Origin: a virus | DNA: 64,000 bases | Virus record (IMG/VR): IMGVR_UViG_3300043436_003813 | Coordinates: 6,355 to 70,354 of that record | Direction: 5' to 3' (one strand) | Shown: piece by piece, positions 1 to 64,000 of the stretch | How positions within the stretch are numbered: position 1 is the stretch's first letter | How the letters are laid out: every line of letters begins with the position of its first letter | Position numbers and translations under genes: made by a program | Notes under the pieces: model-generated | The model's database searches: none | What the model saw: only the letters and a program-made list of their open reading frames with translations | What the model was told of the DNA's origin: nothing

Positions 1-66
1 GGCGACCACAACGACACAATATGCCTCGCGGAGCGGATGACGATCAAGCAGGAGGAACTTTTCTGA
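1..66 (+). CDS. 3' end of a gene truncated by the window edge (GDHNDTICLAERMTIKQEELF*); resembles the C-terminus of a phage family usually annotated as a DNA methyltransferase
   Basis: Frame 1 open to TGA at 64-66; HNDTI motif recalled from that family. Confidence 0.4.
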   Translation, partial: GDHNDTICLAERMTIKQEELF

Positions 67-70
67 TTCT

Positions 71-90
71 GCCCAACAAGGCAAATAACC
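71..90. mobile_element. Possible relic attC half-site (RYYYAAC box)
   Basis: GCCCAAC 4 nt after a stop codon, a context similar to the attC arm at 47013; no partner arm found. Confidence 0.3.
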
Positions 91-117
91 CGTAGCCGCT
101 GAACATCACGCCCGCTA

Positions 118-447
118 ATGCTCGCCCTAAAGCGCATCCCGTGGCGAAAGCGTCGCGCCAAAGCCCAAGAGTGGGCGCGGCTTTCTCACGCTGCCCGCCT
201 CCGCAACAACGCCGAACGCGGACCTAGCAGCCGGGATGCCTACCTCTTGGCGCTTGAGGAATCACGTGGCATGGTGCTGCGTCATGGCGTGACCTATTCC
301 GCCGCGCACCCAGACGGACAACCGTGGGCGATTCTGCGCAGCAAGGTGGGGCGCACGAACCAAGTTGATCTTCATCTAGGAGAAGACATGGCCTTTACTG
401 GCTCGCTTCGCACCCTTGAGCGTGCCATGAGAAGGGCCAAGCTCTAG
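118..447 (+). CDS. Hypothetical protein (basic)
   Basis: 109-aa ORF, 2 nt from the next gene. Confidence 0.6.
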   Translation: MLALKRIPWRKRRAKAQEWARLSHAARLRNNAERGPSSRDAYLLALEESRGMVLRHGVTYSAAHPDGQPWAILRSKVGRTNQVDLHLGEDMAFTGSLRTLERAMRRAKL

Positions 448-449
448 CC

Positions 450-914
450 ATGAATCTCATCCTTCCCCCCACGCGCACCGAACCCATTGACTCGGAGAAG
501 GCCATTCTCTGGCGCTCACGTAGCCCGCAGGCGCGGGGACATGCCCGCAAGTATAGCGTGGAACTCTTGGACATTGCCGCGCGCATGGCTATAGAGAAGA
601 ACACGACGTATGCCGAGCAAAAGACAGGGGTGAGCCGCTGGTCCATCAAGAAGCATCTGGCCCGCAAGCACAGGGACGGCACGCTCCCCATGCGTAGGCG
701 TCCACGCAAGGACGGGGTGGCCCCGTGCTGCCGGCCAAAGTATGACAAGCGCCAGATTGAGGCCATGCTGAAGGCAGCACTGCGGGAGTATGCCGCGAAC
801 CCGTGGAAGACGCTTCCCTCCATTGTCAGGCAGACAGCTAAGGCATACAACTTGCCCGGCGAATACATCTGGTCCCGCGTAATGGCGGGCCATGTCCCAC
901 TTCCCACCATATAA
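450..914 (+). CDS. Hypothetical protein with possible HTH motifs
   Basis: YAEQKTGVSRWSIKKH and RQTAKAYNLPGEYIW segments; followed by a terminator. Confidence 0.6.
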   Translation: MNLILPPTRTEPIDSEKAILWRSRSPQARGHARKYSVELLDIAARMAIEKNTTYAEQKTGVSRWSIKKHLARKHRDGTLPMRRRPRKDGVAPCCRPKYDKRQIEAMLKAALREYAANPWKTLPSIVRQTAKAYNLPGEYIWSRVMAGHVPLPTI

Positions 915-916
915 GG

Positions 917-945
917 AAGGCCAGCCTTTATCGGGCTGGCCTTTT
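917..945. terminator. Intrinsic terminator between convergent genes
   Basis: AAGGCCAGCC-tttatcg-GGCTGGCCTTTT hairpin. Confidence 0.75.
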
Positions 946-956
946 GCTTTGGCTCC

Positions 957-1214
957 TTACGCCGCCTTACGCCACGCAAGGAACCGGGCCTTCACGTCCA
1001 GTGCCCATTCATTTAGCCGTGGCTTCTTCGGCTTCGGCACGTAGGCGTAGGTCTTCCTTGGGTGCTTCGGCCTCCATCCCGTCCCGCGTCTGCGCTTGTT
1101 GTCGCATTGGCGTCGGGACTCACGGTGCTTCTCTGGGTGGCGTTCCCGGTAGGCTTGGCTGTTCTTACGCTGGCGCTCGCGCCTACGCTCGGCCTGTTCT
1201 GGGGTCTCGCTCAT
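957..1214 (-). CDS. Hypothetical Arg/Lys-rich protein
   Basis: ORF from MSETPEQ, preceded by aaacacc and a promoter. Confidence 0.6.
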   Translation of the reverse strand: MSETPEQAERRRERQRKNSQAYRERHPEKHRESRRQCDNKRRRGTGWRPKHPRKTYAYVPKPKKPRLNEWALDVKARFLAWRKAA

Positions 1215-1230
1215 GGTGTTTAGTTCCGCC

Positions 1231-1260
1231 AACGTAGCGAAAACGGGAGCCGTAGCTCAA
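1231..1260 (-). promoter_or_regulatory. Sigma70-like promoter of the CGTTTY family
   Basis: TTGAGC-N18 (containing CGTTTT)-TACGTT. Confidence 0.5.
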
Positions 1261-1462
1261 GGGGATTCTCCGCTCTTACGTGGGGTTCACTCGGTCGTTG
1301 CCCTAGTTCACGGCAGAGGCAGACATGAAAAGCCCCAAGGCGGGTGAGAAAACCTTGGGGGCTCAACAATCTGGATGGACCATCGCGAGCTAACTCGACA
1401 GTCCCACCCATCTAAGGTGGAGATAAGACCACTCGCCTTTTGTCCGCGTCAACAGGTTTCGC

Positions 1463-1921
1463 TCAGTTGTATGGAGTAAATTCACGGGGCATGGCCTCCG
1501 TTGCTCCGGCTGGAAGTTGCCCCACGTTCGTGAATCGCCAGTTGATCTTAGACATCTGCGAGTTATACTCGGCAGCCAAGCTGTTGTAGCTGGCCTTCAC
1601 TCCAAGCATCTCCGTTTGCCACAAACCCACCTGCTCAAAGACATGGCGGGGCATGTCTCGCCCAACATAGCGCCCCTCCGTATTTGCAAGGCGCTGCTCG
1701 TAGAGGGCGATGTCAGCACGCTTCTTATCGAGTTGGGCGCGGGCATCCTTGAACCACTCGTAGCGGCGAAGCAGGGTGCGCGGGTCAATCTGCTCCTCGG
1801 CGGTGGACACCACCTTGCCTGCGTAGTCGGCGGCTTTCCCGCCGACATAGAGCATGGTGCAGCCAACGGGAAGTGCCACGCATCCAGCCAAGACCAAGGC
1901 GAAAACGGCGGCGGTCTTCAC
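1463..1921 (-). CDS. Membrane-anchored or lipoprotein coiled-coil protein (YEWF...YN family seen in phages)
   Basis: Hydrophobic N-terminus with LAGC; RRYEWFKD...SYNSLAAEYNS. Confidence 0.7.
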   Translation of the reverse strand: MKTAAVFALVLAGCVALPVGCTMLYVGGKAADYAGKVVSTAEEQIDPRTLLRRYEWFKDARAQLDKKRADIALYEQRLANTEGRYVGRDMPRHVFEQVGLWQTEMLGVKASYNSLAAEYNSQMSKINWRFTNVGQLPAGATEAMPREFTPYN

Positions 1922-2466
1922 TGAAGCACCTCCAAATTGAGCTTCACGGAACGAACGGGAAGCGGATTATCGGAGACATGGATGATGGCGCTGCTGCCAA
2001 CGAACTGCTGATGATAACGGCCTTGCACGTCCCACCAATAGAGGTATTCGGAGGAATCGCCGTAAGTGCCGTCATCTTGGAGGACTTCGGATGTAAGGCG
2101 GGTAGCGCCGCCGATGTCCACGTCAAAGCCCCTGTCGGAACCTCCGGGGGTATAACCCGCCCAAACTGACTTGGGCGTCAGGCGCTTGCCGCCACTAGTC
2201 ACCTTGCCCCGAACCGTGGAATAGATGAGGACATCACCGGACAGTGGGCTAATGACGTAGAGATGCTTGATGGAACCAGGAAGATTGTCCGTCTTGAGTC
2301 GATCACGGATGTTTCGCTGCTCAATGGTTAGCCCATCGGTGCCGGTTTGGACGACGGTGCTTGCCTTGGTGACGCCGGAGGCAGATTGGGGAGCGACGGG
2401 CTGCGGAAGATCGCAACCAGTGAGGAGTAACGAGGTGGCCAGGGCCGGGAATAGGAAGTGTTTCAT
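1918..2466 (-). CDS. Phage lipoprotein
   Basis: Signal peptide with lipobox LLTGC; KVTS...LTP and DDGTYG motifs; ATGA coupling to the next gene. Confidence 0.75.
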   Translation of the reverse strand: MKHFLFPALATSLLLTGCDLPQPVAPQSASGVTKASTVVQTGTDGLTIEQRNIRDRLKTDNLPGSIKHLYVISPLSGDVLIYSTVRGKVTSGGKRLTPKSVWAGYTPGGSDRGFDVDIGGATRLTSEVLQDDGTYGDSSEYLYWWDVQGRYHQQFVGSSAIIHVSDNPLPVRSVKLNLEVLQ

Positions 2467-2470
2467 GGGT

Positions 2471-2644
2471 TCAGGCGAAGAGTTGGGATGGTGCCGAGAC
2501 TTGAACGCTGCCGACCTTCTTAAGTGATTGGCCGGAGCGGATTTGCTGCCACACAGGAATTAACATAGCCAACAAGAGGCCGATAATTACGATGACGATC
2601 ATGGCTTCAAGAAGCGTGAAGCCCTTTGGTTTATTTTGTTTCAT
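2471..2644 (-). CDS. 57-aa type IV prepilin-like protein (N-terminal cleavage/methylation domain only); not in the ORF track
   Basis: MKQNKPKG|FTLLEAMIVIVIIGLLLAMLIPVWQQIRSG...: class III signal peptide with G-1, F+1, E+5 and a hydrophobic helix. Confidence 0.85.
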   Translation of the reverse strand: MKQNKPKGFTLLEAMIVIVIIGLLLAMLIPVWQQIRSGQSLKKVGSVQVSAPSQLFA

Positions 2645-2666
2645 GGTTTTGTTTTGGACGGAAAGA

Positions 2667-2696
2667 AGTGTAGCAGAAACGGGCGGTGATGCGCAA
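2667..2696 (-). promoter_or_regulatory. Promoter for the pilin/lipoprotein operon
   Basis: TTGCGC-N18 (containing CGTTTC)-TACACT. Confidence 0.55.
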
Positions 2697-2783
2697 GGAA
2701 ATCATGCCGCGTCCCCTGTCGATATGTTTGGCTCCGTGGATGGAGCGGCGATCAGGTCGGGGTGGGCTTAATGCTACGTGTGC

Positions 2784-3197
2784 CTAGGCGAACGGCTCAG
2801 TCCTGCCATATCTAGCGAGGTTATTGAGCGCCGCAATCTCCCGTGCTTGCCCGTCGGCTACGGCACAGGCTTCCTTGTGGAGGCGCTGGGATTCTGCTAG
2901 CTCCTTAGCCTGCTTAAACACGAGAGCAGCCAGCCGCTCCGTTTCTCTGTGGGATTCGGCTAACTGCTCCTCTAGGAGAGAGGCCCTTTCGTTGGCCTCA
3001 TTCATCTCTTGTTGGTGCAGTAACACCATAGCCTTGAACATCTCGTTGCACGCTGTAAATTTGTGCTCTAATTCTCGGGCGTGGTCCCGCATGTCGATAG
3101 CGATGCAAGACAACTCGGGATGGTCGGTGCTGTCCGTCTGGTGCTTAGCCTCTTCCCAAGCAGCGTTCGTCAGTGGTGTGGGCATGGTGTCGTTCAT
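2784..3197 (-). CDS. Hypothetical coiled-coil protein
   Basis: 137-aa ORF, heptad-rich, aaccATG start. Confidence 0.7.
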   Translation of the reverse strand: MNDTMPTPLTNAAWEEAKHQTDSTDHPELSCIAIDMRDHARELEHKFTACNEMFKAMVLLHQQEMNEANERASLLEEQLAESHRETERLAALVFKQAKELAESQRLHKEACAVADGQAREIAALNNLARYGRTEPFA

Positions 3198-3199
3198 GG

Positions 3200-3408
3200 T
3201 TACGGTTCGATGATGGATTGAAAGCCCGCGATCATGGAGGTGATGTATGGATACCGGAGTTCTGGTTTCACCGCGTTTACGGGGTATCCCTGCGCCTCAA
3301 GTAGGGCATAGTTCCCTGCCTCAAGTCTTTTATGGCCGCGATGGCGCGCTCGGATGTGAGGTCGCCGGATGCCACTAGTTCATCCGCGACGGGGGTTGGT
3401 GTGTTCAT
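3200..3408 (-). pseudogene. Small gene with a 1-nt frameshift in an A run (about 3328-3332)
   Basis: MNTPTPVADEL...AAIK continues in the -1 frame as RLEAGNYALLEAQGYPV...IIEP*, stopping 2 nt before the next ATG; span is 209 nt. Confidence 0.5.
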
Positions 3409-3413
3409 GGTTT

Positions 3414-3662
3414 CTATAGCGTGTATTTCCAAGGGTTGTTCTCTCTAAATTCATGGGCTAGTCTAATGAAGACGTTCCTGATCTGTAGGAAGGCTTCGTC
3501 CGCATGTCTGTCTCGAAGTTCTTGCGACCAATCGGGGTGCAGTCTGAGCATTTTCTCATCCTGCTCCTCTATGAGGTGGCGGTATTCGGGTTCCACCGGG
3601 ACTCGCTTGTAGTCCCCGGTGGCGACTATCTCCTCTTGGAGCCGTGAGTAATAGCCGCTCAT
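3414..3662 (-). CDS. Hypothetical protein
   Basis: 82-aa ORF in a tightly packed run. Confidence 0.6.
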   Translation of the reverse strand: MSGYYSRLQEEIVATGDYKRVPVEPEYRHLIEEQDEKMLRLHPDWSQELRDRHADEAFLQIRNVFIRLAHEFRENNPWKYTL

Positions 3663-3681
3663 TTGTAGATTGGTTTCATGG

Positions 3682-3912
3682 TTAGGAATAGATGAGAGTG
3701 CGCTTCTTTTTGGAGGGCGAGAGTTTGTGCCATGCCGAAATTACAGCCCCGGTTTTTCGGCCAATGTTCCGCTTGCTTGGCTCCCCGTCCTTGCGGCAGA
3801 GGAGCGGGCCAAGGTAGTTGTGCCACTCAAAGGTGACGCCACGGTAGCGGTAGATGTTGGGGCAGTTGATGTGTGCCCCGCCTCCGTTGAATGGGATGAA
3901 GTGTCCGGCCAT
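3682..3912 (-). CDS. Hypothetical protein
   Basis: 76-aa ORF; FEWHNYLGPLLCRKDGEP motif typical of small phage proteins. Confidence 0.65.
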   Translation of the reverse strand: MAGHFIPFNGGGAHINCPNIYRYRGVTFEWHNYLGPLLCRKDGEPSKRNIGRKTGAVISAWHKLSPSKKKRTLIYS

Positions 3913-3915
3913 TGG

Positions 3916-4404
3916 CTACGCCTCCAAGAGTTTCGCTGCGATGCCGTATGCCCGCACTTGCCCCGCCCGCTCGCGGCAGATGCCATACTTCTCCTGGATG
4001 AAGGCATTGTCCTTCCCGTCCTTCATGTCCCCAAGCATCTTCACGATCCGGGGCATGTCTCGCCCGAGCCTGCGGTGGCCGATTTGCTTGGGTTGATAGG
4101 GAAAGCGCGGCCCCTTCGGCTTCTCGCCAAGCTGGAGCAGCCGGCGATAGACGTGCTCCGGGCTCTTAAGCCCCATTTCCTTGGCAATAGAGACGCAATC
4201 GTGGCCCTCCCTATGCAGGGATACCATTCGCTGCTTCTTCGCCCCGGAAATGGAAATGTAGGGCACGTTATGGCGGCGCAAGATGGACTCCGCATACGGG
4301 ACCCGCATCCCCACTTCACTTGCTAGCTCGCTTATGAGCCTGACTTCTTGCTTGGCTAGGGCGATGAGAGAAAGGCGGCGTTTGTGTGCGGAAGAATGTT
4401 CCAT
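3916..4404 (-). CDS. Multi-HTH DNA-binding protein
   Basis: ISELASEVGMRVPYAESIL, SIAKEMGLKSPEHVYRRL and IQEKYGICRERAGQV segments. Confidence 0.6.
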   Translation of the reverse strand: MEHSSAHKRRLSLIALAKQEVRLISELASEVGMRVPYAESILRRHNVPYISISGAKKQRMVSLHREGHDCVSIAKEMGLKSPEHVYRRLLQLGEKPKGPRFPYQPKQIGHRRLGRDMPRIVKMLGDMKDGKDNAFIQEKYGICRERAGQVRAYGIAAKLLEA

Positions 4405-4518
4405 AGGTATCTTGTTTGCGGGTGTCTGGGTAGCGACGTTCCGACCGGACGCGCCGCATGGCGTCGTGCCAGTCAATGTCGGTGATGGTGTGGAATAGGG
4501 CGAAGGGGATGGGGCGCT

Positions 4519-4794
4519 TCACGCGGCATACACTTTCAGCTTCTTGAGCCAACCCTCCAGCTTGGCTTCGGCGTCTAGTTCCGTGGCAAAGCAGCGGTCA
4601 TAGAACTTGTTCTCATGGTTGGCGTCCAGCACCAGCACCGTAAAGCACGTGCTCGCCCTGCCACCAACAAGCGATAGCTCAATGAAGTTCTTGCTTTGCC
4701 CCTTGATGATTTCGTTGTTCACCTGCGCGCATATCTCCGTCCATAGGCGGAGGAGGGCGATGCGGTGGCGGGCTTCGTCGTGATCGGGCTTCAT
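4519..4794 (-). CDS. Hypothetical protein
   Basis: 91-aa ORF, ATGA coupling. Confidence 0.6.
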   Translation of the reverse strand: MKPDHDEARHRIALLRLWTEICAQVNNEIIKGQSKNFIELSLVGGRASTCFTVLVLDANHENKFYDRCFATELDAEAKLEGWLKKLKVYAA

Positions 4795-5015
4795 TTGATT
4801 TCCTCCAAGCGGACATCGCCATACTCATTGAGGACCACCCACTGATGGGTGCCAGCGCGAACGAGGGCGGCGGAGCGTTCCTCGCGGCGGAGGTCGGCGT
4901 GGCGGCGGATAACGGTGTCGCGGTGCATGATCTTGGCGTAGTGGCTGTCGGCGCGTAGGCGGAGCGCGAGGTAAGCGCAGATCGCGAGGGCGATGATAAG
5001 GGCGGCGGCGGTCAT
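4791..5015 (-). CDS. Small membrane-anchored protein
   Basis: MTAAALIIALAICAYLAL N-terminal TM; ATGA coupling. Confidence 0.6.
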   Translation of the reverse strand: MTAAALIIALAICAYLALRLRADSHYAKIMHRDTVIRRHADLRREERSAALVRAGTHQWVVLNEYGDVRLEEIK

Positions 5016-5278
5016 TTCGCCTCCTTTGCGAAGTCGGGGTGAAGGGTGGCGAGGACGGCGCGGGCACACTTAGGCCCGCAGGTCTCAGCTGCCCGCTCCA
5101 CCAGCGCCTCACGGCTCGCGGCATCGAAGGGGATGACGAGGACAGGCTCGACTGGATAGAAGCCACCGTAGTAGCGCGCATGACTCAGAGGCGTGGTGAC
5201 ATTATCCTTCCCGCATGTCCACATCTTGCGAGCATTTACCCGCTTGGTGCGCATTGGATTCTTTGATTTGGTTTTCAT
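5012..5278 (-). CDS. Hypothetical protein
   Basis: ORF from MKTKSK, caaccATG start. Confidence 0.55.
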   Translation of the reverse strand: MKTKSKNPMRTKRVNARKMWTCGKDNVTTPLSHARYYGGFYPVEPVLVIPFDAASREALVERAAETCGPKCARAVLATLHPDFAKEAK

Positions 5279-5318
5279 GGTTGAGCCCATACACCCAACC
5301 AGAAAAGCACACGAAACG

Positions 5319-5558
5319 TCAAGCGTCTTTTTCGGTGTAAGCCCAGCCCATCCGCTGCGCCAAGTCCTCACACGCCAGCCCCAGCGCCGTAGGCTTGTCC
5401 CATATCCACGCCTCACCCACCACTAACCCACGGGCAGACATCCACTCCCACGTGAAGTGATTGCTGGCCACTTGGGTCAGGCGCAGTTTCCAGCCTTGCT
5501 TGCTGGCTTGGGCGGTTATGGCTTCGCAGTAGTTTCGTAAGTTAAACGTGGCGTGCAT
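5319..5558 (-). CDS. Hypothetical protein
   Basis: 79-aa ORF overlapping the resolvase stop. Confidence 0.55.
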   Translation of the reverse strand: MHATFNLRNYCEAITAQASKQGWKLRLTQVASNHFTWEWMSARGLVVGEAWIWDKPTALGLACEDLAQRMGWAYTEKDA

Positions 5559-6051
5559 AGTGATAGCTTATAAGCAAACCGTCGGCGTCCCCGTGCTTAC
5601 GGATAGCCTCGGCGTATTGCGGAAAGAGTTGGATGCCGCGCAGCATGGATGCCTTCTTCAATTCCGCGCTACCCTTGACGGCACCGAGCAACGCCTTCTG
5701 CCACTCGCCAGAATCCACCACCTCGTAGCCAATGCCCAAGTCCTCTAGGGTGATAATCGTGGCCTCGTAGAAAGAGCGAGCCGAGAGCATGGCGTTAATC
5801 ATCATGGCCCCACCAGTAAACGGACGCTCCACGTAGGCGCGTGCCTTCACCTCTCCACTCATTGTGTTAATGTCGGCATGGTGAATCAGTAAGTTCCTTA
5901 GCGCACCACGATCAAGACGTTGGCTTATCTTGCCCCTCTTTCCGTAGTGCAGGGTGTCCGTCGTTGGGGTCTCCACGAAGCACACCGCCTGCCCGTCCCG
6001 CATAGCACCTATGGTGCCGGACTGGCCGTTATCTATCCCGATGATTGTCAT
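5542..6051 (-). CDS. RuvC-like Holliday junction resolvase
   Basis: IIGIDNGQSG (catalytic D), AYVERPF (E), WQK..LG, HGDADGLLI (D..D) RNase H-fold motifs. Confidence 0.8.
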   Translation of the reverse strand: MTIIGIDNGQSGTIGAMRDGQAVCFVETPTTDTLHYGKRGKISQRLDRGALRNLLIHHADINTMSGEVKARAYVERPFTGGAMMINAMLSARSFYEATIITLEDLGIGYEVVDSGEWQKALLGAVKGSAELKKASMLRGIQLFPQYAEAIRKHGDADGLLISYHYARHV

Positions 6052-6190
6052 TTCTTTGACCTCTTTACGGCAGCCTTCTTTACGAGCTTGCTGTTCTTCA
6101 CGCGGCCCTGATCCAGCGCGCGCAGTTCTTTGTCTACCAACTCACAGATGCGAGCATAGTAGGCGGTGGCAGAGGCGATGGAGTCTTGGC

Positions 6191-6583
6191 TCAAGCGTCG
6201 CCCTCCTTCGCACTGCCGTTGTCGGCGAGGGCAGCGTCCCATGCGTTTGCTGCTCCGACACCATCCGTCCCATCGAGGCAGAGGTGCCGCAGGGCGTTGC
6301 GCATCTTCTCTCCCACTGCGACCAGCCGCGCGTTGCGGGCCTCAAACTTAAGTGCGTCAAGGCGGTAGCGTTCGGCCTTCTCCTCTTGCTCGGCCACGCG
6401 AGCGCGGAGTGCGTCGCGCTCCTGCAACCCCTCGCGCAACATGGCAGCCTTTGTGCGCTCGTCTAGGGCGACCTGCGCACGCAGCCGCGTTAGCTCCGCA
6501 AGACGACGCCCGGCAAGCGCCGCCCATTCGCTAGTCTTCTCAATCATCGCCGCCTCTAGTTCTTCGTATGTTGGCTTGTTCAT
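6191..6583 (-). CDS. Hypothetical coiled-coil protein
   Basis: MNKPTYEELEA..., heptad pattern. Confidence 0.6.
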   Translation of the reverse strand: MNKPTYEELEAAMIEKTSEWAALAGRRLAELTRLRAQVALDERTKAAMLREGLQERDALRARVAEQEEKAERYRLDALKFEARNARLVAVGEKMRNALRHLCLDGTDGVGAANAWDAALADNGSAKEGDA

Positions 6584-6615
6584 GGTCGCGTGTAAGCTAT
6601 CAGAAACGTGGCGGG

Positions 6616-7011
6616 CTAGGCAAGCCATCCTTCGCGGCGTGCCCACGACATGCCGTAGGGCAGCCCATCGTAGGTGGATTGGCCCTCAATACGCTTGTGG
6701 TTAGCCGACGAAACGGCTAGCCATGTTTCAGTTCTAAGGTAGTTCTTCCCGCGTCTCTCCTTGTGGTGAACCTCCGTGGAAGCCTGCGCTCCACGATTAA
6801 GCAACCAAGCAGCAGGAATCTCCACGCCCATCTTCTTGTAAAGGCCATTCCCCACCTCCGTAAACCCATGCTCCTTGAGCCATACTTGGCACACCGGATG
6901 GGCATCCAAGAAAGCCGTCCGTAGCTTGGAATACGTGGCCATGTCGGCCTTACGCTTCTTGCTCACGGGGTTCAGGCGGGTGCGACGAAGGGGCTTATTT
7001 CGTTTTAGCAT
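6616..7011 (-). CDS. HNH-like nuclease-family protein
   Basis: Basic KRNKPLRRTRL N-terminus; HPVCQV, STEVHHK..RG, WLAVSSANHKRI. Confidence 0.6.
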   Translation of the reverse strand: MLKRNKPLRRTRLNPVSKKRKADMATYSKLRTAFLDAHPVCQVWLKEHGFTEVGNGLYKKMGVEIPAAWLLNRGAQASTEVHHKERRGKNYLRTETWLAVSSANHKRIEGQSTYDGLPYGMSWARREGWLA

Positions 7012-7264
7012 GGGTGTTCTTCTCTTGCTGGGCAAAAGCCTTTATCGCCCAATCGGTAAACTCCTCACGGGCGGCGGTGTAATGGTAGCAGAACTTTCGC
7101 GGCTTCTCGCCACGCCTGAGTGATGGGGCCACCGAAGTTTCCCACCAACGACAGCAGCATCTCGGCTCCCCTAGGTCCACAAGATAGGTCTCCCCGCCCA
7201 CCGTGCGGGACGGAACAAGGAAGCGAAGCGGGCTATCCCCGTGGACTATTCGCTGCTCGTCCAT
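6995..7264 (-). CDS. SWIM zinc-finger-like protein
   Basis: YLVDL...CCCRWW...FCYH (CxC-xn-CxH). Confidence 0.6.
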   Translation of the reverse strand: MDEQRIVHGDSPLRFLVPSRTVGGETYLVDLGEPRCCCRWWETSVAPSLRRGEKPRKFCYHYTAAREEFTDWAIKAFAQQEKNTHAKTK

Positions 7265-7458
7265 ACCACATCGCCGGCAGCGGGCAGTGCGTTGGCATCC
7301 AGATACAGGCGCATGGCCACGTATTTCGCGGCGCCAAACTCCTCCTTGGGGATGCCGTCCACGTTATGCCAGATGAGTCCACCTACGGTGAACTGTGCGT
7401 AGTAGCCGTCACGTGCCTTCACGACACGGACGCGGATGCTGTTGATGGGGGATGGCAT
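7246..7458 (-). CDS. Hypothetical protein
   Basis: 70-aa ORF, taaccATG start. Confidence 0.5.
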   Translation of the reverse strand: MPSPINSIRVRVVKARDGYYAQFTVGGLIWHNVDGIPKEEFGAAKYVAMRLYLDANALPAAGDVVWTSSE

Positions 7459-7460
7459 GG

Positions 7461-7667
7461 TTAGATTTTGAATGGCTTGAGCGCGTTCTTGAATCCATCG
7501 GCGTGCGCCTTAGCGCGGAACTCCATGTGGATATCGTCGCAACCGCCTGTAAGCTGGACCGGATAACCTTCAAACTCGGCGGCTAGGTTCTCTAGCTGCA
7601 CCTCGTTCAAGCGGTAGTCGCGGGCCTTCACCACGATCACGAAAGGGTGTTCAGAGTTCATTGTCAC
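7461..7667 (-). CDS. Hypothetical protein
   Basis: 68-aa ORF. Confidence 0.5.
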   Translation of the reverse strand: MTMNSEHPFVIVVKARDYRLNEVQLENLAAEFEGYPVQLTGGCDDIHMEFRAKAHADGFKNALKPFKI

Positions 7668-7857
7668 AAGGCCAGAGGTCCGGGCGCTTGAGCCAGAAGT
7701 TCTTGTAGCGTTTCTTGAACTCCGCCTCGTAGTGCATTCGGTAGTAGTAGCCCCATCGCTTCCCGCCTCGGCTCACGTAAAGCCTGTATGCCTCAGATTC
7801 CATATCTGGGTTCTCCTCAAGCCAGCGTTCAAAAAAAGTGTAGCTAGTTTGGTTCAT
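7651..7857 (-). CDS. Hypothetical protein
   Basis: ORF from MNQTSY, 1 nt after the nuclease stop. Confidence 0.5.
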   Translation of the reverse strand: MNQTSYTFFERWLEENPDMESEAYRLYVSRGGKRWGYYYRMHYEAEFKKRYKNFWLKRPDLWPCDNEL

Positions 7858-7858
7858 G

Positions 7859-8659
7859 TTAGTAGGACCAGAGGGATGCGGGCGACCACTTGCCGTTACG
7901 GCCCGGGAAAAATCCACCCATAGGCTTGATTGATTGCCACGTATAGGCGGTGCAAAGAAAACGACGATAGCCCTCAATGGCCTCGTCCTCGGTCCAATAC
8001 TTGGCCACCACGGGTGAGGGCTCGTCTGAGTCTATGACTGCGCTGATAAGCCTGCATCGCTCCGGCATGGGGTTAGCTAGGCGATAGGCGGAATCATAGA
8101 AGGCAAGCTGCTCCACCCACTCAGGATAGAACGTCGGCTTTTTGCCCTTACAGGACTGGCCTTTCCAGTCTAGAATCGCGGGGTATCCGTCCTTATGCAG
8201 GCCAATGAGGTCCACGGTGCCGGCCACGCCAATGCGCCAGTCGGCCACCTTCTTCTCCTGATACCAAACCGCAGTGAAGTTATCCTTAAGGAAGTCCATG
8301 CAGTAGTTTAGCCACGGTGAAATCTCTAGCTTAACCGGGAACCCTTGTTCCACCGAAGCATGGAGGGCGGTGCCGAACTGTGCTGCTCGGTTGCGCTTCC
8401 CGTCTGACACCGCTTCAACGCGAGAAAAGTAGCTATCATCTGACTCACCCGGAGCTCGCGGAGTAATCTCCACGGCCCGGACGATGGCCTTCTTTATCCA
8501 CCCGTCGAGTGCAGGCTTGGCCCGCATTTTCCCCACGGATGTGGCAGAGGTATAGAGTTTCTCTTTCCGAGCGATGGTGAGGTTCGCTTCATGGCGAGCA
8601 ATAACCTGCCCGGAATCGAGCAACTGATACCAATGTCCTGACTGTTCAGCGAAGGCCAT
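7859..8659 (-). CDS. PD-(D/E)xK exonuclease (Cas4/RecB-like)
   Basis: FGTALH, EKKV, GVAGTVDLIG, ILDWKG, QLAFY motifs. Confidence 0.85.
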   Translation of the reverse strand: MAFAEQSGHWYQLLDSGQVIARHEANLTIARKEKLYTSATSVGKMRAKPALDGWIKKAIVRAVEITPRAPGESDDSYFSRVEAVSDGKRNRAAQFGTALHASVEQGFPVKLEISPWLNYCMDFLKDNFTAVWYQEKKVADWRIGVAGTVDLIGLHKDGYPAILDWKGQSCKGKKPTFYPEWVEQLAFYDSAYRLANPMPERCRLISAVIDSDEPSPVVAKYWTEDEAIEGYRRFLCTAYTWQSIKPMGGFFPGRNGKWSPASLWSY

Positions 8660-8671
8660 TGTCAGAAGGAC

Positions 8672-9310
8672 TTAGAATGGAACATCTTCGTCGCCGGCTT
8701 CGTTCTGGACGCCACCACCAGCCGACTGCGCGGGAGCAGGGGTGGGTTCGTTGAGCCGGGCCTGATACTCATGGCTCTTGGTGATAAGTTCCGCAATCCA
8801 ACCGGGGATATTGTCGGGCGGGACGATGGGACCCGGAGGCTGCTCGTCAAACGTCCACTGAACCAGTGCGTTCTCGGGGGTGCGCTTGGTCATGCCCTTG
8901 GGCAGGGGGTTGATCGTGGTGACGTTGGCGTAGGTCTTTCCGTCCTTCGTTTCGTGGGTGATATTTACGTAGGCGTTGGCACCAAGGACCTTCGTGATAT
9001 CGAAGCCCTTCAGCTCCTCGTCAGTGAAGGGACGACCACGCCAGCTTTGGAGGGCCGGACGCAGCTTGCTCTTGTCACCAAGAGACAGCGTGAACTTCGT
9101 GGACGTGCCACGAGGGAGGTCCTTGCCGTCGATGTTGATGCGCTCGTCGGGAAGCTCGAAGAGAAAGACCACCTTGCGGGATGGCTTGAACTGTGGATTG
9201 TTCGAGGGCTGGGTGCCCACGTCGATGATGCCGTAGCAGATGGCGTGATGGAGACCCGCTGGGATGGGGTCGAACTTGGCTCCTGATTGAGCTGATGCGG
9301 TGATGGCCAT
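8672..9310 (-). CDS. Phage single-stranded DNA-binding protein
   Basis: FDPIPAGLHHAICYGIIDVGTQ N-terminus, SLGDKSKLR..LQSWRG, acidic tail DEDVPF. Confidence 0.75.
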   Translation of the reverse strand: MAITASAQSGAKFDPIPAGLHHAICYGIIDVGTQPSNNPQFKPSRKVVFLFELPDERINIDGKDLPRGTSTKFTLSLGDKSKLRPALQSWRGRPFTDEELKGFDITKVLGANAYVNITHETKDGKTYANVTTINPLPKGMTKRTPENALVQWTFDEQPPGPIVPPDNIPGWIAELITKSHEYQARLNEPTPAPAQSAGGGVQNEAGDEDVPF

Positions 9311-9326
9311 GATGGGACTGATGGGT

Positions 9327-9728
9327 TTACTTGCGTTTGAACTCGGCGGGAACTCCGCCGCCCTCGGGCACCACTATGGCGTCCTTGGAAATTGATAGCT
9401 CCATGCGGGGCTCGCCGGAGCGCGGGTCTTTGCCTTGGCTCGTGGCCACGGGCGGAAACTTGTAGCGCCCACCTGGCGTGGACACAATCACCTCGCGTCC
9501 GGTGAACTGCTCCATGTTGAGGTCGGTGCGTCCCCATAGATTACACACCACCTCGTTCTTGCCGTCCGTGAGGACGAAGCCTTGGCGGTGCCACGGGTAG
9601 CCGGTCTTTACGGACGTGCCAGACTTGGGTGGGAATGCCACCTTCAGCTTGCCCGTGAGGCGGGCAATAGCCGTGCCAGCGGGCAGGTCTGCGATGTCGG
9701 AGATGGGCGTGGTTTCGGTGTCGGTCAT
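9327..9728 (-). CDS. OB-fold nucleic-acid-binding protein
   Basis: GKLKVAFPPKSGTS.KTG.PWHRQGFVLTDG...CNLWG pattern. Confidence 0.55.
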   Translation of the reverse strand: MTDTETTPISDIADLPAGTAIARLTGKLKVAFPPKSGTSVKTGYPWHRQGFVLTDGKNEVVCNLWGRTDLNMEQFTGREVIVSTPGGRYKFPPVATSQGKDPRSGEPRMELSISKDAIVVPEGGGVPAEFKRK

Positions 9729-9729
9729 A

Positions 9730-9909
9730 TCAGGAGACGAAAGTGGTGATGATCCATGCGAGGGCTACGAAACCAATCAGCATGGGGGCGGTCTTGACCG
9801 TGAGCTTTGCCCTAGGCGTGAACATGCAGAGCGTGAACACAAGACCAGCCCACCCGAAGTAGGCGACCGCGTAAATCCAAGCAAGGACGGTGATGAATGT
9901 AGTGAGCAC
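9730..9909 (-). CDS. 59-aa two-TM membrane protein (GTG start; not in the track)
   Basis: MLTTFITVLAWIYAVAYFGWAGLVFTLCMF...MLIGFVALAWIITTFVS*; fills the intergenic gap. Confidence 0.55.
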   Translation of the reverse strand: MLTTFITVLAWIYAVAYFGWAGLVFTLCMFTPRAKLTVKTAPMLIGFVALAWIITTFVS

Positions 9910-9933
9910 GATGTGTTTTGGTTGAGGGGAAAA

Positions 9934-10182
9934 TCAGTCCCAGCTAAGGGGAGAGGGCTTCTTGCCACGCGCCATAGCCAGCCATTGCTCCACGTCGCAC
10001 GCGGGGATGCCCCATTCGCATACCGTGCATACCGTGGCCCCTTCAGAGAGCCTGTCCATCAGCGCCTTGTTCTCGGGGTTGGCACGCCAAGCATTCCACA
10101 CGGACCACGATACGTAGTCATTTGGCTCCACGTAGATGCCGTGCTCGGCGCACAGCGGATAGTCGGGCTTGGTTCGCGGCAT
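9934..10182 (-). CDS. Small putative zinc-binding protein
   Basis: CAEH and CTVC motifs. Confidence 0.55.
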   Translation of the reverse strand: MPRTKPDYPLCAEHGIYVEPNDYVSWSVWNAWRANPENKALMDRLSEGATVCTVCEWGIPACDVEQWLAMARGKKPSPLSWD

Positions 10183-10191
10183 TGTCCCGTC

Positions 10192-10220
10192 AAGCTACGG
10201 GAAACGGACGGGGGAATCAA
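10192..10220 (-). promoter_or_regulatory. Promoter heading the recombination operon
   Basis: TTGATT-N17 (containing CGTTTC)-TAGCTT. Confidence 0.5.
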
Positions 10221-13200
10221 GGAGATTCTGGCTGGTTCTGAAGCACCTTCAGGAGCGCGGCCTCAAACACCTCATCGTTAATGACATCCTTGCCGTATTG
10301 TGACATCTTCCCGACGTATTCCATGATGGCCCCCATGTCCTCGGTGTAGAGCTTGGCAAACTGACGGGCGTAGTATTCGGCCTTTGCGTTGTTGTCTCGC
10401 AAGTTACCCACCATTCGGGCCTCAGAACTCGTGCCCATAGCAGCAGACTCAAGCCGGTTCTCTAGCCGCTTGGCTGCACGTTCGCTACCAGCAACCACGG
10501 ACATGGCCGCTTCGGCTCGGCGTGCTAATTCGGGGTCGTTGGACGGGGCAAGCATCTCGCTCAACACCATCTCCACGGCGGCATTCTCGTCGGCTGTGAT
10601 GTCGGCAGAGACGCGCTCGGACTCCTTGGCCTCATCCCGCTTTTCGCCAAGCTCAACGTAGTTTGGCCGACCAGCCACCGCCCCAAGAATCGGAATCTTA
10701 TCCTGAATACTACCCTCTCGGTAGTTCGGGGCATTGAGCAATCGAGCGCCACCGAAGAAGGACTCGGTAATGTAGCGTAGGGATTGCGGGCTACGCAGCG
10801 CATTGGGGGCTGATTCAGGAAGCGCCCCCGCCAACTGCCGATAAAACTCAGGGTCCTTGTTCGGATCAAACTGCTTCCCAGGGGACGCCTCTGGGTTGGC
10901 CGAGACCACTGGGCGGTTATCGTAAAGGCTGGTGTTGGTCATCAACTCCGGGATGAGGCGAACACCCGGCTGCATAGAGGAAATCAAGGACCGTCCGCGT
11001 TCCATCAATGTCTCGCCCTCAATGTTGATGGGGCTGTGCCGCCAGAGAAAGTCCTCGGCAACACTCGCCCACCCCGGGTTCTCGGAAGAAGCCTGCTTCA
11101 CCGTAGCCTCCGCCATGTCACGCGCCAGCATGGCGTGCGGGCCTTGAATGCGGACACGGAAATACTCGCGGATTGGACGGCCCTCCTCCTTGCTAAATGT
11201 CTTGTATGGCACCATCTGGATGCCAAGGTAGTCTGCTGTTTCTTGCGGCATAGCCGGCATAATCTTCCGTGATCCGTCCGGGAAGGTGTATTCCGACAGG
11301 GGGATGGCTATGCCATTTGTCTTCCATCGATCGCTCAGTTCCTCGTAGTCCTCTCGGTTTTCAGGCAGATAGTTCAGCGCCATCACACCGGCGGTGACTA
11401 GCCCGAACTGGCCAAGCACGGAGGCAGCGGACAGCGCAGACTTCACTCGTTGCTTATCGTATGGCTTGCCAGCCACCATGTTGGCGAAGTCAGCCAGTGG
11501 CATTGCTCTGCGCGCATCCGTTTCAATCGAGCGGATGGCCGCATTTGCGAAGGTGTAGAACATGCTTAGGCTATTCAAGTCCGCTGCCTTCTTTGCGAAG
11601 TTGGGGGAGCCGTAGTAGTTGGCTACGTCATAGGACGCCCGCGCGATGGCCGCACGAAGGTCATCCGGGTTTACATTCGGGTCGGTCATCGCCTTCTTGA
11701 GCGAGATGTATTTAGTGACTTGGGTAGGCCCGTTGTTCGTTACGACAGGAACCTTTTCTTGCATGAGCGCCTGCTGCCAACCGACTAGCTTGGTAGTCTG
11801 CTCAAGTGCGGAACTTCCGCGAACCGGAACGTCAATGAAGCTAGACAGCACGCGCGAGGGAGAGAACACCTCTCCAATAGCCCCAGAAAGCGGGGCTCGC
11901 CGCTCAAACGTCTTCGGGTTTACGTCCATGAAGAAGCTGCCTGGCATGGCGTTGTTCTTAATGGCGGAGTCAACCAGTCCATCCATCTGGTCCGCGAGGT
12001 TCAGACGGGTGGCGCTAAAAAGGGCGCGGGGATAATGCCACGCAAGGGCGAGCGCGGGGGCCAACTTAACTCCCACCGTTGGCTTAATCACCCGGTAGTT
12101 GCTCATGGTCTGCGCGCGTATCGGGTCAAGCATCGTGAACTGACCTGCGGCGAACGTGGGGCTGAGTGCCGCTTGGCCCAAGCGGGCCACGGCATTCGTC
12201 CAACGGAGGGGGGTCAGCACACCAGCGGACCTGTTGGCGCTTCCGTTTATGGTGAGTGCAACGTCATTCGGCACCTCAACGAACATCTTCTCTCCGTCGT
12301 CAAAGTAACTGACGACGCTATGACCGGGGCGCGGGGAGTGGTCGGACTTAACGCGGCGGAAATACACGCCATTTACATCGTCATCCACCAGCTTCCCAAA
12401 CGTATCCCGGAGGAACTTATTGGCCTCCATCCGCTGTGTTGAGTTGTAAATGCGTTGGCGCGCAGTTTCAAAGATGTCGGCCAACTTGAAGTCATCACGG
12501 TTGATGCCCTTGCGCGCCTTCACGACTGCCTCGGTCCCGCCAAAGCTACCATATCCAGCAGGTCCAACCGTAGGCTCCTCGCGCAGGACATTGAATGGAG
12601 CATAGAAGTCGTTCTTAGCCTTGATGTCGGCCACTTGCTGTGCCGACAACATACCAGCGTCCTGCATCTGGCGCAGATTCCAGTCCATGACACCACTGAA
12701 GTTCTGGACGGAATCCTCGATGTTCTTTGCGGAATCAGGGCCAAGGTCGCGGAGTATCTTCGCCCGCATTTCCTGAACCGCTAGCGGGGCCTCTTGCTCC
12801 GTAATGCTGCCAGTTCGGAACAGATCGTATTCCTCCTTGATGTCGTTCTCTGCCTGCTTGAGCTTCTTTTGCGCGGCCCCTAGCTTCTTGGACAGCGCGA
12901 GCGTGTCGTCCCGCTTTTGCGCTGCCGCATCGTAATCCAACTTAGCTTGCTGAGCTTGAGGAAGTTTCGCCGGGTCTTTCGCTGCGGCGGTCTTTGCTTT
13001 AGCAAGCGCCAGCTTTGCGTTCTCGGCGTCACGAATAACCTTCTTTAGGGACTTGTTCGCTTGGTCGGCGGCAATGAACTCGGCTTGCGCGGCTTGCAGG
13101 GAGGCATCCAGCTCCGCCTGATTGGCCACACGATTCTTGGCGTAGTCTTCAATACGGAGGGCGCGCAAAAGCATTTCCGAATAGGCGTGCTCCTTGCTTG

Positions 13201-16200
13201 ATAGAGCATCGCGGACATTGGTTAGATTGGCCGTGGCTCGCGCGGCCTTCATGTGGCTGGCCTTGGCGCGGTCAAATTCAGCCGCCACATCGGCCACGCT
13301 GCCCTCCTCAATCGCTAACCCCTGCCCCTTTAGAATGTCACGCTGGATAGAGCGGAACACATCGGACGCCGCAATGTTCTTTCCCCGGAACGCGCGGATG
13401 CCATCCGTCAGCTTCTTCCACGGACCAACCGAACTAGCGACGTTGCCCTCGGTGGCGGCTAGCTTCTTGATGAGTGGACCATCCGCTGGCTTAACCGGCA
13501 TGGATAGACGGGAGCGGGCAATAGATGAGGCGGCGGACCCAGCAATCGTGCCGCCAACCACACCTCCAAGCGTGGCCATAATGCGGCGGGCCTCGAACTC
13601 CTCCTCAGTTTCACCCTCCTGTTTTTCAACACTAAAGTATCCCGTAGCACCGCCGGCAACGGAGCCGCCCACCATAGGGATGGCTGCCGTGTTGATGAAG
13701 CCCGCCTCTGCTGCACCCGGCTTGCCCATCAAGCGTATCCGCTCTGCATCCTCGGCGGCGGAGATGGTGCCACGGGCAAACTTGTTGTCCAAGAAGCGGA
13801 GGCGGTCCCTGTCTTTAATGGAAAGGGCGGGTTTAATGGCCGGTGAAGATGGCGTTTCCGTTGAGATTGCGGGCGTTTCTCCAGCCGGGGCTATGTCGGG
13901 TAGGGGCTGTGCCGGGATGGGCTCAGGAAGCGGGCTAGACGGCACGCGGCGGGTCATGCCACGGGCGCGGGCAAGCTCGGCTATCTTGGCGCGGCGGTCT
14001 GCCGTGATGGGCTGGCGGGCTGGTGCGGCGGGCTGCTCCTTGAAAAACAGAGGGCGATACTTCGCCATTAGTTCTTCCCTGCGTGCCTTCTGCTTTGCCG
14101 TCAACTTATACGGGGCATAGCCAGTCTCGGGACCCTGACGCGCTGCCGACTTGTAAATCAAGTCCTCAAGTTCGTCCACCTCCTTGTTTTGGGCAGCAGT
14201 CAACAGATTCCTGCCCTCCTCTATACTGCCTACACCAACGATCTCAGGGATGGGCTGGCGGGCTACTTGCGCTTGCGGGGCTTCTTGGACGGCCTCTTGT
14301 AGCCGGACTTGCTGCGGCTCAGGGAGAGTTTGGACGCTTGTTGGGGTTGGCTCTGGTATGGCATTGGAAAGAGGGGGGAGTTCAGGGGTAGCAGCGGGGG
14401 TGATGCCCACGGCTTCGGGGGTGAGTTCGTCTAGCGAAGTGAGGCGGGTGGGCTGTGGACGGGCGGGCGTCTTTGGCTCAAGGTTCTTCACCGGAGCGAA
14501 GCGGGCCAACGCGCCCTCGTAGATAAGCTGGTATTCCTGCGGGTTGGTAGTGCCGGCTAGTGCGCGGGCAACCTGACGAGCCTCTTTAACCGGCACACCC
14601 TTCTCGCGTAGCGCCTCAAACGAATCCGTCTGACGCTTATTGAACGCCTCGGTCTCGGCTTGGGGCGTAGCTCGGCGTTCTTGTGTGGTCGGGCGAACCT
14701 CTGCCACGGGGGGCGGTGTGCTCTCTTCGATGCGCGTGGTGAGATTTTGGATAGCCCCGTCCACGTCATCACCGAACTCTCTGCGAACGGCCAAGACCCG
14801 ACGCCGGGCACGCTCCGTGATGTCGGAATTTACCTCCACGCCAATACGGTCGGCCGCACGCTTTGCCTCAGCCAGCGAAACATCATCCACCAACTGCTGA
14901 AGGATACGCTCCTTGGCGGCGGGGCTACGGTTCTCGGCTGCGGTGACAGCACGCGAGGCAATCAGGTTATCAACCGGCGACGGCTCAGCGGCGGGCGGCA
15001 CAATCTCACGCAGGCCAGCATCAGCTTGCCCCGTGGAAAGCTGGGTGAGCGTAGCCTGCGCATTCGCCCCCTTAGATTCCTTGATGGCGTTGGCCGCTTG
15101 GGCTGCTTGATTAGCGGCTTTCCCCTTGGGGGCGGCGGGCTTCGGTGCTTGCCTTGCTACCCCTAGCCCACCACGCAAGCCCCCGCCAAGGACGCCTGCT
15201 CCAGCTACGGTCAGGGCATCGGCGGGCGTAAGTGACACGTCCTCACCACGGGAAAGTTCGTCTAGCTTCTGTGCGCCAACCATGCCCACACCCTGTAGCC
15301 CACCCTCAATCGTTCCAGCGAGCGCCTCTTGCCCCACGCGCCGAAGAAGACCTGACGCCGGGCGAGCCGCCCCAAATGTAATCAAGTTAAGGGGGCCGGA
15401 TGCAGCTAGTTCAACTGGAGAGAACCGTTCATTTATTGCCTGCTCCGTAACGCCAGCCGCGTAACCACCAGTAAGTAGCGCGGGTGTGCCAGTAAGGCCA
15501 AGCGCAGGCGGGGCGGCAACGGCGGCACCAAGAGATGCCAAAACGCTAGGAGCAGCCATTGCAACCTGCCCCGGAATTGTCTGCGCCCTATCAGTTGAAC
15601 GAAGACCAGCGACACCGGCCCCAGTTGACTCCGTTTGGATAAGGGCCTGTTCCGCAATTTGGGCCATGCGTGCGCGAACCCCGGCCAACTCACTAGTGTT
15701 TCGCTCCACGTCCGCCCTTGATTGCAGCGCGGCTGGGAGGGCGAGGCTCTGTGACAAAATCCGCTCGCTCTGCTGTAGCTGCGCGTATTCCCGGGCTGCT
15801 CCACCCAAAATCTCCGGGAGTCTGTTGGCCGCGATGCTTTCAAACTGAGCCCCCGCAAGCTCCATCAGTCCCGGGGACGAGTCTCGCCGCTCAATAAACG
15901 ATTCTCCGGCCAATTGCGCAACTCGTCCTGCTGCATCAGGCGCAAGTCCGGCTGACATTGCTTTCCGTGCAGCGGACTGCTGCACTTGCCCGACGACATC
16001 ACCCCTTTGGCGTGCGAGATCAAGACGCGCTGCGCGATTCTGTTCATCGGCAATGGCCGACAAACTCTCCGCTGCCTGAAGTCCGGCGGCTCGGCTTGCT
16101 GCATCGTTGACCTGCCCCGCATTACGCCTTGCGCGAGCGAGCAACCCCTCGTCGGCAATAACAGGCAGCCCCCCCGTAGGCGACGGGGCAAACTTCGGCC

Positions 16201-16318
16201 CCATCAATGCATCGATCTCTGCCTTGCTTGGCGGGCGCTCCCCCTCGAACTCAACTACGGAACCATCGGGAAGCTCAAACTCGTAAATGTTGGCCATGCC
16301 CGTATACTCACTGTCCAT
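10217..16318 (-). CDS. Giant internal virion / DNA-ejection protein with an LPD38-like C-terminal region
   Basis: 2033 aa, Ala/Gly-rich, last gene of the virion operon; YEFELPDGSVVEFEG N-terminus; NTSLYDNRPVV...SPQSLRYITESFFGG. Confidence 0.7.
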   Translation of the reverse strand: MDSEYTGMANIYEFELPDGSVVEFEGERPPSKAEIDALMGPKFAPSPTGGLPVIADEGLLARARRNAGQVNDAASRAAGLQAAESLSAIADEQNRAARLDLARQRGDVVGQVQQSAARKAMSAGLAPDAAGRVAQLAGESFIERRDSSPGLMELAGAQFESIAANRLPEILGGAAREYAQLQQSERILSQSLALPAALQSRADVERNTSELAGVRARMAQIAEQALIQTESTGAGVAGLRSTDRAQTIPGQVAMAAPSVLASLGAAVAAPPALGLTGTPALLTGGYAAGVTEQAINERFSPVELAASGPLNLITFGAARPASGLLRRVGQEALAGTIEGGLQGVGMVGAQKLDELSRGEDVSLTPADALTVAGAGVLGGGLRGGLGVARQAPKPAAPKGKAANQAAQAANAIKESKGANAQATLTQLSTGQADAGLREIVPPAAEPSPVDNLIASRAVTAAENRSPAAKERILQQLVDDVSLAEAKRAADRIGVEVNSDITERARRRVLAVRREFGDDVDGAIQNLTTRIEESTPPPVAEVRPTTQERRATPQAETEAFNKRQTDSFEALREKGVPVKEARQVARALAGTTNPQEYQLIYEGALARFAPVKNLEPKTPARPQPTRLTSLDELTPEAVGITPAATPELPPLSNAIPEPTPTSVQTLPEPQQVRLQEAVQEAPQAQVARQPIPEIVGVGSIEEGRNLLTAAQNKEVDELEDLIYKSAARQGPETGYAPYKLTAKQKARREELMAKYRPLFFKEQPAAPARQPITADRRAKIAELARARGMTRRVPSSPLPEPIPAQPLPDIAPAGETPAISTETPSSPAIKPALSIKDRDRLRFLDNKFARGTISAAEDAERIRLMGKPGAAEAGFINTAAIPMVGGSVAGGATGYFSVEKQEGETEEEFEARRIMATLGGVVGGTIAGSAASSIARSRLSMPVKPADGPLIKKLAATEGNVASSVGPWKKLTDGIRAFRGKNIAASDVFRSIQRDILKGQGLAIEEGSVADVAAEFDRAKASHMKAARATANLTNVRDALSSKEHAYSEMLLRALRIEDYAKNRVANQAELDASLQAAQAEFIAADQANKSLKKVIRDAENAKLALAKAKTAAAKDPAKLPQAQQAKLDYDAAAQKRDDTLALSKKLGAAQKKLKQAENDIKEEYDLFRTGSITEQEAPLAVQEMRAKILRDLGPDSAKNIEDSVQNFSGVMDWNLRQMQDAGMLSAQQVADIKAKNDFYAPFNVLREEPTVGPAGYGSFGGTEAVVKARKGINRDDFKLADIFETARQRIYNSTQRMEANKFLRDTFGKLVDDDVNGVYFRRVKSDHSPRPGHSVVSYFDDGEKMFVEVPNDVALTINGSANRSAGVLTPLRWTNAVARLGQAALSPTFAAGQFTMLDPIRAQTMSNYRVIKPTVGVKLAPALALAWHYPRALFSATRLNLADQMDGLVDSAIKNNAMPGSFFMDVNPKTFERRAPLSGAIGEVFSPSRVLSSFIDVPVRGSSALEQTTKLVGWQQALMQEKVPVVTNNGPTQVTKYISLKKAMTDPNVNPDDLRAAIARASYDVANYYGSPNFAKKAADLNSLSMFYTFANAAIRSIETDARRAMPLADFANMVAGKPYDKQRVKSALSAASVLGQFGLVTAGVMALNYLPENREDYEELSDRWKTNGIAIPLSEYTFPDGSRKIMPAMPQETADYLGIQMVPYKTFSKEEGRPIREYFRVRIQGPHAMLARDMAEATVKQASSENPGWASVAEDFLWRHSPINIEGETLMERGRSLISSMQPGVRLIPELMTNTSLYDNRPVVSANPEASPGKQFDPNKDPEFYRQLAGALPESAPNALRSPQSLRYITESFFGGARLLNAPNYREGSIQDKIPILGAVAGRPNYVELGEKRDEAKESERVSADITADENAAVEMVLSEMLAPSNDPELARRAEAAMSVVAGSERAAKRLENRLESAAMGTSSEARMVGNLRDNNAKAEYYARQFAKLYTEDMGAIMEYVGKMSQYGKDVINDEVFEAALLKVLQNQPESP

Positions 16319-17249
16319 CAGAAGGTTTCAACCCCCAAGTTCCGGTGGCAGAATCATAGCCATAGCGGATGCGATTAGGGGCGGGCGAGGAAACTGGGCC
16401 TGGCTGCGTGCCAGCGCCAACGAATGGGCTAGTTGCGGCAACTGGCTCGGGGGACCACTCCGCGAACGCAACGGGTTTTCTTCCGGCTGCGCGCTCGGCA
16501 GCAGCATACTTGGCATAAGCCGAAGCCCGCTCAATTAGACCACCGGCATTCTTCTCGGGCTTGCTTGCCCCACGGAACGGCGTCCAAGCGTTGCTATACG
16601 GATCAAACACCTCCATGTCGCCGGATGAAGTGATTCGCGATGCAGCCATGAAGGGCTTACCGTCTGGACCAGTAACCTCGATTGGACTGCCGGGCTTTGT
16701 CTCTGGCTTCGGCAGCATGGACGTGGGCGGGAGAACACCCTCCACCGATCCGATCACCTTGCCGGCAGACAGGGGGTCTCGACTGAAAATGACGCGCTCC
16801 CACGTTCCATCTGGACGCTGGCGATAGTCTTCTCCGGGAGCAAAGCCACGCGCCTCCGCGTCCATTCGTTGCTTGCGTTGCGCTGCCGTCTCAAGCACGC
16901 GGGAGCGGCGGCTGAATCTAGAGGGGGTTCCATTCACGCCGATGGACTCAATAACCTCTGTGCCAAACACGCCCTCTGGGGTCTCTTCAATGCCAATGTC
17001 TGCCACGCGCTCAACGGGCATAGACGCCTCTAGCATCTGACGCTCCGCGAGAATGTCGCGCAGGGGGCGGCGGGCTTGATCCTCGGCAATGATGTCACGC
17101 AAGCGGCGGGCTTGCTGCGCTTGCTCCACGAGGCCGAGCCCTTGCGAGAAGCCACGACCAATGCCAGAGGCATCAATGGCCGTATTCGATGGGGTGAATT
17201 GCGGCATCACGCTCACTTGCGCGCCGCCTACATTTAGTCCGGGAAGCAT
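16308..17249 (-). CDS. Internal virion protein
   Basis: 313 aa; lies between ejection proteins. Confidence 0.55.
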   Translation of the reverse strand: MLPGLNVGGAQVSVMPQFTPSNTAIDASGIGRGFSQGLGLVEQAQQARRLRDIIAEDQARRPLRDILAERQMLEASMPVERVADIGIEETPEGVFGTEVIESIGVNGTPSRFSRRSRVLETAAQRKQRMDAEARGFAPGEDYRQRPDGTWERVIFSRDPLSAGKVIGSVEGVLPPTSMLPKPETKPGSPIEVTGPDGKPFMAASRITSSGDMEVFDPYSNAWTPFRGASKPEKNAGGLIERASAYAKYAAAERAAGRKPVAFAEWSPEPVAATSPFVGAGTQPGPVSSPAPNRIRYGYDSATGTWGLKPSDGQ

Positions 17250-17254
17250 AGTGG

Positions 17255-18220
17255 TTAAAGTCCGAATGATACGGTTGATCCACCAAACCCACTCCCGCCA
17301 AACGCCCCGTTAAACTGAGACGACGCGGGTGCGGATGGAGCCGGAGCAGGCATGGGGCTTGGAGATGGCTGCGCTTGTGGCCTTGACATATAAGCACCAA
17401 GGGCGGCACCGCCAAGTTGCCCACCGAGCGTAAGTAGGCTGTTACCAAAGGCAGCTTGGTTGCTGGCCTTGTTCGCTGCCGCAGCTTGCGCGGCGTTCTG
17501 GTTGCCGACCATAAGATTCACCACGCTATCCGGCGTAAGCCCGGACTCGGGGCGTGCGATGCTCTGCCCGAACTGAGCAATAGCCAGACGGCGGCTAAGC
17601 TCAGCCTGCCCGAGGTCATTCACCGAGCCAGCCAAACCCTGCTGTGCCTGAAGTTGGGCCAAGAGGTTCTGGTCATACGCCTGCCCAAACTGCTGCGCTT
17701 GGTTCAACCGCTGCTGCTGCACTGCCATCGACGCCAGCCCAAGGTCACGCGCGCTGACATCCCGACCGAGGCCAAGGTTGCCCGTCGTGCCAGCCGTGCG
17801 AGAAAGGGCAGCACGGGTGACGGCGTTTTGCGTCTCGCGGTCAAGCTGTCCACCAAGAGCCAACTCGGCCTGCGCGCGGTCATACGCGGCTTGCGATAGG
17901 GCAGACGGAGCGAAGCCTTGGCGGTAGCGGTCCATCAACGACGCCTGCAACTCTGCCGTATTCGTCGGGCGTCCAGCCTCGTCCAATAGTGCTTGCGTGC
18001 TTTGCTGGCGAAGCCGGAAGGTCTCTGGACTATACTGCTGCTCCAGACGAATGGCGTCTTGGATGTTCTTCTCTGCGTAGCGGCGCGCGGCAGCGTCCGC
18101 CCCGGAAATACTCACCGTGCTCGCCTTGCCGCCCTTGCCTGCCTTGGACGCAGAGTAGATGCCCGCTCCGGCTGAAGCCACCGCCGCTCCCGCCATGATT
18201 GTTCCAGTTGCAACGGCCAT
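17255..18220 (-). CDS. Internal virion / DNA pilot protein
   Basis: MAVATGTIMAGAAVASAGAGIYSASKAG glycine-zipper N-terminus; Q/A-rich helical body. Confidence 0.7.
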   Translation of the reverse strand: MAVATGTIMAGAAVASAGAGIYSASKAGKGGKASTVSISGADAAARRYAEKNIQDAIRLEQQYSPETFRLRQQSTQALLDEAGRPTNTAELQASLMDRYRQGFAPSALSQAAYDRAQAELALGGQLDRETQNAVTRAALSRTAGTTGNLGLGRDVSARDLGLASMAVQQQRLNQAQQFGQAYDQNLLAQLQAQQGLAGSVNDLGQAELSRRLAIAQFGQSIARPESGLTPDSVVNLMVGNQNAAQAAAANKASNQAAFGNSLLTLGGQLGGAALGAYMSRPQAQPSPSPMPAPAPSAPASSQFNGAFGGSGFGGSTVSFGL

Positions 18221-18660
18221 TATTTTATCTCCTTGAAGTAGTGGGTTTCAGTCGGGACGTATCCCATTCGCTCGTATAGCGCGGAAAGTTTGTCTGCCTT
18301 CAGGGCGGAGAGATGCACCATGCCGATGCGCTTGCATCCCTGTTCGCGCGCCAACTTCTCGTAAGCCAAGAGTAGGCGCACTCCATTGCCGCGATGCTCT
18401 TCCTTCACATACCAAAATGCTTCCGTAGCCACCAATTCTCCGTCGTTGATGTCCGGCCACATGAAGAAGCCAAGGATGCCCACCAACTTGCCCTCACTCC
18501 ATTGACCAAGGATGCCGCCGGAACCGTTGGCCGTAGCACGCTTCCACGTCCCTACAAACTTGGCGGGGACAAACGAGCCCGGCAACTTGCCCTCGGCCCA
18601 AAACAGCGAGCCGAACTCAACCGCAAGCGGAACCTGCTCAACTGTGAGTTGGGTAATCAT
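18220..18660 (-). CDS. GNAT acetyltransferase
   Basis: ATEAFWYVKEEHRGNG..LL motif A; LYERMGY motif B. Confidence 0.85.
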   Translation of the reverse strand: MITQLTVEQVPLAVEFGSLFWAEGKLPGSFVPAKFVGTWKRATANGSGGILGQWSEGKLVGILGFFMWPDINDGELVATEAFWYVKEEHRGNGVRLLLAYEKLAREQGCKRIGMVHLSALKADKLSALYERMGYVPTETHYFKEIK

Positions 18661-19253
18661 CGCTTGTTGAAGAAGCCCACCCAGATGAGCCGGCCATCCG
18701 AGGCGTCATTGCCCCATGCGTCACGGGGGAACCGGGCATGGAACATCGCAGTCTCATAGACCACGAGACGATTGAACTTCTGCGGCAAGAGGCCGATCAT
18801 GTCCCACTTGCTATCATCGTTTCCGTCCGCGTTCAGATTGTCCACAAAGGTCTGTTCGTCATAGCCCTTGGCGTCCATCCACTCCTTCGTTACCATGCGG
18901 TCAATGCCTAGCTTCTTGTGGCGATAGAGGCCGGTTCCGGCCACGGTGCCAGCAGGGGGCTCCGACAGATACCAGACACATGCGTGCGTGGCGCAATCCC
19001 CGTCCGCATGGATGTGCGTAGTGGGCTTTTCCTCCTTAGTGCCGAGCCGGAAGTATTGGATGCGAAGGTCAATCGGGCACCCAATCGCAGCGCCAACATA
19101 TCCATCTATCAACTCAGGCAACCATTCCGTGGACATGCCCGTATAACTATGACCAAGGAACTCCTTCGTGCCGTAGTTGAGGTGCATGGCTGCACGACGC
19201 ACCGCCTCTGGGGCAGGGTAGAAGTCGTCAACGATGAGGGTGGTGGTTCGCAT
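18657..19253 (-). CDS. 2OG-Fe(II) oxygenase (DUF6445-like)
   Basis: IVDDFYPAP, HIHAD (HxD), GTGLYRH, KFNRLVVY...FHAR, RLIWVGFF. Confidence 0.8.
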   Translation of the reverse strand: MRTTTLIVDDFYPAPEAVRRAAMHLNYGTKEFLGHSYTGMSTEWLPELIDGYVGAAIGCPIDLRIQYFRLGTKEEKPTTHIHADGDCATHACVWYLSEPPAGTVAGTGLYRHKKLGIDRMVTKEWMDAKGYDEQTFVDNLNADGNDDSKWDMIGLLPQKFNRLVVYETAMFHARFPRDAWGNDASDGRLIWVGFFNKR

Positions 19254-20173
19254 TATTGATAGCGGATGATTTTGTTTACTGTCAGAGAGGGCTGGAGATT
19301 AGCATGCGCCGCGCCCGTGCCAGACGTAGCGGTGGTGCCGGCGTCGGGTTCGCCCGTGGCCTTGGCCAGCGCGTAGGACCGGTCGCCAACGTCGCGACCA
19401 GTTGCGAGATATTCAGTGGAAAGCAGAAGTGGGCCAGCAGCAGACACCTCTTGCTTGGCCAGCAAATGCCCGTGGGGGCCGTTCTGCGTGGCGGTGAGGG
19501 ACACCCCCTCGGTTCCTCGCTTCGAGCCCAAGGACCATGCCGTAGCGTCCGTAGCGTCGCCCGTGCCCGATCCCACGGCCACGCGGCCACGGAAGTCCGG
19601 TAGATTGAATGTCGTGCTGCCGTCGCCCACGCCGTAGGTGGTGCCGATGACGGCAAAGAGGGCGGCGTATTGGCCACGAAGCACAGCCGCGCCGTTACAA
19701 ATCAGGAAGTCTTGGGGGGCCGTGTTCGTCGGCCAGTCGTGCATCACGCCCACCGGGGCCAGGTTGGGCTTGTTCGTGATGTTGGCGTAGTCAGTGGGGA
19801 AGGCCACCCACTGAGAGGCTTGCCACTTGCGGACATCAAGAGGGGTGCCGTCTGCCGCGATGCGAAACCAGATGTCGTAGTCCGCGCTGGACGGGGTGAC
19901 ATCCGTAACGATGTAGCGCAGGCTCTTTTGGGCTAGCTTTTGCGGCTGGTAGTTGCCGGTATCGTAGTCAAAGTAATACCACGTGCTCTCCGTCGTCAGG
20001 AAGTGGGGGCCGGTATCAGAAGAGGGGAGGACCGCGCCGGACGTGAACAGGCTATACGACTGGCTTGTTGAGGCAGAGAGACGTTGCGCGATGGCATCTG
20101 CGATGCCTTGTGGGGTATAACTCTGGTCCAGCGGCAGAGCGCCAACTGTAAACGTGATGGGGAGGTCTGGCAT
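19253..20173 (-). CDS. Short tail fibre with tail-collar domain
   Basis: PVGVMHDWP...FLICNG..VLRGQYAALFAVIGTTYG.GDGSTTFNLPDFRGR; HANLQP..TVNKIIRY. Confidence 0.85.
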   Translation of the reverse strand: MPDLPITFTVGALPLDQSYTPQGIADAIAQRLSASTSQSYSLFTSGAVLPSSDTGPHFLTTESTWYYFDYDTGNYQPQKLAQKSLRYIVTDVTPSSADYDIWFRIAADGTPLDVRKWQASQWVAFPTDYANITNKPNLAPVGVMHDWPTNTAPQDFLICNGAAVLRGQYAALFAVIGTTYGVGDGSTTFNLPDFRGRVAVGSGTGDATDATAWSLGSKRGTEGVSLTATQNGPHGHLLAKQEVSAAGPLLLSTEYLATGRDVGDRSYALAKATGEPDAGTTATSGTGAAHANLQPSLTVNKIIRYQ

Positions 20174-20209
20174 GACGTTTAGCGTTTGGGTGTGCTGTGC
20201 TTGGCAAGC
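20174..20209 (-). promoter_or_regulatory. Late-promoter-like motif, copy 1
   Basis: GCTTGCCAAGCAC-N11-ACGCTA-N6-ATG; same motif and spacing at 31153-31188. Confidence 0.6.
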
Positions 20210-20344
20210 CTAAACTACAATGGCTTGTGAGATACCGTCGCTTGTGTCGCTCGTATCAGATACGCAGTCGCACACGGGGGCGCGGTAGTCGATGTCCAAG
20301 ATTTGGACCGTGTAGGGAAGGAGGCTGGCGAAGGGGAGCGGCAT
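20210..20344 (-). CDS. 44-aa protein (not in the track)
   Basis: MPLPFASLLPYTVQILDIDYRAPVCDCVSDTSDTSDGISQAIVV*; fills the gap exactly. Confidence 0.5.
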   Translation of the reverse strand: MPLPFASLLPYTVQILDIDYRAPVCDCVSDTSDTSDGISQAIVV

Positions 20345-20345
20345 A

Positions 20346-20687
20346 TTATTCGTGTTCCATGCCCCACTTGGCGAGGGGGCAGATTGATGTCTTCCACGTG
20401 AGCTTGATGCCCGAGCACCCGCATTGCTTGCAGCGCCCCATCCCGCCCCAGCCGCTCGGTTCCCAGCTCGTGCATTGAGCGCAGATGGCTAGACGGGCCT
20501 CGTGGGTTTCCTTGCGCACGGTCTTAAAGCCGGAGGAGGCGTGGGCATAGATGGCCTTCGCCAGCCCGCGCGCCTGCTCATACATGCTTGGCCCCATGTC
20601 CATCTCCCGCTTGGCGTTTAGAGCAACTTGAGACGGCGGCACCTTGGGGACGTGGACGGGGTGGGTAATCTTTACTATCTTGGCCAT
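20346..20687 (-). CDS. Small Cys-rich protein (DUF6171-like)
   Basis: RLAICAQC...RCKQCGC..IKLTW...CPLAKW. Confidence 0.7.
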   Translation of the reverse strand: MAKIVKITHPVHVPKVPPSQVALNAKREMDMGPSMYEQARGLAKAIYAHASSGFKTVRKETHEARLAICAQCTSWEPSGWGGMGRCKQCGCSGIKLTWKTSICPLAKWGMEHE

Positions 20688-20688
20688 G

Positions 20689-23600
20689 TTACACCTCAAT
20701 CGCTTCGCCGCCACCATCGGACGTATCTGACGTGCAATCCACCAAGGACTCCGCTTGGGCTAGCGCGGCGGCAAGGGCTAGCGTATCGGCATCCATCTGG
20801 CTGATAGCAGAGTTGTAGGTGTTGAAGGCCACCGTGGCAGACGCACAGCGGTCGGGGATGAACTCACAGCAGTAGGTGGCGCTTTGTTCCGTGTTGGTCC
20901 AGAAGCAATCAAGGGCATCCGTGGCCTGTTCCGTGGCGTCCGCGAGGGCGAGCGCGTTGGCCTCCGATACGGTGTCAGCCGTGTAGGTGCCAGCCGGAAT
21001 CGCGACGGTGACAGGGTTGCCGATGGCCGAGCCCGGAGGAACCACGCCGTCAAGGACGAGGGTGCCGGGGCAGGTGGCCGTATAGGACTGCGCCTCGTTA
21101 CCGTAGATGCACTCAAGCTGGGCTTGCGCCGCTGCTGTGGCCTGAGCCAAGGCGTAGTCGTAGGCGAGGCGGTCGGCCTGCACTTGTGAGCGGGCGGTGA
21201 ACGCACACTCGGGCACAGTGAAGGAGGAGGTTACGTCGCCGTCACAGGGGATGTCGCCAGAAAGCACCTCGACATTACTGATTTGGACAGTGAAACCTTG
21301 ATATGCGGGAAGCGTGTATTCAATCGTATCAATGGCTGAGTCCGCCACGAACTCAATGTTCACCGTTTCAATCACCACATCTCCGCCCGCATTCGGCGCC
21401 TTGCTTAGGGACACAGTGGCCGTGTAGGTGTTGCCCGGCGTCAGTGGCTCTCCGACCGTGCCTATCGTAAGGGTCGTGATTACTGCGGTGCCCGTGAAGG
21501 TAAATGACGAAATAGATTCGGGCGGCTGGTTGCCGGTGAATGTTACGCTTGAGACACAGGAGGTTCCCGGGGTGCCAGACAGAACAAGGACATCCGCAAT
21601 GTGGACCTCATCGAGAAGTTCCTCTGAGCCGGTTCCAGACCACGTTCTATCAGGGCACCCCGAGTAGGTGGCCGTGGTAAGGCTAGTAAGTGTCTTCGAC
21701 ACTTTGTTTCCGGTGCCACAAAAACTGGCTGCATTTACCTCTAGGTTCACCCCCAGGCTTAGCCTAGACGTTGTTTTACCAATACCCCACTCGTTTTGGA
21801 TAAACGGTGCCCCATCAGCGCAAGCCGGAGGCACTTGAAAAGCGCGGGAATAAGTGGTGAATTGTCCGTATTGCGTGAAGCCTCCGCAGCCAAGAATGGC
21901 AGAACCCCCAAGGGTGTAGCGGTATTCGTATCCACAGCCAACGAACGTGCTCGAAAGAAACTCGCCAGACATGGAGCGCGTGCTCCACTTGCGGTATTGG
22001 CCAGACCAGGTGGCTGGGCTTCCGGCGCTATACGTTCCGTCGTCAAAGGCCGAGAACCCGCAAAGTTGTCCGCTGCCGGTATAGCTAGCACACCCAATGG
22101 ACACGGGGATACTGCCGTCGCACACACGGATGCCGTTGCCGCAATTCACGGAGGCCGTCACCGTCTGCTCCACATTGCAGAACAGGGGCTCGCCACATTG
22201 GCCGTCCGCGTAGCATTGAGCCTTCGTCAGCGCGGCACACGCCGCCTTGTTGTCCGCATCCGTCTGGCTGATGATGGACGTAGCATTGGCCGTAAATAGA
22301 GCCGTTCCTCCGCAAGTCGTATTGGACGACGAGAATGACCCCGTGCCTGTAATGGCAGGGAATGGCTCACAAGACAGGAAGAACGAGAAGTCGCTGGCCC
22401 CGTTGTCCGCCACGGAGCGCGGCCCCTCTTCATCCGCCTCGCAACGTCCAGAAAGATATTCCACCGGCTCGGGGTCTGCGAAGATGCGATAACCGTAGAT
22501 GCCGGCCCGCCCACTCCACACCATGAGGAGACTGAAAGCGCGATCCACCCATGCAGGCTTGCCGTCGTCCTCCACGCCGCACTCTTGGCACGTGGACTCG
22601 GTGCTGTTGGCCTCAGACGTGCGGAGCGTGCGAGACTGCGGACGGTTGCCCGCGAACTTGTTGCCAGTCTCGCTATACTGTCCGTCTTCGTAAATCTGCC
22701 CAGCCGTGGCCTCCATCTGCTTGGTCATCACTCGCGTCCAGCCACCCTTCGTGGACTTATACGCAACCATCATGGCGACCGAGCCATACACCTCCTTCAA
22801 ATACATCTCGGCGTAGCGGAATCGCTTGTATTCCATGTTGCCGAAATTGTGCTCGCGGGTTTGCAGGGCGCACGTAATCGGGCACCCGTTGTCCGTCCGC
22901 TCGGGCAGCATGGCCTCCCACACGCGGCACTTGCCGTCGTAGTCTTTGGAGAGAAAGAACAGGCGTTCGTTTCCGTCAACGATAGCCCGCGCCCACTCCA
23001 CCGGACGCCACCCCATCCACCAGCTATTCCAGCTATTGGCCGAAACCCCCGAGGCAGGGAAGGGGTCTTGGTCGAGCACCCACGTATGGCGGTTCCACAC
23101 GTCGCCAGAGGGCACGGACATCAGCAGGTAGTTCTCATAGAACGCCCCGCATATCATGGACAGGTCGGGCGAGAGATTGCTCTTACTGCCCATCACTTCC
23201 ATGTCCTGAAGCAATAGCTTGGACGTGATGTTCTGCCGGAGCGCGGCATCAAGGCTGGTGATGCCCTTGGTGGAGAACCACCAGATGAGCCCGTATTGCA
23301 CCTCAATGGAGCGGGGTGCCACGCAACCGATCTTGGGGAGAATGAGCTTCTGGAAGTCCGGCGTATTCAGCCATTGCGTTCTATCAGTGATAGACGAGCG
23401 AATGAGCGTGCCGGTGTCTGAGGTGAAGACGAGGATGCCAGACTGGTCAGAAAGCTCCACCATGCCCGTGCAATCGTCGGGGAGATAGAACGCTCGCCCC
23501 TCATTGAGATACTGGCTTTCCGTGAACTTGAGGGGGTTGCCGATGTCAGAGGCAAACACCTGCCCGTCCTTGGCCACCCACAAGCGGTTATTCGACCACT

Positions 23601-24351
23601 CCATCCAGAGGCCAATCTTGGTTTCGTCAAAGCCTTCCTTGGTGCCGGGCTCGGGAATGTCCACGGACCAGCCGGTGCCCTCGGGGTCAGTGGGTGCGGA
23701 CGGCAGCGTATCCGAGCGGAGGTAGCGCACGCGCACGGTGTCGGTCCCGTAGGCGGTTGGGGCATCGTAATCGCCCGAGGCGAGGTCAACGGGACTGGAC
23801 CAACTCTGAACGAAGGTGCCGTTGGAGGCGATGACTGCCGCCGTCACCCATAGCGTGGTCGGGGTGGACTGCGTGGGGTTGAGGTGGCGGGCGGTGTTGC
23901 CGTCCCAATAGGCGGCGCGGGTCTGCCCATCCTGCATGACGAGGACAGACTTCGGGGCGGCGAGCGGGAACAATACCCCGTCCTTGTCGTAGTCCGTGCT
24001 CTGAAGGCAGGTGACGAAGGAGACGTATTTGGCCTGCGGGGAGAACGCGATGCCCTCCAGCCGCGTCCATTCCGCGAACGGGGCTTGCGAGACATACACG
24101 TAGCCGTCCACTGCGAGGACGTGGGAGGTGACGCCGCCCGTAGGCTGGAAGATGTAGAAGCCCTGTGGGTTATCGTGCGTCGGGGCGCAAGCTGTCACGC
24201 GCGTGCCGGGGCGTGTCTGCACGATGCCGCCACGGCTCACAGTGTTCATGGAGGCAACGTATTCATTGCGCTCTAGCGACTGCGGATCAGAGAATGAATC
24301 CAGCCCAAAGAAGGAGCCGGAGCCATCCAGAAGTGGTTGCAGCTCAGCCAT
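20689..24351 (-). CDS. Tail nozzle / DNA stabilisation protein with a C-terminal Cys-rich extension (DUF5977-like repeats)
   Basis: beta-propeller-like N-terminal half (WSNNRLWVA..GQVFASDIGNP, IGCVAPRSI); repeats SIISQTDADNKA, ARSQVQADRLA, ADTVSEANALA, SAISQMDADTLA. Confidence 0.7.
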   Translation of the reverse strand: MAELQPLLDGSGSFFGLDSFSDPQSLERNEYVASMNTVSRGGIVQTRPGTRVTACAPTHDNPQGFYIFQPTGGVTSHVLAVDGYVYVSQAPFAEWTRLEGIAFSPQAKYVSFVTCLQSTDYDKDGVLFPLAAPKSVLVMQDGQTRAAYWDGNTARHLNPTQSTPTTLWVTAAVIASNGTFVQSWSSPVDLASGDYDAPTAYGTDTVRVRYLRSDTLPSAPTDPEGTGWSVDIPEPGTKEGFDETKIGLWMEWSNNRLWVAKDGQVFASDIGNPLKFTESQYLNEGRAFYLPDDCTGMVELSDQSGILVFTSDTGTLIRSSITDRTQWLNTPDFQKLILPKIGCVAPRSIEVQYGLIWWFSTKGITSLDAALRQNITSKLLLQDMEVMGSKSNLSPDLSMICGAFYENYLLMSVPSGDVWNRHTWVLDQDPFPASGVSANSWNSWWMGWRPVEWARAIVDGNERLFFLSKDYDGKCRVWEAMLPERTDNGCPITCALQTREHNFGNMEYKRFRYAEMYLKEVYGSVAMMVAYKSTKGGWTRVMTKQMEATAGQIYEDGQYSETGNKFAGNRPQSRTLRTSEANSTESTCQECGVEDDGKPAWVDRAFSLLMVWSGRAGIYGYRIFADPEPVEYLSGRCEADEEGPRSVADNGASDFSFFLSCEPFPAITGTGSFSSSNTTCGGTALFTANATSIISQTDADNKAACAALTKAQCYADGQCGEPLFCNVEQTVTASVNCGNGIRVCDGSIPVSIGCASYTGSGQLCGFSAFDDGTYSAGSPATWSGQYRKWSTRSMSGEFLSSTFVGCGYEYRYTLGGSAILGCGGFTQYGQFTTYSRAFQVPPACADGAPFIQNEWGIGKTTSRLSLGVNLEVNAASFCGTGNKVSKTLTSLTTATYSGCPDRTWSGTGSEELLDEVHIADVLVLSGTPGTSCVSSVTFTGNQPPESISSFTFTGTAVITTLTIGTVGEPLTPGNTYTATVSLSKAPNAGGDVVIETVNIEFVADSAIDTIEYTLPAYQGFTVQISNVEVLSGDIPCDGDVTSSFTVPECAFTARSQVQADRLAYDYALAQATAAAQAQLECIYGNEAQSYTATCPGTLVLDGVVPPGSAIGNPVTVAIPAGTYTADTVSEANALALADATEQATDALDCFWTNTEQSATYCCEFIPDRCASATVAFNTYNSAISQMDADTLALAAALAQAESLVDCTSDTSDGGGEAIEV

Positions 24352-24353
24352 TT

Positions 24354-25307
24354 TCAGTAGTAAAGGCGGTCTTCTTCGTCGTTGTTAGACTGCGAGGTAT
24401 AGATTACAGTAATGCCATCGGACGTGACGGGACGCCCCGCCTCCACGGCATCATTCAGGATGCGCACTGCTTCGGCCTCCGCGCTGCGGGCAAGCTCGTA
24501 TTGGTTGGCCTCGCGGAACTTCACTGCCTTGCACATCTGCAAGAGGGCTTCCCGGTTATCAACGTTGATCCAGTCGTTCGGGCCACGAAGCTCCAAGTCC
24601 TTGCGGCGATACTTTACGCGCACCCACGACTTGGCGGAGACGCGCAGGCGGCGGTAGCGGGGGGCGGTCTCGTAGGGCTGGTAGTAGCCAATCTGCGTGA
24701 CGCTCGTGCTGTCGGCTGGGTCAATGGCCACGAGGCGGATAAACCCCTTGGTCTCGTCCTTGGTCACGTAGTCAATCTTGGCGATGGCCGGAACGTCTGG
24801 ATTGCGGTTATGGAAGCCGTAGATGGTAGGGACAAGGAAGCCGTCTTGCGGATTGCCGTTAGCGTCCAGCGTGTAGATGCGCTTGCCGTTTGCATCCCAG
24901 CCATAGACGCGGAGCTTCTTGCTGTTGTCTGATACGGTCTCCGTCTGTGCCACGAGATAGACAGGGATGCTCGGGTCACGGTAGGTGGAGACGAGGCCGA
25001 GTTCGTCGCTGTATCCGCAGGGCGTGCATTTCTGGTAGCCCGCGCCGGAGAGGCTATACTGAAACCACTGCGAGCGGGTGAACGTGGGCTGGCCATCCAC
25101 CGTGACGGCTTGCACGGCGTCCACCTCCATTGGGAGAGTGACGAGCCCGCCATACACACAGAAGTCTGCCTCCGCCAACTGGAGGTCAACGACACCCTTG
25201 TTGTTCAGCGCGCGGACAGCATCGGTGAGACGGCGGTAGAGCTTCGCGTCGGCGCAGCTCCCCATGACATCTTTTACGTCTTCTATCAGCTCGGAAACAA
25301 GGGGCAT
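24354..25307 (-). CDS. Tail adaptor / tail tubular protein A-like
   Basis: 317 aa; position before the nozzle gene; helical termini. Confidence 0.55.
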   Translation of the reverse strand: MPLVSELIEDVKDVMGSCADAKLYRRLTDAVRALNNKGVVDLQLAEADFCVYGGLVTLPMEVDAVQAVTVDGQPTFTRSQWFQYSLSGAGYQKCTPCGYSDELGLVSTYRDPSIPVYLVAQTETVSDNSKKLRVYGWDANGKRIYTLDANGNPQDGFLVPTIYGFHNRNPDVPAIAKIDYVTKDETKGFIRLVAIDPADSTSVTQIGYYQPYETAPRYRRLRVSAKSWVRVKYRRKDLELRGPNDWINVDNREALLQMCKAVKFREANQYELARSAEAEAVRILNDAVEAGRPVTSDGITVIYTSQSNNDEEDRLYY

Positions 25308-25310
25308 AGA

Positions 25311-25670
25311 TTAGTCCTCGTAGTCGGTGTCTTTGCCCATAACGGCACGCTCAAGGGCAGCGGCGGTGTCCACCACTTCAATCTCCTCAGACTCTTCCTC
25401 GTCTTCGACTTCACCCATAGGCTTCATGGACTTCACCTCAAGCTCCATGCTCACCTTGGTTTCGTCATCCCGCGTGCTCTTGGTCATGGAGCACACCTTC
25501 ACTTTGGCGAGGATGTAGAAGTCGCCCTCGGGGAGGTCGGGGATGTCTTCAAGGTCGCTGATGTAGAGCGATGGGTAGGACTTCTTGCCCTTCTCCTTCT
25601 TGTCGGGGGGCGGGCAGCAGGGGCCGGAGTCATACTCGCGGCCAAGATCAATCATGTCGGTGGTATCCAT
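25311..25670 (-). CDS. Acidic virion-associated hypothetical protein
   Basis: YPSLYI...LPEGDFYILAKVKV...SMELEV pattern. Confidence 0.55.
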   Translation of the reverse strand: MDTTDMIDLGREYDSGPCCPPPDKKEKGKKSYPSLYISDLEDIPDLPEGDFYILAKVKVCSMTKSTRDDETKVSMELEVKSMKPMGEVEDEEESEEIEVVDTAAALERAVMGKDTDYED

Positions 25671-25809
25671 AAGGCTTTCAGAGTAGAATTGCTACGAGGG
25701 CGGCAAGGGTAAATAGAGCCAAGGCCACGTGCCAAAGCTCGATCTTGGCGCGCGGACTCAGGCCGCGACGGGTGGGGGGTGTAGGGTCGGCGGGCATGGC
25801 GCGTATCCG

Positions 25810-27723
25810 CTAGGCCGATACCTCGATGGTCCAGTATTGCGCGGGCGGGTCGATGGCACCGCCGGTCGTATTGAGCACGCGCAGCTCAACGTTGTCGGTC
25901 GTGAGCACCGGCGGCAGCACGACGAGGCCGGACGGAAGGGCGCTGGTCGGGGTGGCCCGAACACTCATGCCGACAGAAACCAGCGGCACGGTGACGTTCA
26001 CGCTGCCCTCAGCGCCCGCCGCGATGCTGCCGAAATCTACGCTCAGGCGCCGGTAGCGGATGCCGTTGAGCACGCGGATCAATTGGTCTCGGATCATCTG
26101 GTGGCCGAGGGTGGAGAAATGCACGCCGTCGCCCTGCAACGTGGTCGAGGGGCTAGCAATGTCGGAGAATAAATAATAGGCGTCCGCGTAATCCACGCCA
26201 GCGGTTCGCGCGGCAGCGATGCCGGCGTTTGAGTAGGCGGTGTTCTTAGTGCTATTCACGCTCGAGCAATAAGGGACGCCAAGAATCACCACGCGCCGGC
26301 CCGTCGCGAGCACAGCGGTCGCAACGTTGCCGATGTTTGTTTGATAGTTTGTGATGACAGTCGCGTTTCCGTTCGTGGTCGCGTCAGTCAAAATCATATC
26401 GTTAGTCCCGGTTGCGAGAATAACGACACTGGCACTCGGTCGATTTACCGCATTAACTTGGATATCCACCAAGCGCGGAATAATTGCCACCGTATCGCTA
26501 GTTCGTCGTCCGGGCATGGAGCCGTTCACCTCACGGAGCCCAAGCCGGCGGCTCAACAACACCGACCAGCGAGTAGCGTTCGCCCCTAGCCCGAATCCGT
26601 TTGAGTCGCCTACTACATTTAGCGCGGCAGAGCAGGGCTGCGGACGGACCGCGTTGACGAAATCCATCGCGGCGCGATTCAGAGAAAGCGCCTGAGCGTC
26701 GGTAAGGGCAGAGCCGACGCTGAAAAAATGCAGGGTGCCGGTCGTGGTGTATGGATTGTTGTCCGGGGCGTGCCCACGGAGCAGTAGGATTTCCGCGTTG
26801 AGATTTACAGAGGTAGGCGTCGAAGACCCGCTAGATTGAATCGACCCATCGGCGCACGCGACCAATCCGCCCACCCGCCCAGACCACGTGATCGCCCGCA
26901 CGGTGGTATCCGCAGCGCGACCGTAGGTATTGCCGTCATATCGGGTGAGGCCATAGGAATCGCCCGGCGACCACACGGGTTTCGAGTCTGCACCAGCGGG
27001 CGTGGACCCGATGATGTTTGCGACGTTGGAGAAACCGCCGGCAGCAACGCAGCAAAAAGAGAGGTTGCTGCTAGAAAGACCGAGCGCGGTAGGTATCACT
27101 CCAGTGGATACGAACTGAGTTCCGGTGCCGACTAGGCCACCCTCTTGGGTGTAGTTCCCGGGGACAAAATTGGTGCCGGCGGTCGTCACCCCATCCGTGT
27201 TGATCGCCTGCGCCAACGCGACCGCAAGGCTACTGCCGCAAAACGGGAGGATGAGCTTTTGAAGCGCGAACCATCCATCACGCTTTCCGGTCACAACAAG
27301 GCGGTCATAAGCCTCCAAGACAAAGGCGTCGATGGATGATCCTGCCGCAATCACGCGCGCCTCGTAATCGAGCGTCTCGACCTGAAAGCCGCGCACCTGA
27401 GCGGCGACATGCCGCCCCGTGGAGCCGAGCGTCGCCACGCCGTTCGCGGCGCCTTTCTCGGAGGCGGGGATGGCGCCGATGGCGGAGAGCGCAGTGGCTT
27501 GATCCTCGGACGCAAGAACCTCAAGACCGACTGTCCCGGTCGTTAGGTCTGTTCCTCCCTCTTGGGCTAGCTGATTGTTGTTTGCCGCGACTCGCGCAGC
27601 AATCGCATCAACCGGATCAGAGGCGACGTAGGCAGCCGCAGTAGCACCAGCTTCAACCTGATCGGCAAGGGTGAGGCGAAGGTTTTCCGCCGGGGATTTG
27701 AGGGGGTTATAGACGTAGGACAT
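25810..27723 (-). CDS. Tail spike/fibre with lectin-like domain and SGNH/GDSL esterase
   Basis: KGAANGVATL fibre motif; VVGDSNG (block I), GTNDM (block III), DGVHFS (block V). Confidence 0.8.
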   Translation of the reverse strand: MSYVYNPLKSPAENLRLTLADQVEAGATAAAYVASDPVDAIAARVAANNNQLAQEGGTDLTTGTVGLEVLASEDQATALSAIGAIPASEKGAANGVATLGSTGRHVAAQVRGFQVETLDYEARVIAAGSSIDAFVLEAYDRLVVTGKRDGWFALQKLILPFCGSSLAVALAQAINTDGVTTAGTNFVPGNYTQEGGLVGTGTQFVSTGVIPTALGLSSSNLSFCCVAAGGFSNVANIIGSTPAGADSKPVWSPGDSYGLTRYDGNTYGRAADTTVRAITWSGRVGGLVACADGSIQSSGSSTPTSVNLNAEILLLRGHAPDNNPYTTTGTLHFFSVGSALTDAQALSLNRAAMDFVNAVRPQPCSAALNVVGDSNGFGLGANATRWSVLLSRRLGLREVNGSMPGRRTSDTVAIIPRLVDIQVNAVNRPSASVVILATGTNDMILTDATTNGNATVITNYQTNIGNVATAVLATGRRVVILGVPYCSSVNSTKNTAYSNAGIAAARTAGVDYADAYYLFSDIASPSTTLQGDGVHFSTLGHQMIRDQLIRVLNGIRYRRLSVDFGSIAAGAEGSVNVTVPLVSVGMSVRATPTSALPSGLVVLPPVLTTDNVELRVLNTTGGAIDPPAQYWTIEVSA

Positions 27724-27744
27724 TTGAATCAGAAGGGACGAGGG

Positions 27745-27899
27745 TTATGGAGAGTCAACCACCCACACGGGCTCACCGTTTACATACGTGAGAACGGCGG
27801 GATAGGGAGCGCGCCAGCCGGTGCCGTCGTAGCGCCATGAGCGGTCGCCGGACGTGAAACTTGGTCGAGGACCGGGGAGCTTGGGAAGTTTAGGGCCAT
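27745..27899 (-). pseudogene. Frameshifted fibre-N-terminus-like gene MALNFPSSPVLDQV|FTSGDRSWRYDGTGW...VWVVDSP
   Basis: Adding one T at CAA GTT TCA restores a recognisable phage fibre N-terminal motif; span is 155 nt. Confidence 0.6.
27760..27808. repeat. 49-bp direct repeat, copy 1
   Basis: cacccacacgggctcaccgtttacatacgtgagaacggcgggataggga; 2 mismatches to 29750-29798. Confidence 0.9.
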
Positions 27900-27901
27900 G
27901 A

Positions 27902-29914
27902 TTAGTAATCCGAAGAGATGTAAACTTTTGCAAAGTCGAGGTTGTCCTCAGTCGAAACGCCGTTGCGCGCCTCGCCCTTGAACGCCAGCGCAGTGCCCTC
28001 GGCAGGAATGTTCGTGGATACGCTCGAATCATAAACCACCACTCCGGTGCGGATGTTCACGATTAGAACGAAAATCTGCGAGCTAGGCCCCGGAGGGCAG
28101 AACATAATCAGATCGTATCCATCGGTCGTGTTGCGGGCAGCGTTGGTGCCGAGGTCAACCTTGGTGGCTGTGCCCGATCCGTCGTTGTGCATCAGGAACC
28201 AGTTGCCTGTGGTCGCATCGGTCGAGTCGTGGCCCATTCCAATCATGTGAACAAGGAGCGACGGCTCGTTATTCAACGTGGTGATCTGCTGACAAAGGCC
28301 GATGAACTTATGGCTACTGGCCGCGTTGATATTGGTGCCGAACTGCGCGCGAAAAAACCACCCGCCCGCGCCCGCCGTGGCCGAGCGCACCCATTGGGTG
28401 TAAGCCGTGCGCATACCCGTCGCATTGCCCGCCGTGGTGTTAGTCTGGAACCGCTTCTTCAAAACGGTAAACCAGAGGTTAGTCGAGTTCGCCACTTGGG
28501 CGACCGACACCGTATTCAACGTGGTGATCGTGCCTCCGAGGACCGTAGGAGCATTGGAGCCTGAGGACGCAGAGACGATAAATACCGCGTTACCCGATAG
28601 CGACTCTTGCAGGATCGCGCTGATACCAGACGGCCCGATGAACTTCGGCATGAGCCTCCCCGCCAGCGACCGAGCATAGAGTAGCAGGCCACCGGCAGCC
28701 GGTGCCGAAGGCTCAGAGGCGACGGCGACGAGTCGCAGGTTGCCGCTTTCGATCTCGACGTTGGCAGCACCACCAAAGGCGCCAGCGTTGTTAAATTGGA
28801 TTTCCCCGGTCGTGCCGCCCGGCGAACCGCCGCCGCCACCCGGAGGCGCTGCGAAGGTGCCGTCCGCGCGCAGGAAGTTGGTGGTGCCGCCGCCAGAAGC
28901 GGGGACCAAGCCCGCGTTGCCGCTGCTCATTAGCGGGAGCGTCGCGTCCGTGCCGGTGTCGCTGGCGATTACGCGGGTGGCCGCGTCGTAGGTCAGATTA
29001 GTCCCTGCACCGCCACCCGCCGCCGCAATCGTGAGCGTCCGGGTTGCGCCTGATCCAGCGGGCGTGATCGTGATATTCGTGCCAGCCACAAGCGCCGCCT
29101 CGGTCTGCGCTCGGGATGCGCTGTTGAAATCCGTGCTGTCAGCGGCGACGTGAGTGTGCGAGGTGTTGGCCTTGCCCGCGAGGCCCGAGTCGAGTTCCGC
29201 CTGCGTGGCCATGTCCACGGCGAATCCCGGATTCGGATATGTGCCCGAGAGCACGCCACCCGCTCCGCCAGAGGGAGGCAGCGAAGAGGGAGCGCCGCTA
29301 AGGTCGGAATACGCACCAGAGGTGGCCACGGTGGCCAGCCCGGTGATCGTGCTAACCGCCTGCGTGCCGGTGTGGTTCGCGCGGGCGAGGAGGGTCGCGT
29401 CGGGCGAGTTGGCCGTGGCGCCGGTAGCGATGCCATCCAGCTTCGTTTTATCCGCCCCCGTCAGCACACCCGCCAAAGAGGTGGTGGCCGCAGGCAAAAC
29501 GGCGTCCGTCCCGGTGCTGCTTTCAACGGTTACGGTAGTGCCACCTCTGGTAAATGTAAGGTTGGTCGCTCCGCTGCCCCCGCCAGTCTGGTCCACCCAC
29601 GCCGTCGCGTAGTCAGCCCCGCTAGTCTTGGCCAACACCTGCCCCGTAGTGCCGCCCGTAGGCACGCCAGCCGGGCACTGAGGGCCAGCGGGGCATTGAG
29701 GACCCGCTGGACCAGCAGGGCCGGCAACGCAGACCTGGTTCACCGCGCTCACCCACACGGGCTCACCGTTTACATACGTGAGAACGACGGGACAGGGAGA
29801 AATGGAAACGGAGGGCGGGGTGCAGGTGATGGGCACGGGCTGGGGCTGGGTGCCGCCACGGTCGGTGCAGTCGCAATCAGGCTGGCCGGTAGAACTATTG
29901 CACCCGCAGCTCAT
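27902..29914 (-). CDS. Tail fibre protein
   Basis: Start MSCGCNS (ATGA overlap with the holin); GPAGPA collagen-like stretch; GGTTGQVLAK, DKTKLDGIA.GAT, RANHTGTQ, GEIQFNNAGAFGG fibre motifs. Confidence 0.85.
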   Translation of the reverse strand: MSCGCNSSTGQPDCDCTDRGGTQPQPVPITCTPPSVSISPCPVVLTYVNGEPVWVSAVNQVCVAGPAGPAGPQCPAGPQCPAGVPTGGTTGQVLAKTSGADYATAWVDQTGGGSGATNLTFTRGGTTVTVESSTGTDAVLPAATTSLAGVLTGADKTKLDGIATGATANSPDATLLARANHTGTQAVSTITGLATVATSGAYSDLSGAPSSLPPSGGAGGVLSGTYPNPGFAVDMATQAELDSGLAGKANTSHTHVAADSTDFNSASRAQTEAALVAGTNITITPAGSGATRTLTIAAAGGGAGTNLTYDAATRVIASDTGTDATLPLMSSGNAGLVPASGGGTTNFLRADGTFAAPPGGGGGSPGGTTGEIQFNNAGAFGGAANVEIESGNLRLVAVASEPSAPAAGGLLLYARSLAGRLMPKFIGPSGISAILQESLSGNAVFIVSASSGSNAPTVLGGTITTLNTVSVAQVANSTNLWFTVLKKRFQTNTTAGNATGMRTAYTQWVRSATAGAGGWFFRAQFGTNINAASSHKFIGLCQQITTLNNEPSLLVHMIGMGHDSTDATTGNWFLMHNDGSGTATKVDLGTNAARNTTDGYDLIMFCPPGPSSQIFVLIVNIRTGVVVYDSSVSTNIPAEGTALAFKGEARNGVSTEDNLDFAKVYISSDY
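29750..29798. repeat. 49-bp direct repeat, copy 2
   Basis: cacccacacgggctcaccgtttacatacgtgagaacgacgggacaggga. Confidence 0.9.
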
Positions 29915-30126
29915 TCGCCCTCCCTCTTCACCTTCCGAATAGCTTTTACCACCCAGTAAACCCCATAGGCAACGCCACCCACGGCAGCTCCAAGAGCGGC
30001 GATGCAACCGAACAAGGTAGTCGCGCGCTCAATAAGAACGAAAATCCCCGTGGCACCGGAGGCGGCTCCGACAGCATGGGCGGCTTGTGGGGGAACGGTG
30101 TCGATCATTTGCTGGATGCGGCTCAT
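29911..30126 (-). CDS. Holin-like small membrane protein
   Basis: 71 aa, two hydrophobic segments, basic C-terminus KAIRKVKR. Confidence 0.5.
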   Translation of the reverse strand: MSRIQQMIDTVPPQAAHAVGAASGATGIFVLIERATTLFGCIAALGAAVGGVAYGVYWVVKAIRKVKREGE

Positions 30127-30145
30127 CGTTGCGGGAGGATAGGGT

Positions 30146-30793
30146 TTACAAGACTTTTTTCACATCACGGATGTAATTGCTGTGGGCGTAGACACCGGCA
30201 ATCACAACGAATAGGAGGGCCACGCCCACCACCCACGGATGCTGCTTGGTGAAATCGTAGGCTTGCATCATGGCGAAGACTGATCCGCCAGCCGCAATCA
30301 GCGCAAAGCCGATGCGCGGGCCAAGGAAGGGCACTTGCGCCGCGAGGAAGAACGAGGCCACACCAGCCGCCACCAAGAGAGCGGAAAGCCCGTATCCGCC
30401 AAGTCGCAGGTAGCGGTCAGTCTTTTCCAGCGCATCCTTCAGTTGCTTGGCCAGCGAAGCGTTCTCTTGCTTTAGCCCGGCAATCACCCCGTCCCGCGAT
30501 TTTAAGGCCACCTCATACTCAGCCACTATCTTCTCCACGTCCACTGCCGGATTGGCCGCTATTGCGGCGCGTTGGGCGTCTGTGTGCGGCTTGGCCAACG
30601 GGGCCACGGCATCAATCTTATCCGCCTCCTTGAGCACCACCTCATCCTTGGCCTTCTGCCCAGCCACCACGGGGCCGGAGACGGGGAGCGGCACGGGTTC
30701 TGGTATGGGCTTGCGTCCATTGCAGCCGGACAGCGAGAACGCTATCAGCGCCATCACGGCAAGAAAGAAGACAGTGAAGGCGGGGCGTGGCAT
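30146..30793 (-). CDS. Lipoprotein with coiled coil and C-terminal TM helices (unimolecular-spanin-like)
   Basis: MPRPAFTVFFLAVMALIAFSLSG|C lipobox; Pro linker; coiled coil; three C-terminal hydrophobic helices. Confidence 0.55.
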   Translation of the reverse strand: MPRPAFTVFFLAVMALIAFSLSGCNGRKPIPEPVPLPVSGPVVAGQKAKDEVVLKEADKIDAVAPLAKPHTDAQRAAIAANPAVDVEKIVAEYEVALKSRDGVIAGLKQENASLAKQLKDALEKTDRYLRLGGYGLSALLVAAGVASFFLAAQVPFLGPRIGFALIAAGGSVFAMMQAYDFTKQHPWVVGVALLFVVIAGVYAHSNYIRDVKKVL

Positions 30794-30795
30794 AC

Positions 30796-31152
30796 TCAAG
30801 CGGTGTATTGGCAGAGCGCCCGGACGCGGGCGTGATGGGTTCCAAATCCGCCCGTTGGGACACCAAGCGAAACAAGCAACTTTTCCAGCGCAGCACTCTC
30901 TGTGTCCGTGCTCAAAATGCCGGGATCTGGCGCGCCAACCTCCGACGCATAGAGGATGCAAAACTCCTTTACAATCTCCCCGCCCGGCCCCTGTGCATCC
31001 CCGCCCAACTCCACCAACATCTGCCGCACGTAGAACTGCCACGGACACCCGCCAAGCACTGCCTGCGTAGAGCCCATGTCAGACAACAAATTACTCGCCG
31101 TCTTCATCCAGAGGACAGGCGTAGTATCTGAAGGCGTTGGCGACAGTGACAT
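30796..31152 (-). CDS. Hypothetical virion protein
   Basis: MSLSPTPSDT start directly after the promoter motif. Confidence 0.6.
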   Translation of the reverse strand: MSLSPTPSDTTPVLWMKTASNLLSDMGSTQAVLGGCPWQFYVRQMLVELGGDAQGPGGEIVKEFCILYASEVGAPDPGILSTDTESAALEKLLVSLGVPTGGFGTHHARVRALCQYTA

Positions 31153-31188
31153 TGCACCTAGCGTCCACACATCGCGTGCTTGGCAAGC
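31153..31188 (-). promoter_or_regulatory. Late-promoter-like motif, copy 2
   Basis: GCTTGCCAAGCAC-N11-ACGCTA-N6-ATG. Confidence 0.6.
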
Positions 31189-31210
31189 ATAAAGTGCGGG
31201 CGAGGGCAGC

Positions 31211-31240
31211 AAAAGAAAAAGGGGCTCCCGAAGGAGCCCC
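31211..31240 (-). terminator. Rho-independent terminator after the major capsid gene
   Basis: GGGGCTCC-TTCG-GGAGCCCC-TTTTTCTTTT. Confidence 0.9.
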
Positions 31241-31268
31241 AGAAATGCCTACCTCAACTATTTCTAGT

Positions 31269-32480
31269 TTAGGCGCTGACAGTCTCGCACGGCTGCGAAC
31301 TCGCCCAGCCTCCGCCGCAGCGTTGGATCATGATCGGCACCACGGCATGGGGCGTGACGGGGTGAATCGAGCGGGCAATTCGGTAAATAAAATTACCGAC
31401 ATCGCCGAATTTGTTGCAGTCGCTCTTGACGTTGAACCACTCAATCTGGCCGCTCCAGAACTGCGGGCCAAACTTCATAAGAGCCTCACCGGCATACTGC
31501 TTGGGGATGTTGTATTTGAAGGCACCCTTGTAAACAAGGAAGCCAAGCTCATACGGAGCATCAACCCAAGCCTGATTGGCGGTGCGGATAACACCATTGT
31601 CAGTGACGGTATTAACGTAGGGCTCAATGAAGATCGGATTGCCGTTACCATCAAGGGTGGCGAACCGCTTATTCTTGTGGTCGATGGCGAACTTGATGCC
31701 GCGATAGCTGGTCTCCACGAAGGCAAATTTCCAGAGGTCGGACTTCTCCTTGCCGAAGGAGCCCTGAACCGCGAGGTTGTAATCGCCCTTGAGGGACGTA
31801 TCGTTACGCAGAGTCTCGACAGCATCCGAGGAGCCGATGAAAACCGAGTGGGCCTCATTGCCAGCACCAAAGAGCTGAACCTGCATGTTCTCCTTGATGT
31901 AGGTGTCGATCTTGCGTAGGAGGGGCCACGAGAGATAGCCGGTGGGGAGACCGCCCGGATAGTTCACATCAACCTGCCACTCACCGCCAGTGGCGATGTC
32001 GGCCAGAGAGGTGGCCGTAGCCGAAAGGCGCACCTTGAAGCCGGAACGCTGGGAATAGACATTGGAGATGTCCTGGCCCTTGATTTCGGTGATGGCCTCC
32101 CTCAGACGAATCTCCGCGTCGCGATACATGCCGATGACGGTGGAGCGTGCGTTGGCGAGACAGATTTTCGGCCCCTCACCAGCAAGCTGCTGGAGGACGG
32201 AATCGTATTGAGTGGAACCAAACTCGGCAACGGGGCCGGTGGGGTTACAGCCGCCGAGAAGGGTCTCGAACTCGGGGGCGGCGTAAGACTGATTCGTGAC
32301 CATGCGGCCCGGAGTCAGCGTGCGGAGGGTGTCACCTTGGTTGTTCTCAACGGTGCCACCTTCGATGGTGTTGGTCCAAGGGGAATTGACTTTTTCGTAA
32401 GCGGAAACGGTCAGTTGATACTGAGGAATCTGATGGGGGATTTGCGTGTTAAACACGTCGGGGGTGCAATCAGCGGCCAT
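31269..32480 (-). CDS. Major capsid protein
   Basis: 403 aa, last gene of the head module, strong terminator; NQGDTLRT P22/T7-like motif. Confidence 0.7.
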   Translation of the reverse strand: MAADCTPDVFNTQIPHQIPQYQLTVSAYEKVNSPWTNTIEGGTVENNQGDTLRTLTPGRMVTNQSYAAPEFETLLGGCNPTGPVAEFGSTQYDSVLQQLAGEGPKICLANARSTVIGMYRDAEIRLREAITEIKGQDISNVYSQRSGFKVRLSATATSLADIATGGEWQVDVNYPGGLPTGYLSWPLLRKIDTYIKENMQVQLFGAGNEAHSVFIGSSDAVETLRNDTSLKGDYNLAVQGSFGKEKSDLWKFAFVETSYRGIKFAIDHKNKRFATLDGNGNPIFIEPYVNTVTDNGVIRTANQAWVDAPYELGFLVYKGAFKYNIPKQYAGEALMKFGPQFWSGQIEWFNVKSDCNKFGDVGNFIYRIARSIHPVTPHAVVPIMIQRCGGGWASSQPCETVSA

Positions 32481-32662
32481 TGTGGGAAGAATCTAACGTA
32501 TCTCTTCCGCGACTCCCATTCAGAGGAAACACAGCACAGAGCGGAGCGCGGGCTTTGACTCTCTTGCGCTGCTTTGCTCTGTGCGGGGGAGCTGTCTATC
32601 GCACGTCTTACTGGAACGACTCGTAAGGGTTTTTTACGTTCCTATGTGTGCCGACTTTAGGG

Positions 32663-33433
32663 CTAGGTTGCCGCTGTCAACAACTTTTTACGGACATCTT
32701 GCTGAATGATTTCCAGCTTTGCGCCATGAACAAGCGCCGGGTAAATGTCTTGGCCGTAAAGCGGATTGGATGGGCCGGGATAACGCTTCGGTTCCCATAT
32801 CTGCTCCGGGCCAGTGTAGGGGTTCTCGGGCATACCCCAGCGGTAGCAGGACATGATGAGGCGGGATGCGTGGCCGTCTCGTTGCATGGCGGGGCCGAAC
32901 TTGGCGTCCCAACCTATGCGGCCCGGTGGCGTGAAGATGTCTCGGTTCTTGCGCCAGAAGTCTCGGTGGAGGAGACAGTTTCCGTTGATGTGCTTGCAGC
33001 CGTAGTCGTCGGCCTCAAACCACGATCCATTCACCATCTTGCCCGAGGCGTAGGTCTCTTGGACTATCTCCTCTAACCATGTCAGGCGCGTGGGGAGGCA
33101 GTCGGCTTCGGTGAGGAAAAGGTAGTCGTAGTCCCAGCCGTCTTTGTGGGCGCGGTTCTTTTCCACGAAGAAGGTGTAGATGTCCGCAAACATGGCGTTG
33201 CACCCAGCAGGCCAGTTTACTACACGCCTACGTGTGGTGTGTGTCCAAACATTAAAGCGCCTTGCGCAATACAGCTCCAATTCATTATCGCGAGGCACGT
33301 CAAAGCGGTAGGCGATGAGCAAGTCGGCCACCTCGCACTTGTTCCCACGAAGGTCCGCGTAGAGGCGGAGGAGGCTCTTGCCCAGCGTTACGTCGTGGGG
33401 GGAGAGTTGGACGCAGAGCAATACCTTCTTCAT
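32663..33433 (-). CDS. Putative glycosyltransferase (GT-A fold)
   Basis: WPAGCNAMF, YLFLTEADCLP (ExD), HINGNCL, GWD, LVHGAK. Confidence 0.6.
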   Translation of the reverse strand: MKKVLLCVQLSPHDVTLGKSLLRLYADLRGNKCEVADLLIAYRFDVPRDNELELYCARRFNVWTHTTRRRVVNWPAGCNAMFADIYTFFVEKNRAHKDGWDYDYLFLTEADCLPTRLTWLEEIVQETYASGKMVNGSWFEADDYGCKHINGNCLLHRDFWRKNRDIFTPPGRIGWDAKFGPAMQRDGHASRLIMSCYRWGMPENPYTGPEQIWEPKRYPGPSNPLYGQDIYPALVHGAKLEIIQQDVRKKLLTAAT

Positions 33434-34176
33434 TGCTTGGAAAGATACTCTTTGCGTGCCGCGATGCACATGTCACGTGCAACGGGGGTCTTGATGGCAT
33501 GCACCATCATTGCCCCGTTCTCGGCAATTTGCTGGCGCATTACGGCGATTCCGTGGGCGGTCTTAGTCTCACACGAGGCTCCGTGACGGAATGGCTTTAA
33601 TTCAACGCCCGCGTTCACGGCCATTGTCACCATCGACCAATCAATGAATGGGGTGATTGGGCAAACGCGGTTCTTGCCGTAGTTGTCCACCATCGCTTGC
33701 AGGGCTTTTCGGCCAAGGAAGTAGGGCGGCTGACTGGCGAGAATCGGGTAGCCGGCATGATAATCCTTAGGCCACGTAATGCCTTCCCGCGTTTCGCCCG
33801 GCTTGCGAAAGTCGTCCACGAGGTTGGACCAGAGCACGTTCTCTTCGGCGTAAAGGTAATCGGGCAGCTTGGCATCAAGGCACACGCTGTCCGAATCATT
33901 CATCAGGAAAAACTCAAAGGGCGTTCCGTCCGTTTGCTTAAACTCAAGGAGCTGGCGCATCTGAATGAACTGGCGGTCAAGACTTGCTTGGCCGATGTAG
34001 GCGCGTTGTCCCGACTCAAACCAGCACCAATGCAGACCGAAGCCGGTGATTGGCGCGTCCGAAGGCGACATCACCACCACTGGACATTGGTGGTGCTCAT
34101 ACAGTTTTTGCAGGGTGAGCAACTGGTCTTTATCGCCCGCGTAACCGTGAACGGAAACTAACGTGTTGGGATTCAT
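33430..34176 (-). CDS. Putative glycosyltransferase (GT-A fold)
   Basis: FFLMNDSDSVCL (DxD), SQPPYFL, IDW, MVHAIK. Confidence 0.6.
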   Translation of the reverse strand: MNPNTLVSVHGYAGDKDQLLTLQKLYEHHQCPVVVMSPSDAPITGFGLHWCWFESGQRAYIGQASLDRQFIQMRQLLEFKQTDGTPFEFFLMNDSDSVCLDAKLPDYLYAEENVLWSNLVDDFRKPGETREGITWPKDYHAGYPILASQPPYFLGRKALQAMVDNYGKNRVCPITPFIDWSMVTMAVNAGVELKPFRHGASCETKTAHGIAVMRQQIAENGAMMVHAIKTPVARDMCIAARKEYLSKQ

Positions 34177-35088
34177 TCAGGCGTTTTGGCTGGCGACGTA
34201 GGCTTGCCAAGTCTTTTTGAGACCGTCCTCAATGCTTATCTTAGGTTCCCAATCGGTAATGGATTTCAGTCGCTTTGTGCAGAAGGTCTTTTTTTCGATT
34301 CCGACTGGGGCATCATGCCTCCACACCACAACGGGCGGGGTGCCGGCGACGGAGAACAGGGTGGCCACAAGCTCGGCTATGGTAGTGCCTTGGCCCGGAC
34401 CGATGTTCACAAGGTCATGGAGTGTCTTGCTCGCAAGGACAGCGTGGATGGCGGAGGCGGCATCGTCCGCGTGCAAAAACTCACGGAGTTGATTCCCGCT
34501 TCCCCAAACAACGAATGGCTCACCCGTGGCCTTGCTTCGGTAGAGTTTGTTGATGAGTGCCGGGATGACGTGGGCGCGGTCTAGGCCATAGCTGTCGTTG
34601 TGCTCGGCATATAGGTTGCATGGAGCAACGGTCGTCCAGTTGAGCCCGTGCTTCTCCTTGTATGCCTTTACTAGTCGCCACCCCGCAATCTTTGCGATGG
34701 CGTAGGCTTCCACATCAGGCTCCAGTGGCCCATGCATCACCCACTGTTCACTTACTGGAACCGGAGCCGTCTTCGGATACATACAGGATGTTCCGACGAA
34801 GATGAGGTTTTGCACCCCATGCTCAAAGGCTGCCGCGAAGACTGCGTTCTGTATCTTGAGGTTTTCGTGCAGGAAGCCAATGGGGTCGGCCTTGTTGGCC
34901 GCGATGCCCCCTACCTTGGCAGCGCAATGAATGACGGCCTCCGGCCGAAGTTCGGCCATTGCGTAACGGGCGTTCGCCAGTGAATCGAGTCGGAGGTTGG
35001 TGGTGACTACCTCGTGCCCGGTGTTCTCGTAGAAGCGAACGCAGGCTGATCCGAGAAGTCCGCGATGGCCAGTAATAAAAATTCGCAT
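34177..35088 (-). CDS. fcl: GDP-L-fucose synthase
   Basis: ITGHRGLLGS Rossmann motif, HCAAKVGGIAAN, GTSCMYPK, YAIAK (YxxxK), PCNLY, HVIPALI, VWGSGNQLREFLHADD. Confidence 0.9.
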   Translation of the reverse strand: MRIFITGHRGLLGSACVRFYENTGHEVVTTNLRLDSLANARYAMAELRPEAVIHCAAKVGGIAANKADPIGFLHENLKIQNAVFAAAFEHGVQNLIFVGTSCMYPKTAPVPVSEQWVMHGPLEPDVEAYAIAKIAGWRLVKAYKEKHGLNWTTVAPCNLYAEHNDSYGLDRAHVIPALINKLYRSKATGEPFVVWGSGNQLREFLHADDAASAIHAVLASKTLHDLVNIGPGQGTTIAELVATLFSVAGTPPVVVWRHDAPVGIEKKTFCTKRLKSITDWEPKISIEDGLKKTWQAYVASQNA

Positions 35089-35089
35089 G

Positions 35090-35773
35090 TTAGACGTAGC
35101 GTTTGACTGGACCCTTCATCTTGAGCGGAGCCTCGGGGTTTGCGGGGTCTTTCTTCCGCTGGGGCTGCCAGAACGGGGAGATGCCCTCGATGTCGTGGTA
35201 GCGGTTGTGCTGGATGTGGTCAGTCAAGAACTTGGCCACCCACTGATGGGCTTCGGGGGTGCCGCCGACGATGGAGCCGGGGCAGGCTTTCTCCATCGCC
35301 GTCCATGCGGGGTGCGTGGTGATGAAGGTGTTGTAGCCGGTGCCGAGGCCGGTTTGTGTGAAGGTCTCTGTCTTCCCGTAGGTGCCGGGATGATATTCCT
35401 TGCAGCGGGACGTAGCCGCCCATGCGTTGCCAAGGGAGTTTTTCTTGCTCACTTCCATCACCTTTACGGCGTCGGGCTGTATGAACACGTCTTCGTGGGC
35501 AAGGATACCGATGCCGTCACCGCGCGTGGCCCACGCCAACTTGGCCAGCATCTCTTTGAGGGAGGCCGGGTTGTTCTGCGGCGTGATGAAGTCCACGTTC
35601 GCCACCTCGCCAGCAAGGTCGCTGGAGCGGTTGAAGAGGAAGACAGAGCGTGAGACGGCCCGCCAACTCTGCGTGGCATTGAGCACAGACTTGCTGGCCG
35701 ACGTAACGACGGACACCGTGGCCGCGAACTTGGGCTCGGGCTTGACGGGAAGATAGGGTTGGAATGGGGTCAT
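35090..35773 (-). CDS. Hypothetical protein (possibly a degenerate GT-A fold)
   Basis: GILAHEDVFI; inside the sugar cluster. Confidence 0.55.
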   Translation of the reverse strand: MTPFQPYLPVKPEPKFAATVSVVTSASKSVLNATQSWRAVSRSVFLFNRSSDLAGEVANVDFITPQNNPASLKEMLAKLAWATRGDGIGILAHEDVFIQPDAVKVMEVSKKNSLGNAWAATSRCKEYHPGTYGKTETFTQTGLGTGYNTFITTHPAWTAMEKACPGSIVGGTPEAHQWVAKFLTDHIQHNRYHDIEGISPFWQPQRKKDPANPEAPLKMKGPVKRYV

Positions 35774-36105
35774 TTTGAAATTGATGCTCGAATTACATTC
35801 TTGAGGTCACGCATACTGCACCAAAGACCATTATCTGCGCGCTCGGTGTCATCTCTGGCCAAGACTTGCCGGATGACCTCCTCCTCGGAAACCACCCCCA
35901 AAACGCGCAGGCGAGATACGCTCATTGAGAATGGAAACATTCCATAGTGCCAGCGATAGGTGAGTTCGGCTAATAGCTTGGAAAACGAGAGAACTTGCTT
36001 CGCGCCTGCGGTTGTGCGGAGCGGCGTAACCGCACTCCAAATTACAAAATACAGCGATTGCTTTTCACTAAGCCACTGACGAATGGCTTTTCTGATTCTT
36101 TTCAT
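35770..36105 (-). CDS. Hypothetical protein
   Basis: ORF from MKRIRK; ATGA coupling; lower GC. Confidence 0.45.
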   Translation of the reverse strand: MKRIRKAIRQWLSEKQSLYFVIWSAVTPLRTTAGAKQVLSFSKLLAELTYRWHYGMFPFSMSVSRLRVLGVVSEEEVIRQVLARDDTERADNGLWCSMRDLKNVIRASISK

Positions 36106-36109
36106 GATG

Positions 36110-36880
36110 TTATTGGCCGGGCATATATACATATTCGCCTACGTGCCCGCATTTGATGTCTGAGTCGAGATAGCACTTCACGCCCACTTCTTTGGCACGT
36201 GAGCAAAACGCCGAGTCCTCGCCCTGATGGTTTAGGCGGGGGAGGAAGTAGCCGTAGTAGTCGCCCGGACCACCAGCCTGGCCACGTGGCATGATGTCCT
36301 TGAAGCGAGTGGGCGCGGCGTCCTTGATCTTCTGGAACACTGAGCGGTGGACGCGGATGAAGCCCGTGGCAATCCAGTCTACTTCATGCAGACCAGTGAG
36401 CGTGCCGTTCTTTGCTTGGTCTCGGGTGAAGTTGCCGCCGAACACCATCGGGTTGCGCCCCTTTCCGCGTGCCGTGTAGAGCCCACCCACGATGCCGATT
36501 TCGGGGCCGTGGGACATGAGCTTGCCGATACCGTGAACACGCCCCAATCCAGCAGGAACACCCTCCCCGCAGAGGTCTAGGACGTGGCGCTCGTAGGCTC
36601 CTTCGTTTCCGTAGGGGATGAGCATGTCGTCATCCACCATGATGAGGTATTCGGCGTCTCCGCGCATGAAGACGTTGGCCACTTGGGAGCGGGCGCGGTG
36701 TATCTCCGTGGCCTTGGGGGCGCGGATGAGCCCAATCTTGTCGGGGCCATACGAGGCGTAGTTGGCGTAGAGCGCGAAGTGAACATCGGCGTTGATGTTC
36801 CGGTAGGCCATGAGTGCCACGGCTACCTTCTTGCCCTTCCACTGTGTAAGCGGAAGGGCGTCTGGTTCTTGGTCGGACAT
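36110..36880 (-). CDS. Glycosyltransferase, GT2-like
   Basis: IHRARSQV, YLIMVDDDM (DxD), IVGGLY, ATGFIRVHRSVF, GEDSAFC.RA, CGHVG. Confidence 0.85.
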   Translation of the reverse strand: MSDQEPDALPLTQWKGKKVAVALMAYRNINADVHFALYANYASYGPDKIGLIRAPKATEIHRARSQVANVFMRGDAEYLIMVDDDMLIPYGNEGAYERHVLDLCGEGVPAGLGRVHGIGKLMSHGPEIGIVGGLYTARGKGRNPMVFGGNFTRDQAKNGTLTGLHEVDWIATGFIRVHRSVFQKIKDAAPTRFKDIMPRGQAGGPGDYYGYFLPRLNHQGEDSAFCSRAKEVGVKCYLDSDIKCGHVGEYVYMPGQ

Positions 36881-36883
36881 GGT

Positions 36884-38263
36884 TTACTCTCCGCTGCCAA
36901 TCGCAGCATCAAGGGCGCTGCCGCCGTCGCGGGTGAGGAGGGATTGCAGGTCAAGGGCCTGCTTCTTGGCCGGGGGCGTGGCACCGACAGCGCGGGCGTT
37001 CGTAGCGGGCGTGGAGCGTCCACCATTGCGCACCTTGTCCAACTCTGCCTCGCGCTCTTTAAGCTGTGTCTGAAGCTGGGCAATGAGGGCATCCTTGGCC
37101 GCGAGGCGCTTGGCCGTCACGGGAGCCTTCGCAGCCACCTTCGCAGCCTCAAGCAACTCCTCTTGCGTCGCCGTAGAGAGGAACTTGACGAGGCGGTTGC
37201 GGGCTTCCGCACGCTCGGCTTTGTCCTCACCCTCTACGTCCTTGAGGTCTTCGTCGTTTGCGAACTGCGCATCCACCCAATCCTTCACCTTCTTCTTGTT
37301 CGCCTCTTGGGCGGCGGTGAGCTGGGCTTGCTCCTCTTGCTGCTTCTTGGAGAGGCTGGCGAAGTGGTCCTTGGCGCGGGCGCGTTCGGATTCAAGGTAG
37401 GCTTGCTTCTGGATTTCCAGCTTGGACTGCTCGCCCACGAGGGATTTGACGGTCTCGCGGTCGGTGAAGTTCATGCGCTTCAGCCAATCGTCCACGACTT
37501 CGGAGGCGGAGATGGTGACGGATTCGCCGTTCTCGTCCTTGACCTGATAGGTCTTAGGGCTTTTGGCGAACGCAGCTAAACCGCCGTGCTTCTGGATTTC
37601 AGCAAGCGTGGCGTCACCGAGTCCGTAGCCCTTCAGCGTGGAGGCAATGCGCTCCTCTGCCAACTTGGCGGGCTTCACAAACCGCTCCTCAATCTCGGGC
37701 AGACGCTCCACCTCGTAGAGGCGCTTGTATTGCAGGAGTTCGTCCTCAATCACCTTGGCCTTGGCGGCGGTTTCCTCGCGGGCTTTCTTGAGGTCTTCGA
37801 GTTCCTGCGTGGCGGCGGGGGTGAGCTTGGACTTCTCCTCCAACTCCTTGATGCGGGCCTCGCGCTCGGACGCCGCCTTCTCCATCGCGGCAGCCTTTTC
37901 CTCGGCAGTCTTCCACTTGGAATGAAGGGCCTTGAAGCGGGCCTGCGTCTTGGGCTTGTCGTGGGGCGAGGGAGCAAGCTCCTCATCTGTCACGGTGTCC
38001 TCGGGCTTGGGGCCTGCCGGTTTGGCGTCGGCGGGCTTGGCCTCGGGGGCGGGCGTCTCAGCCTTCGGCTTCTCCTCGGCTACGGGGGGCTGCTCCTTCT
38101 CCTTCTCGGCGGCGGCGGTAATCGCGGCATCCAATGCACCAGCGAGGTCAAAGGAGATTTCGGGGGACGAGCCCTGTTCAGACGCGGGAGGCGTGTTGGC
38201 GTTGTCCACTTGGGCGACTGGCGGGGGCGCGTCGGTGGGTTCGGTGATGATGGGGTCTGCCAT
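36884..38263 (-). CDS. Capsid scaffolding protein
   Basis: Acidic Pro-rich N-terminus, long coiled coils, lies between portal and capsid. Confidence 0.7.
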   Translation of the reverse strand: MADPIITEPTDAPPPVAQVDNANTPPASEQGSSPEISFDLAGALDAAITAAAEKEKEQPPVAEEKPKAETPAPEAKPADAKPAGPKPEDTVTDEELAPSPHDKPKTQARFKALHSKWKTAEEKAAAMEKAASEREARIKELEEKSKLTPAATQELEDLKKAREETAAKAKVIEDELLQYKRLYEVERLPEIEERFVKPAKLAEERIASTLKGYGLGDATLAEIQKHGGLAAFAKSPKTYQVKDENGESVTISASEVVDDWLKRMNFTDRETVKSLVGEQSKLEIQKQAYLESERARAKDHFASLSKKQQEEQAQLTAAQEANKKKVKDWVDAQFANDEDLKDVEGEDKAERAEARNRLVKFLSTATQEELLEAAKVAAKAPVTAKRLAAKDALIAQLQTQLKEREAELDKVRNGGRSTPATNARAVGATPPAKKQALDLQSLLTRDGGSALDAAIGSGE

Positions 38264-38272
38264 AAAAGTGTC

Positions 38273-38545
38273 TTACTGTTCGCGGGGCGCTTGGCGCTCT
38301 AGGGTTTGCGTGGCGTCGGGGTCTTCCTTCTTCACCGGATGGGTGGCGAGGGCTTCCCATATCATGCGGAGGCTGTAGCGGTAGCCGTCCACCATGCCGG
38401 CGTGGTAGGTCATAATGTGAGCGGAGGGGTCAAGCGCCGTGATTGGCATGAGGTCATTTAACGCCTCAAGACCCTCTTGGCCTTCCTTGCTGAGAAGGAA
38501 CTTGCGCCAAGCGTCGATGGTTTTACGCGGGAGTTCTGTTGCCAT
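38273..38545 (-). CDS. Small head-module protein
   Basis: WRKFLLSKEGQEGLEAL...YHAG pattern typical of portal-adjacent genes. Confidence 0.6.
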   Translation of the reverse strand: MATELPRKTIDAWRKFLLSKEGQEGLEALNDLMPITALDPSAHIMTYHAGMVDGYRYSLRMIWEALATHPVKKEDPDATQTLERQAPREQ

Positions 38546-38556
38546 GGTTATGCGTA

Positions 38557-38769
38557 TTAAGCCCAAGGGTTCTTTGCGCGAGCCGGAGCCTTTGTCTTGA
38601 ACAATAGGCTAAACGCGGTGGGGACCCATGCCCACAAACAAAGCAACAAGTAGTCGTCGCAATAAATCAGGCGACAAGTCCCGTTTTCCTGACGATACAG
38701 GTGGGACACTTTCATACGAAGCAAGCCGGTGCTCCAGTCCCAAATGAAGTTGGTTTCCTTGAATCTCAT
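38557..38769 (-). CDS. Hypothetical protein
   Basis: 70-aa ORF, ataaccATG start. Confidence 0.4.
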   Translation of the reverse strand: MRFKETNFIWDWSTGLLRMKVSHLYRQENGTCRLIYCDDYLLLCLWAWVPTAFSLLFKTKAPARAKNPWA

Positions 38770-38819
38770 GGTTATTGTGCCGGCGAGTTTGCTGTTCTCG
38801 CGCGGCCTGTCAACGGGGT

Positions 38820-39023
38820 TTATGCTCGAAAGAATGGCAGGCGCTCAAGCTGCCTCAGCACCCATCGCTTTCGACGGAAAACAACCATCTTACGCTGCAT
38901 AGCGGGATGAACCTTCGGCATTGCGTGAGCAGTTGCCGTTGTTTCCGATATCGGGGCGGGGCATTCGCCGTGCATCCAGTGAGTCTGCCCGCATTTGTAG
39001 CAACGGGTGTGTCCGCTATACAT
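38820..39023 (-). CDS. Small Zn-knuckle-like protein
   Basis: CYKCGQTHWMHGEC. Confidence 0.45.
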   Translation of the reverse strand: MYSGHTRCYKCGQTHWMHGECPAPISETTATAHAMPKVHPAMQRKMVVFRRKRWVLRQLERLPFFRA

Positions 39024-39030
39024 GGTAAAG

Positions 39031-41133
39031 CTATGGCTGTGGCTGAGCCTGCTGCTCCATAGGCATGCCTTGCCGCGCCATAGCTTGCTGCTGGACGGCG
39101 AGTGCCTGTTGCTGCGCAGCCAGAGACTCCTGAATGGCCTTGTCCACCGTGGCGATGAAAGACTTCTCTTCGTTGCCTTCGTTGCCGCCCCACAGCTTGT
39201 TTGCCGTAGCTGCTGCCCAGTGTGCGGATAGATGATCCAGTCCTAGCTTGAGGTTTTGCGGGGCGACGGAGTTCGTCTCCATAGCCTTAACCATGAGGCC
39301 CTTTAGCACACGATAGTGGGGAATGTGTGGGTCGGAGGGAGCCACCGGAACCGGCACGCCATTGAGGAAGCTGTTGGCCTCAAGGATTTGTGCCCGCTCT
39401 GCGACCACCATCTGCTCGTTATTGGCGGAATCGTCCATGACGATGGCTTGGGCGAAAGAGGCCCCGAGCGGGCTGGCCATAGTCTGTGCCGCGAACTGTT
39501 GGTTGAAGAGTTGGTTGCCGAGCACGGAACCGGCGAACTGCGCGCGCTGGACGGCGCGATACTCCGTGAAGTCAATCACCGTCTGGACAGCGGGCTGGTC
39601 ACGGAGCACGTCAATCTCCTCCTCGGTGAGGCGGAGTAATAGCTTCTTGCGTAGCTTCTTCACCTCTGGGAGGGGGCTGTCTTTGCGTGTAGCGCGGCGC
39701 GTCATAGCGTGCGCGAGCACGGCGAACTGCGTAAGCCAGTTATCGAGGTTGGTGTTCTTCACCTCCTCCTCTTTCTGCATGGCCGCGTTCACCTGTGCGG
39801 CCTTGATGTCCGACGCCTGAAGCGGGATGGGGGGCACGTATTGCCCGACCTTCTCCGTGGCGTAGCGTTCCATCTCGGCGGAGAGGCGGATGTAGGCTTC
39901 GGGGCTCGGGGCGATGCCGCCGACGTTCTGCGCGAAGTTGGCCCCCGTCACCACGATCATGTCGTCAAGGTTCTGCACCTTCACCTGATTGATGTTCTTG
40001 GCCTCCGGCACCTGCAACCGCTGCTTGTTCGTAAGCCGCATGTTGTCGATGGAGTCGTTGCGCAGCTTCTCCACCTGCTGGGCCATGTCGAAAAGGAGTT
40101 GGCCCGCGCCCCACGCACCGTGAATCGTGCCGTCCCCGTAGGCGAAAACGATGGGCACGCAACTATCAAACATCGTGTCCGTCTCGTCCAGCTTCTCAAA
40201 GAGCAAGCCGTCGCCGCCGTCTGTCATTGCCACGCCGTTCTGGCTGTCGTCCCACAAAACGTAGTGGCTAACCTTCCCCGTCACTTCCTTGGCGAAGAGG
40301 TGGATGGTTTCGATGACCTTGTAGCCCTTGTTGTAGTCGTAGCGGTAGGCACCCTGCCGGACTAGTTCTGCGAAGGTGCGGTATTCCGGCTCCTCTGTGT
40401 TTGTGGTGGCCGGGGCGCTGGCGTTGTTGATGGCCTTGACGCAGGCTTCTTCTTTCCATTCTTTGCGCCCGGCGTCCTTGTTGGCCTTTAGGAGGGCTAG
40501 GAGTTCGTGGGGCTTATACTGCCATCGCACCATGAAGAACTGCGGCTCATCCATTACCTCCGTGCCCTTGGGGACAAAGCCCTTGTCCTGACGCACCAGC
40601 TTCGGCTTCCACTCGTATTCGTCAAAGTAGGCGTTGAAGCAGTAGCCGAGTTCAGCCACCTCTTGGGCCATGCCCTGAACGTAGAAGTTCCATTGAGGCC
40701 ACGAGCGGATGAAGTCCGTCATGCACTCACGGAACCATTCCGTCTTCTTGGCACCATCCGGCCACGGGGAGCCGTCTTCTTTGTAGGCGGGGAGGCTGGC
40801 GGCGGTGAGATACTTGGCGGTCTTTACCGGCTGGATGAAGCGGGGGACGAGGCGCGCAATCTGCGTGGCCATGAAGCCCGTGGAGACGTTGGACTTCCAC
40901 CCCTTGTTCTGGTTATTGAGCTTTTTCTGGTCTTGTGGCCGTCGCCCATTTCTTAGTTCAATAATCTTGGCGGCATTGGCTACGAGAACCTTTGCGTCCT
41001 CACGCAGGTTCTCCGCTACGGCGTAGGCTTGGCCGGGGGAGGTGATGACGCGCTGCTCCGATTCTAGGGAGGGCGTGATTTCGGGTTCGTTGCCTAGGGC
41101 TTCGCCTTGCGCACCAATCGTGTCGAGTTCCAT
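39031..41133 (-). CDS. Portal protein
   Basis: About 700 aa, first head gene; DPHIPHYRV motif; Q-rich C-terminus of podovirus portals. Confidence 0.75.
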   Translation of the reverse strand: MELDTIGAQGEALGNEPEITPSLESEQRVITSPGQAYAVAENLREDAKVLVANAAKIIELRNGRRPQDQKKLNNQNKGWKSNVSTGFMATQIARLVPRFIQPVKTAKYLTAASLPAYKEDGSPWPDGAKKTEWFRECMTDFIRSWPQWNFYVQGMAQEVAELGYCFNAYFDEYEWKPKLVRQDKGFVPKGTEVMDEPQFFMVRWQYKPHELLALLKANKDAGRKEWKEEACVKAINNASAPATTNTEEPEYRTFAELVRQGAYRYDYNKGYKVIETIHLFAKEVTGKVSHYVLWDDSQNGVAMTDGGDGLLFEKLDETDTMFDSCVPIVFAYGDGTIHGAWGAGQLLFDMAQQVEKLRNDSIDNMRLTNKQRLQVPEAKNINQVKVQNLDDMIVVTGANFAQNVGGIAPSPEAYIRLSAEMERYATEKVGQYVPPIPLQASDIKAAQVNAAMQKEEEVKNTNLDNWLTQFAVLAHAMTRRATRKDSPLPEVKKLRKKLLLRLTEEEIDVLRDQPAVQTVIDFTEYRAVQRAQFAGSVLGNQLFNQQFAAQTMASPLGASFAQAIVMDDSANNEQMVVAERAQILEANSFLNGVPVPVAPSDPHIPHYRVLKGLMVKAMETNSVAPQNLKLGLDHLSAHWAAATANKLWGGNEGNEEKSFIATVDKAIQESLAAQQQALAVQQQAMARQGMPMEQQAQPQP

Positions 41134-41188
41134 AGCCACCAAATTGTGGGTTTAGTGGCTCTGGCAAGGGGAAATTGCTACGTTTCCC

Positions 41189-42970
41189 TTAGTCGAAAGC
41201 GGAATATGTGCGGGACGGGGCGTGGTAGCGCAGCTTCTTGAAGCAAATCTTCTGCCCGATTCGGTTCTTGAAGAGATACATGATGGCGTCGTGGTCGCCA
41301 GCCTTCTGCAATGCGTTCATGTCTCCCTCTTGATTGGCCCTCTCCTTCGATTTGTTTCGCCAGATGGATATGCCGTTGTGTGCCGCCGCCACGATGCCTT
41401 GCCCGCCAAGGATATTGTGGCCCTCTGGAACGTTCTCCTCACCCTTCCCACCCTTGGCGTCGGCGTGCGCAACAAGAACGTGGTGGCAGTTGTTGCGAAC
41501 CGAGAACTTGGCCCCCATCTTAGCCACGTCTTCCTGCCCGCCCCAATCGTCTTTTTGGACGAGGAACATCAAGGAGTCGGTGACGAACCGCTTGCAGTCA
41601 AAACGGCGAAGGGCGTAAGCGTAGTCGTCAAATAGCTCCGTGTAAGACATCTTCCGGTCGTCGCACGCTTCAATAAACCACAGCTTCTCCGCGAACCACT
41701 GAATCTCTATGGCCACCTCGTCTGGTTTTGGCGGGCGTCCCAGCTTGATTGCCAGCAACTCAAAGAGCATATCGTGCGGAGGAATCTCAAACGAGGCGAT
41801 GCACACCCGCTGGCCCTTCTTCATCTCCGCAAGCATGGCTCCGTATAACCACGCAGACTTCCCATGGAACGGATAGCCCGTCAGAACCGTGCTTTCACCG
41901 TCTCGAAAGTCCCACGGCACCCCTCGGATAAAGAAGTCGGGCTGCTGCTCGACGGAGTGGAATCGTTCAGCGCGTGCGATGAGCCCCTTCTGGTAGGCCG
42001 TCGCGGCTTGAATCGTGGGCGGGTCAAAGGTCTTGGCCTCTGCTATCCATGCGCCCACCTCAATGGCCCGCTCGTCCCCGCAGTTCAGCGCCTCGTTGGC
42101 ATCCTTGCTGGGGGCTGGAACACGAAGCCGGAAGCAGCGGGCGCGGCCAAGACGTTTCGCAGCCTCCTCTGCTCCTTTGTCCCCGGCATCGTCGTTGTCG
42201 AACAGCAGGTAAATCACCTCAAACTGAAGCAGGGCGTCAAAGTCGTTGTCGATCCACGTCATGTTGGACGCGCCAGCGGGAAGACTCAGGACCGGGTATG
42301 GCGCCCCCATCTGCGCCACGGACATGGCATCCCATTCGCCCTCGGTGATGATGATGCCTCGCGTCTCCTGCGTGACCAGCCACCAGCCCCAAAGGGTGTA
42401 GAATGGGGGCGTGCTCCAAATGTCCTTTTTTCCCTTCTCGTCTTTCTTGATGCCCGTGCTTTTGAGGAAGGCGGGCTCGCCAGCGGGCGTGTAGAACTGA
42501 AAGCCAACAAAGTCGGTGTTGATCGCGCTCTTTCGCTCGTGGCTGCGAACTCGGTAGGTCTTCAGCGTCTCATCCTTTATGCCGCGCTCCTCGTTGGCGT
42601 ATTTAACCGCAGGCGTCTTGGAGATTGGCTTTAGTTCCGCCTTGTTGAACCCCGTAGGCTTAGCCCGTGCCACTGCCGGTTTCACGGACGTTACCCCAAG
42701 GAACTTTCGTGCCTCGTCCAGCGCGTCTTTAAAGGAGCATCCGCGAACGGCCATGACTAAATCGAAGATGCCGCCTTTTCCGAAACCACCGAACTCTTGC
42801 CAAAGGCCCGCCTTCTGACCGGAAAGCACGATTTTAAGCGATTCTCCGGGTGCCCCCGTCAAATCACCCACACACCACTCATTGCCCTTCTTTTTGCCGT
42901 TTGGCAGCAAATGACCGAGGAAGGCCAGCATTTGTCCGTTCAAGCGATTTCTTACTTCTTGTGCATCCAT
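41189..42970 (-). CDS. DNA primase-helicase (T7 gp4/Twinkle-like)
   Basis: TOPRIM IITEGEWDAMS, SLPAGA, LFDNDDAG, KDANE; Walker A GYPFHGKS; SFEI, VTDSL, LVAH, KNR. Confidence 0.9.
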   Translation of the reverse strand: MDAQEVRNRLNGQMLAFLGHLLPNGKKKGNEWCVGDLTGAPGESLKIVLSGQKAGLWQEFGGFGKGGIFDLVMAVRGCSFKDALDEARKFLGVTSVKPAVARAKPTGFNKAELKPISKTPAVKYANEERGIKDETLKTYRVRSHERKSAINTDFVGFQFYTPAGEPAFLKSTGIKKDEKGKKDIWSTPPFYTLWGWWLVTQETRGIIITEGEWDAMSVAQMGAPYPVLSLPAGASNMTWIDNDFDALLQFEVIYLLFDNDDAGDKGAEEAAKRLGRARCFRLRVPAPSKDANEALNCGDERAIEVGAWIAEAKTFDPPTIQAATAYQKGLIARAERFHSVEQQPDFFIRGVPWDFRDGESTVLTGYPFHGKSAWLYGAMLAEMKKGQRVCIASFEIPPHDMLFELLAIKLGRPPKPDEVAIEIQWFAEKLWFIEACDDRKMSYTELFDDYAYALRRFDCKRFVTDSLMFLVQKDDWGGQEDVAKMGAKFSVRNNCHHVLVAHADAKGGKGEENVPEGHNILGGQGIVAAAHNGISIWRNKSKERANQEGDMNALQKAGDHDAIMYLFKNRIGQKICFKKLRYHAPSRTYSAFD

Positions 42971-42976
42971 GTTGGG

Positions 42977-43642
42977 TTATTCGTCAAAGTTGTTGCCACG
43001 AAGCGCGTGCCAGCGAACGGCACCAGAAACGTCACGCGGAGGCGAGGACATTGTGAGGAGCTGCTTGTCACTGTATGTTTTGCTGGCGGTTATTTCGATT
43101 TCCATAGGTTCCTTGCGCCCGCGTTTGGGATGAAGTTCCGTGGCCGAAGGCGAAGGGATTGAAACTCCGATGACCTTCTGAGGGATTGGCTCTCTGTCAT
43201 AGTCTTCTTTGTTGTTTGTCTTCTTTGTTCTGGAAGCCGCCAATTTGGCGGGATGGTATGCCGCCAATTTGGCGGCATGGTCCTTTTCCGCCTCTTGGAT
43301 GCGCTCGCTAGTGAGGTGAAGGATACCGCCCTCGTTCAATCGGTAGCTTTTCTTCCGGCTAAACTTGCCCTCAAGTTGCGCAGACACAATCAGGCTGCCT
43401 TGTTCAAGTTCCACGAAAATGCGCTCAATCGTTCTCTCACTGAGGAACGGGAAGAAGTCATCCCGCCACTCCTTGTAACTGTTGTAAATCCAACGATGCC
43501 CCTCGTGAACCTTCCCATTCTTTGGGTCGTTAAGAAGGTAGGTAAGTTGCTGAAGCACGATGGCCTTCTCCAAGCCAAGGACTTTAGCGAGGGTGCGCTG
43601 GAAGCACATGGGCGACTCCGCCAGCAGCATGGAGCTATTCAT
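42977..43642 (-). CDS. Replication initiator (replisome-organiser-type wHTH)
   Basis: LAKVLGLEKAIVLQQL.Y, WIYNSYKEW...FPFLSERTIERIFVELE. Confidence 0.75.
   Translation of the reverse strand: MNSSMLLAESPMCFQRTLAKVLGLEKAIVLQQLTYLLNDPKNGKVHEGHRWIYNSYKEWRDDFFPFLSERTIERIFVELEQGSLIVSAQLEGKFSRKKSYRLNEGGILHLTSERIQEAEKDHAAKLAAYHPAKLAASRTKKTNNKEDYDREPIPQKVIGVSIPSPSATELHPKRGRKEPMEIEITASKTYSDKQLLTMSSPPRDVSGAVRWHALRGNNFDE
43203..43280. promoter_or_regulatory. Putative replication origin (iterons within the initiator gene)
   Basis: Two 21-bp repeats GCCGCCAATTTGGCGG(G/C)ATGG at 43236 and 43260, each near-palindromic, next to a T-rich tract. Confidence 0.55.
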
Positions 43643-43971
43643 GGCGGGACCACTCCTCAAACAGTCGGAAGCGAAGGCAAGTAACCGTCAGCGCCAGCCA
43701 TGCGGCAGCGTTCTCGACGGCGAGTAAAAGGCGGAAGATTATCCGCCCGATGTATTTTCTGCCACTGGGAATCATAGGGAAACAAGAAGGCCCCGAGAGG
43801 TGGTAGTCTCTCGGGGCCAAGTTCCCGAATGAACTTTGACTCGCCCAAACGCGAATTGGGCGCAGGAAATACCTACCGGAAGTGCTACCACGCACTCAAG
43901 AAAAAACTAACAACTAAGCTGAGAAATGACTCAGCCAACGGTGCAGACCGCTAGCGACTGTCAACAACTAT

Positions 43972-44178
43972 CTACGCCCTCTCTCGCCATTTTACGCAGA
44001 CCATTTCCGGGCCGCACTGCTGTGAATGAAGCGGGTGACGCGGATAGGGTGCCGACTTCCCGTCATCATCCTCGTAGCGCCATACGTTATCGGCACACAG
44101 TTTCTTCGGATGGCAGCAATAATTCTCCGCATCGGCGTAGAGGCAGTTGGTGCAGCGGCGGTCTTGGTATGGAATCAT
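43972..44178 (-). CDS. Small Cys-rich protein
   Basis: CTNC...CCHP...C pattern. Confidence 0.5.
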   Translation of the reverse strand: MIPYQDRRCTNCLYADAENYCCHPKKLCADNVWRYEDDDGKSAPYPRHPLHSQQCGPEMVCVKWRERA

Positions 44179-44182
44179 AAAG

Positions 44183-44395
44183 TCATTGCATCCATCGCGG
44201 ATATTTCACTGGCTCAATGTCCAGCACCTTGCCGGTCTTGATGGCTGGGGTGATGCGGATGTTGCCGCGCTCGTCTGTGTCCATGCTGCGCGCGTCGCGC
44301 TGATGGTCCGGGGCAACCCATGCGAGATTTGGGCCGTGGAAGCGTTTTGCGGGGCGGGGGCGGCCTTGGGGTTGGTCAGGGAAGAAACTGCGCAT
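44183..44395 (-). CDS. Hypothetical protein
   Basis: 70-aa ORF. Confidence 0.45.
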   Translation of the reverse strand: MRSFFPDQPQGRPRPAKRFHGPNLAWVAPDHQRDARSMDTDERGNIRITPAIKTGKVLDIEPVKYPRWMQ

Positions 44396-44425
44396 AAACG
44401 GACGCTAGGGCCATTTGCGGGCCTG

Positions 44426-44815
44426 TCACCATGAAAACGTCATCCCGTCCCAGTCGAACGCTCCCTCGGACCGGAACTTACTCACCCCAAGAATCTCAAG
44501 TCCGCTTTTGGTTAAGCCCCATAAGCCGCCAGATGGATGCAGCAAGGAGCAGTAAACGGGGGCCTCTTTCGCTCCCCATGCCTCAATGGCACCCGAGATT
44601 ACCTGAGTCGATGGCGTTTCGGGCTTGGTTTTAGAACAGAGGAAGATGCCTTTCCGATACTCCCTAATGGACCCGTCCTTCATTTGCTCCTTAACGCGAA
44701 GGGGCTGTGGCTCGAAGCCGGTGATGAAATACTTCGTGTGCCCGTCTGGTCTTTCCAGAAGGGGCAAGAGGTCATTAACCTCGATGCAGAACAGGGGGCA
44801 TGCTTTTTTTGTCAT
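44426..44815 (-). CDS. Hypothetical protein
   Basis: 129-aa ORF downstream of the tRNA. Confidence 0.55.
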   Translation of the reverse strand: MTKKACPLFCIEVNDLLPLLERPDGHTKYFITGFEPQPLRVKEQMKDGSIREYRKGIFLCSKTKPETPSTQVISGAIEAWGAKEAPVYCSLLHPSGGLWGLTKSGLEILGVSKFRSEGAFDWDGMTFSW

Positions 44816-44851
44816 AGGGAAATTACTTGCGGGCCTGTGTCAGTAAGGAAG

Positions 44852-44928
44852 TGGCGTCTCCGGCTGGACTTGAACCAGCAGCCACCGACTTAGAATGACG
44901 GTGCTCTGTCCGATTGAGCTACGAAGAC
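44852..44928 (-). tRNA. tRNA-Arg(UCU)
   Basis: GTCTTCG-TA-GCTC AATCGGACA GAGC-A-CCGTC ATTCTAA GTCGG-TGGCT-GCTGG TTCAAGT CCAGC-CGGAGAC-G-CCA; A20 Arg identity element. Confidence 0.88.
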
Positions 44929-44968
44929 GAAATCGCCCGCAAGCGCGGAGCATAGCGGGCGAAACGAA

Positions 44969-45139
44969 CTAACGATCAAAGTCGGCCTTGTCCACGATGT
45001 TTCCCGTAACGGTGTCACGGAACTTCGGGGGCATGTCTTTGCCGGTCTTGACGGGGTTGAGGACACGAACATTCTGACCGTAAACTCGGTCTTGGTATTC
45101 GTGGGGCTTGGTCTTTTCGGGTTTCAGTTTTTGGATCAT
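44969..45139 (-). CDS. Small hypothetical protein
   Basis: MIQKLKPE...HEYQDRVYGQNVRVLNP; aaaaccATG start. Confidence 0.6.
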   Translation of the reverse strand: MIQKLKPEKTKPHEYQDRVYGQNVRVLNPVKTGKDMPPKFRDTVTGNIVDKADFDR

Positions 45140-45169
45140 GGTTTTAGATTCCCTGATTGGGAAAGTGTA

Positions 45170-45336
45170 TCCCCCGCTGCGAGTGTCCGGCAGCGTAACC
45201 GCTGCGCTAGGCGTTGGCCTCGGATGTTGCACACACTCGCACTATGCCTTCGTATCTCAAGCCAGCATTTGAGCATTGCCCATTGGGCTAGAGGCGTAGG
45301 CTTGCGTTTCTGGCTCGGGCTGTGCAGCCACGGGGA
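45170..45336 (-). ncRNA. Structured ncRNA candidate (unit 5)
   Basis: Closing stem TCCCCG(TG)GCTGC/GCAGCGGGGGA; inner AGCCAG/CTGGCT, GCGAGTGT/ACACTCGC, GCAGCG-gtta-CGCTGC. Confidence 0.55.
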
Positions 45337-45339
45337 AAT

Positions 45340-45413
45340 TGGTGAGCCCGCTGAGATTTGAACTCAGCCTGTAAGCCGTTTCAGGCGTCTTCGTGGGCCG
45401 TAAGGCCGGGCTC
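45340..45413 (-). ncRNA. 74-nt tRNA-like RNA with aberrant D and anticodon arms
   Basis: Perfect acceptor GAGCCCG/CGGGCTC plus A-CCA; T-arm CTGAG-TTCAAAT-CTCAG. Confidence 0.7.
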
Positions 45414-45440
45414 GTAATTGGGAAAGAACAAAAGGATTCC

Positions 45441-45498
45441 ATCTGTGCCTACGGAGCCGGTCTCCTATCCCACGACAGGCGTGGGGCTTCGGCCAGAT
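45441..45498 (-). ncRNA. Structured ncRNA candidate (unit 3)
   Basis: ATCTG..GCC/GGC..CAGAT closing stem; CCACG-cctgt-CGTGG hairpin. Confidence 0.4.
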
Positions 45499-45508
45499 AG
45501 AAATGGTA

Positions 45509-45613
45509 TCCGCGTCCCCCTACCTGTTTCACTGGCCACACACATCCACATGAACAACACACAATCGTAGGCCGTCCGTAGGTCTCCTACGGCACCATGA
45601 CGGGGAACGCGGA
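45509..45613 (-). ncRNA. Structured ncRNA candidate (unit 2)
   Basis: 12-bp closing stem TCCGCGTTCCCC/GGGGGACGCGGA; CCGTAGG-aga-CCTACGG hairpin. Confidence 0.55.
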
Positions 45614-45620
45614 AAGGGTT

Positions 45621-45851
45621 GGGTGGGCCAGATTGGCTACTGGCTTTGTGGTCGATAGGCGTGTGCCGACGCCTCGTTTTAGTGCCCGCAGGTCAGTGTC
45701 GCCCCCTTTCACTCCCCCGTATCTGCTGGTCGGCAGGTAACACCTTTCGGCCTAGGGAGGGGCTATCGCTACGTTACCCCTGCTCTCCATTACGCGGATC
45801 ACCGGAATGGCTCTCGATTCACTGATTAACGGCTCAACTCCGTCGCCACCC
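45621..45851 (-). ncRNA. Structured ncRNA candidate (unit 1)
   Basis: GGGTGG/CCACCC closing stem, several inner hairpins, no credible ORF, directly downstream of a promoter. Confidence 0.45.
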
Positions 45852-45873
45852 AAAAGATCAAAGAACAGGCCAC

Positions 45874-45959
45874 ACCATAGGGGAAACGGGCACGCGAGAA
45901 CAAGAACATTCGCGTGGGAAACTTCTCACTTGCTTTCCTTGGGGCGTTTCCGATAGGGT
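45874..45959. promoter_or_regulatory. Divergent promoter pair (CGTTTC family)
   Basis: Minus: TTGTTC-N18-TATGGT (45903-45874); plus: TTGCTT-N18-TAGGGT (45930-45959); both contain CGTTTC-N3 before the -10 box. Confidence 0.55.
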
Positions 45960-45968
45960 GGAGGGGAC

Positions 45969-46193
45969 ATGAGAATCACTATCTTATCCGCTCATCCGGC
46001 GTCCTGCTTTTTGCCAGCCTCGCCAGCCCATCTCCGCCTCATAGCCGAGAACGCGGCAGAGGAAGATCAAATCAAATCCCTGCTGGCCAATCTCAAGCAG
46101 GGCGGGGCTACCGTCTCCCAATACGGCCAGCCCACCAGCGCAGACTACATGGCCGTGGGGCTGGAAGTGGAGTTGGCTCCATCGCGTTGTTAG
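45969..46193 (+). CDS. Hypothetical protein
   Basis: 74-aa ORF after a promoter; stop lies inside the attC half-site. Confidence 0.55.
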   Translation: MRITILSAHPASCFLPASPAHLRLIAENAAEEDQIKSLLANLKQGGATVSQYGQPTSADYMAVGLEVELAPSRC

Positions 46194-46195
46194 GC
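46169..46195 (-). mobile_element. Truncated attC site (R''-L'' half)
   Basis: GCCTAAC-AACGC-GATGGAGC-CAACTCC; no L'/R' partner found. Confidence 0.7.
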
Positions 46196-46209
46196 CTCTT
46201 TTTTATATT

Positions 46210-46608
46210 TCATAAAGGCTTTCCGTCCGGTCCCAGTAGGCCGTCATCCCAATCACAATTCGTAGTGCTATCAATAATCTGAATCCCGTCACTCTTATGA
46301 CGCCCTTCCATCTCCTCAATCCTGCTCATCAATTCAGAAACCTTCGCCTTTTCTACTTTAAGATCAGCGTCCGACTTCTCCAATTCAGAAAGTCTCGCTT
46401 GGAGCGATATAACAAGCTGCTTCTGCTGCGCCAAGTCCGTGTGCAAATGGAGACATTCCTTCTCGATGCGAAAATAATCCGCTTGGAAACGCGCAGCAAG
46501 CTCTTGGATGGCGTGAATATCCGCGAGGAACTTGCGGTCCTTATGGCTCGCTGCGAGAGACTGAGTGAGCGCAATGAGTGCACTGATAGTGGTAACGGGT
46601 TCGGGCAT
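46210..46608 (-). CDS. Integron-cassette-borne coiled-coil hypothetical protein (cassette B)
   Basis: ATG 17 nt after GTTAGGC and stop 14 nt before GCCTAAC; promoterless; lower GC than the flanks. Confidence 0.75.
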   Translation of the reverse strand: MPEPVTTISALIALTQSLAASHKDRKFLADIHAIQELAARFQADYFRIEKECLHLHTDLAQQKQLVISLQARLSELEKSDADLKVEKAKVSELMSRIEEMEGRHKSDGIQIIDSTTNCDWDDGLLGPDGKPL

Positions 46609-46625
46609 GGTATTGGTTTGGTTCC

Positions 46626-46755
46626 GCCTAACAACCAAGCTGAGCCGCGCCGGTAAAATACTATGAACACCACGACAGCAGATTTTAGCCTCGAACAACC
46701 TGCCCCGAACGCCTGCGTGACCAGCGTAGGCGTTGGCTCTAGCGCCTTGTTGGGC
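46626..46755 (-). mobile_element. Complete integron attC site (130 bp)
   Basis: R'' GCCCAAC-5nt-L'' GCT(A)GAGC...L' GCTCAGC-6nt-R' GTTAGGC, with canonical spacers and an extrahelical base. Confidence 0.85.
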
Positions 46756-46778
46756 TCAGTTTTCATTTCTTATTTCTT

Positions 46779-47018
46779 ATGGATACCAAAACACAAGCAA
46801 GCCCCGCACTTCGGGAGTTTACCATGCGAGTCTCGAAAGACCTGTTGAAGACCGGATGGACTATCCGCGACGACGGAGCCGCTGGGATGCCGGATGATGT
46901 GATGGAATCGGATCTGGGTCGGTCGGTAGCGTCCCACGCCCACCTCCTAGAGCCGGACGACTGGAAGAAACTGCGCATCGAAATACTGAAGCGGGAACTT
47001 GATGCTCTTTCTACCTAA
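46779..47018 (+). CDS. Hypothetical protein in cassette A (antisense to the attC top strand)
   Basis: 79-aa ORF whose TAA lies inside the ACCTAAC box. Confidence 0.6.
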   Translation: MDTKTQASPALREFTMRVSKDLLKTGWTIRDDGAAGMPDDVMESDLGRSVASHAHLLEPDDWKKLRIEILKRELDALST

Positions 47019-47030
47019 CAACCAAGCTCA
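47013..47030 (-). mobile_element. Truncated attC site (L'-R' half)
   Basis: TGAGC-TTGGTT-GTTAGGT; shares CCTAACAACCAAGCT with the complete attC. Confidence 0.7.
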
Positions 47031-47552
47031 CTCCCACTCGGCACACTTAGCATCCGGCAGCAGCACCGCCACCCTGTTGTGCCACCCGTGCACCGAGCAA
47101 CATCCCAGCTTCTTGGGTAGTTCTAGGCCACGGGACAGCAATAGGGCTCGGCGCTCCACATCCTCCATGCCCGGCGCATCCTTGGCCAGCTTCTCATTAA
47201 ATGGACACGCAGCACACTTCTCGTAGCGGGACTCCGCCTCTTTCTTCCCAAGCAACTTTATGGGTGGCTTTTTCCAAAGACCAAGCAGCCATTCTCGAAC
47301 GTCAGAGGAAAGCAATGACTCCTCTTCGCTTGGTCCCTGTTCCGCGCGCTGCACCGCCCACGGGCTGTTCTCCGCCCACGCTTGGGCAAGATCGCCAGAA
47401 ACATCGCCAAGGGGGATGCCGTTGTTCAGGCGGTAGTCGGTGATGCGCTTTACGAGGGCATCCTTGCCATTCGCCTCAAGCAGCGCATTACCCTCCTTCC
47501 ATTTCCACCCGCCCAGCGGGGGGCGTCCGATGTCCTTACGCAGTTTCCACAT
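47028..47552 (-). CDS. Cys-rich hypothetical protein
   Basis: PPLGGWKW; AESRYEKCAACPFN...CCSVHGW...CAEW. Confidence 0.65.
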   Translation of the reverse strand: MWKLRKDIGRPPLGGWKWKEGNALLEANGKDALVKRITDYRLNNGIPLGDVSGDLAQAWAENSPWAVQRAEQGPSEEESLLSSDVREWLLGLWKKPPIKLLGKKEAESRYEKCAACPFNEKLAKDAPGMEDVERRALLLSRGLELPKKLGCCSVHGWHNRVAVLLPDAKCAEWE

Positions 47553-47554
47553 GG

Positions 47555-47788
47555 CTAAGTTATCGTGACAATAAACTCGGCGGGCAAGCCCTTGATGATG
47601 ACGATGTGGCAGTCTTGCTCGTAGCCACCGAGGCATCCCATAGCTATCGCGGCAAACCCAGCCGGGGCCACGGCAATACGCTTGGGCATGGCGCTGTGGT
47701 TCTCGATGTGGCGCACTACGGCCTCCTCCACCATCTTGGCCGCGCGCTCCACGTCCTTCTCGTCCACCTCTAGCTCAATGTCGCTCAT
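47555..47788 (-). CDS. Hypothetical protein
   Basis: 77-aa ORF in the terminase operon. Confidence 0.55.
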   Translation of the reverse strand: MSDIELEVDEKDVERAAKMVEEAVVRHIENHSAMPKRIAVAPAGFAAIAMGCLGGYEQDCHIVIIKGLPAEFIVTIT

Positions 47789-48003
47789 AAGCGTTTCGTG
47801 GCCTCTTTCGCGTCAGCAGTAAGTTCAAACTCGTAGTGCTCCGTCTCATCCATGTCCTGCCAGACCACCATGTAAATCACGCCATTCGGGCGGAAGAGGA
47901 TGCCCGTAATCATACCCTCGTTCTCGTCGTTTAGCGCAAACCACACCCGCTGCCCGAGAGAGAATCGAAGGGTGTCTGGGCTATTCTTCGAGGGACTGTT
48001 CAC
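47785..48003 (-). CDS. Small SH3/YorP-like hypothetical protein (start uncertain)
   Basis: FSLGQRVW...GMITGI...YMVVW...HYEFEL. Confidence 0.55.
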   Translation of the reverse strand: MNSPSKNSPDTLRFSLGQRVWFALNDENEGMITGILFRPNGVIYMVVWQDMDETEHYEFELTADAKEATKRL

Positions 48004-49894
48004 CCCCGGAGACTCCGCCCAATTCCTCCATCGTGTCAACGGATTCCATCTTGGCCACGTTCTGCTCCTCGGCACGTTCATCAGAGCCCACTTGCTCCAC
48101 AAGGCCGGGCAGCACATTCATGCGGAGGCGAACCAGAAGCGGTCCCATCACCACGCTATCCGCCTCGTCGGGCGATAAGCCCTGATGTCGGGCCTTCCAT
48201 TCATCCTTCTTCTCCACGCGCTGCCTGCCTTCTTTGGCCCACTTGTAGCGGCGGGTCGTAAGCTGGGTGTTCAATGGGTGGTTGGGCACAATGGGGTTGA
48301 TGAGGAGCACGCTCACCGTGGGGTCCATCCAGCGCCGCACCGTGAACCACATTTCGCTAATGATGCCGTCGTATTGCTCTTTTGCCGAGCGAATATCCTC
48401 CGACAGTAGCGGCTTATCCGTGGCACCAGAGCCCCAATCCACGGCCAGCACGTCACCCCAATACATGCGTAGGTGGGATGCCGTGCCAAGGCCAGCTCCC
48501 GTGGAGTCAATGGCCACGTTCTCCGGCCTCACCTGCATCTCGTTACACCGTCCCTGTATCTCCTCGGCGGCAGAGATGGTTTGGTCGGCCTTCTCTAGGT
48601 AGATGATCTGGTCGAGTTGAAGGATGTAGCGCGGCGTCTCCTTCATGGTCTGACGGTGGCGGAAGGTGACGTATTGCCCGTCCTGCTTGCGCCAGCCAAT
48701 AGCCTTGCCCCAGCGCCACACGCACATCGTAGGCTTGTCGATGCCGGCGTAGGCCATGTCCGTCGTTACAAGCGTTTCCACGCCGGGCAGGAACGTGGCC
48801 TCACCACGGCACTCTGTCACCCACGCGGGCGGGATGACGCAGGAGGATGAGCCCTTGAGCGGAGGAAATCCACGGCACGCCCACGCATACTTCTCACCGA
48901 AGTCGCCGGACTCCTTTAGGATTTTCATAAATCCCTCGTAGGTCTGGAATCCGTGATAAACCTTCTTGCGCTGAACTACGTTTTCCAGCTTAGCGGCATC
49001 TAGGCGTATTACCCGCCAACCAGACTTTGATTGCCAGTCGTAGATCACGTCAATGTCGTCCGGCACCCACCCCTGCTCCGGCTCTGCAAGGACTACCACT
49101 GGGCGGGCGGTTGAGTCTGGGTTGAAGCAGAGAGTGGCCTTAATGACACCGGACTCGTCTATTGAAGAGAGCGTCGAGCCGAAGTCAGAAAACGGACCAG
49201 CGCCCCATTGCTGGGCCTCGTCTCCAAGCACGCGAACCCGAATGTAGCTACCGAGCGTCTTGTGCTTATGCATGGTGGGCTTTGGCTTGTAGCCCTTAAA
49301 GTGCCCTGTGCCCAAGTGGCCTTTCTGGAACGCCACGCCGGAGAAGCCAACAGAATCACCGCCCTCCTCACTGCCAAGGAAAAGGTCTGTTTCCTTTATT
49401 TTCTGGACCATCGGTATGGTCATTTGGGCTGCTCTGTGAAAGTCCGAGATGTGGGCAAATACGTTCTTGCGCAGGTGGTCTTCCGATAGCGCAGCCACCT
49501 TAACCATTGTTCCATTAGGCCATCTACGCCAGTCAATGTAGTGCCAAGCCGCTGCTGAGTAGGTCTTACTGGAACTCGTAGAGCCCATCAGGAGGAGTTG
49601 ATGATCCTTGCTGTGGAGTGCGGCGAAAATGCGCTTAACGAAGTCGGGCTCGGCGTTGAACAAATGCCCACCAAGCAGAAGCGTTGCGGCGAAGCGATAG
49701 TCGCCACACTCCATCAGTTCGTCCTCCAACTGCCTCAACACCGTCAGGGCATCCTCATGCCGCTGGATGGTGATGCTGTGCCCGCGTATGGCTAGGATGG
49801 CGTTTGCGGCCTCAATGCGGCCCTGTTCGATGTCGGAGGCACCCGTGATGGCCTCATTCAGTAAACGAAGCTGTTCCAGCGTGAATTGGCTCAT
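47981..49894 (-). CDS. terL: Terminase large subunit
   Basis: Walker A GSTSSSKT, Walker B VLGDEAQ, FNP coupling motif; nuclease TTDMA, IDSTGAG, SPDEADS. Confidence 0.85.
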   Translation of the reverse strand: MSQFTLEQLRLLNEAITGASDIEQGRIEAANAILAIRGHSITIQRHEDALTVLRQLEDELMECGDYRFAATLLLGGHLFNAEPDFVKRIFAALHSKDHQLLLMGSTSSSKTYSAAAWHYIDWRRWPNGTMVKVAALSEDHLRKNVFAHISDFHRAAQMTIPMVQKIKETDLFLGSEEGGDSVGFSGVAFQKGHLGTGHFKGYKPKPTMHKHKTLGSYIRVRVLGDEAQQWGAGPFSDFGSTLSSIDESGVIKATLCFNPDSTARPVVVLAEPEQGWVPDDIDVIYDWQSKSGWRVIRLDAAKLENVVQRKKVYHGFQTYEGFMKILKESGDFGEKYAWACRGFPPLKGSSSCVIPPAWVTECRGEATFLPGVETLVTTDMAYAGIDKPTMCVWRWGKAIGWRKQDGQYVTFRHRQTMKETPRYILQLDQIIYLEKADQTISAAEEIQGRCNEMQVRPENVAIDSTGAGLGTASHLRMYWGDVLAVDWGSGATDKPLLSEDIRSAKEQYDGIISEMWFTVRRWMDPTVSVLLINPIVPNHPLNTQLTTRRYKWAKEGRQRVEKKDEWKARHQGLSPDEADSVVMGPLLVRLRMNVLPGLVEQVGSDERAEEQNVAKMESVDTMEELGGVSGGEQSLEE

Positions 49895-50358
49895 TTGTCA
49901 GAGGGGATGTCCACGACTGGCTTGGCGGCTTCCGCACGTCCTGCGCGAGCCAGCTTCTCCATCAGGTCATTCGGCTTCGCGCCCCCATCACGTATGGCTT
50001 CCGTGAGCGCCTGTCCGATGCCTTGTCCGATGGCCGTAGCCGTGCTGCCAATCGGGGGGAGGTTGGCTGGGCGGTCATTGCTGTATGCCAGCGCCCGCAT
50101 CTCCACGATCACCTTGGCCGCGTCCACCATGTCCTTGATTTCCTTGGGCGTTACCTCGCGCTTGTTCACCATGCGGACGGCCACGGAGTCCCACGCCTTC
50201 TGCGCGATGGCCACCGTCAGATGGGTTTGGGAAATGGCTGCGTTCCGGTCAACAGGGATGAACAGTTGCTCGTCACCCATAGGGGTAGGCAACACTACCT
50301 CGGAGGAGGGAACGTAGTCGCGGGCAGCAAGTATTTTGGCTACGGGCAAGTCTGACAT
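49891..50358 (-). CDS. Probable terminase small subunit
   Basis: Helical 155-aa protein coupled (ATGA) upstream of terL. Confidence 0.45.
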   Translation of the reverse strand: MSDLPVAKILAARDYVPSSEVVLPTPMGDEQLFIPVDRNAAISQTHLTVAIAQKAWDSVAVRMVNKREVTPKEIKDMVDAAKVIVEMRALAYSNDRPANLPPIGSTATAIGQGIGQALTEAIRDGGAKPNDLMEKLARAGRAEAAKPVVDIPSDK

Positions 50359-50408
50359 GATGATTTTTCTTGTTTTGGTGAGACGTTTCCTACTAGATAG
50401 GCTGCACG

Positions 50409-50705
50409 ATGGAAGACACCACACCTGTTGGCAAGAAGACTATCTCCGGCAAACGCAGCCGCTACCAGACCTATGTGTTTGACTCGGGCTTTGACGCTGA
50501 TGAGACCACCAACAAAAAATGGCGCGATGTTCTCGGCCCCGAGCGCCTTGCGCTCGGTCTCTATCCCAGCGGGGAAATAGATTATGGGCTTGTGTTGGTG
50601 GGGTTCCGTCATACTTGGTTCAAAAAACGTTTCCGCAAGCTATCCGAAATAAAGGCCGAGAACGCAGCCAAACGGGCAGAGTTCGGGTGCGGCAAACAAT
50701 CCTAA
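50409..50705 (+). CDS. Hypothetical protein
   Basis: First gene of the divergent plus-strand block. Confidence 0.55.
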   Translation: MEDTTPVGKKTISGKRSRYQTYVFDSGFDADETTNKKWRDVLGPERLALGLYPSGEIDYGLVLVGFRHTWFKKRFRKLSEIKAENAAKRAEFGCGKQS

Positions 50706-50707
50706 CC

Positions 50708-51076
50708 ATGAACGACATCCTCACACCAATTACCGACTCGAACACATATTGGGCCTCAAATGAAGATGGAGAGAAGTGGCTAGTGGTTGATGCCAAGATC
50801 GCCCGCCAGCTTGAGCGCGAACTCCACCTCGAACGCGCCCGCACCGCCCGCGCCATCACCATCCTCAAGCAATGCGTCCTCAAGAAAGACGAGACCGACA
50901 CGCTGGATGTGCTGGCCAATACGGTGATGTGCAACCTGAAAGAGTTGGCGGACGCGGCTTGCGATGCTCTACATGAAACCGTGGACGCTCACGCGTATCC
51001 AGATGGTCCGTGCATGGACCGAGAAATACGCAGGCGTCTACGCGAAGTCCTCCGCAACATTCCCGATGACCTTTGA
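50708..51076 (+). CDS. Hypothetical protein
   Basis: MNDILTPITD...ARQLEREL motif common in phages. Confidence 0.65.
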   Translation: MNDILTPITDSNTYWASNEDGEKWLVVDAKIARQLERELHLERARTARAITILKQCVLKKDETDTLDVLANTVMCNLKELADAACDALHETVDAHAYPDGPCMDREIRRRLREVLRNIPDDL

Positions 51077-51303
51077 CGCCATCAACCCCATCTCGCTTGC
51101 CTTGCCCGTCCTTGCCACGCTCATCGTTGCGCGGCTTATCGCCAATCTCCCATGAAGTCCAAAATCTCCGTGTCTCTCGACCACGACCTCATTGAGGCGG
51201 CGCAGGCACAGAACAAACAAACGCAGGCCCCCGTGTCTGCCGTCATCAATCGCTGGGCTCGCGCCGGCAAGGAGCAAGAAGAGAAAGCAAAGCCTAAGTC
51301 CAA

Positions 51304-51489
51304 ATGAAGAACCCCAATGTAATGCTGGTTGTCGCGGTGCTGATAAGCCCGCTGTTTGCCGTCGCAGCCCTAATTGCAAACACGGTGAGCGGCATCATCG
51401 ACGCTGCCTACACCCTCTATGACTTCCCGCGCCACGCCTATGAAGAGGCCCGCGCTGAACAAGCCCAACAGGAGGTGGACGGTGAGTAA
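51304..51489 (+). CDS. Small membrane protein
   Basis: N-terminal TM helix. Confidence 0.5.
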   Translation: MKNPNVMLVVAVLISPLFAVAALIANTVSGIIDAAYTLYDFPRHAYEEARAEQAQQEVDGE

Positions 51490-52303
51490 GCCAAGCCGCC
51501 CCCGCCTCGTGTTCGTTGTCTCTGACATACATGCCGGCTCTACGTTGGCGCTAATGCCCCCTGGATTCACTACCCTTGAGGGAGTAGTCCTCTATCAGAA
51601 CCCCCTTCAAAAATGGCTCTGGGCTTGCTGGTTGGATTCCATGAATTGGGTTAAGCAAGTTTCTGGCAACGATCCTCACGTTCTGGTAGTCAACGGAGAC
51701 GCCATTGACGGATACCACCATAAGACCACGCAGGTAATTAGCACGGACACGGGCGATCACGTTGAGTGCGCGATACATATTCTTCGCGACATGGTTGCCC
51801 GCGCCAACAAAACCTTCTTCATAAAGGGCACGGAATGCCATACCCACAACACCGAGACTGTCCTCGGGAAGGCGCTCAAGACGGAGATAAACCCAGAGAC
51901 GAAGCTGCCATCGTGGGATAAGCTCTATATGGACGTGGCGGGCGTTCGCTGCGTGTTTCGCCACCACATCGGCACATCCACCCGGCGCGGCCTCGCTGGC
52001 ACGCAACTTTCCATGCAGCTATCCGAAGAGCAAGTGGAGGCGGCGAATGCTGGAGAGCCCATCCCGCGCGTCCTCTGCTGCGCTCATCGCCACAAGTTCG
52101 GCATGTATCAGGACAACAACGGGCTCTGCTTGGTGAGTGCGCCGTGGCAGGGACTCAGCCGCTTTGCGTGGAAAGTCGTGCCGACCGCCCGCACCAATCC
52201 TGGAATCTATGCTCTGGATTGGCGCGGACTAAAGGACGGAGAATTACCACGGGTCCACTCCCGAGTTTATGACTGCGAGAAGTCAAAGGCCATTGAGATT
52301 TAA
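51482..52303 (+). CDS. Calcineurin-like metallophosphoesterase
   Basis: VSDIHAG, VNGDAIDG, GTECH, RHH, AHRH metal-binding motifs. Confidence 0.85.
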   Translation: MSKPSRPRLVFVVSDIHAGSTLALMPPGFTTLEGVVLYQNPLQKWLWACWLDSMNWVKQVSGNDPHVLVVNGDAIDGYHHKTTQVISTDTGDHVECAIHILRDMVARANKTFFIKGTECHTHNTETVLGKALKTEINPETKLPSWDKLYMDVAGVRCVFRHHIGTSTRRGLAGTQLSMQLSEEQVEAANAGEPIPRVLCCAHRHKFGMYQDNNGLCLVSAPWQGLSRFAWKVVPTARTNPGIYALDWRGLKDGELPRVHSRVYDCEKSKAIEI

Positions 52304-52306
52304 CCC

Positions 52307-52630
52307 ATGCACACAATCAAAATCATCACAGCCCCCGACCTCGCGGAGATGCTGGCCGCGCTACAGACTAACGAACGTGGGCACCCCGGCCCCGGCTGGT
52401 TTACCGCCGCAGAACTAACGCAGGGCGGAAGCCCGCATAACACGAAAAAGAAGGCAGATAAACTCGTGGATCAGGGCGTGTATGAGAAATGCCAGCGCCT
52501 GGTCAACAGGAACCTGACCACCTTCTACAGAAAGCGCCCGAGTGGTGTTCAACAGCGGCGAACCATGAACCGCGTCCGGGACTCTCTCGCCGGCTCTATT
52601 CCCTCGGGCAAGGGCAAGCGTGCCAAGTAA
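52307..52630 (+). CDS. Hypothetical wHTH-like protein
   Basis: PGWFTAAEL...ADKLVDQG. Confidence 0.55.
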   Translation: MHTIKIITAPDLAEMLAALQTNERGHPGPGWFTAAELTQGGSPHNTKKKADKLVDQGVYEKCQRLVNRNLTTFYRKRPSGVQQRRTMNRVRDSLAGSIPSGKGKRAK

Positions 52631-52701
52631 ACGAACGTGTCAACAACTCCGTAGCAGAAACAGCATTGACAAGGTGAGACGTTTCCCACTTCCCTTATGT
52701 C

Positions 52702-52932
52702 ATGCAGCCTCTCTTCGCTCCCGCTCCCTCCTACGCGCAGCTAGCCCGGCTTGACCGACTCTCCAACGCCATCTTCCGCGACCAAGACCGCAAGCGCCTG
52801 GCGTGGCTCTACGATAACCCCGTCCGCGCAGAATACCTGCGCAGCGTCTCCCATGACCTCCAAGACTTTAGAGAACTGCTTGACCAAGAGATTGCGTCGG
52901 GCACCCCCGCCTTCGACAGCGAACTGGAATAA
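52702..52932 (+). CDS. Hypothetical protein
   Basis: 76-aa ORF after a TTGACA promoter at about 52666. Confidence 0.55.
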   Translation: MQPLFAPAPSYAQLARLDRLSNAIFRDQDRKRLAWLYDNPVRAEYLRSVSHDLQDFRELLDQEIASGTPAFDSELE

Positions 52933-53188
52933 GCGCGTCGTCTGCATCATCCGCGAGTTCCACGGCTCGCATCTCAATCGTGGCCTAGGCTATTGGATCA
53001 CGCTGCGTCCGGCGTTTTTGTTTAGCGGTAAGCGACTGGCGGACGACATGCTCAACCATCCACTCTATACATGGTGCTTTGACAGCGAAGCCGTCGATAC
53101 CATCGGCCAAGCCGAGAAGCTGGCACGACACTACGCCAAGGCACTAGGTGTGAAGATAGCGCGCTACGACGAACGTATCTAACTTTGA

Positions 53189-53410
53189 ATGAACCCAACC
53201 CCGTTCGACACTCTCATCCAGGAACTCCACGACATGGCCGACGAACGCAAGCAAATAGCCGACAAGTATGATGGAGACGATCCCGATTTTGCCTGCCTCA
53301 TGCGCAACCAAGCCGCCTGCTACACGGACGCGGCCACCATCGTATGGGCACACGCACGCCAATATCCTTGCGCTGGCACGCCCGTTTCCGATACACAGAA
53401 CCCAAGCTAA
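53189..53410 (+). CDS. Hypothetical protein
   Basis: 73-aa ORF. Confidence 0.55.
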   Translation: MNPTPFDTLIQELHDMADERKQIADKYDGDDPDFACLMRNQAACYTDAATIVWAHARQYPCAGTPVSDTQNPS

Positions 53411-53566
53411 CGGGTAATCCATTGCCCCGTATGTAGCCAAACAGCCCATTTAGGGTAGTTTAACGCCCACTATGTAATGCACAGTTTTGCGCACGGTTAC
53501 GGCCAGCAAAACTCGCATAGCATCAACAATAAACAAAACCAACACAGCGCATATCGCGCAGATAAC

Positions 53567-53869
53567 ATGAGCACCGACTTCCCCCGACGCCCTCCTGACC
53601 AAGCCAAGATCAAGCTCCGCGCTGACGACGAAATCCAGCAGGCGCGCCTCTGGCTTATCGAGCACCCCGACTACACCATCCGCTTCGACATCTGCAACCG
53701 CTACGGCGGCATCACGGTGCAGGGCATCTGGCATAAGTCAGAGGAGCGCGGCAAGGTTGTCACCTACTCCACTGGTCAGAACCTCGGGAAACACGTCCTT
53801 AGGGTGCTTCGCCGGCTGGAGAAGCACGTGGAAACTGGCAGCGTATGGAACAACGAGGAGCACGACTAA
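53567..53869 (+). CDS. Hypothetical protein
   Basis: ORF from MSTDFP. Confidence 0.55.
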   Translation: MSTDFPRRPPDQAKIKLRADDEIQQARLWLIEHPDYTIRFDICNRYGGITVQGIWHKSEERGKVVTYSTGQNLGKHVLRVLRRLEKHVETGSVWNNEEHD

Positions 53870-53870
53870 C

Positions 53871-54077
53871 ATGAAAACCCCGCACGAACTAGACCAAGAA
53901 GTTGAGGTATCCATGCGCGAGTGGTCGGCCAAATGCACTCGCTGGTATGCCGCCCACCAGCGAGCCACCTACCTGCGCGATGCAACCGACGCCCAGCTTC
54001 GCCTTCAGTTTGGAGAACTTACGGCGCAGGAAATCCGCACCATGCGCGCGGCACTCAACCACATCATCGGGCCATGA
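53871..54077 (+). CDS. Hypothetical protein
   Basis: MKTPHEL...LRLQFGELTAQEIRT. Confidence 0.55.
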   Translation: MKTPHELDQEVEVSMREWSAKCTRWYAAHQRATYLRDATDAQLRLQFGELTAQEIRTMRAALNHIIGP

Positions 54078-54198
54078 CCATCCTATTCATCCTTGGCATG
54101 GTCCTGCTTGCGGGCGCGGCAATCTTCACCCTCGGTTGCTTGTGCCTCATCGTCCTTTTCCTTATCCTTGATCGCATCGTGGACAAGAAGCCAAGTAA

Positions 54199-54405
54199 AT
54201 GAGACCCGCCAAGCACAGAGACGCAGAGATAGCGTCCGACGACCAGAAGCACGTAGCCCGCACTCCGGGCCACCGGCGCAACATCACCGGCCTCTGCCAC
54301 GCCGACGAAGACCGTGCCACCTATCGCGGCACCATGAAACTCAACCTCGGCCTCAACGAAGACTGCCGAACCAAAGAAGAACAAGAACTCTACGGAGAAG
54401 ACTAA
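54199..54405 (+). CDS. Hypothetical protein
   Basis: 68-aa ORF. Confidence 0.45.
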   Translation: MRPAKHRDAEIASDDQKHVARTPGHRRNITGLCHADEDRATYRGTMKLNLGLNEDCRTKEEQELYGED

Positions 54406-54407
54406 CC

Positions 54408-54677
54408 ATGAAACATACCCCTTGGTATCCGCTGCACTTGCAAATCATGCTGCATTACACGCATGAGTCCGTGACGCCAATTGCTTGGACCGATCCAGCC
54501 GGCGGGACGTTTTACCACGACCTCATCGCCGCCGGCCTCCTCATCGAGAAGAACCTAGACCCCGGCACCCCCTCCAACATCGTCATCACCCCACGTGGCA
54601 AAGCCTTCGTGGATATGCTCTGCCAGACCCCCATCCCCGTTCAGCGTTGGACAGACCCACGGGAGGGTATGGCATGA
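54408..54677 (+). CDS. Hypothetical wHTH-like protein
   Basis: LIAAGLL...ITPRGKAFVDML. Confidence 0.6.
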   Translation: MKHTPWYPLHLQIMLHYTHESVTPIAWTDPAGGTFYHDLIAAGLLIEKNLDPGTPSNIVITPRGKAFVDMLCQTPIPVQRWTDPREGMA

Positions 54678-54949
54678 CCATCGGCCAAGACATCATAGAC
54701 GAAATCATCAGGCAGGGCATGGTGCGCTCAGACGACGTGGAGCCCACGGTCCTTATCTGGTCTGCTAACGCCGCCGAGCAGCTAGACGCTCTCGTGGCCC
54801 AAGAAGCCGCAGACATCATGCGCAAGTGGGACTCCGACAGGTATATCTTTGCTGGCGCGCTCCAGCTCCTCAAGGAGGCCGGGCTGGCTCCGGGTTCAGA
54901 GGAACTGATTGCAGCAGCCAAGCGGGCAGACCAAAACAAAAGCGCCTAA
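54674..54949 (+). CDS. Hypothetical protein
   Basis: ATGA-coupled ORF MTIGQD. Confidence 0.55.
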   Translation: MTIGQDIIDEIIRQGMVRSDDVEPTVLIWSANAAEQLDALVAQEAADIMRKWDSDRYIFAGALQLLKEAGLAPGSEELIAAAKRADQNKSA

Positions 54950-55004
54950 GCCATACTCAGTATGGCAATCGCGTAAAACCAAGGTTATCAGTATAGACAA
55001 ACTC

Positions 55005-55277
55005 ATGAAACTCACCCAAATCAAAGAAACCTACGAACAGGAGATGCACACCTGCGGGCCAGAGGACATCGGAACCTATCACCAAGGCGTCCCGGCCACC
55101 CTCATGGTCCGCACCGAATCCCCAGATGGCTTCGGCTCCTACGTGGTAATCAACGTCACGGAATGGTCTTTTGGCGACGACGCCGAAATAGACGCATTTG
55201 CGGCCAAGATAAAGGAAGTGCTAGTCAAGGGTAACGCGCCCCACAAAACCCCGCCAAATCCAAGGGAAACGGCATAG
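55005..55277 (+). CDS. Hypothetical protein
   Basis: MKLTQIKETYEQE...GSYVVINVTEWSF. Confidence 0.6.
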   Translation: MKLTQIKETYEQEMHTCGPEDIGTYHQGVPATLMVRTESPDGFGSYVVINVTEWSFGDDAEIDAFAAKIKEVLVKGNAPHKTPPNPRETA

Positions 55278-55334
55278 GCGTGCGGAATAGCCAAGCGGAT
55301 GGACAGATCGCGGCACACCAACACCCAACTCACC

Positions 55335-55553
55335 ATGCACGCCAACATAAACAAAGATACAGCCAGAGAAAGAGCCGAAGCCCTAATGGCACAACTCAAC
55401 GAAACCCTCCGCTATACGCAAAGAGACGAAACCGAACACCGCATCTCCTTGCACAGCCAAATGGAACGCTGCCAGCAAGTTATCTCTCTCGCCGACAACA
55501 CCTGCGATGACCACATCACCCTAGACGGGGAAACCTGCGAATGGCTCTTCTGA
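55335..55553 (+). CDS. Hypothetical protein
   Basis: ORF from MHANIN. Confidence 0.5.
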   Translation: MHANINKDTARERAEALMAQLNETLRYTQRDETEHRISLHSQMERCQQVISLADNTCDDHITLDGETCEWLF

Positions 55554-56219
55554 CCACCCAAAACCCAAACACACTTACGTAACTTCGCCTTTCCTTCCGC
55601 CCGGTGAGCACAGGACACTTTCTACCTATAAAACGGCAATAACGCCACCAATCTGCAAAATAACGTAAGTAGGGTTTCGCTCGCACTCAACCCCTCCCTC
55701 CGCCCCCTCGCTCACCCAGCAGGGGGCTTTTTCGCGGCCCCACAAAACCATAAATAGCCCCCACCACCCATGCCAAAGGGGATAGCCACCAATAACCAAC
55801 ACAGGGGGTAGCGGGCAAAACCATAGGGGGTCTAGCCCATATCCACAACCAAGGGGTGCCATTATCTCCCGTAGGGGGCACTTTACTTCCTCGTGCGCAT
55901 GGGGACAGAGAGGGCCTTCCCGTGTGTGCAGGGAGTGAGTAATCAGTTTCTCGTGCATGTAGGGACTAGACAGCTCCTTGCGCGTGCAGGGACTGGCTAA
56001 GGGTCTTTTTAAAGTATACGCGTCCGCGCCGGACGCGTGGTCGAGGGGGTGGTGCATCCCCCGCCTGCCGTGCTGCGCCCTACCGGGACACCCCGCCGCA
56101 CCCCGCCGCACCCCGCAGGATCGAGCACCGGGAGAGGGGGAGACTGCTCCACCGTAGGCAGGGCGGATGGGGGAGGGCTTGCGCACTGTGCTACAATGGT
56201 GGCGAACTCACAAAAAACC

Positions 56220-56468
56220 ATGAACCAAGTCACCCTTGCCCACTCCGCTCACTCTTTTAATGGAGTCGATTTCTCCTCCCGCTCCACTTTCATCGAAAGC
56301 TTCAAAGCGGCCCACCCGATCCGGCAAAATAGATCAACTGGGTATTGGGGTTTTGAGCGCGTGTGCGACTGCCTCAATCTCAACCGCTGCGTATTCAAGT
56401 CCAAGCAGGCGGCCAGCCGCTACCGCAACGAAGCCGCCGAAAATGCCGCTACTGACTGTGCCTTATGA
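56220..56468 (+). CDS. Early hypothetical protein
   Basis: MNQVTL after TG-n-TACAAT and aaaaaaccATG. Confidence 0.6.
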   Translation: MNQVTLAHSAHSFNGVDFSSRSTFIESFKAAHPIRQNRSTGYWGFERVCDCLNLNRCVFKSKQAASRYRNEAAENAATDCAL

Positions 56469-56496
56469 GTCCGCCTCGGGCTCGAACCGCCCACAG

Positions 56497-56524
56497 GCCC
56501 CAGCCTAGCCCGCTGGGGCTTTTT
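56497..56524 (+). terminator. Intrinsic terminator
   Basis: GCCCCAGC-ctagccc-GCTGGGGC-TTTTT. Confidence 0.8.
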
Positions 56525-56790
56525 CGTGCCGTGCTCACTAGCGCGAAGGCACGGGGCAACGGAGGCGATCCTAGGGCATCGGAGCGTGAGGGGGAGCGTG
56601 GGTATGGGGAGAGGCGGGAAAGGGCGGGAAAGGGGGCGGAAGTGTCGCGTTTTGCGACATATCAACATATCTGTATATGTTGTATGGCACCAGTTCGCCT
56701 CTCCATCCCTTTATCCTAAGTCAGTTACCTATGATAAGCGTTCTTATCTTTAGTCGCTTTGCCGTTAGTCCCCATCCCTCCCCCTATTGT

Positions 56791-56820
56791 CCCCACCCTT
56801 TAACGGCGTGGGGCTTTTTT
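56791..56820 (+). terminator. Intrinsic terminator
   Basis: CCCCAC...GTGGGGC-TTTTTT. Confidence 0.6.
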
Positions 56821-56866
56821 GCGCCTTGCTTGGGATGCTCGCACACGGAAAAGCACAAGCGCAGGC

Positions 56867-56895
56867 TTGACAAATCCTCGTCCTGGTGCGATACT
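56867..56895 (+). promoter_or_regulatory. Sigma70-type early promoter
   Basis: TTGACA-N17-GATACT. Confidence 0.7.
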
Positions 56896-56918
56896 GTGGG
56901 CGCAATCAAAAAACACCC

Positions 56919-57509
56919 ATGAAAACAAGCCAACCCATGAAAGCCGAGATCATCATCCCTGACTTCCTCAACGCCAAACCCTTTTCCGTGGTCGCCCGGT
57001 ATCGCGGCCTAGAAATTAAGCGCACCACTATGGCTCATTGGTGCGGCCCCCTCGAATTTTGCCGGAATCTAATCACCCCCACCGGGGGGGCTGGTTGGTG
57101 GTCGATCAACTCGATTGAGTCGGCGATCCGCGAAATCGATGAGGCCGCGAGCAAAGCCGGAAAGCCCGATGGGTGGGAATACGCATTCTCAGATATTCCC
57201 CCGGCAGGGAGCGAGCAAATCTCAATTTCGGCAGAGGAGCTTTTGAGAATTGCCGGTCGCGATTCCAAAAAGATCCATCGGTTGATCGAAGCGGTGAACA
57301 ACCCGGCGCTTCAGATGATCGAAGGCTGGCCCTTGATGAGCTGGCGAGTGAGCAGTTGCGGTGATGCGGCGAGATTCTGCCGGCTCGATGATGAGGGAAA
57401 GGTTCAGTGCGCGGTTGGGTTTGTGAATGCTCCGGAATCCCGGCGGGCGGAGTTCATACCGCCCGCGGATGAACTCCCCTTTCCCACCACCGTTGTTTTC
57501 ATCGGATAA
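56919..57509 (+). CDS. Early hypothetical protein
   Basis: About 196-aa ORF after the promoter. Confidence 0.65.
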   Translation: MKTSQPMKAEIIIPDFLNAKPFSVVARYRGLEIKRTTMAHWCGPLEFCRNLITPTGGAGWWSINSIESAIREIDEAASKAGKPDGWEYAFSDIPPAGSEQISISAEELLRIAGRDSKKIHRLIEAVNNPALQMIEGWPLMSWRVSSCGDAARFCRLDDEGKVQCAVGFVNAPESRRAEFIPPADELPFPTTVVFIG

Positions 57510-57525
57510 CCTTCCCACCCCCTCC

Positions 57526-57555
57526 GCCCCGCTCTCCTTAGTTGGAAGCGGGGTT
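57526..57555 (+). repeat. 30-bp hairpin repeat, copy 1 (identical at 58649-58678)
   Basis: GCCCCGCTCTCCTTAGTTGGAAGCGGGGTT. Confidence 0.85.
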
Positions 57556-57570
57556 TCAGGGTGCCTAACC

Positions 57571-58290
57571 ATGAAAAATGAGCTATTGTTTGAGAAAATC
57601 CACTGCGTTGGCCGCGACGACAAAGCGCGCCGGCGCCTGAATGTCGCCCCGAGCAAGCCCGCGCGTATCACGGCGGAAAGGCTGGAAAAAGGCGTGACCC
57701 TTGAAGCATTGGAAGATATCGGCGCGCCTGTGTTCCGATATGCAACGCAAATCACGATACACGGCCTGCTCCCCGACTATTCCCCTCCCCCATTCGGCTA
57801 TCGCTTTTTAACGAAGAATAAAAACGGGTCGATCGGGGTTAAGTTTGGCGGAATCGATGCCGCGAAAAAGGAAAGGCTTTACCGTGCCGCGCGGGCCGGT
57901 AGCCTGCTTAATGCCTCCCTCACCTCGCAAGGCTTAACCCTCGGGAAAACCTTTTACATGAACGGGGATGCAGAGAAAACGAAGGCGGAGGCGATTGCGT
58001 TTGCGCGCGATATGCAAGGCCGCTTTGCCCCACTTATTTATGGCGAGATTTACGGACAAGCACTCCCGTGGGGCGCGGGGTTCGCGGTTTACGTGTTTGT
58101 GGGCGCAGTTCCGGTGGAAAACGTCGGGGCGCTTAGTGTGCTGCTTTGCGGATTTGAAACGGAGGCGGAAGTAGAAGCGGAGACTGAGCGAAAAGAGCGA
58201 GCGCGCCGTGAGGAGACACGCGCTTATCTTGAGTCACGCGCGGCGGAACTAAAGGCCGCGAAGGAGGCGGATTGCCTTGCGGCTACCTAG
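57571..58290 (+). CDS. Early hypothetical protein
   Basis: MKNELLFEK..., 239 aa; PVFRYATQITIHG, KNKNGSIGVKFGGID. Confidence 0.7.
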   Translation: MKNELLFEKIHCVGRDDKARRRLNVAPSKPARITAERLEKGVTLEALEDIGAPVFRYATQITIHGLLPDYSPPPFGYRFLTKNKNGSIGVKFGGIDAAKKERLYRAARAGSLLNASLTSQGLTLGKTFYMNGDAEKTKAEAIAFARDMQGRFAPLIYGEIYGQALPWGAGFAVYVFVGAVPVENVGALSVLLCGFETEAEVEAETERKERARREETRAYLESRAAELKAAKEADCLAAT

Positions 58291-58314
58291 CGCAAAGCGA
58301 TCTGAAACCCGCCC

Positions 58315-58542
58315 ATGAAAAAAAACCCTTACCGATATTCTGCGAATCGCTGTCGCCTCCCTATGGGGGATGATATGGAAAATAAGCCCTTTGGCGCTAA
58401 GGCCGATGCGCTTAGATGGCTGCGCGGTTACCCATACCAAAAGATCCGAGATATGCTAAAGGAGGGGCGCCCGGTGATTCACGAAAAATCCAACTTTCAA
58501 TCCCCCACCCTTTGCGGGCCCCTGTCCCGCTGGAGCAGATAA
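58315..58542 (+). CDS. Hypothetical protein
   Basis: 75-aa ORF. Confidence 0.5.
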   Translation: MKKNPYRYSANRCRLPMGDDMENKPFGAKADALRWLRGYPYQKIRDMLKEGRPVIHEKSNFQSPTLCGPLSRWSR

Positions 58543-58560
58543 CCCTCCCGCCCCTAAGCC

Positions 58561-58698
58561 ATGAAAACACCCACCCAAACCGCCCACCGTGCCGCGCTCC
58601 TAGCTCATCGCGAGAGTTACCGGCCTGCCGTGCTCGCGCCCGCTCCCCGCCCCGCTCTCCTTAGTTGGAAGCGGGGTTGCTGGCGTGAAAACACCTAA
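58561..58698 (+). pseudogene. Truncated duplicate of the 59461 gene fused to the hairpin repeat
   Basis: First 90 nt nearly identical to 59461-59550, then the 30-bp hairpin; 45 codons. Confidence 0.65.
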
Positions 58699-58810
58699 CT
58701 ATGAAGGCCGATTTAACCAAACTAACGAAGGCAGAGTGTTTTTCTTTTCGATTTGTCTTGAAACCGAAAGCGGTTTGGGTTTTGGTCTGTCTCGTCACTA
58801 AAAAAACACC

Positions 58811-59122
58811 ATGAACTTCTCCACTATCTCAAACGCCGCTAACGACAAATTCATCTTGGTTCGCGGAAACCAAGTCTTTCGGGCATCCATGAGCAACCCC
58901 CTCTTTTTCATCAGCTACGAACTCGCCAAGGCTTTCGTGAAAGACGGAATGTCTGGATGTAACCTCAAAGGGTATCAGCCCGTCGAAATCGGCTCTGAAA
59001 AAGCAAACCGAGCAATGGTTGTCTCGTTCGGATGCAAAAAGCCCAAGATCAAAAAAGGCACTAACCTCAAACGCTTCACGGACGGAATGGAAAAACTCGG
59101 CCTCCATGCCACCCTCGCCTAA
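58811..59122 (+). CDS. Hypothetical protein
   Basis: 103-aa ORF, aaaaaacaccATG start. Confidence 0.65.
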   Translation: MNFSTISNAANDKFILVRGNQVFRASMSNPLFFISYELAKAFVKDGMSGCNLKGYQPVEIGSEKANRAMVVSFGCKKPKIKKGTNLKRFTDGMEKLGLHATLA

Positions 59123-59276
59123 GAATCGCGCCGCCGCCGCCCTCGGAAAAAAGGGCGGCAAAATTGGCGGGCTTTCTAAGTCAGCCGCTAAAATTCTGGC
59201 AGCACAAAACAACGGAAAAAAGGGCGGACGCCCAACGAAAAATGAACCTATCAAACGAGCGGAAAAGGCCATGTAG
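59106..59276 (+). CDS. Small basic KGG-motif protein
   Basis: AAAALGKKGG...KSAAKILAAQNNGKKGGRP. Confidence 0.7.
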   Translation: MPPSPKNRAAAALGKKGGKIGGLSKSAAKILAAQNNGKKGGRPTKNEPIKRAEKAM

Positions 59277-59315
59277 CGAACCCGTGAATGGTTAGCCCTT
59301 TAACCCGCACAACAC

Positions 59316-59456
59316 ATGAAAACGACTGTAACATTCAGCAACTCCAACCCTTGCACGATAGAAAATAAGTTAGCCATGAAACTAGGCCGCAAGCCTAGCC
59401 ACCAAGAGCTAAAGCATGAGGTGGCTCGCATTATCAGCCAATCCCGCAAGCACTGA
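59316..59456 (+). CDS. 46-aa hypothetical protein (not in the track)
   Basis: MKTTVTFSNSNP...LAMKLGRKPSHQELKHEVARII. Confidence 0.5.
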   Translation: MKTTVTFSNSNPCTIENKLAMKLGRKPSHQELKHEVARIISQSRKH

Positions 59457-59460
59457 TCCC

Positions 59461-59886
59461 ATGAAAACACCCACCCAAACCGCCCACCGTGCCGCGCTCC
59501 TAGCACACCGCGAGAGTCACCGGCCTGCCGTGCTTGCGCCCGCTCCCCGCTCCACCCTCTCCCCGTATGCCCTGCGTTGCGCTATGGCTGCGCAGGAAGC
59601 CACGCGGGAGGGGTTTGCGGGGTTCGCCGCCGCCCTCGTTGCGGAAGCGAAAACCGCCTTGCCGCTTAGCAAAATCGCGAGCGCTTCCTTTCACGATCAC
59701 CTAGAGAAGCAGGAAAGCAACGTTGCCAGCTTCCGCCGCCGCGTGAATGCGGCCAAGACCCGCGCGGACCTTGCCAAACTGGAAGCCTCCGCCCTCCGCC
59801 TTTATCAGTCCGGGGCAGCGTCCGCCCGTGAGTTCAAAGCCTTTGACCTGATGATTTTTGAGGCGCTAGCAAAAAACACCGCTTGA
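59461..59886 (+). CDS. Hypothetical protein
   Basis: MKTPTQTAHR..., 141 aa. Confidence 0.6.
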   Translation: MKTPTQTAHRAALLAHRESHRPAVLAPAPRSTLSPYALRCAMAAQEATREGFAGFAAALVAEAKTALPLSKIASASFHDHLEKQESNVASFRRRVNAAKTRADLAKLEASALRLYQSGAASAREFKAFDLMIFEALAKNTA

Positions 59887-59925
59887 CATATTCCGCCCGA
59901 CCTGCTTCTCTCTTTCCCGTTAGGT
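59882..59925 (+). promoter_or_regulatory. Duplicated promoter element, copy 1
   Basis: CTTGACATATTCCGCCCGA identical at 60134; TTGACA contains the upstream gene's TGA stop. Confidence 0.7.
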
Positions 59926-59934
59926 AAAACACCC

Positions 59935-60138
59935 ATGAAAACCCACGCAAACACCGATGCTCTCCTTTCGCTCCGCTCAGATGCCAACATGCACACGGGG
60001 AGGGATTACCCCGTCGCCTTACGCTTTCGCGCTGGGCGAGTCGAAAGATTGATAAATCGCGCGATCCGTTGCGGTTGCGGCGCGACTGGGTTCTCCCGCC
60101 TAGCGCGCGCTGTAAAAAGCCTAAAAAACTCCACTTGA
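59935..60138 (+). CDS. Hypothetical protein
   Basis: 67-aa ORF between the duplicated promoters. Confidence 0.55.
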   Translation: MKTHANTDALLSLRSDANMHTGRDYPVALRFRAGRVERLINRAIRCGCGATGFSRLARAVKSLKNST

Positions 60139-60177
60139 CATATTCCGCCCGATATGCTTTTCTCCTTTCCGTTAGCT
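60134..60177 (+). promoter_or_regulatory. Duplicated promoter element, copy 2
   Basis: CTTGACATATTCCGCCCGA...CCGTTAG. Confidence 0.7.
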
Positions 60178-60195
60178 AAACTATCAAAAAACACA

Positions 60196-60726
60196 ATGAA
60201 CACAACCGACACTGCGCGCCCCGTTGCGCCAACCAAAACCGAGCTTTGCCAAGCTCTACGCCGCTGGATCAACCAGCGCCCCGGCCTCGATCCCCGTAAT
60301 TACGACGCCTCCGGCTACCGCTCGGACCTTCGCATGATTACCCGCCAGCGTGCCGATGCGCTCCAACTGCTCCGCGCCGTAGAGTTGCGCGAATCAATCA
60401 CCGCCGAGCGCATCCTTGCCGCGCTTCCAAGCGGCTCCCGCCTATCGTGGGATGCCGAGAAGCGCCGCTTGGACTACGTTACCGGGCAATACTGGTGCAC
60501 GGAATATCGTCGCGCCGCTTGCGCTGCCCTCTCGTCGATCCTGTGGGCATGGGTGCGCGAAACCTCCATGCCAAAGTCCTCCGGCAAGACCAAGCGCCCC
60601 ATGACCTTTGGCGACATCGACGGCTACCGCCTGCCCTCTGGCAAGCTGGTCTCTGCCGGCGAATGGCTGCGCTCACACTTCCGCGCCGAGTTTGGCCGTG
60701 GCATCGCTTCCCGTTGGTTTAACTGA
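60196..60726 (+). CDS. Early hypothetical protein
   Basis: WINQRPGLDPRNY...YVTGQYWCTEYRRAAC...EFGRGIASRWFN. Confidence 0.75.
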   Translation: MNTTDTARPVAPTKTELCQALRRWINQRPGLDPRNYDASGYRSDLRMITRQRADALQLLRAVELRESITAERILAALPSGSRLSWDAEKRRLDYVTGQYWCTEYRRAACAALSSILWAWVRETSMPKSSGKTKRPMTFGDIDGYRLPSGKLVSAGEWLRSHFRAEFGRGIASRWFN

Positions 60727-60825
60727 GGACAATTCCCGGGCCTGCCGGGCAACGTAGGCCGTGACCAACGATAGAAGTCTAGGGGTATGGCTCCACCCCG
60801 ATAAACAAACGGGCCTCAATTTACT

Positions 60826-61077
60826 ATGAAAACGGAAAACCTCCCGAAGCCAACTTCTGACGCCTTGGCCTGCCGCGATTGGCAAGGCCGCGTATCCCGC
60901 CCATCAATCCCATTCAACGCAAAGCCCGTCCTGTCTTCTGAGATGGTATGTCTTTGGGTCTTTGGAAAGCAATTCATCGTAAGCTATGGCCTGCAAGTGA
61001 CAACGCACCGCACCCTTGAGGAAGCGGGCCGCGAGTTTGACGCCTGCCGCAAGCATTGGGAAGCCTGCAATACCTAA
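60826..61077 (+). CDS. Hypothetical protein
   Basis: FIVSYGLQV...AGREFDAC. Confidence 0.6.
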   Translation: MKTENLPKPTSDALACRDWQGRVSRPSIPFNAKPVLSSEMVCLWVFGKQFIVSYGLQVTTHRTLEEAGREFDACRKHWEACNT

Positions 61078-61157
61078 GGCCCCACCCGCTTCCCACCCCC
61101 GCCCTGCCTGTGCCGATGAAACGGCGCGGCGGGGCTTAGGGCTGAACACAGCACACT

Positions 61158-61394
61158 ATGAACGCCAATAACGACACCTACGAAATGAGCCGCGACCAGA
61201 ACGGCAACCGCACTTGCCGCGTGAAGCCCGCCCGACTAGTGGGCGAAACATTCCGCGCGTTTTCGATTCAAGCCAACAGCAATCTCCCCGAGACTCACCG
61301 AAACGGCATTTGCAGCGCAACGCCCGGCGAGGTAGCCGCATACGTTAAACGATACGGCACTCGGCACCAGCGCGAAGCCCTTGGCCTGCTCTGA
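61158..61394 (+). CDS. Hypothetical protein
   Basis: SRDQNGNRT...FSIQANSNLPETH. Confidence 0.6.
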   Translation: MNANNDTYEMSRDQNGNRTCRVKPARLVGETFRAFSIQANSNLPETHRNGICSATPGEVAAYVKRYGTRHQREALGLL

Positions 61395-61836
61395 GCCCAT
61401 GCCAGCCACTAGCCTCCACCCCATGAAAAACCAACGCTTCTCCCGCAACTATCGCCGCCCCGGCCACTCCGCCCTCCACCTGCTTGGCATCGCCATTTGG
61501 GTGCTGATCGTCGCCGGCCTCACCATTTACGCTTTCGTCCGCTAGCCATGAAAATCGTTCTAATAGGGCGCCGCGCAGATTATGGCCCAGGTTGGCAAGT
61601 TCTCAGCTTTAAGCCCGCCGATGCCTACCGATTTGCGGCCGCCGGCTGGGAAGTTGCGATTGGACTCCTAAAAAAAGGCGTCCTCATTGCCGAACCCTAG
61701 CTCCAACGAGTGGCGGGTATGGGTAGCGGAGCCCACCGGACGCCGCGCCCACTACTTCCCCGACCAAGACGCCGCCATTGTGTTTGCCGTGAAGCACGGT
61801 AGCCAAGCGGAACACGCACCGATAAACTTTTAACCC

Positions 61837-62268
61837 ATGAATATAACAGAAGAACTAGAGCGCCAATTTGCCGGAAACCCATCCGGCCTATGGGCTGAAA
61901 CAAAGCGAGTAGAGGCTGAAATGATCCGGCTTCGTCACATAGCTTTCGCTACGCTGTGGCGAGAGGGCAAGGAACTGCGGGAAATCGCATCAGCACTTGG
62001 CATATCAGAATCAAATTGCGGCGGTCTTTCGGTCCGCGCCAGAAAGGCTCTGGGTAAAGACTTGGTTCCCCACCGGAATGCCAACCCAAAAGCGCCAGAG
62101 ATTACAGCCTCGCGTGTGGACTTTCTCAGAGAGAACGCAAATAAACTCACACAAGCCGAGTGTGCCCGATGCTTGAATATAAGCCCGCCCTCTGTCCTCA
62201 ATCTCTACAAGCGGTATCTTCCAGACATCAAACACAAGAGGGGGCGCAAGAAGGCCGCTAAAACCTGA
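61837..62268 (+). CDS. Double-HTH transcription regulator
   Basis: LWREGKELREIASALGIS and LTQAECARCLNISPPSV. Confidence 0.75.
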   Translation: MNITEELERQFAGNPSGLWAETKRVEAEMIRLRHIAFATLWREGKELREIASALGISESNCGGLSVRARKALGKDLVPHRNANPKAPEITASRVDFLRENANKLTQAECARCLNISPPSVLNLYKRYLPDIKHKRGRKKAAKT

Positions 62269-62444
62269 TCCCCACCGCCACGCCTTCCCAGCTTCACACG
62301 CTGGGCGGGCATACGCTGGAAATCAGCCGATGAAGAAGGAAAGCGCCGCCTTTCGATTCGTTGCCTAACGCGCCGGGCTTGGCCCTCCCGTAAAACGGGG
62401 CCTTGCTTTATCACCATAAGAACGACCACGAAACCGCGCATCCC

Positions 62445-62618
62445 ATGATTGACCTCCTCCGCTGCCTCCTTGGCTACTGGCCCCGCAGCCACCCCGCCCC
62501 GCAAACCATCGTTGCCCGTGAACTGCTTGCCGATCTTGGCGAGCGCGGGCTCTACGCCGTCACCCGCCGCCGCCTTGACGGCACACACGTAACTACCACC
62601 GAGAACCTAGCCAAATGA
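62445..62618 (+). CDS. Hypothetical protein
   Basis: MIDLLRCLLGYW...TENLAK*. Confidence 0.5.
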   Translation: MIDLLRCLLGYWPRSHPAPQTIVARELLADLGERGLYAVTRRRLDGTHVTTTENLAK

Positions 62619-62622
62619 GCAC
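62597..62622 (+). repeat. 26-bp direct repeat at a gene junction (identical at 63428-63453)
   Basis: CACCGAGAACCTAGCCAAATGAGCAC, containing the overlapping ATGA start/stop. Confidence 0.9.
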
Positions 62623-62848
62623 ATCTACAATAACTACCGTTTACACTATCGCAAAATCCCGAACCGAATGCTATGGACATGGCGACTTCGGGACCGAGAA
62701 AAAGGTTTGCCGCATGGGGGCGTGGGGTGAAGGCGATTACCCTCCCGTGTTTATGACCGAAAAGGCAGCGAGAAATTGGCTTGATAAACAAGACGCCATT
62801 GGGAGGAACAGCGCCTCCATAATCCCCCTCATTCTCATCCATGAATAA
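62615..62848 (+). CDS. Hypothetical protein
   Basis: 77-aa ORF. Confidence 0.55.
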   Translation: MSTSTITTVYTIAKSRTECYGHGDFGTEKKVCRMGAWGEGDYPPVFMTEKAARNWLDKQDAIGRNSASIIPLILIHE

Positions 62849-63449
62849 TAGCACACAAATGACACCTGAGGAGTTCTGTCAAAAACACGACGCTTGCCAT
62901 GATGGGGCTGCGTTTGCCCTAAAATACGCCACGATGGCCGAAGTGTGGGATGCCTGCCCACGAATTGATTGGCTCTGCTGGATACTTGAGCGCCTTGATG
63001 TCGCCCCCGACGATTGCAAGGTCCGCGAGTTCATGTGTTGGGCCGCGACCGAGACGCCTCTCCACGACGGGCGCAAAACGCTCGACCTCCTCACCGACGA
63101 GCGCAGCCGCGCTGCTGTCAATGTAGCTATGCGATTTGCCAGAGACGATGCCAACCAAGAAGAGCTGTCTGCGGCTCGGTCTGCGGCTCGGTCTGCGGCT
63201 GAGTCTGCGGCTGAGTCTGCGGCTCGGTCTGCGGCTGAGTCTGCGGCTTGGTCTGCGGCTCGGTATGCGGCTTGGTCTGCGGCTCGGTATGCGGCTTGGT
63301 CTGCGGCTGAGTCTGCGGCTGAGTCTGCGGCTCGGTCTGCGGCTGAGTCTGCGGCTTGGTCTGCGGCTTGGTCTGCGGCTCGGTCTGCGCAAGTCAAACA
63401 TTTCCGCTCCATGTTCCCCAATCCATTCACCGAGAACCTAGCCAAATGA
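62841..63449 (+). CDS. Ala-rich repeat protein (SAAR/SAAE/SAAW repeats)
   Basis: FCQKHDACHDG...DWLCW...LLTDERSRAAV followed by tetrapeptide repeats. Confidence 0.75.
   Translation: MNNSTQMTPEEFCQKHDACHDGAAFALKYATMAEVWDACPRIDWLCWILERLDVAPDDCKVREFMCWAATETPLHDGRKTLDLLTDERSRAAVNVAMRFARDDANQEELSAARSAARSAAESAAESAARSAAESAAWSAARYAAWSAARYAAWSAAESAAESAARSAAESAAWSAAWSAARSAQVKHFRSMFPNPFTENLAK
63168..63389 (+). repeat. 12-bp in-frame tandem repeat, about 18 units
   Basis: T(C/A)TGCGGCT(CGG/GAG/TGG) units. Confidence 0.9.
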
Positions 63450-63799
63450 GCACCACCGCCACAGCCATATCCCCGCTGGAGGATTCACTCTCCTCCTGCT
63501 CCTCCGCCGTCCGCTATGCCGCTACACGTATCCCCGACTTCCTCGCCGGACGCTTTACTCCGCGCGGATGCCAGAGCCGACACGAGAGCGACCTTGACCG
63601 TCGCGACCGCGAGCGCCCATCCCGCCCGTATGGCACCCCAGCCACCGCTGCGCTCGGGGAGAAGGGCCGCATCCTCGTTGCCTCAATGCCGCTTTATCAG
63701 GCTGCGCAGACGCTCGGGTGCTCCGTCCCTACGCTACGTAAAGCCATGCGCATGCAAGCACCATCTTTTTCCTCGCCATGCGAACCAATTTCCTCTTAA
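63446..63799 (+). CDS. Hypothetical protein with C-terminal HTH
   Basis: PLYQAAQTLGCSVPTLRKAM. Confidence 0.5.
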   Translation: MSTTATAISPLEDSLSSCSSAVRYAATRIPDFLAGRFTPRGCQSRHESDLDRRDRERPSRPYGTPATAALGEKGRILVASMPLYQAAQTLGCSVPTLRKAMRMQAPSFSSPCEPISS

Positions 63800-63851
63800 C
63801 TTGCTTGCTGTGGGGTGCTCTGATTGCTGTTTCTGTGGCGTGACAGCTACC

Positions 63852-63878
63852 GGGCTTGGCCGCGACGACATGTTAGGC
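63852..63878 (-). mobile_element. Truncated attC site (R''-L'' half)
   Basis: GCCTAAC-ATGTC-GTCGCGGC-CAAGCCC; same architecture as the arms at 46169-46195 and 46729-46755. Confidence 0.55.
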
Positions 63879-63897
63879 TCCTTTTATTTTTATACCT

Positions 63898-64000
63898 ATG
63901 GCTACCGACGAAAAAATCTACGCTGAGCGCATCGCACACGCTAAAATCAGTCTCGATTTCTGGTGGGGGCAGTATGCAAAATATGCCGACGCAAACGCCG
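63898..64000 (+). CDS. 5' end of a gene running off the window (MATDEKIYAERIAHAK...)
   Basis: ATG 19 nt after GTTAGGC; open to the window end. Confidence 0.5.
   Translation, partial: MATDEKIYAERIAHAKISLDFWWGQYAKYADANA

What the first reader, a model, noticed from the sequence alone, without database searches (positions are those of the whole stretch)
2471..2644. Unannotated phage-encoded mini-pilin (prepilin peptidase substrate lacking the globular head)
Seen: a 57-aa ORF below the track cutoff, MKQNKPKG|FTLLEAMIVIVIIGLLLAMLIPVWQQIRSGQSLKK..., is the first gene behind its own promoter. Established: G|FTLxE plus a hydrophobic helix is the class III signal processed by prepilin peptidase, and this helix drives pilus/pseudopilus assembly. 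From recall, the IIGLL.AM.IP..Q..R pattern resembles Opitutae pilin-like proteins. Inference: a dominant-negative pilin that poisons or caps type IV pili or T2SS, or titrates the peptidase, giving superinfection exclusion or receptor masking. This would differ from known PilB/PilC-binding phage inhibitors.
Basis: partly seen in the sequence, partly recalled or inferred. Interest (0 to 1): 0.8.

Follow-up and report, generated by a model that had tools for sequence, protein, structure and literature searches.

The report
Phage-encoded headless type IV pilin
A freshwater phage carries a tiny gene for just the stem helix of a bacterial pilus subunit, probably to tamper with its host's pili or secretion fibres; similar truncated pilins have already been noted in other phages, and none has been tested.

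Summary
The ORF is real. It lies at 2644..2471 on the minus strand and encodes 57 aa with a canonical prepilin signal (MKQNKPKG|FTLLE). PF07963 and TIGR02532 both score above their curated cut-offs. Codon usage is gene-like, and identical copies occur in contigs of four further lake or freshwater runs.

It aligns end to end with 116-144 aa pilins of Verrucomicrobiota (44-53% identity) and stops where their alpha-1 helix ends. It is therefore an alpha-1-only ("headless") pilin. It keeps G-1, F1, E5, G14 and P22.

The window is part of a 70-kb uncultured virus record. That record holds no prepilin peptidase or assembly ATPase match, so the protein must use host machinery.

The gene heads a tightly coupled three-gene unit. 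The other two genes are a lipoprotein and a membrane-anchored helical protein. That pair recurs in 13 other viral contigs, none of which has a pilin motif.

The "own promoter" was not found, and no RNA data exist.

The dominant-negative or superinfection-exclusion reading is plausible but untested. It is also not new: Sztanko et al. (Cell Rep 2026) describe about 60-residue truncated PilA in Pseudomonas phages with the same hypothesis. I found 44-59 aa examples in Pseudomonas and Delftia phages.

Verdict: a new member of a known, functionally untested kind. Interest is moderate.

The parts
2471..2644 (-). Headless pilin gene, 57 aa including the stop codon. Mature form predicted at 49 aa.
   Evidence: ORF list and sequence. 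PF07963 and TIGR02532 above their cut-offs. Gene-like codon score. Zero differences in contigs of 4 other runs.
2621..2644 (-). Class III leader peptide MKQNKPKG (residues 1-8). The predicted prepilin-peptidase cut lies after Gly8, before Phe9.
   Evidence: Read from the sequence. The position of the match in PF07963/TIGR02532. Cleavage itself is inferred, not shown.
2474..2620 (-). Mature alpha-1 segment, FTLLEAMIVIVIIGLLLAMLIPVW... to ...QLFA. F1, E5, G14 and P22 (mature numbering) are present. It ends where the alpha-1 helix of the full pilins ends.
   Evidence: Alignments A3 and A4 with six Verrucomicrobiota pilins of 116-144 aa, 44-53% identity, aligned end to end.
2645..2783 (-). 139-nt gap upstream of the gene. 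A possible promoter region, not demonstrated.
   Evidence: No sigma-70-like site on this strand. No recurring word. No structure, z 0.18.
1918..2466 (-). Lipoprotein A, 182 aa, lipobox LLTGC. It starts 4 nt after the pilin stop codon.
   Evidence: Relatives at 46-61% identity in 13 viral contigs. The atlas lists it as a viral lipoprotein family with no Pfam. No Pfam or PHROG hit.
1463..1921 (-). Protein B, 152 aa. GTG start overlapping A's stop (GTGA), with GGAGG upstream. Hydrophobic N-terminus, then a helical hairpin and a conserved C-terminal tail.
   Evidence: Alignment A1. AF2 model pLDDT 86.7. No fold match at E<=1e-3. Always adjacent to A in the 13 viral contigs.

Best explanation
The gene encodes an alpha-1-only ('headless') type IV pilin. 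The phage most likely captured it from the small major-pilin family of a Verrucomicrobiota-type freshwater host.

Shown: it has a bona fide prepilin signal. It ends at the alpha-1 / head boundary. It is encoded by a virus record in which no prepilin peptidase or assembly ATPase match was found. It is translationally coupled to two conserved phage envelope proteins.

Inferred: the pre-protein inserts into the inner membrane, and the host A24 (PilD-type) peptidase cuts it after Gly8. The 49-aa helix then joins the membrane pool of pilin subunits. Because it keeps the polymerisation and recognition features (F1, E5, G14, P22) but has no head, it interferes with host type IV filaments (pili and/or type II secretion pseudopili). 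Three routes are possible:
- It co-assembles as a defective or receptor-less subunit.
- It blocks the assembly platform.
- It mimics a full pilin pool and switches off pilin expression, as PilA does through PilS in Pseudomonas.

The likely pay-off is exclusion of pilus-dependent competitors or shut-down of host surface functions during infection. Expression would be together with the lipoprotein A / protein B envelope pair.
For: Family membership: PF07963 36.5 bits against 21.2; TIGR02532 26.9 bits against 16.3.

End-to-end alignment with 116-144 aa Verrucomicrobiota pilins at 44-53% identity, ending at QLFA against QYFL/QYYL.

The nearest solved sequences are naturally short 'Geopilin domain 1' pilins: 9egp_A at E 4.8e-5 and 7tgg_A at 1.1e-4.

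Gene-like codon usage. A 4-nt gap to A and a GTGA overlap between A and B.

The record has no Peptidase_A24 and no T2SSE match. Among the Verrucomicrobiota genomes with the best-scoring matches, 5 of 5 tested have one A24 peptidase, and a partly overlapping set of five carries 8-14 T2SSE-family matches each.

Parallel cases exist in isolated phages: 59 aa in Pseudomonas Nankokuvirus Epa16 and PS24, 44 aa in Delftia PhiW-14, and 82 aa in Xanthomonas BUDD. PHROGs holds small pilin-like families with profiles of 59, 67 and 72 positions.

Literature:
- Truncated 60-residue PilA in six virulent Pseudomonas phages, with the same hypothesis; phage FimU proven to enter the pilus and block phages (passages read).
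- Virus-encoded pilins that hijack host machinery in an archaeon (abstract).
- PilA-PilS pilin autoregulation (passages).

The A-B pair sits among replication and recombination genes. None of the 92 neighbour ORFs scanned had a lysis-enzyme or holin family. This fits an early or middle envelope function.
Against: There is no functional, RNA or protein evidence.

No full-length relative turned up in any search:
- Exhaustive phmmer over 1.84 billion representatives found only itself at E<=1e-10; all other hits cover residues about 1-44.
- The word-index searches found nothing else.
- The viral, genome and metagenome pattern scans gave only N-terminal matches.

Conservation among related phages therefore could not be tested. 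The nearest primase relative is only 33% identical. The copies in other runs are identical, so selection cannot be measured.

None of the 13 viral records with the A-B pair has an N_methyl match, so the pair does not need it.

The host is not identified. Whether the target would be pili or a secretion pseudopilus cannot be told: GspG scores 32.8 bits against a cut-off of 88.85, and only the generic domain model passes.

Short N_methyl fragments that look like decayed copies occur in a Verrucomicrobia genome, so shortness alone does not prove function.
Confidence: 0.45

Rival explanations
1. The mini-pilin is a dedicated partner of the downstream envelope proteins. Either lipoprotein A serves as a detached head (a split pilin like Geobacter PilA-N/PilA-C), or the pilin helix anchors or positions the A-B complex in the membrane.
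For: Tight translational coupling of the three genes. The best PDB sequence matches are Geobacter-type 'Geopilin domain 1' short pilins. In print these are discussed together with a second protein, PilA-C, in one filament (passages). A is predicted to be beta-rich, as pilin heads are.
Against: The A-B pair occurs in 13 other viral contigs, and none of those records has an N_methyl match. A profile of A finds no geopilin or pilin chain in the PDB: of 7 weak hits, all are beta-propeller-blade 'cell surface protein' or designed chains. A has its own lipoprotein signal.
Confidence: 0.2
2. It is a functionless remnant: the 5' part of a host pilin gene picked up by illegitimate recombination in front of the A-B module and not yet lost.
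For: It is an orphan. No full-length relative exists anywhere searched. Truncated N_methyl fragments occur in a Verrucomicrobia genome that holds 139 or more N_methyl matches. No RNA evidence exists.
Against: All signal residues are intact, although identity to the nearest cellular pilins is only 44-53%. This points to long retention under constraint. Codon usage is gene-like. The stop falls at the alpha-1 boundary, and only 4 nt separate it from the next start. Headless pilins have arisen separately in phages of Pseudomonas and Delftia. The sequence is unchanged in contigs of 4 runs from 4 studies.
Confidence: 0.15
3. The three genes form a lysis unit: a small single-pass membrane protein acting as holin or antiholin, plus a spanin-like pair (membrane-anchored coiled coil B and lipoprotein A).
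For: The architecture is a small TM protein, a lipoprotein, and an N-terminally anchored helical hairpin. No endolysin, holin or spanin was recognised anywhere else in the 79%-complete record. There is a weak Phage_holin_8 hit (E 0.071, 13.7 bits against a 26.4 cut-off).
Against: The N-terminus is a strong prepilin signal, not a holin. In 13 other contigs the pair lies next to SSB, ERF, exonuclease, ligase, PNKP and ParB genes, and none of the 92 neighbour ORFs has a lysis-enzyme or holin family. In 5 of 14 cases B carries a lipobox-like signal instead of a membrane anchor. The pair is 38-61% identical across phages of very different G+C content, which is unlike fast-evolving spanins (established knowledge).
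Confidence: 0.07

Closest known systems
[quoted passage not shown] Source: Sztanko et al., Cell Rep 2026, doi 10.1016/j.celrep.2025.116759; passages read, Table S3 not seen. Examples found here: Nankokuvirus Epa16 QIQ65104.1 and PS24 YP_009205990.1, both 59 aa.
   Same: Phage-encoded. Class III signal plus alpha-1 only, about 60 aa. Sits among small early-type ORFs. The same proposed roles (co-assembly without receptor sites, or block of assembly), which are untested in both cases.
   Different: Only 31% identical, and the C-terminal halves do not align. The present protein is closer to Verrucomicrobiota cellular pilins (up to 53%), so it is most likely an independent capture (inference). It has a different host phylum and habitat, and it heads a three-gene envelope unit.
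Phage FimU (P-FimU) minor pilins of Pseudomonas prophages (same paper)
   Same: A phage-encoded type IV pilus component that uses host machinery and protects against other pilus-binding phages (abstract).
   Different: P-FimU is a full-length minor pilin that replaces the host one without harming pilus function. The present protein has no head domain. P-FimU is experimentally proven; this one is not.
Geobacter PilA-N ('Geopilin domain 1', PDB 7tgg, 9egp)
   Same: A naturally short pilin consisting of little more than alpha-1. It is the best solved-structure sequence match (E 4.8e-5 and 1.1e-4 over residues 4-36).
   Different: It is a cellular protein. In print it is discussed together with a second protein, PilA-C. 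No geopilin-like chain appears among the PDB matches of downstream protein A. The mature length here is 49 aa; the roughly 61 aa of mature PilA-N is recalled.
Small phage inhibitors of type IV pili: Tip (D3112) acting on PilB, and the filamentous-phage protein of Schmidt et al. 2022. Both seen only as cited in PMC12426801. Aqs1 and the PilC target are recalled.
   Same: The proposed outcome is the same: loss or change of pili, giving superinfection exclusion.
   Different: Those are non-pilin proteins that bind the motor or platform. This one is itself a pilin-type substrate.
SNJ2 provirus pilins PilA1/PilA2 of Natrinema (Cell Rep 2025, PMC12426801; abstract and passages read)
   Same: Virus-encoded type IV pilins that depend on the host secretion and assembly machinery.
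   Different: Archaeal, full pilins that build functional filaments. They are constructive rather than inhibitory.

Membership tests
Prepilin-type N-terminal cleavage/methylation domain (PF07963 / TIGR02532) | Score above the curated cut-off | tested here: met
   36.5 bits against 21.2, and 26.9 bits against 16.3.
Prepilin-type N-terminal cleavage/methylation domain (PF07963 / TIGR02532) | Short basic leader ending in Gly(-1), then Phe(+1), Glu(+5) and about 20 hydrophobic residues | tested here: met
   MKQNKPKG|FTLLEAMIVIVIIGLLLAMLIPVW, read.
Prepilin-type N-terminal cleavage/methylation domain (PF07963 / TIGR02532) | Cleavage and N-methylation by an A24 prepilin peptidase | not testable with these tools
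   No peptidase match in the phage record. One is present in each of the 5 Verrucomicrobiota genomes tested.
Full type IV pilin / pseudopilin (alpha-1 plus globular head) | C-terminal alpha-beta head domain after alpha-1 | tested here: not met
   The protein ends where alpha-1 of the aligned 116-144 aa pilins ends. The next gene starts 4 nt later with its own lipoprotein signal.
GspG major pseudopilin (TIGR01710) | Equivalog score at or above 88.85 bits | tested here: not met
   32.8 bits, N-terminal 44 positions only. The nearest cellular relatives also fail, at 35.8-46.7 bits.
Phage truncated-PilA family of Pseudomonas phages | Phage-encoded, about 60 aa, alpha-1 only | tested here: met
   57 aa in a virus record. 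Compare the 59-aa Epa16 and PS24 proteins.
Phage truncated-PilA family of Pseudomonas phages | Sequence relatedness beyond the generic pilin N-terminus (common descent) | tested here: not met
   31% identity to Epa16 with no alignment after about residue 30. It shares the kind, not the lineage.
Geobacter-type split pilin (PilA-N + PilA-C) | Adjacent gene encoding the detached head domain | tested here: not met
   The profile of downstream protein A finds no geopilin or pilin chain in the PDB. A occurs without any pilin motif in 13 other viral records. The structure model of A was too poor to compare folds (pLDDT 56.5).
Holin (Phage_holin_8, PF16931) | Score above the gathering cut-off | tested here: not met
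   13.7 bits against 26.4, E 0.071.
Known anti-phage defence proteins (PADLOC-DB) | Match to any model | tested here: not met
   None of the 5 proteins of the cluster and its flanks matched at E<=0.01.

The most novel reading that the evidence does not exclude
Headless pilins are a convergent phage weapon across bacterial phyla. On this reading, an alpha-1-only decoy is processed by the host prepilin peptidase and then poisons or silences type IV filament machines. In this phage it has been recruited independently from a Verrucomicrobiota pilin and wired to a widespread, uncharacterised phage lipoprotein/helical-protein pair, forming a three-part envelope take-over or superinfection-exclusion cassette. 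The host group carries about a hundred or more prepilin-type proteins per genome, so the effect could reach well beyond pili.
Probability: 0.3. Interest if true: 0.6.

Novelty: new member of a known kind. Interest (0 to 1): 0.35.

Why it matters
If the peptide really interferes with type IV filaments, it would be a minimal, genetically encoded inhibitor (49 aa) of pili or type II secretion that works as a substrate mimic rather than by binding the motor.

It would also extend the idea raised for Pseudomonas phages to an uncultured freshwater phage of a PVC-group host. That would suggest repeated, independent capture of the pilin stem by phages.

It also flags a conserved two-gene phage envelope module of unknown function, present in at least 13 other viral contigs, that deserves study in its own right.

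On present evidence this is an annotation-level finding with a testable hypothesis that is already in print. It is not a new principle.

Tried and rejected
RNA evidence: no RNA holder was listed for window 1300-3400, so transcription, transcript start and the promoter claim could not be tested.

Binding of the mini-pilin to A and/or B: complex prediction gave no verdict. The queue was full twice before that.

Structure of lipoprotein A: pLDDT 56.5, too poor for fold search.

Fold of B: the model is good (pLDDT 86.7), but Foldseek against PDB and BFVD gave nothing at E<=1e-3. The profile against PDB sequences gave nothing below E 0.1. LemA scored below its cut-off in 2 of 14 homologues (E 0.0034 and 0.034).

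Full-length relatives:
- Word-index search, near lengths: only itself among 2 candidates.
- Word-index search, longer lengths: none of 25 candidates.
- Viral contigs with the protein: 37 pattern matches, 0 confirmed.
- Viral contigs with profile A4: 5 loci, carrying pilin-like ORFs of 94 to about 158 aa, none headless.

Close relatives of the phage: the primase/helicase query found only 2 loci at 33% identity.

Promoter: the sigma-70 scan, recurrent words and RNA folding were all negative.

Lifestyle and lysis genes: no integrase, endolysin or holin family among the ORFs scanned (9; 38; 44; 51).

Defence models: none.

Selection from natural variants: the contigs of 4 runs carry no difference in the ORF.

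Closed or unavailable:
It may list the same phage proteins I found.
- Kilmury & Burrows 2016 is not held. Its detail on which pilin residues matter is recalled only.

The first genome-scan taxonomy (7 of 12 titles of planctomycete type) was set aside. The scan was pattern-limited and truncated. The even-sample comparison replaced it.

Full report
**What is there.** It matches Pfam N_methyl (PF07963) at 36.5 bits against a 21.2 gathering score, and NCBIfam TIGR02532 at 26.9 bits against 16.3. A six-frame search of the whole record finds this as the only N_methyl match. The leader is MKQNKPKG and is followed by FTLLE. In mature numbering F1, E5, G14 and P22 are all present, as read. The role of these residues in processing and filament packing is established knowledge of type IV pilins.

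**Is it a gene?**
- Its codon score is 0.236 per codon. That lies inside the range of 23 long genes of this phage (0.177-0.609) and above 93% of the 290 ORFs of 45-75 aa in all six frames. The two ORFs overlapping it on the other strand score negative.
- It lacks a Shine-Dalgarno-like motif, but so do 24 of the 29 genes examined. This is therefore not evidence against translation.
- Contigs from four further lake or freshwater runs of four studies cover the ORF with no difference. This rules out an assembly artefact but gives no variation from which to measure selection.
- No RNA run holds the stretch (see Tried and rejected).
- The public protein collection already holds this exact protein with a precomputed PF07963 hit, on 4 contigs.

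**Setting.** The window is bases 6355-70354 of a 70,354-bp linear IMG/VR virus record, estimated 79% complete. It is clearly a tailed phage. It has a primase/helicase, a DnaD-like loader, an exonuclease, a Holliday-junction resolvase, a tail-collar fibre, an SGNH-esterase fibre and an internal-virion-protein-like giant. No integrase, endolysin or holin family was recognised in the ORFs scanned.

The mini-pilin follows a 139-nt gap and heads a compact unit. Four nucleotides after its stop begins lipoprotein A (182 aa, lipobox LLTGC). A's stop overlaps the GTG start of protein B (152 aa). The 'own promoter' was not found. There is no sigma-70-like site on that strand, no recurring word and no structure.

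**The two downstream genes.** A has relatives at 46-61% identity in 13 viral contigs. In every one of them a B homologue lies directly beside it: B then A in nine contigs, and A then B in four contigs and in this window. A fourteenth hit (L015, 27 residues inside an 865-aa protein) was dropped as spurious.
- B models confidently (pLDDT 86.7) as a long N-terminal helix followed by a helical hairpin. No fold or family match was found.
- A modelled poorly (pLDDT 56.5). The atlas calls it a viral lipoprotein family without a Pfam.
- I scanned 92 of the 136 ORFs of 100 aa or more listed in those loci. A, B and most antisense or overlapping frames were left out. The Pfam hits were ParB, Gp157, RNase_T, two ssDNA-binding families, DUF2800/PD-(D/E)XK, ERF, DNA ligase, PNKP and NT5C. 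None was a lysis-enzyme or holin family.
- None of the 13 records has an N_methyl match.

So A-B is a widespread early- or middle-region envelope module of unknown function. The mini-pilin is an addition specific to this phage.

**Relatives of the mini-pilin.** No full-length relative was found.
- The exhaustive phmmer search of 1.84 billion representatives gave 280 hits at E<=1e-3 but only itself at E<=1e-10. All the others cover residues about 1-44.
- The short hits I inspected mostly look like fragments or frameshifted translations.
- In even samples of 151 genomes per phylum, Verrucomicrobiota gave 137 genomes with a hit at E<=1e-3. By my count from the table, 20 of these were at E<=1e-7, with a best of 3.2e-11. 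Planctomycetota gave 3 at E<=1e-7, with a best of 5.8e-8. In genomes with many candidates, only 43 were scored.
- The best Verrucomicrobiota matches are 116-144 aa pilins, some in tandem. The mini-pilin aligns with them over its whole length (44-53% identity) and ends at QLFA opposite their QYFL/QYYL, just before the variable part begins. It is thus the complete alpha-1 helix and nothing else.
- NCBIfam cannot say whether these cellular pilins belong to pili or to type II secretion.
- The genomes tested carry one A24 peptidase each (5 of 5) and 8-14 T2SSE-family matches each.
- PVC-group genomes carry 39 to 139 or more N_methyl matches.
- The phage record has neither a peptidase nor an ATPase match.

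**Is the kind known?** Yes.
- tblastn against 50,697 phage records found 92 with a pilin-like N-terminus at E<=1, including 35 Pseudomonas and 34 Synechococcus phages.
- Examples include 59-aa ORFs in Nankokuvirus Epa16 and PS24 (the latter annotated 'Prokaryotic N-terminal methylation motif'), a 44-aa ORF in Delftia PhiW-14, an 82-aa ORF in Xanthomonas BUDD, and a 100-aa 'pilin' in cyanophage S-CAM7.
- PHROGs holds pilin-like families with profiles of 59, 67 and 72 positions.
- Sztanko et al. [quoted passage not shown] They propose either incorporation without phage-binding sites or inhibition of assembly (sections read). Their Table S3 could not be opened. They prove the principle only for full-length phage FimU (abstract).
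- Full-text searches for 'phage-encoded pilin', 'mini-pilin', 'headless pilin', 'truncated PilA' and related terms found no experimental study of such a phage protein.

The present protein is 31% identical to the Epa16 protein, and only in the generic N-terminus. It therefore shares the kind but probably not the origin.

**Mechanism.** The best reading is a substrate-mimicking interferer with host type IV filaments, as set out under Best explanation. The steps from membrane insertion onward are inferred.

A third route beside co-assembly and blocking is worth testing. In Pseudomonas, PilA in the inner membrane represses its own gene by contacting the sensor kinase PilS (passages in PMC6058289). 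The primary paper is not held. A stable headless pilin could counterfeit a full pool.

Titration of the peptidase seems less likely in a host with dozens to more than a hundred natural substrates.

The rivals are a partner role for A-B, a decaying remnant, and a lysis unit. They are weighed in their own sections, and none is excluded.

**Verdict.** The identity is firmly supported. The mechanism is plausible, unproven and already proposed for analogous proteins. This is a new member of a known kind, from an unusual host group and in an interesting three-gene context.

Noticed in passing
window 1463-2466 (-); L002-L014 around position 4000: Lipoprotein A and helical protein B form a strictly adjacent, well-conserved pair (A 46-61% identity, B 30-50%) in 13 other viral contigs of very different G+C content, in either gene order. 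B's N-terminus switches between a membrane anchor and a lipobox-like signal. Neither protein has a Pfam, PHROG or PADLOC family. The neighbours are replication and recombination genes.
   Followed up: partly
window 2829-2858: In run X2 the contig covering the three-gene unit ends at 2858, and two different contigs continue from 2829. One is window-like with 5 differences; the other is unlike the window. This suggests phage variants that share the unit but differ upstream, which would mark a mosaic boundary.
   Followed up: no
window 10217-16318 (-): A 2033-aa ORF with no Pfam or PHROG match at the thresholds used. It sits next to the tail-fibre and internal-virion-protein-like genes.
   Followed up: no
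window 25810-27723 (-) and 19253-20173 (-): A fibre-like protein with an SGNH/GDSL esterase domain, and a tail-collar fibre. These hint that the phage's own receptor is a surface glycan rather than a pilus (inference).
   Followed up: no
window 44852-44928 (-): A tRNA-Arg(TCT) gene.
   Followed up: no
whole window: Only 5 of the 29 gene starts examined have a Shine-Dalgarno-like motif, and A-rich or C-rich leaders are common. Translation initiation in this phage and its host seems largely SD-independent.
   Followed up: partly
L048 and L051 (Verrucomicrobia genome G014): Short open frames with an N_methyl motif occur here: 62 aa without a start codon, directly upstream of a full-length paralogue, and about 54 aa counted from its MKTKVK start. 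They look like decayed pilin-gene copies. Truncated pilin fragments therefore also occur in cellular genomes with very large prepilin families.
   Followed up: partly
window 34177-35088 (-), 18220-18660 (-); L001 4719-5432 (+): The phage carries an NAD-dependent sugar epimerase, a GNAT acetyltransferase and an N6/N4 DNA methylase.
   Followed up: no

What the first reader, a model, noticed from the sequence alone, without database searches (positions are those of the whole stretch)
46169..47030. Integron-type attC gene-cassette array inside a phage genome, with no integrase
Seen in the sequence: minus-strand 46755-46626 is a textbook attC (R'' GCCCAAC, 5 nt, L'' GCTAGAGC with one extrahelical A, L' GCTCAGC, 6 nt, R' GTTAGGC). 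It is flanked by an L'/R' half-site at 47013-47030 and an R''/L'' half-site at 46169-46195, which defines two cassettes. Cassette B is canonical: a promoterless ORF starts 17 nt after GTTAGGC and ends before a perfectly complementary GCCTAAC. Cassette A carries its ORF antisense, with the stop inside the R box. The block sits between two convergent phage genes, and no intI occurs in the window. Established: IntI recombines folded attC bottom strands and can act in trans. Inference: the phage captures and exchanges accessory genes using host integron machinery, and could ferry cassettes between hosts.
Basis: partly seen in the sequence, partly recalled or inferred. Interest (0 to 1): 0.9.

Follow-up and report, generated by a model that had tools for sequence, protein, structure and literature searches.

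The report
Integron cassette array in a phage
This lake-water phage stores small accessory genes in swappable cassettes bounded by the folded DNA sites that bacterial integrons use, has no integrase of its own, and mostly carries the genes back to front compared with the bacterial version.

Summary
Window 46626-46755 is one complete attC-type site. 46172-46195 and 47013-47030 are half-sites.

The block is a small outpost of a larger system. The same repeat family forms 14 complete sites in bases 379-5879 of the same 70,354-base viral record, almost all outside the window.

All 15 complete sites share one geometry, with covarying stems: a 7-nt RYYYAAC box, a 6-nt spacer, a stem, a variable loop, the return stem with one extra base, 3 nt, a 5-nt spacer, and a GTTRRRY box.

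A model built only from 48 bacterial sites finds 13 of the 15. Those sites lie in arrays of a phylum sampled around a Verrucomicrobiota MAG, some beside true integron integrases.

A complete 39-kb phage genome (G005) has the same site family directly upstream of its own IntI. This record has no recombinase.

The new point is gene polarity:
- In the bacterial arrays the genes lie on the attC top strand.
- In the phage arrays they lie on the bottom strand, often starting inside the hairpin loop.
- Cassette B of the finding is the exception, with bacterial polarity.

Phage attC clusters without an integrase are published (Qi et al. 2023). This scan has also noted reversed phage cassettes on other DNA. 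Recombination itself is not shown here.

The parts
46626..46755 (+). Complete attC-type site (called E15 here). The plus strand has bottom-strand geometry: GCCTAAC, 6 nt, stem, about 85-nt loop, stem with one extra T, 3 nt, 5 nt, GTTGGGC.
   Evidence: Sequence and geometry. The fold pairs both boxes. R1 scores it 94.3 bits as a training member. The bacterial-only model R2 scores it 37 bits, E 1e-6. It is about 84% identical over 137 nt to record site 4680-4811 and to the site next to intI in G005.
46172..46195 (+). It overlaps the stop of ORF 45969..46193. It is probably the decayed last attC of the block.
   Evidence: It shares 25 nt with the 3' arm of record site 1103-1201. No complete partner arm was found: R1 gives 12.7 bits, E 0.47 for 46085-46195.
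47013..47030 (+). It holds the stops of both converging ORFs.
   Evidence: The 15-mer 47014-47028 is identical to 46627-46641.
46632..47018 (.). Cassette A as a unit (387 bp): site E15 plus the 79-aa plus-strand ORF. It is bounded by the two inferred AA|C crossover points (46631|46632 and 47018|47019).
   Evidence: The two boxes start 387 nt apart (family D6). The crossover position is inferred from the published rule that IntI cleaves AA|C on the bottom strand (PMC5027507, passages read).
46779..47018 (+). Cassette A ORF, 79 aa (64 aa from an inner Met). It lies on the attC bottom strand, the phage polarity. It is an orphan.
   Evidence: The codon score is weak (0.036, best frame, no stops). 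The only hits are its own cluster and one 85%-identical 70-aa protein on a 749-nt contig.
46210..46608 (-). Cassette B ORF, 132 aa, coiled-coil-like. It lies on the attC top strand and wholly between the sites, the bacterial polarity. It is an orphan.
   Evidence: The best codon score is on the minus strand (0.175). Pfam and PHROGs give only weak coiled-coil matches below cut-offs. The only homolog is a 100%-identical protein on one other contig.
43904..43924 (+). Degenerate third copy of the box-plus-spacer motif, followed by a perfect 6-bp hairpin. There is no GTTRRRY partner.
   Evidence: No hit with R1 or R2.
71..77 (+). GCCCAAC box that ends the main array, with no return arm. It stands where G005 and a bacterial integron have a box-only site just upstream of intI, so it is attI-like. 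No intI follows here.
   Evidence: TIGR02249 and PF00589 are absent from the record.
1..66 (+). 3' end of the last main-array gene (record 5821..6420, 199 aa). I read a DPPY motif in it, as in DNA methyltransferases. It starts inside the loop of record site 5776-5879.
   Evidence: There is no Pfam or NCBIfam hit, so the methyltransferase reading rests on the motif read by eye.
63840..63878 (+). Distal half-site of the main array (return arm and GTTAGGC only), at the right end of the record. From 63874 to 64000 the record repeats record bases 2780-2906 (cassette c7) exactly.

Best explanation
The block is a genuine integron-type cassette locus in a tailed phage. It holds one complete attC site, two cassettes, and two half-sites at its edges. 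It belongs to a larger system in the same phage genome, which has 14 more complete sites in one array.

The sites are of the same family as the attC sites of chromosomal integrons in bacteria of a phylum sampled around a Verrucomicrobiota MAG.

How it most likely works (inferred, not shown):
1. The plus strand folds into the attC hairpin.
2. An integron integrase supplied in trans binds the two boxes. It could come from the host's chromosomal integron or from a co-infecting phage such as G005.
3. The single extra base at position 16 orients it, and it cuts AA|C in the 5' box (46631|46632 and 47018|47019).
4. Cassette A (387 bp) can then be excised or exchanged as a unit.

Unlike bacterial cassettes, most phage cassettes carry the gene on the attC bottom strand. 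The hairpin sits ahead of the gene. In 7 of the 14 main-array sites the gene's start codon lies in the hairpin loop. The array is read towards the attI-like end. Cargo includes DNA methyltransferases, which are plausible anti-restriction genes.
For: Shown by calls:

1. Site family. There are 15 complete sites, 88-132 nt long and all on the plus strand. The 5' box fits RYYYAAC perfectly in 12 of 15 and with one mismatch in 3. The 3' box fits GTTRRRY perfectly in 10 of 15 and with one mismatch in 5. Spacers are 6 and 5 nt. One extra base lies in the 3' arm, 16 nt from the 3' end.
2. Folding. The minimum-energy DNA fold pairs the two boxes in 11 of 15.
3. Covariation, on 11 of the 15 sites. Four were left out because MAFFT misaligned them. 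92.7% of cells pair, 6 of 8 stem pairs show changes on both sides, and 0 of 500 shuffles reach this. Slid controls pair in 25-45% of cells.
4. Held-out test. Model R1, built from those 11, finds the 4 left-out sites at 33-47 bits and nothing else complete in 72 kb.
5. Reciprocal test. Model R2, built only from 48 bacterial sites, finds 13 of 15 phage sites at E <= 0.01, all on the plus strand.
6. Link to IntI.
   - G005 is a 39,440-base viral record with terminal repeats and a major head protein.
   - It has 6 R1 hits directly upstream of an IntI that scores 354 bits against a TIGR02249 cut-off of 265.
   - Bacterial genomes G114 and G096 have arrays of R1 hits upstream of IntI genes of 372 and 313 bits.
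   - In 5 of 5 intI-array pairs the R1 strand is the intI coding strand, and the array lies at the intI 5' end.
7. Strand rule. Extrahelical bases lie opposite the AAC arm on the bottom strand (PMC5027507, passages). A canonical Vibrio phage integron used as a control has them on the AAC arm of the gene strand.
8. Polarity, by longest open frame between sites.
   - Bacterial arrays, 48 intervals: the opposite strand wins in 40, the R1 strand in 3, and 5 are ties.
   - Viral arrays, 39 intervals: the R1 strand wins in 17, the opposite strand in 2, and 20 are ties.
   - Pfam over cut-off: 3 of 10 bacterial ORFs on the opposite strand, 5 of 7 G005 array ORFs on the R1 strand, 1 of 11 plus-strand and 0 of 9 minus-strand ORFs in this record.
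   - The codon score favours an open plus-strand frame in 11 of 15 intervals.
9. Spread. R1 finds arrays in 7 further viral records (32 hits) and in 4 of 99 loci of terminase relatives.
10. Variation at the locus. One Logan contig of run X3 lies on 46169-46641 with 2 differences and then runs on unlike the window. The break is 10 nt past the inferred crossover.
Against: - No integrase, nor any recombinase, is in the record. The record is only 79% complete.
- The block itself has one complete site. Its two edges are half-sites that a simple IntI insertion does not predict.
- The isolated site folds no better than shuffles.
- The plus strand is not the more stable one overall (8 of 15; means -18.9 against -18.3 kcal/mol). 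It is C-rich rather than G-rich in 10 of 15, unlike the bottom strands of mobile-integron sites described in PMC5027507.
- Cassette c7 occurs behind two different sites, and the switch lies inside the GTTRRRY box, not at the canonical AA|C box.
- Both cassette proteins are orphans, so nothing ties them to bacterial integrons.
- IntegronFinder's own model could not be run.
- My two models are family-specific. R2 finds nothing in Tetrasphaera phage TJE1 and only one 14-bit match in the Vibrio integron.
- R2's alignment was seeded by the phage-derived R1.
Confidence: 0.8

Rival explanations
1. The sites are real attC-type sites but are now inert relics in this phage. On this view the small block arose from the main array by homologous or illegitimate recombination between repeats, and nothing recombines it today.
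For: - No integrase is in the record.
- Both edges of the block, and both ends of the main array, are half-sites.
- The c7 duplicate switches inside the GTTRRRY box rather than at AA|C.
- The X3 break lies within a 15-nt direct repeat that could equally support homologous recombination.
Against: - Fifteen sites keep box sequence, spacing, the extra base and paired stems through compensatory changes. That argues for continued selection on the folded form.
- The family sits next to intact IntI genes in a phage and in bacteria.
Confidence: 0.2
2. The repeats are intergenic RNA or regulatory hairpins of a phage early operon that only resemble attC. Candidates are processing sites, translational coupling elements, or mobile regulatory cassettes of the kind described in T4-type phages (this comparison is recalled, not looked up).
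For: - They lie on the coding strand.
- 7 of 14 main-array sites hold the start codon of the next gene in the loop.
- At least 9 genes end inside the next site.
Against: - The box consensus, spacer lengths and extra base at position 16 match bacterial attC sites of the same family one for one.
- In bacteria the same sites lie antisense to the genes, so an mRNA role cannot explain their conservation.
- They adjoin IntI in 5 of 5 cases examined.
- Sigma-70-like promoters are not enriched: 3 found against 2.2 expected, none inside a site.
Confidence: 0.05
3. The arrays are host chromosome or an assembly chimera, not phage DNA.
For: - The main array lies at a contig end.
- The record's last 127 bases repeat an inner cassette.
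- At least one Logan contig of run X2 switches between two sites inside a 41-nt identical stretch.
Against: - The finding's block lies between terminase-side and portal-side genes, 46 kb from the main array.
- Viral records with terminal repeats rated 100% complete (G003, G005) carry the same family.
- The polarity of the array genes is the viral one, not the bacterial one.
Confidence: 0.03

Closest known systems
CALINs (clusters of attC sites lacking an integron integrase) in bacteriophage genomes. Source: Qi, Rajabal, Ghaly, Tetu and Gillings 2023, Front Microbiol, PMC9892861 (abstract, section 3.4 and passages read; supplements closed).
   Same: attC-bounded cassettes in phages without intI. 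DNA methyltransferases are among the cargo. Some sites point in divergent directions or enclose several ORFs. In that study five of six phage sites tested recombined with IntI1.
   Different: - Here there are 14 + 1 complete sites in one phage.
- The site family is traced to bacterial chromosomal integrons.
- A related complete phage has its own IntI.
- Gene polarity is systematically reversed relative to those bacterial arrays.

I could not see that paper's supplementary tables. I therefore cannot say how many sites its 17 CALINs hold, or how their genes are oriented.
Sedentary chromosomal integrons of bacteria in the phylum sampled around G012, whose locus title reads Verrucomicrobiota MAG. 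The example is G114 contig 12.
   Same: Same site family and geometry: 7-6-stem...stem-extra base-3-5-7, many of 98-99 nt. There is a box-only attI-like site next to intI. Sites sit on the intI coding strand.
   Different: Bacterial genes lie on the attC top strand and wholly between the sites. Most phage genes lie on the bottom strand and overlap the sites at both ends. Cassette B of the finding is the bacterial kind.
Complete integrons in temperate phages, for example Vibrio phage Va_90-11-286_p16 (MK672802), listed by Qi et al. 2023.
   Same: A phage genome holding intI plus a cassette array, as G005 does. I used it here as the canonical control for strand geometry.
   Different: That integron is described as a captured piece of the host's chromosomal integron with canonical gene polarity. 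G005 has reversed polarity, with intI downstream of the genes and co-directional with them. The window's own record has no intI.
Promoter-stem-loop 'mobile regulatory cassettes' of T4-type phages
   Same: Repeated structured intergenic elements that separate small accessory genes in a variable phage region.
   Different: Those act through homologous recombination and carry promoters. Here the elements have integron box sequences and geometry, adjoin IntI in relatives, and show no promoter enrichment.

Membership tests
integron attC recombination site | Terminal inverted boxes R'' (RYYYAAC) and R' (GTTRRRY) that pair with each other | tested here: met
   The 5' box fits perfectly in 12 of 15 and with one mismatch in 3. 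The 3' box fits perfectly in 10 of 15 and with one mismatch in 5. AAC is present in 15 of 15. For 46626-46755 both boxes are perfect and pair 7 of 7, with one G-T pair.
integron attC recombination site | L''/L' stem conserved as structure rather than as sequence | tested here: met
   on 11 of 15 sites. 93.2% of cells in the stem pair and 6 of 8 pairs show compensatory changes. 0 of 500 shuffles reach the observed covariation score.
integron attC recombination site | Extrahelical base(s) on the arm opposite the AAC triplet of the recombined (bottom) strand | tested here: met
   There is one extra base in the 3' arm of the plus strand, 16 nt from the 3' end, in the phage sites and in the bacterial sites shown. 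The rule comes from PMC5027507. The canonical control is.
integron attC recombination site | Unpaired central spacer and a variable terminal structure | tested here: met
   Spacers of 6 and 5 nt are left unpaired in most folds. Total lengths are 88-132 nt.
integron attC recombination site | Hit by the curated attC covariance model (IntegronFinder or HattCI) | not testable with these tools
   That model is not on hand, and Rfam gave no such match. As a stand-in, model R2 from 48 bacterial sites finds 13 of 15 phage sites at E <= 0.01. R2 is family-specific and its alignment was seeded by R1.
integron attC recombination site | Recombined by an integron integrase | not testable with these tools
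   This needs an attC x attI assay. The only indirect hint is one contig break next to the box.
CALIN (two or more attC sites, no intI nearby) | At least two complete attC sites within a few kb on one strand | tested here: not met
   This row concerns the finding's block alone. It holds one complete site, 46626-46755. The record as a whole meets the criterion, with 14 sites at record 379-5879.
complete integron | intI on the same replicon, next to an attI site | tested here: not met
   There is no TIGR02249 or PF00589 match in the 70,354-base record. A box-only, attI-like site at window 71-77 has no intI after it. The record is 79% complete.
canonical integron cassette | Gene on the attC top strand, lying between the sites | tested here: not met
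   Cassette B meets it. Cassette A and the main array do not: a plus (bottom) strand frame is favoured in 11 of 15 intervals, and the methyltransferase lies on the plus strand. Viral arrays contrast with bacterial arrays.

The most novel reading that the evidence does not exclude
Freshwater phages of Verrucomicrobiota-type hosts keep their own pool of polarity-reversed integron cassettes. The attC hairpin sits ahead of the gene, the start codon lies in the hairpin loop, and the arrays are read towards attI and intI. On this reading the cassettes are shuffled by an IntI that some of these phages encode and others borrow. That would make a phage-side gene-exchange network that uses the host's site family but is largely separate from the bacterial cassette pool. 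It could also bear on how cassettes are made.
Probability: 0.45. Interest if true: 0.85.

Novelty: new variant of a known kind. Interest (0 to 1): 0.65.

Why it matters
Integrons are known as bacterial devices. Phage-borne attC clusters were reported only in 2023, from 21 of 10,705 phage genomes.

Here one site family can be followed across three settings: bacterial chromosomal integrons, a complete phage with its own IntI, and integrase-less phages with up to 14 sites in a row.

Gene polarity flips between bacteria and phages. If this holds, three things follow:
- Phages would be regular users of integron recombination for anti-defence and other accessory genes, not occasional carriers.
- Shared site families could serve as a handle for assigning hosts.
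- A natural contrast would exist (same site, opposite gene polarity, start codons inside the hairpin) for two open questions: how cassettes originate and how strand choice is set.

Tried and rejected
**Close relatives.**
- Terminase homologs of 71-81% identity exist (P0002-P0005).
- The search for related loci gave nothing for the single protein. For the alignment it gave only relatives of 50% identity or less.
- The synteny test at this exact locus in near relatives was therefore not done.
- A 14-nt box motif is absent from the 133 loci then held.

**Annotation.**
- Rfam gave only three sub-threshold matches outside the block.
- Pfam and PHROGs name none of the ten local proteins, terminase included.

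**Run X2 contig.** Record 5 joins cassette B, the site, and the start of the main-array methyltransferase. Its 8 differences are exactly those between the two sites to the right of a 41-nt identical stretch. I take it as a likely k-mer chimera or homologous exchange and give it no weight.

**Depth.**
- Runs X3, X4 and X6 cover the flanks.
- They show little or no cover over 46216-46617 and 46819-47019.
- No contig joins across that gap, so this is not evidence of absence.
- Other loose ends (X3 before 47024 and 47030; X6 behind 46177; X2 and X4 at 46731 and 46767) show other neighbours or other family members. I could not resolve them from 30 letters each.
- My reading that the X3 run-on resembles a variant 3' end of the 202-aa gene rests on 30 letters and is weak.

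**Other checks.**
- R2 on Tetrasphaera phage TJE1 and on the Vibrio integron gave one 14-bit match. I could not compare polarity with the published phage CALINs.
- Strand stability and purine skew gave no support for the strand assignment.
- The promoter scan showed no enrichment. It covers only the sigma-70 type.
- Host assignment to Verrucomicrobiota rests on site-family likeness only. 10 of 151 genomes of that phylum are hit, with up to 21 hits and 68.8 bits. In the class of G011, 10 of 151 are hit, with at most 4 hits each. Those ten include G011's own phage contig and the unpublished genomes G204 and G306.
- searched 99 of the 139 loci then held. L078, L081, L083, L084, L086 and L100-L133 were not searched.
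- In one search, seven loci share one short 48-nt, 30.4-bit match that I did not examine.
- skipped intervals under 120 nt and did not include G003, G004 or G010.

**Literature.** Searches for attC with 'img vr' returned 0 papers. Integron with 'viral contigs' and 'integron integrase' returned 2 papers that looked unrelated by title and abstract start. A search on 'inverted integrase' and passages from three papers gave no description of reversed gene polarity. Supplements of Qi et al. 2023 were closed and may list array sizes and orientations.
Full report
**What is at the coordinates**

- On the minus strand, 46755-46626 has a GCCCAAC box, a 5-nt spacer, and an 8-nt stem arm with one extra A. 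It then has the 7-nt partner arm, a 6-nt spacer and a GTTAGGC box.
- The left edge (46172-46195) repeats the first half of that site. The right edge (47013-47030) repeats the second half.
- The repeats are far beyond chance.
- A third, degenerate copy of the right-hand motif lies at 43904-43924.
- Taken alone, the site does not fold better than shuffled sequence.
- The window is bases 6355-70354 of an IMG/VR record of 70,354 bases, rated linear and 79% complete. It has no integron integrase, tyrosine recombinase or serine recombinase.

**The block belongs to a much larger family**

A scan of the whole record for the core of the repeat showed six more plus-strand copies in the 6.3 kb that precede the window. 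Reading that stretch (locus L134) shows 14 complete sites between record bases 379 and 5879. Each separates small plus-strand ORFs.

With the window's site this makes 15. They share these features:
- Length of 88-132 nt.
- A 5' box fitting RYYYAAC (12 perfect, 3 with one mismatch), then a 6-nt spacer and a stem.
- A variable loop.
- A return stem with one extra base, then 3 nt and a 5-nt spacer.
- A 3' box fitting GTTRRRY (10 perfect, 5 with one mismatch).

DNA folds pair the two boxes in 11 of 15.

I aligned 11 of the 15. E2, E6, E7 and E8 were dropped because MAFFT misplaced their 5' arms. On those 11, 92.7% of cells pair and 6 of the 8 stem pairs show compensatory changes. No shuffle of 500 reaches this, and slid controls pair in 25-45% of cells.

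A covariance model from those 11 (R1) finds the four dropped sites at 33-47 bits. It finds no other complete site in the window. The left half-site region reaches only 12.7 bits.

The window's site is about 84% identical over its whole length to record site 4680-4811.

**Are these integron sites? Evidence from elsewhere**

*Other viral records.*
- A 23-nt degenerate pattern of the 3' arm hits 18 other IMG/VR contigs. R1 scores matches in 17 of them.
- R1 finds rows of sites in seven further viral records, 32 hits in all.
- It finds sites in 4 of 99 loci of distant terminase relatives searched.

*Integrases in viral records.*
- Ten of these viral records were searched for the integron-integrase family.
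- G005 (39,440 bases, terminal repeats, rated complete) has one at 354 bits against a cut-off of 265.
- G009 has the same gene split in two pieces.
- Eight records have none.
- G005 and G009 share the same array, so they count as one case.
- G005 is a phage by content: a major head protein at 151 bits, a virion protein, a primosomal protein and a DnaB-like helicase.
- Its six sites lie directly upstream of intI, on the same strand.

*Bacteria.*
- R1 hits 10 of 151 genomes of the phylum of G012, whose locus title reads Verrucomicrobiota MAG. There are 21 hits in G114 and 13 in G096, up to 68.8 bits.
- It hits 10 of 151 genomes of the class of G011, with at most 4 hits each.
- G114 and G096 have IntI genes of 372 and 313 bits. 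Rows of sites lie upstream of them, on the intI strand.
- The bacterial sites have the same layout position for position, many of 98-99 nt.

*Reciprocal model.* A model made only from 48 bacterial sites (R2) finds 13 of the 15 phage sites at E <= 0.01. It scores 46626-46755 at 37 bits, always on the plus strand. R2 is family-specific. It does not find the sites of a Vibrio phage integron or of Tetrasphaera phage TJE1.

**Which strand is which**

Nivina et al. 2016 (PMC5027507, passages read) state two rules:
- IntI cleaves 5'-AAC-3' on the bottom strand.
- Extrahelical bases lie opposite that triplet on the bottom strand, and on the same arm on the top strand.

In a canonical control, the integron in Vibrio phage MK672802, the gene strand carries the extra bases on the AAC arm at positions 16, 20 and 24.

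In the phage sites here, the plus strand has AAC in the 5' arm and the extra base in the 3' arm at position 16.

The position of intI agrees. In 5 of 5 intI-array pairs (G005, G114 twice, G096 twice) the model's strand is the intI coding strand and the array lies at the intI 5' end. That is the canonical arrangement.

Two expected strand biases are not seen:
- The plus strand is the more stable one in only 8 of 15.
- It is C-rich in 10 of 15.

**Reversed gene polarity**

*Bacterial arrays.*
- The genes lie on the top strand, between the sites.
- Over 48 intervals, the longest open frame is on the strand opposite the model in 40, on the model's strand in 3, and tied in 5.
- Three of ten such ORFs pass Pfam cut-offs: Imm35, DUF1877 and Imm-NTF2-2.

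*Viral arrays.*
- Over 39 intervals, the model's strand wins in 17, the opposite strand in 2, and 20 are ties.
- In G005, five of seven array ORFs on the model's strand pass Pfam cut-offs: Dam, N6_N4_Mtase, the DnaG zinc ribbon, HTH_31 and HAD_SAK_2.
- In this record, 1 of 11 plus-strand ORFs passes (N6_N4_Mtase, 54.5 bits) and 0 of 9 minus-strand ORFs.
- A codon score trained on the phage's long genes favours an open plus-strand frame in 11 of 15 intervals.

*Overlap with the sites.* Seven of the 14 main-array sites hold, in their loop, the ATG that opens the next ORF. At least nine ORFs end inside the next site.

*The finding's block.* Cassette B has the bacterial polarity and lies wholly between the sites. 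Cassette A has the phage polarity.

**Array ends**

The main array and the block are bounded the same way.
- At the intI-proximal side there is a box-only site. These are window 71-77 for the main array and 47013-47030 for the block.
- In G005 and G114 the equivalent site sits just upstream of intI.
- At the far side there is a site with a good 3' arm and a decayed 5' arm: window 63840-63878 and 46172-46195.

The record's last 127 bases repeat cassette c7 exactly. The switch lies inside the GTTRRRY box and not at AA|C. The canonical mechanism does not explain this.

**Is it active?**

This is not shown.
- One contig of run X3 covers 46169-46641 and then continues differently, 10 nt past the inferred crossover.
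- Other loose ends show that the neighbours of the 202-aa gene differ among near-identical strains. I could not resolve them.
- Both cassette proteins are orphans.

**Comparison with what is known**

Qi et al. 2023 (PMC9892861; abstract, section 3.4 and passages read) screened 10,705 phage genomes. They found 3 complete integrons, 1 In0 and 17 CALINs, and showed that five of six phage sites recombine with IntI1. They also noted five methyltransferases among the cargo.

What I did not find in print (searches; supplements closed):
- The reversed polarity.
- Start codons inside the hairpin.
- The same site family shared with bacterial integrons of opposite polarity.

Earlier notes of this scan report reversed phage cassettes on other DNA. 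These are unchecked AI notes. I tested the point only on the data here.

**Verdict**

The block is a genuine integron-type cassette locus. It is a new variant of a known kind. Mobility is inferred.

Noticed in passing
record bases 1-6431 (locus L134); only window 1-77 lies inside the window: The main cassette array has 14 complete attC-type sites and about 15 small plus-strand ORFs. One is an N6_N4 DNA methyltransferase (record 4719..5432). A second ORF carries a DPPY motif (record 5821..6420). The array ends in a box-only site at window 71-77.
   Followed up: yes
window 63874-64000 and record 2780-2906: The record's last 127 bases repeat cassette c7 exactly, behind a different site arm. Identity starts inside the GTTRRRY box. 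This suggests that the array spans the record's ends and that the population holds more than one array arrangement.
   Followed up: partly
window 45170-45960: A stretch of about 700 nt has no convincing ORF. Rfam gives sub-threshold matches: a tRNA-like mascRNA match at 45344-45413 (26.7 bits, cut-off 42.5) and DUF3800-VIII at 45433-45506 (28 bits, cut-off 40.2). Contigs of run X3 skip 74, 140 and 243 nt within it. A tRNA-Arg(TCT) lies at 44852-44928.
   Followed up: no
window 63170-63390: A long run of near-perfect short tandem repeats (units such as GCTCGGTCTGCG / GCTGAGTCTGCG) lies inside a plus-strand ORF. I saw it while reading the right end.
   Followed up: no
L162 (G005) 3479-5091: A complete 39-kb phage genome carries its own integron integrase directly downstream of, and co-directional with, its cassette genes. 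The last cassette is a Dam-type methyltransferase whose start codon lies in the attC loop. A box-only site lies 62 nt before the intI start.
   Followed up: partly
window 46663-46755; L134 4719-4811; L162 3512-3610: Three related sites encode the same N-terminal leader (MNTTT...GVGSSALLGS) from their loop and 3' arm. It is fused in frame to two different methyltransferases in L134 and G005. In the window it is out of frame with the next ORF.
   Followed up: partly
L004 4105-5075 and 11852-12301; L182-L185 (G011 contig 1): Distant terminase relatives (39-45% identity) also carry sites of this family, in L004 right after the terminase gene. One such phage contig sits inside a bin titled Sulfuritalea MAG. 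All four hits of that genome lie on that one contig.
   Followed up: no
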